64,000 nucleotides of DNA from Bugula neritina (Eukaryota > Animalia > Bryozoa): contig OZ037770.1 in NCBI GenBank assembly GCA_964035545.1, positions 10,622,463-10,686,462 on the forward strand. Reading direction: 5' to 3'. Position 1 is the stretch's first letter. Each line of letters starts with the position of its first letter. Of this stretch, positions 1-64,000 are shown one piece after another. The translations under genes and the position numbers were made by a program. The notes under the pieces are model-generated. The model saw only the letters and a list, made by a program, of their open reading frames with translations, was not told the DNA's origin and made no database searches.

Positions 1-9244: not shown

Positions 9245-11367
9245 TCATACACTGGCAAAAAAATTTTTTATCTTACAAATATTAATATGCTGATTGTTCT
9301 CTGGTTGTTGATGGCATGTCTTTTCCATTCTTATACTGTTCAAACGAGCTCTTACAAACTTCAGTTCTCCGATCTCCACAACACCCTTCAATTCCATACA
9401 TACAGATACTTCCATCTGCTCGTCTTTTATGGAAACTGCCTCTTCAAACGTGATTTCTTTGTCACGGTTGTAGAACCTATGTAAATTAACATGACGCAAT
9501 TTAATCAGTTATTTTTTCGATTTTGAACTCAAATAAAAAAGAATTTTTTTAGTATAATATGGATATTTATAGTACTCACGTTGTGTCGCTACTGATGGCA
9601 TTTCCTCTAACACTGATGTATGTATGGGGGGTTTTGGTCCTACTCTTGACTACATAACCTTTTGCAGCTATTTCCCGCTCAATACCCTGGATAAATTTGA
9701 CTAGATGACTGGACTGGGCCAGTTTGACATTATAGCCAATCGGTTCTCCCTGAAATTCGCCATTAACCCACTTTTTCCGTGGCGCCAAGACTAAAACAAA
9801 AAAATATATATATTTATTTTATGTTAAATTAACGTTTGAGTAATTTTGGCAAATCACATACTTACAAATATTAAATAACTACAAATAGCAAAATTACTTA
9901 CATCCTTGACTGAGTTGGTTACGTGCAACAATCATTATATTCCTCTTTTTGTCGTCAAGCTTGTGGTAAATTGAGAGCCATCTACCAGTTCCCTTAACAT
10001 AGAAATTCACATGCATAAAATATTATAATAATTTAGTTGCATAGAAGAAAAAAAATTGTTAATAAGATATAAAAGTAAAAAAAAACAGGTCCCTAAACAC
10101 ATCAAAAATAAACTTGTATATAACTTTTCAAAAATTAATTACCTCTATAAGAAGGTCCTCAACTTTCGCATCCTCTAAGCGAATCGTATACACATGATCA
10201 TCATCACATGATAGATTTTGTAAATGATGTGGTGGTGGTGAATTGGAAATGGTCATAGTAGATGCAGAGGAAGGTGTCGGCAGAAGAACCCTACGTGGAG
10301 TTGAATCCACCTCCTCGACATCACTTCCTTTAACATAATCAAATACTTAGAATATTCATGGAATTTACGCAAATTACAATATCATTAGCATAGAAATACT
10401 AACCATTTGTGCTTGCAGAGCAAGCAGATGTCGAAGAATATTTGTTCATCTTGGCACTCCACTTTTTGAACATGGCCAAATTATCCTCAATTTCTTGTTG
10501 AGCCTCCTTGTTCATCAAAGCGCGTTTTGATGATATATCATTTTCTACATTGTCGTCGCTGCTCAAATCAAGCTTTCGTTTAATTGTAGAAGTCTGTAAA
10601 TTTTAAAAATTGTTTAAATTATGTGAATAAAATTCATCCATTTAAAATCAAAGTTAATTTCTGAATTAAAAGTTAACACCAGGGTTGGGGTCAATTACAT
10701 GTGAATGTAATTAATTACAATTACAATTACATGATAATTTGTCAATTACAATTACAATTATAATTACAGTCAAATAGTAATGTAATTAATTACAATTACA
10801 ATTACATGGCAATGTAATTAATTACAATTACAATTACTTTTGTTCTCGCAAGAGATAAATAGAAGTTATGCAATTTCGCTTCTAGGGTCCAACTAGCAGG
10901 GGCAATTTTGACAGTGCTGAACCTCCTTTGTACTCAACAGTAATACTATACCACATTGACAATTAATCTGAATTTGTTATTTAACAGTAGGCATGGTAGG
11001 AAAAGTATGAAACTTTTAGGATTTCAAAGTTTGAAGTAATTGACATGTAATTATAAAGTAATTGTAAAAATCAATTACATTAAATATGTAATTATTTACA
11101 ATTACATTTTTATACATCAATTACAAATTACATTCAATTACTTGAAAAAATGTAAATAATTACAACCAATTACAATTACAAATTACAATTACCCCAACCC
11201 TGGTTAACACCCACCTTTGTAGTTGGTCTGCCTTTTCCTTTTCCTTTACATTTTTTTGGTGCAAGTTGAGATGACATTTCTTCCTCATATTCTCCATCAT
11301 TCACCTCAATTGCTTCATCATTGATAAAGGTTTTCACAAGTTTTTTAAGTTGAGATTTTGGAGGCAT
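9245..11367 (-). CDS. Spliced 6-exon Polinton gene (359 aa), candidate OB-fold ssDNA-binding protein
   Basis: Exons 11367-11215, 10593-10404, 10345-10143, 9992-9902, 9790-9580, 9476-9245. All introns are GT-AG, phases 0/1/0/1/2 match, total 1080 nt with no internal stop. Joins four separate ORFs of the track. The function is an inference. Confidence 0.8.
10680..11202. mobile_element. hAT-family MITE inserted in an intron of the Polinton spliced gene
   Basis: TIR CAGGGTTGGGGT...ACCCCAACCCTG. Perfect 8-bp TSD GTTAACAC (10672-10679 and 11203-11210). Subterminal (CAATTA)n arrays. Confidence 0.93.
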
Positions 11368-11737
11368 CTACAAAAAAAAATTACTTATTAAAAGCATATT
11401 TGCACAAACATAATTAAGTTAAAGTGGTTTGAAATTATCAAACACAAAATAAACTTACAGAAAAAAAACTTTTCTAAAATATTTCAAGAAGTAAAAAATT
11501 ATAAAAACAAAAAAATATATATATTTATATATAGCTAATAATATTGTGATGCTATTGTATTTTAGAGTTGCCCCTTCATGACTGCATTACTGCTTGAATA
11601 ATTCATTATGTTTTGTGGACAAGCTCCGCATATCCACAAAACAAGTACTAACACATTCATGAAAGGGTAACTCCAAAATAACATAATCAAGTTTCACTAA
11701 ATATTTAGGTGCACCTAGAAACATAATATTAATTTTG

Positions 11738-11872
11738 TCAACATACTTGATTCGATTCTTCAACACAATTATATATCTCTGGAAAAATGTTATAGCAGTC
11801 ACACTGTGCACAGCCATCCCAAATATTTCCACAATATTCACACTTAACCAGTCCATCATCCAAAACACTCAT
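11738..11872 (-). CDS. 44-aa cysteine micro-protein (CxxCGNIWDGCAQCxC)
   Basis: Reads MSVLDDGLVKCEYCGNIWDGCAQCDCYNIFPEIYNCVEESNQVC*. Preceded by a TTTTAG acceptor (~11888) and an upstream GTAAGT donor (~12025). Below the 60-aa ORF cutoff. Confidence 0.6.
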   Translation of the reverse strand: MSVLDDGLVKCEYCGNIWDGCAQCDCYNIFPEIYNCVEESNQVC

Positions 11873-12617
11873 ACTTTTTATTTATTCTAAAAATCATTAA
11901 TTTAAAATCTAAACACAAACTTTATAATTTTTTGATGCTACGTACAAAGAAAAAAATTTTTTAATAATTTCATTTAATTTTCACATAAAATTTTGTTTAT
12001 TATTTATATATGAAATATTACTTACATTTTATTTTCTTTTGACTTGAGGCAGATTTTTAATTGATATCACAAACTGATAATGGTGAAACATCGAAAAGAT
12101 AGATATTTTATACAAAAAATTTCAATTAATCATGCTTAACTCATTCTCCTCCTACTAAAAATAACTATTCAATCCGATTGCTTTTTGGTTTTCAGCTAGC
12201 CAATGGGTAACTTAAGAGGTTGAACAGTTTTTCTAAAAAAATTTAACCCATGACTGTTACTTTAAACTTAAGTTATCCTTCAAGAGACTCACTTCAAATT
12301 GAATAAAAAAATTTATTTTTCAGTATATTATTATGATGCACCCTTTACTTCCGTATCTTAAGATTACTAAAAATTTTTGATTAGCTTTCTAAACTCTACT
12401 CACAATACATATTTGAAATCAATCTTAAAATACATTTGCAACATAAGTTTTTTTCATTCTTTTAACAAAGTTGAAAATTTTAAAAATTTCTGCATTACAT
12501 TGTTAAACTTTTAAAAATATAACATCCTTTATATAAGCAGTTTTATATAAAGCATTTTTATATAACATATTGTTTTTTTCTGAATGCTTCCAAGAGATTT
12601 ATGAAAATAAATTTTGT

Positions 12618-12839
12618 TTATAAAATTATATTGTTGCTTGAAACTGACTCAACAAAATAGTTTGATATACTCTTGTTTGGTGGACCTAAGAAAAAAATTC
12701 TTGGTATTAGTAAATTTGTAAAAGAAAATGTATATTTTTTTGTTTTTTTGTTTGTATGAAAATATTTAAAAAATATTGCAAAACTTTGCAGAATAAATGG
12801 CAATATTGATAAAAACAGAATTATAATAATAAAAGTCAT
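12618..12839 (-). CDS. Small membrane-anchored Polinton protein, 73 aa
   Basis: N-terminal hydrophobic helix followed by a Lys cluster. Starts just downstream of the ATPase stop. Confidence 0.45.
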   Translation of the reverse strand: MTFIIIILFLSILPFILQSFAIFFKYFHTNKKTKKYTFSFTNLLIPRIFFLGPPNKSISNYFVESVSSNNIIL

Positions 12840-12850
12840 GATCTATTGAG

Positions 12851-13976
12851 CTACTGATCAACATATACCACAACTTCTTCATCAAATGTATTGGATCTTA
12901 CTCTATATTTATCATCTGATGAGGCTTTCATGTCAATAAATAGGTGACCAAATTTTTTGCTAACTGCATCTTTGTAGCATTTAGATAAAAACTTTGAGTT
13001 CATCATTTGTCTTCCTAATGTAGATATAATTGACGTATCTCTAACAGACTTTAGCAACCATAAATAATGAGTGTTTAAACTTATTGTTCGAAAATACTTG
13101 CCTTTTTCAAACAGATTTTGAACTAATATAATTACACTAATATTCAAATGGTGAGAATATTTTGTATACAGGTCACACACTTCTTGTGACTCAGATAAAG
13201 TATTCATCAAATCGTCAATAATAATTAGCCTATGCTTATTGTCTCTTGGAATATCTTCAATATTTGTAATTCCTTCTAAAAATTTAATTGGAAATGGAAC
13301 TTGAATTTGTTCGTACAATGTCTGCCAAACACTGTAATTAATAATGCATTCTTCAACATTTGGGAATATAAGACTGTTGCTGTTTTCCAAAATCTTTTTC
13401 ATCAGAACACTTTTTCCGGATCCAGTAGGACCTGTATCAACAATTATGTTTTCCAACTTGGTTTCATTTCACTTTACTGCAGTTGAATAAAATAGTTGAG
13501 CTAAAAATTGTTTATACAAACTTTAGGTAATTGCAAAATAAAGCTTAACTACATTCTGTATAAGACTTGACTGCGATAAATCATTATTTGTGTCCGCTTT
13601 ATTTTTCTTTTCCGCTTTATTGACACGCAATCAAAAAATAATCCTAGTAAAAGCTAATTCCATTTACACTTTTAGTTTATCAATCTCCTGTGAATCTATT
13701 TTAATTTTTGTAATACCACAATTTTTTAATACATTAGCAACATTTATACTTCATCATTTTAGATTTAATTTTCTTAAGACGGTTTTAATCCGCTTAAACC
13801 AATTATATAGAAAGCATTTGTAATTAAATCAATCTAATCAATTTATTTCATCCATGACTTGACAAAAAATAATGGGGAAATTGCTAGGAAGTGAGTTGGT
13901 TTAGTAATTAATGTTTACCGTTAATAATTCCTGTGAATGGCGAATGAAGGGAAATGTCTATTTCTTTATTCTCCAT
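12851..13976 (-). CDS. A32/FtsK-like packaging ATPase, two exons (13976-13919, 13431-12851), 212 aa
   Basis: Splicing of a 487-nt GT-AG intron gives MENKEIDISLHSPFTGIING/PTGSGKS (canonical HPFT-xxx-GPxGSGK). Walker B IIIDDLM, plus HH.NISV...VQNLF and R.ISLN motifs. Confidence 0.92.
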
Positions 13977-13980
13977 TTAT

Positions 13981-14190
13981 TTATATTGTAGAATTTCTTT
14001 CAAGTAATGTAATATTATCGGTTGAGAATAATATTTTTTGTAAATTTTTAATTGATTCAACTGCTTTACTTTCTTCAGAAACTGAGTTATAAACAGTTAG
14101 AGTAATTAGAGCTGTCGTTAAGCAAAAAATTATAGCTAGCAATGATTTTTGATGACGGAAAATTTGTTCCATCAAGCTGAGATGTTGCAT
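13981..14190 (-). CDS. Small single-pass membrane protein, 69 aa
   Basis: Hydrophobic LLAIIFCLTTALITLTVY. Its stop lies 4 nt before the ATPase ATG. Confidence 0.5.
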   Translation of the reverse strand: MQHLSLMEQIFRHQKSLLAIIFCLTTALITLTVYNSVSEESKAVESIKNLQKILFSTDNITLLERNSTI

Positions 14191-14400
14191 GGTTGGTATG
14201 CTATATTCAAATGAATCCAGAAAATCAAAACCTTTAATTTTTATGAAAATTGAAGATGTAATTATAAAACATACTTTGTCAACTCACATCAACATTCTAT
14301 TTTATTATGTTATTCACAGTGATAGAATGAGAAACGTAAATACTAGAGTATAAAAGTAAATAATAATTTTTAAATGTATGCATTGCCTTTAAACAAATTA

Positions 14401-14895
14401 TTATACTTGTATATAAAATTGTTCTTCTTCCTTGACAATATTATTAAGAGAGGATAATAGTGTTTTTTGTAGAAACAATCTTCGACTTCTTGTTATCCAA
14501 AACATTTTGTTACATTTCCTATTGTCTCTATTTAAATGATTATACCTTTCCATATACAATTGTATTTTCTTCCAAGAAACATTATTTAATGCATCCTTGA
14601 AATACTTTTCAGTAAAGTTTTTTGCCCAACCATTGTCTAAAAGCTGAGTTTCATTCCATATGTGTAAGCATGTATGAGCAAATATTCTGTTTGGGTTAAG
14701 ACAAGCTTCACATGAATAATAAGCAAGCTTTTTGGTTTCAATCCATATTTGATTGCATATCTGGTAAAGTAGCACTTTATTGTAAATTGCTTTATGAAAT
14801 GTTGACGATGGAATATCATTCTGTAATAATTTGTCCATTAGTAAACTGTGGTATCCAATAATTACAACAACTGTCACAAAACTCCTTTTCTGCAA
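14401..14895 (-). CDS. Polinton accessory protein with CxxC...HxC metal-binding motif
   Basis: CEACLNPNRIFAHTCL within a 164-codon open frame. True start uncertain. Confidence 0.55.
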   Translation of the reverse strand: MQKRSFVTVVVIIGYHSLLMDKLLQNDIPSSTFHKAIYNKVLLYQICNQIWIETKKLAYYSCEACLNPNRIFAHTCLHIWNETQLLDNGWAKNFTEKYFKDALNNVSWKKIQLYMERYNHLNRDNRKCNKMFWITRSRRLFLQKTLLSSLNNIVKEEEQFYIQV

Positions 14896-15614
14896 AACAA
14901 GAATGACAAATGAACTGATAAGCTTGAATGATTTAGCAAAATAATGTAGTTAACTCTTGAATTCATGGTTGAAAAAGCTTTAGTTTCATTGGTTATAAAA
15001 AGCTCATGATTGTCTATAATGAAGGAATTTTGTGGAAGGCAAAGTTAACACTTGAAATATTTCCTGTCTTCATTTTAATTAATCATCTTAGAAGAAATAT
15101 ATAAAAGCATGTAAATACTCAAATTATTCAAACACATCCATGCATGGACAAGCTACTATAGGGTTCTGCAAAAGAAAGTTTTCACAATGCATGCATAATA
15201 TTATTATAATATGCATTATGTAACTTCAAACAATAACAATCATAATAATAATAATAATAATCATACCATCGACCTAGTGAAACTAGGTTGTGGTTATAAA
15301 AGGTTACACCAGCTAAAAAGCTGTGATACAACCAATAATAATAATAATAATTAATAACAACACTTTCACAAGACTCCAATTATTTGCACTATATGTCTAG
15401 TTGAATACTTCTTTACAAACAAATGTTCAAAATATTTATTACAAAATTACAAAACCTATCTTATACCAACGAATACTTTCACTTTGCAATCCAATTATAT
15501 ATCACCATACTTTGAATATTATTCAATGCATTTAGTATAATATAATATTTCGAATGTATATGATCATTGTTTGTCAAAAAAATCATGTGAATAAAGCTTT
15601 TACATATAGCTTAC

Positions 15615-16085
15615 CTAATAAGATATCTGTTTATACGTAATGTACAAACATATTATCATCATTAATATTCCAAGCAAATGTAAAATAAACAAATACTTGC
15701 TCTTACATGAACTATCAATATGTTGCTGACATATCTCAATCAAAGTTTCAATTTTCTTTATATCATGCTGAACAAGCAATGAATCTGATAACTGAACAAT
15801 GATGCACATTATTTTAAAATACTTGTCTTCTCTTGAAACATTTGAAATGCTGAACATATATTTAATAAATGTGTTGATGTTTTGAGGAAAATTTGGACAT
15901 GATATCAAAATGTTTCCAAGATTTTTACACAATTTAACTTCGTTTATGGTTAACATTTTATATTTTTTCTTAAAATGCTTCACATGCTTTGTTTCCACAA
16001 AAAAAGGAGAGCAGCACAACCAATTCTCTGACAACGTAGACCATACAAAATCATGAACTATAGATGAATGAACAAATCTAGTCAT
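15615..16085 (-). CDS. Accessory protein with C-terminal membrane anchor, possibly a divergent Bcl-2-like protein, 156 aa
   Basis: N-terminal IVHDFVWSTLSENW (BH4-like), helical body, and tail anchor LFILHLLGILMMIICLYITY followed by K. Confidence 0.45.
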   Translation of the reverse strand: MTRFVHSSIVHDFVWSTLSENWLCCSPFFVETKHVKHFKKKYKMLTINEVKLCKNLGNILISCPNFPQNINTFIKYMFSISNVSREDKYFKIMCIIVQLSDSLLVQHDIKKIETLIEICQQHIDSSCKSKYLFILHLLGILMMIICLYITYKQISY

Positions 16086-16231
16086 TTTGCTAGCACGGTA
16101 TGGACTTGAGTATATGTGCTTGTTTTCACATCTACCACAATAATAAAAATAATTTCAAATATCACAACTTTTATTTGGTTCATATTCACTTTTATATTAA
16201 CACAGAGTAAAGTAACTGTTCATCTGTTTTA

Positions 16232-16810
<579 letters not shown>

Positions 16811-16826
16811 TTGTTTAACTGCGCAG

Positions 16827-18697
16827 GAAGTCTATGAATTTATCTACCTGGAAGCCGGCAGTGAATTTATTTGGTGAAGAACTCAACTTTGGAAATTATT
16901 CCCATCAGCAATTTTACTGTTCCAGCGTAAGTTGAATTTTATTTTACTTTCTTCAAATTCTTTTTTCTCATAATAGTTCAATAATATGATTATACTAAAA
17001 GTAAATTTTCAAAATGATATATATATACATATCCTTAAGTTCTAATAAAAATGACAGGTATTATAGAAAATAACATTTCTAGTTTTTTCTCTGTCATTTA
17101 TAAAACCAATAATATAACAACTATATAAGCATTTTTGCAATACTATAATATTTTTTCTATCTAAATACTATACAAATTTGATCTATAAAATTTGCAAACT
17201 TGAAAAATTATTTTAATCAAAAGTATAAAAGAATATTAAAATTTTGCTTTTAGTTATAGATACAATATTCTGTAGGTAGACCACAGCATATGTCTTGCAA
17301 TAATTTACATGCTGCACAGGCAATCCTTTGTATTCCACAACTGTATGATAATTATGACAGAGTAAGTTAACATGGATTGTTTTAAAAAGGCTTCAGAAAG
17401 ATCTGTCTTTATTGCTTTGTTTTTATTTTGATGCAATATGATAGTGTTTTTGAAAGATGTTAGATTCATAACCAAGCTACGCTGAGTACTATACGTGATG
17501 AGGGTCTATACCTGCTATAAACACTGGATGAAAAATATTTTGTCCAATATTTTATCATAATCTAGTTTCAGAATTTTTCTGACTTGCAGGTAAATATACT
17601 AGAAATACGCTATTTATTTTTTATTTTAGTACTTATTGTAAATAAAAAATAAACTGTAGCTAAATGTTTAATTTTGCAGCCCATCTTTACTGGTTGGATT
17701 GTGCTAGAATGCTTTACGTTTTCACCTTTTGTGATTGTATTTCTTGTTTCGACAGTGCTCGGAATAAAAGAGTAAGTTTTCAGTGCAACTACAGCTGTCT
17801 ATATTATTACAATGAAGTGTTAGATACGAGAATATAGGCTAATATTTAGCTATTTTATGTTAACCAAAGGCAATACTGAAAACTTGTAATTTAAAAAATT
17901 TAACATATTTGCAGTATTTACATGTACAGAAAAAAACTTGCAGGTTGATTTTAACAGAGTTCATTACAATTTTTTTGTGATGTTGCTGTATCTTTTTCTT
18001 AAAATAAAAACTCACGCAAGTTTATAGTCGCTATCCCTGTGAGAAACCCCTGATGGTAAGGGTTTTTGCTAGAACGGGCTAAGGACTTGTTTAAATGAGG
18101 CACAGGAGCAATTATGACTGGATGCTCTTCCTAACATCACCAATGGCCTTTGTCGGGGCTCGAACCCACAACTTCGTGTTCACAAAGCAAACGCTTTAAC
18201 CCCTAAACCACGGCTGCTCCCTGTATTTTTTCTTAAAATTATACTGCTAAAATGAGGTAATAAGGAATTAAGAATTAACCTATTCTTATAATCAAGAGGC
18301 CAAGGTAAAACATTGAAGTTTTCACATCAACTTTTGTACAACTCATCCTTAGATTATGTATCAAACTAATCAATAATTATTTTCAATGCATTCACAGCAC
18401 CTGTTGCCATAAGTTTGCAAATGTTGTATATATGCACACGGTGTACAAGCAATCACTGCATTTTTAAACTTAAGCTATATACCTTTATTGGTATATTGAT
18501 TATTATATATCAATCAATATATTGGCAGATCTATTGGTTTATGTACTAACGGAAATAATAATGTTAGTGAATCAAAATATTTTATTCCATTTTATCTCCC
18601 TCTTATTTGTTTTCTTTTTAGTATTTTTAGTAAAGTGTGTGGAAAGAGAAACAAAAAGTCGAGGGAAAAAGATGGCAGCAAGGTAGAAGCTGCCTAA
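16827..18697 (+). CDS. 3' exons of MS4A/CD20-like four-TM host gene, paralog 1
   Basis: Exons 16827-16926 ([10 protein letters not shown]...FYCSS), 17680-17771 ([13 protein letters not shown]...) and 18631-18697 (stop). GT-AG, phases consistent, homologous to paralogs 2 and 3. 5' exons presumably lie left of the Polinton. Confidence 0.72.
18010..18221 (-). mobile_element. tRNA-derived SINE with V-SINE-like core
   Basis: Minus-strand head GGGAGCAGCCGTGGTTTAGGGG...GGTTCGAGCCC (A and B boxes). Core GGTGATGTTAGGAAGAGCATCC. Near-perfect flanking duplication TGTAT(C)TTTTTCTTAAAAT. Confidence 0.88.
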
Positions 18698-21600
18698 AAG
18701 TCCTTGAGAGACATAGGCAAAAATAGAATTATTTTTGGTTTGTGTAATAATTTTTGAGCTTAATTTAATTAGATAACGCATAATCTAAGATTAAGTGTAA
18801 TAAATCCTTTGCATAACTTATATTACTGTTTTCTTTCCTATTTACCAAAACTGATTAAATAAATATGATTTCTTTTGCATATTTGGGCATGATGTCATTT
18901 AATATGAATAAAATGTATAGTACTTATTTTAGCTATGTAAAGTGATTTAAAATTAAATGCTTTGCAAAAATTAATGCATCATCTGTTAATATTTTACATT
19001 TGTTCAAATTCTATAACATAAGAAACTTATGGGAAAGATTTTTTAGTGAGGTTTTAGTGCAAAAGCTAGGTCTTAGATAAACACTGTATCTATTGACTAA
19101 TTATGACAAAATACTGCATCCTTTTGACATATTGAAAAGCAGCTTTAAAACCATTTGATATCAATACTTGAACCATGCAGGCTTCGATAATTGAATTTAG
19201 ATTAAATCTTTTGCCTCATTTTTGCCTATAGACACTTGCGTTGCTACTGCAGCAATCAGTTCTGCAACTGGAAAAGACTGAATCACCTTGAATGTTATAG
19301 AATTTAAAATCAGATTGCATAGAAGTGTTTAATTTTGTTTATTCTATTATTGAAAAATTTTATACGCTCATTATCACCCTATATGCACACCAAACTTAGA
19401 TGTTAGAATAATGACCAGCTACTGCAGTTATGATTCTGTAAGCATATTTCATTAGTTGCTGCTTCCATCAATGCGCTATAACGTGTGAATACTTTAGGAA
19501 GTTATAGTTAATAACAAATTACACTTTTACATTTTCAGTTCTAACAGATACTTATATAGTGTACAACACGTATATATAACACTTGAAGTTTCAACTATGA
19601 ACTGCATTTGCATATTTTTGCAGCTATTTTTTTATAACTGCAGTTTAGTATACTTCTAGCAAGTGTGGTGCAGGCTGAAAAGAAAACTCTTATATATGAT
19701 AGTGAGTCAGAGAAAAAGATTTGTAACGATGGTAACAAAATGAAGTACTTATAGCGGGCTCGGCCTAAAATATCCTTTTACAGTCATGTCTCGTAGCTGT
19801 TCCATCAACTCTTCTTATCTTCCCTGCCTGATATACACGTTCATGCTTCTTAGATAAATTCCTCAGCCAACCAATACCATGCTAAGATTCTATAGGTACT
19901 ATGTAATATGTTCTCTGTACTCTAATGACTATTATATAGTAAGTATTGAATTAGAAATAACCTCTTCTGTAGAGTCCAAAAACTCAACACGCTGGTTATG
20001 TAACATGTCTGACTCTCCGATAGCCAAGTCAATCAATTATAGGTGATTGATAATCTATCAATACCAAAATATCTCATTATCTGTTTTAATGCACCTGTTG
20101 ATTTGGAAGTTGACAAAAAGCACATGCATATTATAACAGAAAGTTAAAAAGATTCATTTATTGTATTAATATATAATTTACTGTTTATTTAATTATAATG
20201 TAATTGTGGTAAAGTGTATGATAGCATGCAAGCATTCAAGCAAGTTTAAATCAACCAACTCTAACATTTAGGTGAGCAACTATATAGTATATTATTATCT
20301 ATATGATCAAAATAAAAAGAACTGGTAATATTTTTAAAAGAGTTATAGTATTGTAAAGTAATATTACAAGATGTAACACAGCATTAAATTTGCCCAGGTA
20401 AAGCATCTGCTATATATACACACATTCAGTGACTAAAATGACTTGTTGCCGATGTTTTTCCCAACTTTATTTTATTGTACTGCATGTAGTTCATAAAAAC
20501 CAGCTTTCAGCAGAAAGTTAATGGTTGCTTTTCCATTCTAAAAATTTCTTGAGCTTTCATTTGCAGCTCAAAAAGTCAAAAACCATGTTTCTTTCGAATA
20601 ACCACCTCAATTTGGTGTAAAGCAGCAAAGTGGTGAATGCAGCATCATTTTCATGCTTTCACTTATATAGTGAGGAAAATAAAATTGTTCACTACTGAAG
20701 CCTTGATGCAAATCACAATTTCAATGTGTGCTGCCAAGTTAGTTTTCATTGCCTGTGGTATATTATAGTGTTCTGAAAGTAAGTGCCTCACAGTGAATGA
20801 AGCAATGCACAACTTCTATATCAAGAATTTTCTTCCTTGCTAGCTGTACAAAACCTGGATTGTAAATTCAATTAATTTTTCCAGCTAAGCCTATGCAGTT
20901 GTTTCAAAATATTGGTCAACAGCTGAGGTTGTTATAAGTAAGGGTTGATGACACATAAAATGATCTTCTATGGACTTGTCATGCAGATAACATACCATAA
21001 ACTAATAGTTGAGAAACACTTGCCTGTCTATAATAAGTAGACTTATCATGTTGCTTAGAAAAATGGAAACTTTGACTCTAGCAATTACTTTCTCTTTTAT
21101 ATTTGCAGCATCATGTACATTCAACTCGGAGAACCAGGGTGGAGCTCAAAAAGCTGTTCACAAACTGAGTGAAATTTTTGGAAAAGAACGTTTCCCCTAA
21201 AAAGCCTAAAGTTCCTCCTAAAAGGGAATTCCCCCTTGCTAATTTCTTTTATTTGTGGTAAAGTGAACATAAAACTTACCCCAACTTAATCTTTTACTTT
21301 ATACTTTTTTACAGGCGCAAGTAGTATACATAAGAGTAACACTAATTAACATTTTCATACCAAGTAGATAATATCTTGAGTAAATCTACTTAATTGCCAT
21401 GGTTTCAGTCTGGGAAGATCTATATTTTGACATATGAGTTTCTGATTTATAGTTGGTTTGTACAGAAGATCAGCCAATAAAATGATTATTCAACACATTA
21501 CATGTGCCTGTTTTCTGCCTTAGTAATATTTGTACAGTGTTTGTTAACAAGGAACTATATTCTACTTGTGCAGGTCAGCTAGATTATATATACATCACAA

Positions 21601-21802
21601 GAGGTTTTCTTGAATCTACTCTAGAGGTAAGTCGTGCAGTTTATTATAGAGAATGATTTTACTATATTTGTAATTTTTGTTGGAAGTACATTTTAACCAA
21701 CCTGTGTACAGCATTGCACTCAGTGTTAGCTATTTATTGCAAAGAATGCAAAAAATGACCAGTACACACGCGCGCACACGCACACACGCACGCACGCATT
21801 AT

Positions 21803-21912
<110 letters not shown>

Positions 21913-22364
21913 GCTAAAAAACTAAAATAATGCTTTCTGAGTACCTATAGTATTATTTTTTCACTGACTGGTTATTTTAGTCCCTAACCTGATATCATCA
22001 AAAAATGTTTTGTTGGCTTAAATTATTCCACACTTGAAATAAATAATAAATCCGCCTCATATTCTATAGTGAGGCAGCTGTTATCTGGAGGTTGAAGCCC
22101 TGGCTTGGTAAACATAAAATCAGTTGCTGGTAATTTTAAGTATATAGTGAGTCATTCAGGGTATCCAGTTGTAGTTTCACTTTTGCTGTAATATTATAGA
22201 AAACGAGATCTTAGGCCACCTAAAGCTCAAATCACTAGGAATTATTGCGGAAATGTCGAAAATGTTGACTGTTAACTCACATGAGTTGCTTTTTACTACT
22301 TCCTTTTGAAAGTATACACAAAGTAGTGTTTGCTCTTTAATAGGTAACCTGATTTATTTTAGTT

Positions 22365-27453
<5,089 letters not shown>

Positions 27454-27812
27454 GTAGGTGACTTTTTGGAGCTTTCTGGAAACTTAGAAAAAACATAGAA
27501 TAGTTTTTTATTTTGATAAACTTTGAGCTTACTTTGAATAGATAAACCGTAAGTCATGTTGTTGAAACATTAAACCCTTAATGGACTTCTCACATTTTTT
27601 CTCTATATGTGCACCAAAATTGTTCAGCTATAATGCATAGGATATTTTCTGCAGTTTTAAACAAGGAGTTATTTCATAGGAGTTTTCGAAGTTGAATTGC
27701 AAATTAAATATAGTGTATATGATTGATTTTGAGACACATGTATAAGACTGAATAGCAGAATATTTTTTAATCATTTCAGGAAAACATCTTCAGTAAACTC
27801 AAATTATATGTA

Positions 27813-27922
<110 letters not shown>

Positions 27923-27988
27923 AAAATGAGTGTTTATAAAACGTTACTAGAGTGCTCTATAGAGCTATAAATCTAGAGCTAGTGGCTA

Positions 27989-28041
27989 ATTTATCTGACG
28001 AGTGCACATCGCTCTTGTGTACCAAACTACTAGTAATAAAT
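27989..28041 (+). ncRNA. Degenerate minimal type I hammerhead ribozyme in a ~160-bp Penelope pLTR-like insert between (TA)n tracts
   Basis: ATTTAT-CTGACGA-GTGCACA(loop)TGTGTAC-CAAA-CTACTAG-TA-ATAAAT. GAAA is mutated to CAAA. Confidence 0.7.
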
Positions 28042-28073
28042 GCCATTATATTAATCAAATCTCATTTTACTTC

Positions 28074-28113
<40 letters not shown>

Positions 28114-29328
28114 TTGCTTTTTTCTTGTTTTTTTAGTTCTATGAATGAGAAGCAAGAAAGAAAAATCTCTAAAAAAGATGGTATAGGTAGACAATTTCAA
28201 AAGCAGAAACTGGCTCTAAAGTTTAATAGCTACTGTTTAGCTACTTTTATTTGAACACAAAATAATTCAGGGTTCTGAAAAAGCACTCTTAAAAAGCTTT
28301 TACTTTTGTTCTCTTTTTTAGGTATCTAAATTGTTTGATTTTACTTGCATAACTTTGTGTTTTTGCAGTTTTGAACATAAATTTATTTTATGTCTATAAA
28401 TATCTGAAACTGAATTGCAGACCACATCTGTTGTACACATTTAATACTTTGTATGTACAAATAAATATTTTATATTTCTTTTTTGAACAAGGTGTCATTT
28501 TTTAAAAGTACATTTAATAGCATTGTTCAACAGCTAAAATGTATAATTCGCATTGCTATATGAAACAAGTTAATCTTATATATTTGTTGTACAATATAAA
28601 AACATCTTTGGATGCTACTTTACTATATTTCAGCATAAAAATGTTTTTAGGCAAACACTGTATGTTTTGACATATCCAACTATTTTTTAAAACTCTCTTA
28701 TTGATGCGGTGTAGCTAGGTATAAAAAGCTTGCTTGTATCAGCTATCCACAGCCTACATCTGCTTGCTTAGTATGTAATTTACATTGATAAGAAGAGTCA
28801 GTGCAAATAATGAAGTATATATAGTTTATTGTGAGCATATGAGATACAATAATCCATGACTTGTTGACTATTTGGCCTTCTTTTGATTACCTTCTGATTT
28901 TTATACCAAATCAGTTGTCTCGTGTATATAACTTTGAAACTTTCTAGTCTTTTTTTCGTAACTTGCTAAAGATGAATAATCTTAAATGAAGCATTTATAT
29001 CAGGATTGAAAAAATTTTGGTTTCACAAATTTATTTGCAACTTGAACAATTTTTACACCTATATTAGCCTACCATTGTTTATACACTGTAACTGTATGCT
29101 AGAATAATGTTAATCTTCGATGGTGCTTTCTTACTCATACTCACATTTCATCATTAGAACATTAGTCAGTTTTCTACGATTTTAGGTAATGATAGCACAT
29201 ATGGTAATGGCACAAATAAAAAAGTAGGTCAAAATAGCACAGTGATGTTAAGTTTTTCAAAAGCCTAACCTCCTCGTACCCCATCCCAAACCCTAACCTC
29301 AATTTTCTGGACCCAACCCCCACTGCAA

Positions 29329-29543
29329 ACTCACGCAAGTTTAAAGTCACTATCCCTGTGAGAAACCCCTGGTAAAAAAAGTTTCTGTTAAAGAAGGCTG
29401 AGGACTTATGTAAATGAGGTACAAGAGCAACTATTTGGAGTCGTACTCTTCCTAACATCACCAATGGCTTTTGTTCGGGCTCAAACCCAAGGCCTTGTGT
29501 TCGCTAGGCAAACGCTCTAACCCGTAGGCCACGGCTGTTCTCT
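29329..29543 (-). mobile_element. Same SINE family, copy 2
   Basis: Homologous to 18010-18221. TSD CCAACCCCCACTGCAAACTC at 29313 and 29544. Confidence 0.88.
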
Positions 29544-30149
29544 CCAACCCCCACTGCAAACTCCCAATATTAAACATTTTACCTACTTTTCCATGTGTGC
29601 CATTATTACCTGCGCCTCTTTTACTGTACCCTTTACTGGTGCTTTTTTACTTGACATCGTTTTCTACTCACTGCACACATTATTGCCCTAACTTATTGAT
29701 TATACTTTATGGTTATAGCCATTACAATGAGAATAATTTCTTGTTCCATTGCATTGTCAATACCAACACATATAATATACAAATTGTAAGCAGATGTTAC
29801 AAGCATGAGCAGATCAGTTAGTAATCATATCACTTGTCATGCACATAACCACCATAAACTGATATATAGTTGAGAAATATTTGCTCTATAAGTGAACTCA
29901 TCAAGTTACCGCTTACCTCTTACCTCTAATTATCTCTTCTTTTTTAGTACGCACTAGAACATGTAGCAAGAGGCACGCCTCTACAGTTTTCAATTACAGG
30001 CCAGCAAGTATTTTCAGTGTGTCGCACATATGCAACTCTGATGTATTGACTAATTACTTAGCATATATTTAAGCTTCTGAACTGTTTTTGGAAGGAAGCT
30101 GCCAATTTTGCAAAATTGGTTGAGGGATCACCCATGCTTGATACCCTAA

Positions 30150-31200
30150 GAGAACTTGTATTTTAGGTTTTACCGTTTATCAGCTCATCATAGGAGTTGG
30201 TTAGAGATGCATGATTTTTCTCATTAGATAGAAGTCGCAACATTAACTTGTGCCTCAGCTTGAAGCGTCTGTCGGCGAGAGTTTCTAGGTTTAGTTTGTT
30301 ACTTGCCGCACGGATACTGTATCTGCCTTTCAATTTAGCAATGAATCTGATTGCAGTATTTTGCACCTGTTCTATATCTTTGATGATGTATTGCAAACTG
30401 GGATCCTAAATTGCTGCTGCATATGTGACCCAGGCAGTCAGAAAAGCACTTTGTGACAAAATTCACATTTTCAATTAATGCTTGATTCTTATTTGCCTCT
30501 TTATACTGATTGATTTGCACTTTAAATTTTTGAAATCGGACCACTATTATAATAGTAGTCCGATTTCAAAAATTTAAACTGCAAATCAATCAGTATAAAG
30601 AGGCAAATAAGAATCAAGCATTAACTGAAAATGTGAATTTTGTCACAAAGTGCTTTTCTGACTGCCTGGGTCACATATTTTAGTTGTGGCCTACAGAATG
30701 AGGTGTACGCTAGAAGCTTGGCTTTTGCAGGTGCATTAAACAAGGCAAGCCTAATCATACCCAATTGTCTTTTAGCTTTGCTTATTTTGTCAATAATATG
30801 ATCAATGAATTTTAGGTATGTTTGTATAGTAAAACGCAAGTACTTCGCTTCTTGTACAACTAAGAGAGATTTGTGGGCAATGGTATATTCAGCATCAGGA
30901 GTTTGTTGTTGGCGGCCCAATACCATAACGGCACATTTATCAGCATTAAAGGACATGCATGATGAGCTGGCCCAATCTTCTAGTGCATTAATGTTGGCAT
31001 AGAAAGCTCGTTTGTTTTATTGTAACGTGTTGACTACTTGGTTAGATAAGTGTATCATCAGCGAAAAGGCTTATATTACAGTTTACATACTTCAGCAGGT
31101 CATTTATATAAACCAGAAAGAGAACTGGACCAAGAACAGAGCCCTGAGGCACTCCAGATGTAAATGCCCGCTTTGATGATGCATGAACTTAGATGACCAC
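30150..31200 (-). pseudogene. Degenerate CR1/jockey-group LINE reverse transcriptase 3' fragment
   Basis: [44 protein letters not shown] and IEQVQNTAIRFI across frames, with stops. Confidence 0.88.
30421..30678. mobile_element. Fold-back palindromic MITE with 129-bp arms, inserted in the LINE relic
   Basis: ATATGTGACCCAGGCAG...CTGCCTGGGTCACATAT with no spacer, centre 30549/30550. ATAT appears duplicated: removing the insert restores LKYAAAI. Confidence 0.9.
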
Positions 31201-31274
31201 TTTTTGCTTGCAATTGCTAAGGAATCCACATTAAAGTTTGGTGGTTTATTTCTGGAAAATAACGAAGATAATGA

Positions 31275-31737
31275 AGTTGTCTTTATCCTTTCACGATTTT
31301 CGGTCAGAAATTCAAATTGGCCGGGTTGAAATTTCTCCGAGTTGCATTGCATTGTAAAACCCACTCGTACAAATTTTTCTATTGTGATAACTTAATCGAC
31401 GATTTTAAAATAATATTCAAAATAAGAAATAACTCCTTGTAAGCACCTTTATTTAGTTATAATTTTGGCGATTAGACGACAGATTTATATATTGATAGTT
31501 ATATCCCCTACACCTTCTCAATTATTGCATTTATGCTGTCAACTACACTAATTCATAATGTTTACAAAGGACATCAAATAGCAATTAGGCAAGTCAGATT
31601 TCAATTTTAGAAAGTAAGCTTCCCCCTCAATGTGATTTCAATGATTTTCAGTTTGACTATAAGGGGGGGGGGGGTGCTCCGGCAAGTGTTATTTACCGAA
31701 ACTCAAAACTTTTTTCAGTAGAGGTATAACAGCAACT
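31275..31737. mobile_element. ~450-bp non-autonomous TIR element (AGTTGCGTTTATACCT family), old copy
   Basis: Homologous to 53780-54226, with degenerate TIRs. Confidence 0.8.
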
Positions 31738-32510
31738 TAATTCTATCAATTACTTTCCCTTTAATATTTTCAGCATCATGTACATTTAACTTGGAGAACC
31801 AAGGTGGAGCTCAAAAAGCTGTTCACAAACTAAGTGAACTTTTGGGAAAAAATATTTTCCCTGAAAAGCTTAAATTTCCATCTAGGGGGGATTTCCCCTA
31901 GCCATAGTTATCTTCATTTGTGGTAAAGTGAATATAAAACTCACCCCAACCTAATCTTTTACTTCATACTTTTTAAAGGGCAAAAGTGGTATACATAACA
32001 AGAAAACTAATTAACATTCTTATACCTAGTAAAGGAGATCTTGAGTAAATCTACTTGGTTGCCATGGTTTCAGTTTGGGAAGATCTATATCTTAACATCT
32101 AAGTTTCTGATTTATAGCTGTTTTGTATAGAAGATTAGCCAATGATATATGATTATTCAACACATTATATGTGCCTGTTTTTGTGCCTTAGTAATATTTA
32201 TACAGTGCTTGTTAACAAGGAACTATATTCTATTTGTGCAGGTCAGCTAGATTATATATACAGCTCAAGAGGTTTTTATGAATCTATACTGAAGGTATGT
32301 CGTGCAGTTTATTATAGAGAATTATTTTACTACATATATGTATGTTTTGTTGGGGATACACTTCAACCTACCAGTGTACAACTTTGCCATCAGTGTTAGC
32401 TATTTATTGCACAGAATGAAAAAAAATGACTAGTATATATAATACTAGTATATATAATACTAGTATATATATATGCATACAAATATATATATATATATAT
32501 ATATGTATAT

Positions 32511-32621
<111 letters not shown>

Positions 32622-32628
32622 TTATATA

Positions 32629-33418
<790 letters not shown>

Positions 33419-33874
33419 TTATATATATATTTATTCGAAAGACTATATATACAATACTACTCTCTGAGCACATAGTCTTATCACTTAGGTTATATTTGTC
33501 TTTCACATGATCATTGGAGAGATATTTTATTCTTCTATATTATCCCATCCGCGAAATGAAAAATAGACGCACTTCATAATATTTTATTGGGGCAGCTGTA
33601 GTTTAGGGTCTAGAGCCCTGGGCCGGCAAACAAAAAGTCAGTCGCTTGATTCTAGGAAAATGTTAGTGGTGAAGATAGAGAGGCGTTCAGTCATTATTGA
33701 TCTTTTGCTGCAATAGAAAGCAAGACCTTAGGCCACTTAAAGCTCGAAACACTAAGTTTCTTGCAGAGATTGTGACTACATACCCACATGAGTTGTTTTT
33801 GTTACTTCCTGATGCAACATATAGCTAAAATAGTGTTTGCTCTTTAATAATAGGTAACCTGATTTATTTTAGTT

Positions 33875-39171
<5,297 letters not shown>

Positions 39172-39240
39172 AACCTTTGAGGAGCAGAAACTTATAGAAG
39201 ATGGACTGATTTTTAGTTTCAATAGCTAACTTTAAGCTAA

Positions 39241-39716
39241 AGTTTCGTTTATACCTTCACAATTTTTAGTCAGAAATTAAGTTTGGCCCAGTTGAAATTT
39301 CACCAAGTGCATTGCATTGTAAAAGCCACTTGTCAAATTGTTTGTACAACTGTGATGATTTAATCGGCTGTTTTCAGAATAATAATCAAAAAGAATAGTA
39401 ACTCCTTGTAAATATATCAGCATTTAATTATGACTTTGGCATCTAGATGACATACTTATGTATGTTTATAAGTATATATCAGCTAAACTTTCTAAATAAC
39501 GGCTTTTATGCTGTCAACTTTATTAATTCACTACGCTTTCAAAGGGCATCTAATAGCGAGTAGGTGGGTCATATTTCACTATTAGAAAGTAAACTTTTCA
39601 TCAATATGATTCCACTGAGTTTTAGTTTGACTATATAAAGTGATACTCAGATGAATGTTATGCAGTTGTTAACTGAAACTCTGTACTTTTTTCAGTATAT
39701 AGGTATAAGCGCAACT
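39241..39716. mobile_element. AGTTGCGTTTATACCT-family non-autonomous element, old copy
   Basis: Homologous to 53780-54226. Ends AGTTTCGTTTATACC and AGGTATAAGCGCAACT. Confidence 0.8.
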
Positions 39717-41518
39717 CAAGTGTAATTGGATACAATTCTTTGAGAAAAAAATTTACAAATAATATAAAATACTATTTTCTTTTATAAGTTTAACTTCGAA
39801 TGCATAGCATATTGTGTTTTTGTAATTTTGAACACCAAGTCATTTCATATAAATATCTGAAACTTATAAATTGCAGACTACACTTTGTTGTACACATTTG
39901 ATACTTCGCATGTAGAAATAAATATATATATGGCTTATAAACATGAGGTGTCATTTATTAAAAGCTAAATTCAATATGATTGTGCAATAAATAAAATATA
40001 AATATTTTAGCTCTGTAAAATAATTGAGAATAGTATTTGGTGTATAAATTGCACCTTTGGTCCATTGTTACATTTTTTAAAATTTTCATCAAAATAATCA
40101 TAATTATAGTAAAAACAAGTTAGCACAGTTTTATTGCATATAAACAGGTAAATACTTTGCTTTTTGATATATGACTCAACAATCTTTTTAAAACTTTGTT
40201 ATAATTAAGTATGTATTTCTTCAATATGCATTGTATAGGACGTAAAAAACAAGCTGCCATCCGCGGCATACTTTTCCTTGTCTAGTATGTACTTTATATA
40301 AATAATGAAGTATATGATAATAAAGCCACCTCATGATTGGATAGTCTCTTTAATAAACAAGTAGTAGCAAGTGGCAGATTTAAAAGGTTAAGGGCTGTAC
40401 TTTGTATACTTGAAACAAAAAATAATTCTTCATTTAAGCAAAAGGTAGACCAACACATTCGTTTAGCTTAAATTATCTAGGTTTCTGAATTATTTTTAAC
40501 CATGTTTATAAAGTCTCATTAACTGTCGGTTTCAGCAATAATTTCAGCCCTTTCAGCTATTTACCTGAAGTAAAGTTGGTTTTATTAGTGAGACAAATTG
40601 TTTTGTTACGCTGTTACATGTTGAGTCTATGAGCCAATTGCTCTGGAAATTCATACTACAATGACATGGAGACAATAACTTCTTGCTTTCATAGAGTTAT
40701 TTAATCATGATGCTTGCACTGAAAAATAGTTCAAACTGGTTTTAGTCAAAACTCTTTATATAAGTAGCTGGTCAAGATATAAAACAATTTACAAGCGTTT
40801 TATCATATTGAGCATTAAATGGATTACGAAAAATATTCCGAGTTTACAACTATATTGTTTTCTTTTATCCAACTTTTAGTTTTAACTCTTAGCACACGAA
40901 AACGTAAAGAAGATGTAAATAGTTTAAAATTAATATATTATCGCGCCAAAAATTTATGAAGATTATTTTTTCCTTTTAAAGCAAGTGAAAATTTTTTTTG
41001 AAAATAAATATATATTATATAAAAATGTTAGGTTCTCTCAAAGTCTACAAATGGGGTATCAGGAAACTAGAATAAACAAATATCATATCTATATATCTCT
41101 CAGCAGTACAGCAAGTTTTCCCTACTAACAATGAGATGCTGTGTCTTATAGGAATCAATGTTTTTTCTCATCTCGGACTGTCACATAGATCTTTTTTGGA
41201 CAGTCTGGATGCAAGCATGCAGATGGATTTTCAACTCCACCGTATGTTTTCAATAACCGATCTCTTTCGCTATTCACATCAATTTCTTTCGCAACTACAA
41301 AATTGTTGAGTTAGTATTACACAATATATCTTAGTTTTTCCAGTCACCTAGCTGACAGTCTGCAATGTAAAAAACTTTGGCTGTTAAAATCCTTTCATTT
41401 CCATTAATCAATTTTATAAATCATACGATTTTATCACATATCCTGACCTGTTTCATCAACATCTACTACAAACTGTAAACAAAATACCTACTGAATATAT
41501 TCACATTTGTCCACTATA

Positions 41519-42092
<574 letters not shown>

Positions 42093-44419
42093 AATACATT
42101 CAAATACTATAATATGAAAATATTGATTTTAACTAACATAGTTGTGATCATACTCATTTTACTTATTACAGTGTATGATAAGTCACCTGTATTAGTAGTA
42201 GCAGCTTACAAATTATACATAAGTTTTTGAATATTATATCACTTGTCTGCCATTACAGAATACTCTGCAGATCTCTCAGGCAGGTAGATCCTGTGAGAAT
42301 TTTGATTGTTCAACAACTCACGTCTGTGGGCAAGTAGCTGAAGATGAACCAAAATGTGTCTGCGAAGTTGACAGACATTTTTTCTTAGAAGTTGTGATTT
42401 ACCTATTGTTTGTTATATAATGTGTGTGATAATATATGTAAGTAATACAAAAATAAATAGCTGCATCTCTTTTGTAAGTCAACGCAAAATTTGAATTTTT
42501 ATATTTCTATACTCATGTGTTCTTCATTTAAGTTGTATTTTATATTTTTATTTTGAAACCAAGCTGAAGCAGAGATTGTTGGAGCGTTTGGTTTAGAATT
42601 TTTTAAATTATAATTGTTACTTCTTATAGCTTTGTGTATTTTGTTTGAAAACTTGCATATATACATTAGTTACAAAAACCTTAAAATAAAGTGCTACGCT
42701 TTATATAAATTGTAACAAACTATGAACAAGTTGTATGCTGCAGTCTGCATATATAACTTATGGTTTATTATACTTAATGTTTTTTACTTCACGTTTCTGT
42801 GCGTACTTGATATACATTGTGATAGGCACCATTGCTCTTCTTACACACACAGTGATCATTATCTTAGTGTGTGGCTGCTGCTTTAAGAACGCTAGGCCTC
42901 TAAGGGTGAATACTCAGATAATTTATAAGAAATAGAAGACATGGCCATGTATATGGATCCATTCAACAATAGAAAAATGAGAGCTCTAACTCACTTTTAT
43001 GCTGCTAGAAATTAGGCATTACGCCTGCATATAGCAGTGTTTATGTTTATCACAATATGAAGCCCAACTTTTGCTTTGAAACTATTATTCCCTGGTTTTA
43101 TTTACCTACATTTATATTATATTGATTATGAGAATTTTTTGCAAAACATAATGGTCAGCATATTTGAATTGCATGCTTTGCTCATTATGATTCAAAGTTT
43201 TCACTTTTATTTTCTATGGTATTTCCAATATATAGTTTCGCACCATGTTTTAAAATTAACAAAATAATTTTTTGCTAGACTTTTAACACAATTCAAATAA
43301 AAAAATCTTCTTCACTAATTTGATTATATGAAATGTATTTTTTATATGCTATAACACGAATTTTGCTAATTTGCATTTTAGTTTATATAATTCAGTGATT
43401 TGAAATACATTATAATAAAAATAGAAATATTGATACGAAAATGTATTTATCATGAAATAAATATAATAGTATTATTATAGCCTGCCGTGTTTGGCTTAAG
43501 TTGGTGACAAAACTGTGAGCATATTATGCCATAAAAATTGAAATAATTAAACAAAGCTAAGAATTAGTAATATTATAAAATGTTGTGAGCTAAAAGCTAT
43601 TAAAATTTTATTATCTAGAAAGCAACTTTAAAAATAAGTAATGTTTTGATGTTATTCTAATTTTATGCTTCAAAATAAGAGTGCTTGAACATAAATTTTC
43701 AAAAACAATGTTGGCCATCTCCAACTGATAGTGAACTATACAAGCTATAAAACATTAAATTGTAATTGAGATAATGCTTAATACTACAAAATAATTGTTG
43801 TTATGAAAAATTTTTACTTTCTTTAACAAGCTTAAAAATTATACTGTTTTGGGTTATTATACCTAGACTACTTGTTTTTTTATATACCTGTATTAGGTTT
43901 ACAATTTTAGAAATTTAAAATGGCAGTTATTGCATATAATATATGGAGGCAAATTTTGACAATAAATTAGTCAAACTAGCAAGCTTAAAAATTCACCTAC
44001 AACTGGTAATGGTAGTAATCGTAACATACTAACTGTAAAAAGTATGAATACAACAGCAACTTTGTAGTGTTATAAAAATAGTTGATTTAATATAAATGTG
44101 AGGCATATGCTTTGAATGCATTTTTGTTAGTGGTCTTTTCAAAACAAAAATGTTGCTCATTTGAAATATTTCTTAATGATTATTTAAACAAAATCACCAA
44201 TTAAACTCTAAAAACGCAATATTTTTGTTTAATTATACTATTGAATCGAAAATAAAAAATGGTCTTCATTAGCTTATAATTAAACAGAAATAGTTATTGT
44301 GTCATTTCAACGTAGTAAGTAAGTTCGATCCATAAACTAAAAGTAGGGCAACATGTTTCTCTATCCCGCATGTAATATGAGTATCACAACATTCAGTATG
44401 TCAATTATATTGTCTAGAA

Positions 44420-46156
44420 CAGGGGTGTCCAACCTTTTCAGACCGAGGGCCAGTCTGCAATTTTCAGCTTGGGCCGAGGCCCACAGATTTCTTTCTGTTT
44501 TTAAAATCAATTTTCAAGATTCATAAAACATCTGCAGGCTATAAGTATTGTAATTATAAGCAATGGCTAGGCTTTGCATGTTTATTAAAATCATAACATA
44601 TTTAAATAGATATATATTATTTATGTGTGTGTATGTGCGTATATATGCATTTAAATAAAATAGGTAAACAAGAAAAATTTCATTTTTATTACTTTAATAA
44701 TCAATAATTATATATGCATTTATGTTTATGAATAAAAAATTTTACATATACATACAAAGTATATATTCATGATTGTACACGCAAATTTAAGCAAGATGTG
44801 CCAGTGCTAAGAGTCTGTACTCATACCAGTATAGTTATATTTTACAAGCATCAGTGAGACACTTGTGAGTACACAGTGAGTATTGTTTGCCTTGAGCAAT
44901 TCTCTCAATTCTCTAGTTTCGTATCAGAACATATAACTCTTAGTTGCTGGACTAAGTGCTGACTAGTGAGTGAAGTGTAGTATCTATTTTTGTGTATTTC
45001 ATTTGACTGCAAATTAAAAGTTCAAAGTTCAAAACTTCAAGCCATCTCAATGCTAATGCTGTGCAGTGCAGCATCTAACAAGCAGTCAAAGGTCAAAGGT
45101 CAAGGAGATCACAAATCCCAAATCATTTCAGTACATATTCGCACAAAATTCATTATAAAGCAAAATTGTTTAGGCATCTAACCTTGAAACAGTATGTATA
45201 AATGAAAATTAACATATATAAGAATATTTTAGTACTATATAAGTGAAATGTGTCAGGGATTCTTCAGCTATAGTACTTATCCTTCACAATACAGTCAATA
45301 AAAATGAGATCTTATAGTAATACTTTCAAAAAAGTCTTGTCTCTATATGGCCGGTCCTGATTAAATGTCTTTGAAATATTTATCTGCACAGGATAGCTAA
45401 AGGCAACTCTTTAGCTGCACCGGCCTTGCTGAGGTTTGCATTGTAACTGTGTAAAAATTCAATAGGCTACCAGTAAAAAAATCTCATTTAATTGTAGGTT
45501 ACTAGAATCAAAATTTAAAAACTATGTTGTGAATCTTATTTTTACAAATGCAATTTTGTTGGAATTTTTTCATTCTTTTAATTGTAAAGTTATAGAAAAA
45601 AACTGCACATTTTCGGCTAATTTTGCCTGAAAAGTTGATCTTTTAGTACCAGTAAAATATCTTATAGCAAGAAAACATGATATCTGAATAAAAAAAAGGA
45701 ATGGCTTTTATATTTTATGTAAATTATGGAAATGGTATATTTCTTTTTAAGTAAAAGCACTGTGCATCACTTCACACTTCAGTGAACGCGTAGAGATGAG
45801 TATATAATAATATAGGCGTCTACATTGTAAGTAGTTAAGGCCTTGCTAGCTAACAGGCTATGATGACTAGCTTGCTGTTATCGGTTGTAGTTTGATCTCA
45901 GGCTAAACAATGACAAGTAGGCAACACGCATGCCACCCACAGAACAATATTGTACAAGAACTTAGACTACATTTCAATAGAAATTCTTAGTGGGGTACTC
46001 TCAGCTATCCCATATGTGCTGCTGTTTCAGGCTAGTTAGCAAATTTGATAAACACAAATTTGTAACTTGCTATACCTTGGGGGGGGGGGGGCACACAAAT
46101 ATAGCTGGGGGGCCGAATGGGGGGGGGCCTCCTTCGCCGCCTGTTGGACAGCCCTG
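44420..46156. mobile_element. Non-autonomous hAT (Charlie-like) element
   Basis: TIR CAGGGGTGTCCAAC...GTTGGACAGCCCTG. 8-bp TSD GTCTAGAA (44412-44419 and 46157-46164). No transposase ORF. Confidence 0.92.
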
Positions 46157-46333
46157 GTCTAGAATAAGTTGCTCAGCCTTACCTCACTTTTGTTAGTAGT
46201 CTTTTCAAAACAAAAATAATGCTAATTTCAAATATTTCTTAATGATTATTTAAACAAAATCACCAAATGAACTCTAAAAATGCAATATCTTTGTTTAATT
46301 ATACTATTAAATAAAAAAAAAATTGTCTTTACA

Positions 46334-47049
46334 CAGGATAGTTAAGGGCAACCTTTTAGCTGCAACTGTACCAGTACCAGTAAAATCAAATCTCACCTAA
46401 TTGTGCTAGAGTTAAAATTTAAAAACTATGTTGTAGATCTTCTCTTTCCCCAGTGTACTTTTTGGAAATTTCAATTTTCATTTTTTTTGCAAAGTTCTAG
46501 ACAAAAAACTGCCCAATTTGGGCTAAGTTTGCCTGAAAAGCTGACTTTTCAGTACCAGTAAAATATCTCAGCGGCAAAACATGATATCTGAATAAAATTT
46601 GCACGGTTGGAATCCTGAGATATTTCTCCAGTGCAAATTTTTTCCTTTTTCTAATAACTTTTCTAGATTGTTCATAAATTGGTGATTTATACACTGAAAA
46701 TGCTATATTTGTCATAGATAATTAGCAGCGCGCAGCACTCCACGCTTCAATGAGCACACAGGGATGAGAAGATATTGGCTCAAACATACTAATTACAGGC
46801 TGGCTAGCTGGCAGGATATAATGAATAGCTTGCTTTGTACTTTGTTTATGTAGCACCCATAATGGAATGTTGATAGATAACGCAGCCCTAATGAGGGTTG
46901 CTGCCTATTGGTTGTAATTTAATCTTAGGCTAAACAATTGCAAGTAGGCAACACGCATGCCACCCGAAGAGCAATGTTATTCAAGAATCTGAACGACACG
47001 TTGTGAGAAATTTATGATATTCTTAGTGAGGATGCCCTTAACTATCCTG
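46334..47049. mobile_element. ~715-bp MITE with 17-bp TIR; a second, degenerate copy is nested at ~45388-46010
   Basis: CAGGATAGTTAAGGGCA...TGCCCTTAACTATCCTG. The empty site is visible in the duplicate at ~44261-44275. Confidence 0.78.
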
Positions 47050-47495
47050 CTTATTAGCTTATAATTAAACAGAAATAGTTATTGCGTCATTTCAACATAG
47101 TAAGTAAGTTCGATCCATAAACTAAAAGTAGGGCAACATGTTTCTCTATCCCCGCATGTATTATGAGTATCACAACATTCAGTATGTCAATTATATTGTC
47201 TAGAAAAAGTACCTCATTGTTTTCTATTTGTATAGTTTCTATAAGCTCTTAAAATTGGAATAATACTCACTATTGCTAACAATAGATTTAAACAAAAGGG
47301 TATAGGGTCAGGTGTGATAATCTTTGCAATCAACTATAAAGAATAAAACACTGTGATGTTTTTACAATGTAATAGTTTGCTTACTGTTTGTCAAGCAAAG
47401 AAGACATTTACAGATACTGGTAATCAAAGTGTGGGAATGCGTGAGAAATAATTTTCAAAAATATTTAGCATCCATTATAATTCAACTATATCATA

Positions 47496-63840
<16,345 letters not shown>

Positions 63841-64000
63841 GTATGTTGTAAACGACTAAAGTAGTAGAATACTGTTAGCTACTCAATTGGATCATTTTGT
63901 AATCTGTATAAGACTCTCGTGTGTTTATAGTCATTACCCCTGCAAAAACCTCTGACGGAAATGGTTTTTTTAGCTACATAATAGCTTCTAATGTGAACAA

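What the first reader, a model, noticed from the sequence alone, without database searches (positions are those of the whole stretch)
9245..11460. Hidden 6-exon Polinton gene next to pPolB, candidate T7 gp2.5/NCLDV-type ssDNA-binding protein
Seen: four small ORFs plus two unlisted exons splice through five GT-AG introns with matching phases into one 359-aa protein. An upstream non-coding exon (donor at 11458) and an AT/TATA-rich segment precede it. The N-half is low-complexity with NLS-like KRKL. The C-half (VKFIQGIEREI...TTFYNRDKEITFEEAV...MEVSVCMELKGVVEIGELKFVRARLNSIRM) has the helix-then-beta pattern I associate with gp2.5-like viral OB-fold SSBs. Inference: this is a replication module (SSB plus protein-primed polymerase) analogous to adenovirus E2 DBP/pol. 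An SSB is not among the standard Polinton core genes, and heavy splicing would hide it from ORF-based surveys.
Basis: partly seen in the sequence, partly recalled or inferred. Interest (0 to 1): 0.88.

Follow-up and report, generated by a model that had tools for sequence, protein, structure and literature searches.

The report
Intron-hidden ssDNA-binding gene in a Polinton
A virus-like jumping gene (Polinton) in an animal genome carries a multi-exon gene, spliced in public sequencing data, directly in front of its DNA polymerase, and its product is likely a phage-T7/giant-virus-type single-stranded-DNA-binding protein that would coat the element's DNA during copying, although the full fold and the binding are untested.

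Summary
The spliced gene is real. Five introns are bridged by contigs of sister copies in 2-5 studies each and by none in a DNA-like control run. Two corrections: intron 2 uses the acceptor at 10328, and the first exon is probably coding, not a non-coding exon ending at 11458: a Cys-rich exon (11872-11747; one contig) gives 7 exons and 395 aa. The SSB identity is likely but not shown. The last exon's nearest labelled Atlas clusters are giant-virus DUF2738/DUF5871 (0.85-0.86), a DUF5871 protein folds like T7 gp2.5/Enc34/CP312R, and the last exon models as the matching helix plus hairpin. But seven profile or pairwise tests were weak or null, no full-length homolog could be folded, the T7-type acidic tail is absent, and sister copies show no excess of silent changes. 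Unexplained: the gene's stop is followed at once, in frame, by the polymerase frame, whose two zinc fingers precede any ATG, so a read-through SSB-polymerase fusion is possible. Ten literature searches found no SSB described for animal Polintons; this scan noted Polinton SSBs before in other genomes.

The parts
11747..11872 (-). Probable first coding exon (aa 1-42), Cys-rich C-x2-C...WDG...Q-C-x-C module; 5' extent of the exon unknown; unspliced it would give a 44-aa peptide
   Evidence: weak MJ0042-type zinc finger hit E 0.0076; same motif in a giant-virus ORF on L070
11215..11367 (-).
10594..11214 (-). Intron of 621 nt holding a 531-nt MITE-like insertion (14-nt inverted ends 10678-10691 / 11191-11204)
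   Evidence: joint skips 621; inverted repeat; contigs of X1/X2 lack 531 nt here
10404..10593 (-). Exon (aa 94-157) with KRKL
10143..10327 (-). Exon (aa 157-218), Ser/Thr/Pro-rich; acceptor at 10328
   Evidence: joint skips 76
9902..9992 (-). Exon (aa 219-249), start of the candidate OB domain
   Evidence: joint skips 150; X4 record 19 and X9 record 25
9580..9790 (-). Exon (aa 249-319), middle of the candidate OB domain with the amphipathic stretch LVKFIQGIEREI
9245..9476 (-). Last exon (aa 319-395 and TGA): predicted helix and long beta-hairpin, then a tail ending in a PIP-box-like I-x-x-F-F
   Evidence: joint skips 103; model; homologs P0001, P0002, P0004
5063..9244 (-). pPolB frame, 1393 codons stop to stop, same frame as the last exon with one TGA between; first ATG at residue 119
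   Evidence: polymerase identity rests on recalled family-B motifs read (no Pfam polymerase hit)
9077..9232 (-). Two C2H2 zinc fingers at residues 5-56 of the pPolB frame, upstream of its first ATG
   Evidence: best E 1.3e-7
12851..13468 (-). A32/IVa2-like packaging ATPase
   Evidence: below curated cut-off, E 1.8e-4
2639..3724 (-). Integrase with chromodomain
27..1361 (-). Double jelly-roll major capsid protein
   Evidence: DJR-like E 0.0016, below cut-off
16232..16680 (-). Probable element end: starts AGTAGT at 16680, with 3.4 copies of a 133-nt repeat; the other end lies outside the window
   Evidence: AGTAGT as a Polinton end is recalled

Best explanation
This Polinton carries a spliced gene directly upstream of its polymerase whose product (probably 395 aa) is likely a T7 gp2.5/giant-virus-type single-stranded-DNA-binding protein that would coat the strand displaced during protein-primed copying of the element. 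Shown: the introns, the open frame, the position. Inferred: residues 219-372 fold as a T7-type OB barrel with a basic surface (pI 9.6); the low-complexity N-half with KRKL carries it into the nucleus; the Cys-rich first exon binds zinc; the conserved I/L-x-x-F-F end docks on a partner such as host PCNA or the polymerase in place of the acidic tail of T7 gp2.5. Gene and polymerase likely share one transcription unit (one contig runs from spliced exons 5-6 on into the polymerase frame), giving much SSB and little polymerase, as adenovirus E2 does by other means.
For: Splicing in 2-5 studies per intron, none in the DNA-like run. A DUF5871-matching giant-virus protein (L241) modelled at pLDDT 94.6 hits only T7-type SSBs at E <= 0.001: CP312R, Enc34, DUF2815, T7 gp2.5. 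The last exon models as helix 10-15, strands 21-35 and 38-52, the order and lengths of the last elements of that model. HMM of 35 giant-virus proteins: 6 of 500 shuffles reach the real score, matching the last-exon region in the 16-sequence version; glocal score z 2.3, 6 of 400 shuffles, above the three T7-type controls (z 0.6-1.9). A 44%-identical relative (P0002) begins matching exactly at the exon-6 acceptor and keeps the F-F end, so intron and protein are old. SSBs stimulate protein-primed replication (passages, 10.1101/2021.03.25.437074).
Against: No Pfam, PHROG, NCBIfam or PDB hit to an SSB for any exon. hhalign probability 0.7% and 1.4%; block-chain z 1.3 (115 of 1000 shuffles); MAFFT-add pattern score equal to shuffles (55 of 100) while T7-type controls scored 48-75 against 42; pairwise mean z 0.09; 32 of 600 real decoy windows beat the glocal score. 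Atlas scores are under 0.9, only 3 of the ten best labelled hits share a family (the tool calls that probably wrong), and exon 5 gave no hit. No acidic tail (1 D/E in the last 25 residues, T7 has 15). Among listed sister-copy differences 6 of 24 in the exons are silent (neutral expectation 0.24) against 4 of 4 in the polymerase after its ATG, and three non-conservative changes fall in the predicted last hairpin.
Confidence: 0.64

Rival explanations
1. The gene is real but its C-half is not a T7-type OB-fold: it is some other alpha/beta DNA-binding, regulatory or structural protein, and the likeness to giant-virus SSBs is a generic amphipathic pattern.
For: Most sequence tests are null; fold searches with the last-exon model give nothing; a third of shuffled proteins reach Atlas 0.8.
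Against: True T7-type SSBs also fail the glocal and block tests; the Atlas labels are the family predicted in advance; the fragment model is too small to identify a fold.
Confidence: 0.2
2. It descends from a T7-type SSB but now mainly does something else, such as recruiting or blocking host factors through its long disordered N-half and F-F tail; ssDNA coating is left to host RPA.
For: Exons diverge 1-5% between sister contigs against about 1% in the polymerase core, with no silent-site excess; no acidic tail; 176-aa low-complexity region.
Against: The candidate OB region stays basic with 13 aromatic residues; position next to pPolB; the variant tables are partial (40 of 349 and 40 of 171 rows shown).
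Confidence: 0.13
3. The spliced RNA is only a leader of the polymerase transcript and encodes no functional protein.
For: Near-neutral share of silent changes; no full-length protein in the databases.
Against: 395 open codons across six junctions; a 44%-identical relative keeps frame, intron position and end motif; indels listed in sister copies between 9100 and 10680 fall in introns (12 of 17 rows shown).
Confidence: 0.03

Closest known systems
T7-type SSBs of Nucleocytoviricota (Pfam DUF2738 PF10927 / DUF5871 PF19196; ASFV CP312R, PDB 8hw5, 7yeq; mriyavirus PEV_26, PMC11253617 passage)
   Same: Nearest labelled Atlas clusters of the last exon; same predicted order of final helix and hairpin; viral replication context.
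   Different: Similarity not significant by profile; here the gene is split by six introns, has a Cys-rich exon and a long low-complexity N-half before the domain, and no acidic tail.
Phage T7 gp2.5 (1je5), Enc34 SSB (5odj-5odl), DUF2815 (4klk, 4jg2)
   Same: Fold family to which the giant-virus neighbours belong.
   Different: No detectable sequence match; T7's acidic tail (15 D/E in 25) is replaced by a basic-hydrophobic end.
DUF2738/5871 genes of Polinton-like viruses (figure legend of 10.1101/2022.07.28.501842)
   Same: Same family reported in related preplasmiviricot elements.
   Different: Listed there as an unknown protein, in algal PLVs, not as an SSB of an animal Polinton; no splicing mentioned in the passage seen.
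Adenovirus E2 unit (DBP, pTP, Pol); phi29, PRD1 and Bam35 SSBs
   Same: An SSB paired with a protein-primed polymerase; spliced expression in adenovirus (recalled).
   Different: Adenovirus DBP is not an OB-fold (passage); analogy of function, not homology.
Polinton pPolB with TP-vOTU-EXO-PALM layout (PMC11161782 passages)
   Same: Large fused polymerase with a long N-terminal region.
   Different: That paper's main text has no occurrence of SSB, DBP, intron, splic or zinc; here two zinc fingers lie before the first ATG, in frame with the upstream gene.

Membership tests
T7 gp2.5 / NCLDV-type OB-fold SSB | Whole domain folds as a T7-type OB barrel | tested here: inconclusive
   Only the last exon could be modelled (pLDDT 59; helix + hairpin); fold searches uninformative; no natural full-length homolog found.
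T7 gp2.5 / NCLDV-type OB-fold SSB | Profile similarity to DUF2738 / DUF5871 / gp2.5 | tested here: inconclusive
   Atlas 0.85-0.86; HMM 3.5 bits, 6 of 500 shuffles; glocal z 2.3; null.
T7 gp2.5 in the narrow sense | Acidic C-terminal tail | tested here: not met
   1 D/E in the last 25 residues; T7 15; 15 giant-virus proteins 3-12. Not filed as gp2.5 proper; the tail is not uniform in the wider group.
T7 gp2.5 / NCLDV-type OB-fold SSB | Sequence-independent ssDNA binding | not testable with these tools
   Needs a binding assay.
T7 gp2.5 / NCLDV-type OB-fold SSB | Control: DUF5871 proteins are T7-type SSB folds | tested here: met
   L241 protein, pLDDT 94.6, Foldseek E 3e-7 to 3e-5 to CP312R, Enc34, DUF2815, gp2.5.
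Polinton/Maverick | Integrase, double jelly-roll capsid, packaging ATPase | tested here: met
   rve + Chromo, DJR-like, Pox_A32/Adeno_IVa2 (capsid, ATPase and rve below curated cut-offs).
Polinton/Maverick | Protein-primed family-B polymerase | tested here: inconclusive
   1393-codon frame with recalled polymerase motifs; no Pfam or PDB polymerase hit.
Polinton/Maverick | Terminal inverted repeats and maturation protease | not testable with these tools
   One end seen at 16680; the element runs off the window and no genome is held.
PCNA-interacting (PIP) box | Q-x-x-[ILM]-x-x-[FY]-[FY] (recalled consensus) | tested here: inconclusive
   I/L-x-x-F-F in the last 12 residues here, in P0001 and in P0002; 6 of 461 background ORFs have it; the Q is missing.

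The most novel reading that the evidence does not exclude
Animal Polintons hide a seven-exon T7-type SSB whose stop codon is leaky, so that one spliced transcript makes abundant free SSB ending in a PCNA-binding tail and, by read-through, a rare ~1790-aa SSB-zinc-finger-terminal-protein-polymerase polyprotein; read-through would then be the way this polymerase gets its start.
Probability: 0.17. Interest if true: 0.85.

Novelty: new variant of a known kind. Interest (0 to 1): 0.58.

Why it matters
Polinton replication by a protein-primed, strand-displacing polymerase should expose long single strands, yet the papers seen list no SSB for animal Polintons. A T7/giant-virus-type SSB hidden by six introns would fill that gap, show that ORF-based surveys miss part of Polinton gene content, and link Polintons, PLVs and giant viruses through one more replication gene, while adenoviruses use an unrelated DBP. 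It names a defined, spliced coding sequence that can be expressed and assayed. The in-frame stop between this gene and the ATG-less polymerase start is a separate, testable puzzle about how Polinton polymerases are translated.

Tried and rejected
No whole genome is held, so copy number and the far end were not examined. Homolog searches for a full-length protein found none: exon 5 longer, exon 6 longer, alignment A2 longer; phmmer over 1.84 billion proteins gave 5 hits, of which P0003 and P0005 are repeat-like chance hits. No related locus in viral contigs with exon 6, polymerase, capsid or A2, in genome contigs or in phages; the one metagenome locus, L001, is an unrelated bacterial-type contig matching 25 residues. 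PF10927 rang in 0 of 22 and 0 of 26 virus records; PF19196 rang in 12 of 26 and supplied the comparison set. Fold searches with the last-exon model: no E <= 0.001 in BFVD, best Z 3.2 in PDB. The complex prediction of the three domain exons as separate chains gave no answer (score 0.01). No stable RNA structure after the stop (z -0.13). Acceptor 10346 and donor 11458 rejected for lack of joints. A hidden donor in the last exon (GTAAG at 9276) was considered and dropped: it leads to no frame that keeps the zinc fingers and P0001 has a different residue there. Contig depths were not used to rank expression.

Full report
Setting. Bases 1-16680 of the window hold part of a Polinton/Maverick with its long frames on the minus strand: capsid (27-1361), integrase with chromodomain (2639-3724), a 1393-codon polymerase frame (5063-9244), packaging ATPase (12851-13468) and a probable end at 16680 followed by 133-nt repeats. 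The polymerase call rests on recalled family-B motifs read; Pfam and PDB matched only its zinc fingers. The host is an AT-rich genome that I did not identify; no whole genome is held.

Observation. Contigs of seven public runs were laid on the region (7 of 19 listed). Joints skip 103 nt (5 studies; sides up to 205 letters), 76 nt (5 studies; up to 91), 150 nt (4 studies; up to 90) and 621 nt (3 studies; up to 153), all with CT..AC ends on the plus strand. Several other sides are only 27-30 letters, a length the tool flags as weak. Intron 4 is masked by a repeat, but X4 record 19 and X9 record 25 bridge it by exact count; X9 record 25 is one 540-nt contig over four exons. Run X16 shows no joint and matches 9552-10318 with 0 differences, so it behaves as DNA. 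Only X13 is on record as RNA. The contigs come from sister copies 1-5% away, so the splicing is shown for the family, not for this exact copy. Two corrections follow. The 76-nt joint fixes the acceptor at 10328. The donor at 11458 has no joint among the 15 of 25 shown; instead X13 record 13 continues from 11367 into letters matching 11747-11776 (2 mismatches), and X2 and X3 contigs end at 11747. This adds a 42-codon in-frame exon: 7 exons, 395 aa. It rests on one contig plus two contig ends, and unspliced contigs over 11338-11776 exist too (X1, X2).

Anatomy. Residues 1-42 are Cys-rich; the same C-x2-C...WDG..Q-C-x-C motif occurs in a 143-aa giant-virus ORF on L070, found by a pattern search of 330 loci, with no Pfam family. 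Residues 43-218 are low-complexity with basic patches. Residues 219-372 are basic (pI 9.6) with 13 aromatics; the last 23 residues hold one acidic residue. phmmer with the last exon found three credible relatives among 5 hits: P0001 (85%), P0002 (44%) and P0004 (45%). P0002 is a read-in from genomic DNA whose match starts at the exon acceptor, so the intron position is shared, and it keeps the I/L-x-x-F-F-A end. That pattern is in 6 of 461 background C-termini and recalls a PIP box lacking its Q (recalled consensus; untested; it could also reflect a DNA or RNA signal overlapping the end).

Is it a T7-type SSB? For: the Atlas placed last-exon residues 1-55 next to Nucleocytoviricota clusters only, with DUF2738 (0.86) and DUF5871 (0.85) as the labels. 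To see what these are I fetched giant-virus DUF5871 proteins, folded one from a 35-sequence alignment (pLDDT 94.6) and found that all ten listed matches with E <= 0.001 (11 counted) are T7-type SSBs or their DUF2815-type relatives. Its last elements are a short helix and two strands of 13 and 12 residues; the last exon models as a short helix and two strands of 15 residues (pLDDT 59). Against: the Atlas scores are below 0.9, the tool's agreement count is 3 of 10, exon 5 gave no hit. I ran seven kinds of direct comparison of the spliced domain, all told here: local HMM (13 of 500 and 6 of 500 shuffles reach it; several unrelated window ORFs score as high or higher; T7 profile 326 of 500), hhalign (0.2-0.7%), hhalign of the last-exon alignment (1.4%), glocal profile (z 2.3 and 2.1; 32 and 80 of 600 decoys higher; T7-type controls z 0.6-2.2), ungapped blocks (z 1.3; T7 controls also null), MAFFT-add pattern (null, while T7 controls did somewhat better) and pairwise (null). 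So sequence neither proves nor excludes the link. The whole domain could not be folded because no natural full-length homolog was found.

Selection. I classified 44 listed differences (27 of 40 rows and 17 further rows; dropped: duplicates, rows from one divergent contig at 9476-9577 and rows inside intron 1; the tables show 40 of 349 and 40 of 171 rows). Silent: 4 of 4 in the polymerase after its ATG, 2 of 7 before it, 6 of 24 in the gene's exons, where 0.24 is the neutral share. The gene keeps its frame and splice sites but changes fast, including three non-conservative changes in the predicted last hairpin. This counts against a tightly constrained core enzyme and fits either a tolerant SSB or a protein in conflict with the host.

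The polymerase start. The gene's TGA (9247-9245) is followed at once, in the same frame, by the polymerase frame. Two canonical C2H2 fingers lie at residues 5-56; the first ATG is residue 119. Sister contigs of X16, X1, X4 and X13 cross this place without gaps; one X9 contig has one gap somewhere in 9203-9474. No joint enters 9100-9260 among the six joints (joints from outside 9100-10680 would not be listed there; 17 of 30 loose ends shown). X13 record 10 runs from spliced exons 5-6 to 8941; a contig across two genes does not prove one transcript. Options: read-through of the TGA, re-initiation (an out-of-frame AUG overlaps the stop), a rare splice (earlier scan notes report spliced polymerase leaders in other Polintons), or fingers that are not translated. 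Same frame has a one-in-three prior and no RNA structure stands out. I cannot choose; read-through is the boldest reading.

Mechanism, committed. Protein-primed strand-displacement copying leaves long single strands; an element-encoded SSB would protect them and speed elongation, as shown for Bam35 (passages, 10.1101/2021.03.25.437074). I put 0.64 on a working T7-type SSB, 0.13 on an SSB-derived protein with another main job, 0.20 on another fold, 0.03 on no protein.

What is known. T7-type SSBs are reported for four nucleocytoviricot families and mriyaviruses (passages, PMC11253617; the 2012 primary paper PMC3519460 is not held) and for Ariadnavirales (passages, 10.64898/2026.08.29.747986). 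DUF2738/5871 appears as an unknown protein in PLVs (legend), and DUF2738 is counted 21 and 12 times in two Hydra genomes without explanation in the passages seen (table, PMC7642931). Term searches in PMC11161782, PMC8502044, PMC11131425, 10.64898/2026.06.19.733378 (36), PMC4981718, PMC10748475 and PMC9341512 showed no Polinton SSB; I saw passages only, no supplements. Ten library searches (listings) gave no paper describing one. Subscription journals, supplements and Repbase annotations were not seen and may bear on this. This scan has already noted SSB-like genes in Polintons of other genomes, which are unchecked AI notes, and no look-alike of this sequence.

Verdict. A real, well-supported hidden spliced gene; probably a new spliced, tail-swapped variant of T7-type viral SSBs in an animal Polinton; fold and binding untested; with an unexplained in-frame junction to the polymerase. 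Interest 0.58.

Noticed in passing
window 10678-11204: MITE-like insertion in intron 1 with 14-nt perfect inverted ends and (AATTAC)n arrays; contigs of X1 and X2 lack 531 nt here, which would leave a 90-nt intron.
   Followed up: partly
window 9245-9247 / 9244-8890: Single TGA between the gene and the in-frame, ATG-less zinc-finger start of the polymerase; start mechanism unexplained.
   Followed up: partly
window 12025 and 11887 (minus strand): Donor-like GTAAGT and acceptor-like TTTTTAG upstream of ATG 11872 could mark a further non-coding exon or a trans-splice site; X2 and X3 contigs cross it unspliced.
   Followed up: no
window 16232-16680: Probable element end with 3.4 copies of a 133-nt unit, abutting a long (TA)n array.
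   Followed up: partly
window 12618-12842, 13981-14283, 14401-14949, 15615-16154: Four accessory ORFs of the element, two with hydrophobic stretches; the three that were scanned have no Pfam hit.
   Followed up: no
window 53098-57885: Fragmented LTR retrotransposon (gag-like, RT, RNase H, integrase zinc finger).
   Followed up: no
window 18125-18219, 29446-29540, 62775-62869: Three dispersed copies of a 95-nt repeat that looks tRNA-like by eye, possibly a SINE.
   Followed up: no
L070:1777-2205: 143-aa giant-virus ORF without Pfam family carrying the same C-x2-C...WDG..Q-C-x-C motif as the first exon.
   Followed up: partly
38 joints 9903-9957 and 9969-10279: Non-canonical joints with extra letters in X1, X2, X3, X4, probably from divergent or rearranged sister copies.
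   Followed up: no
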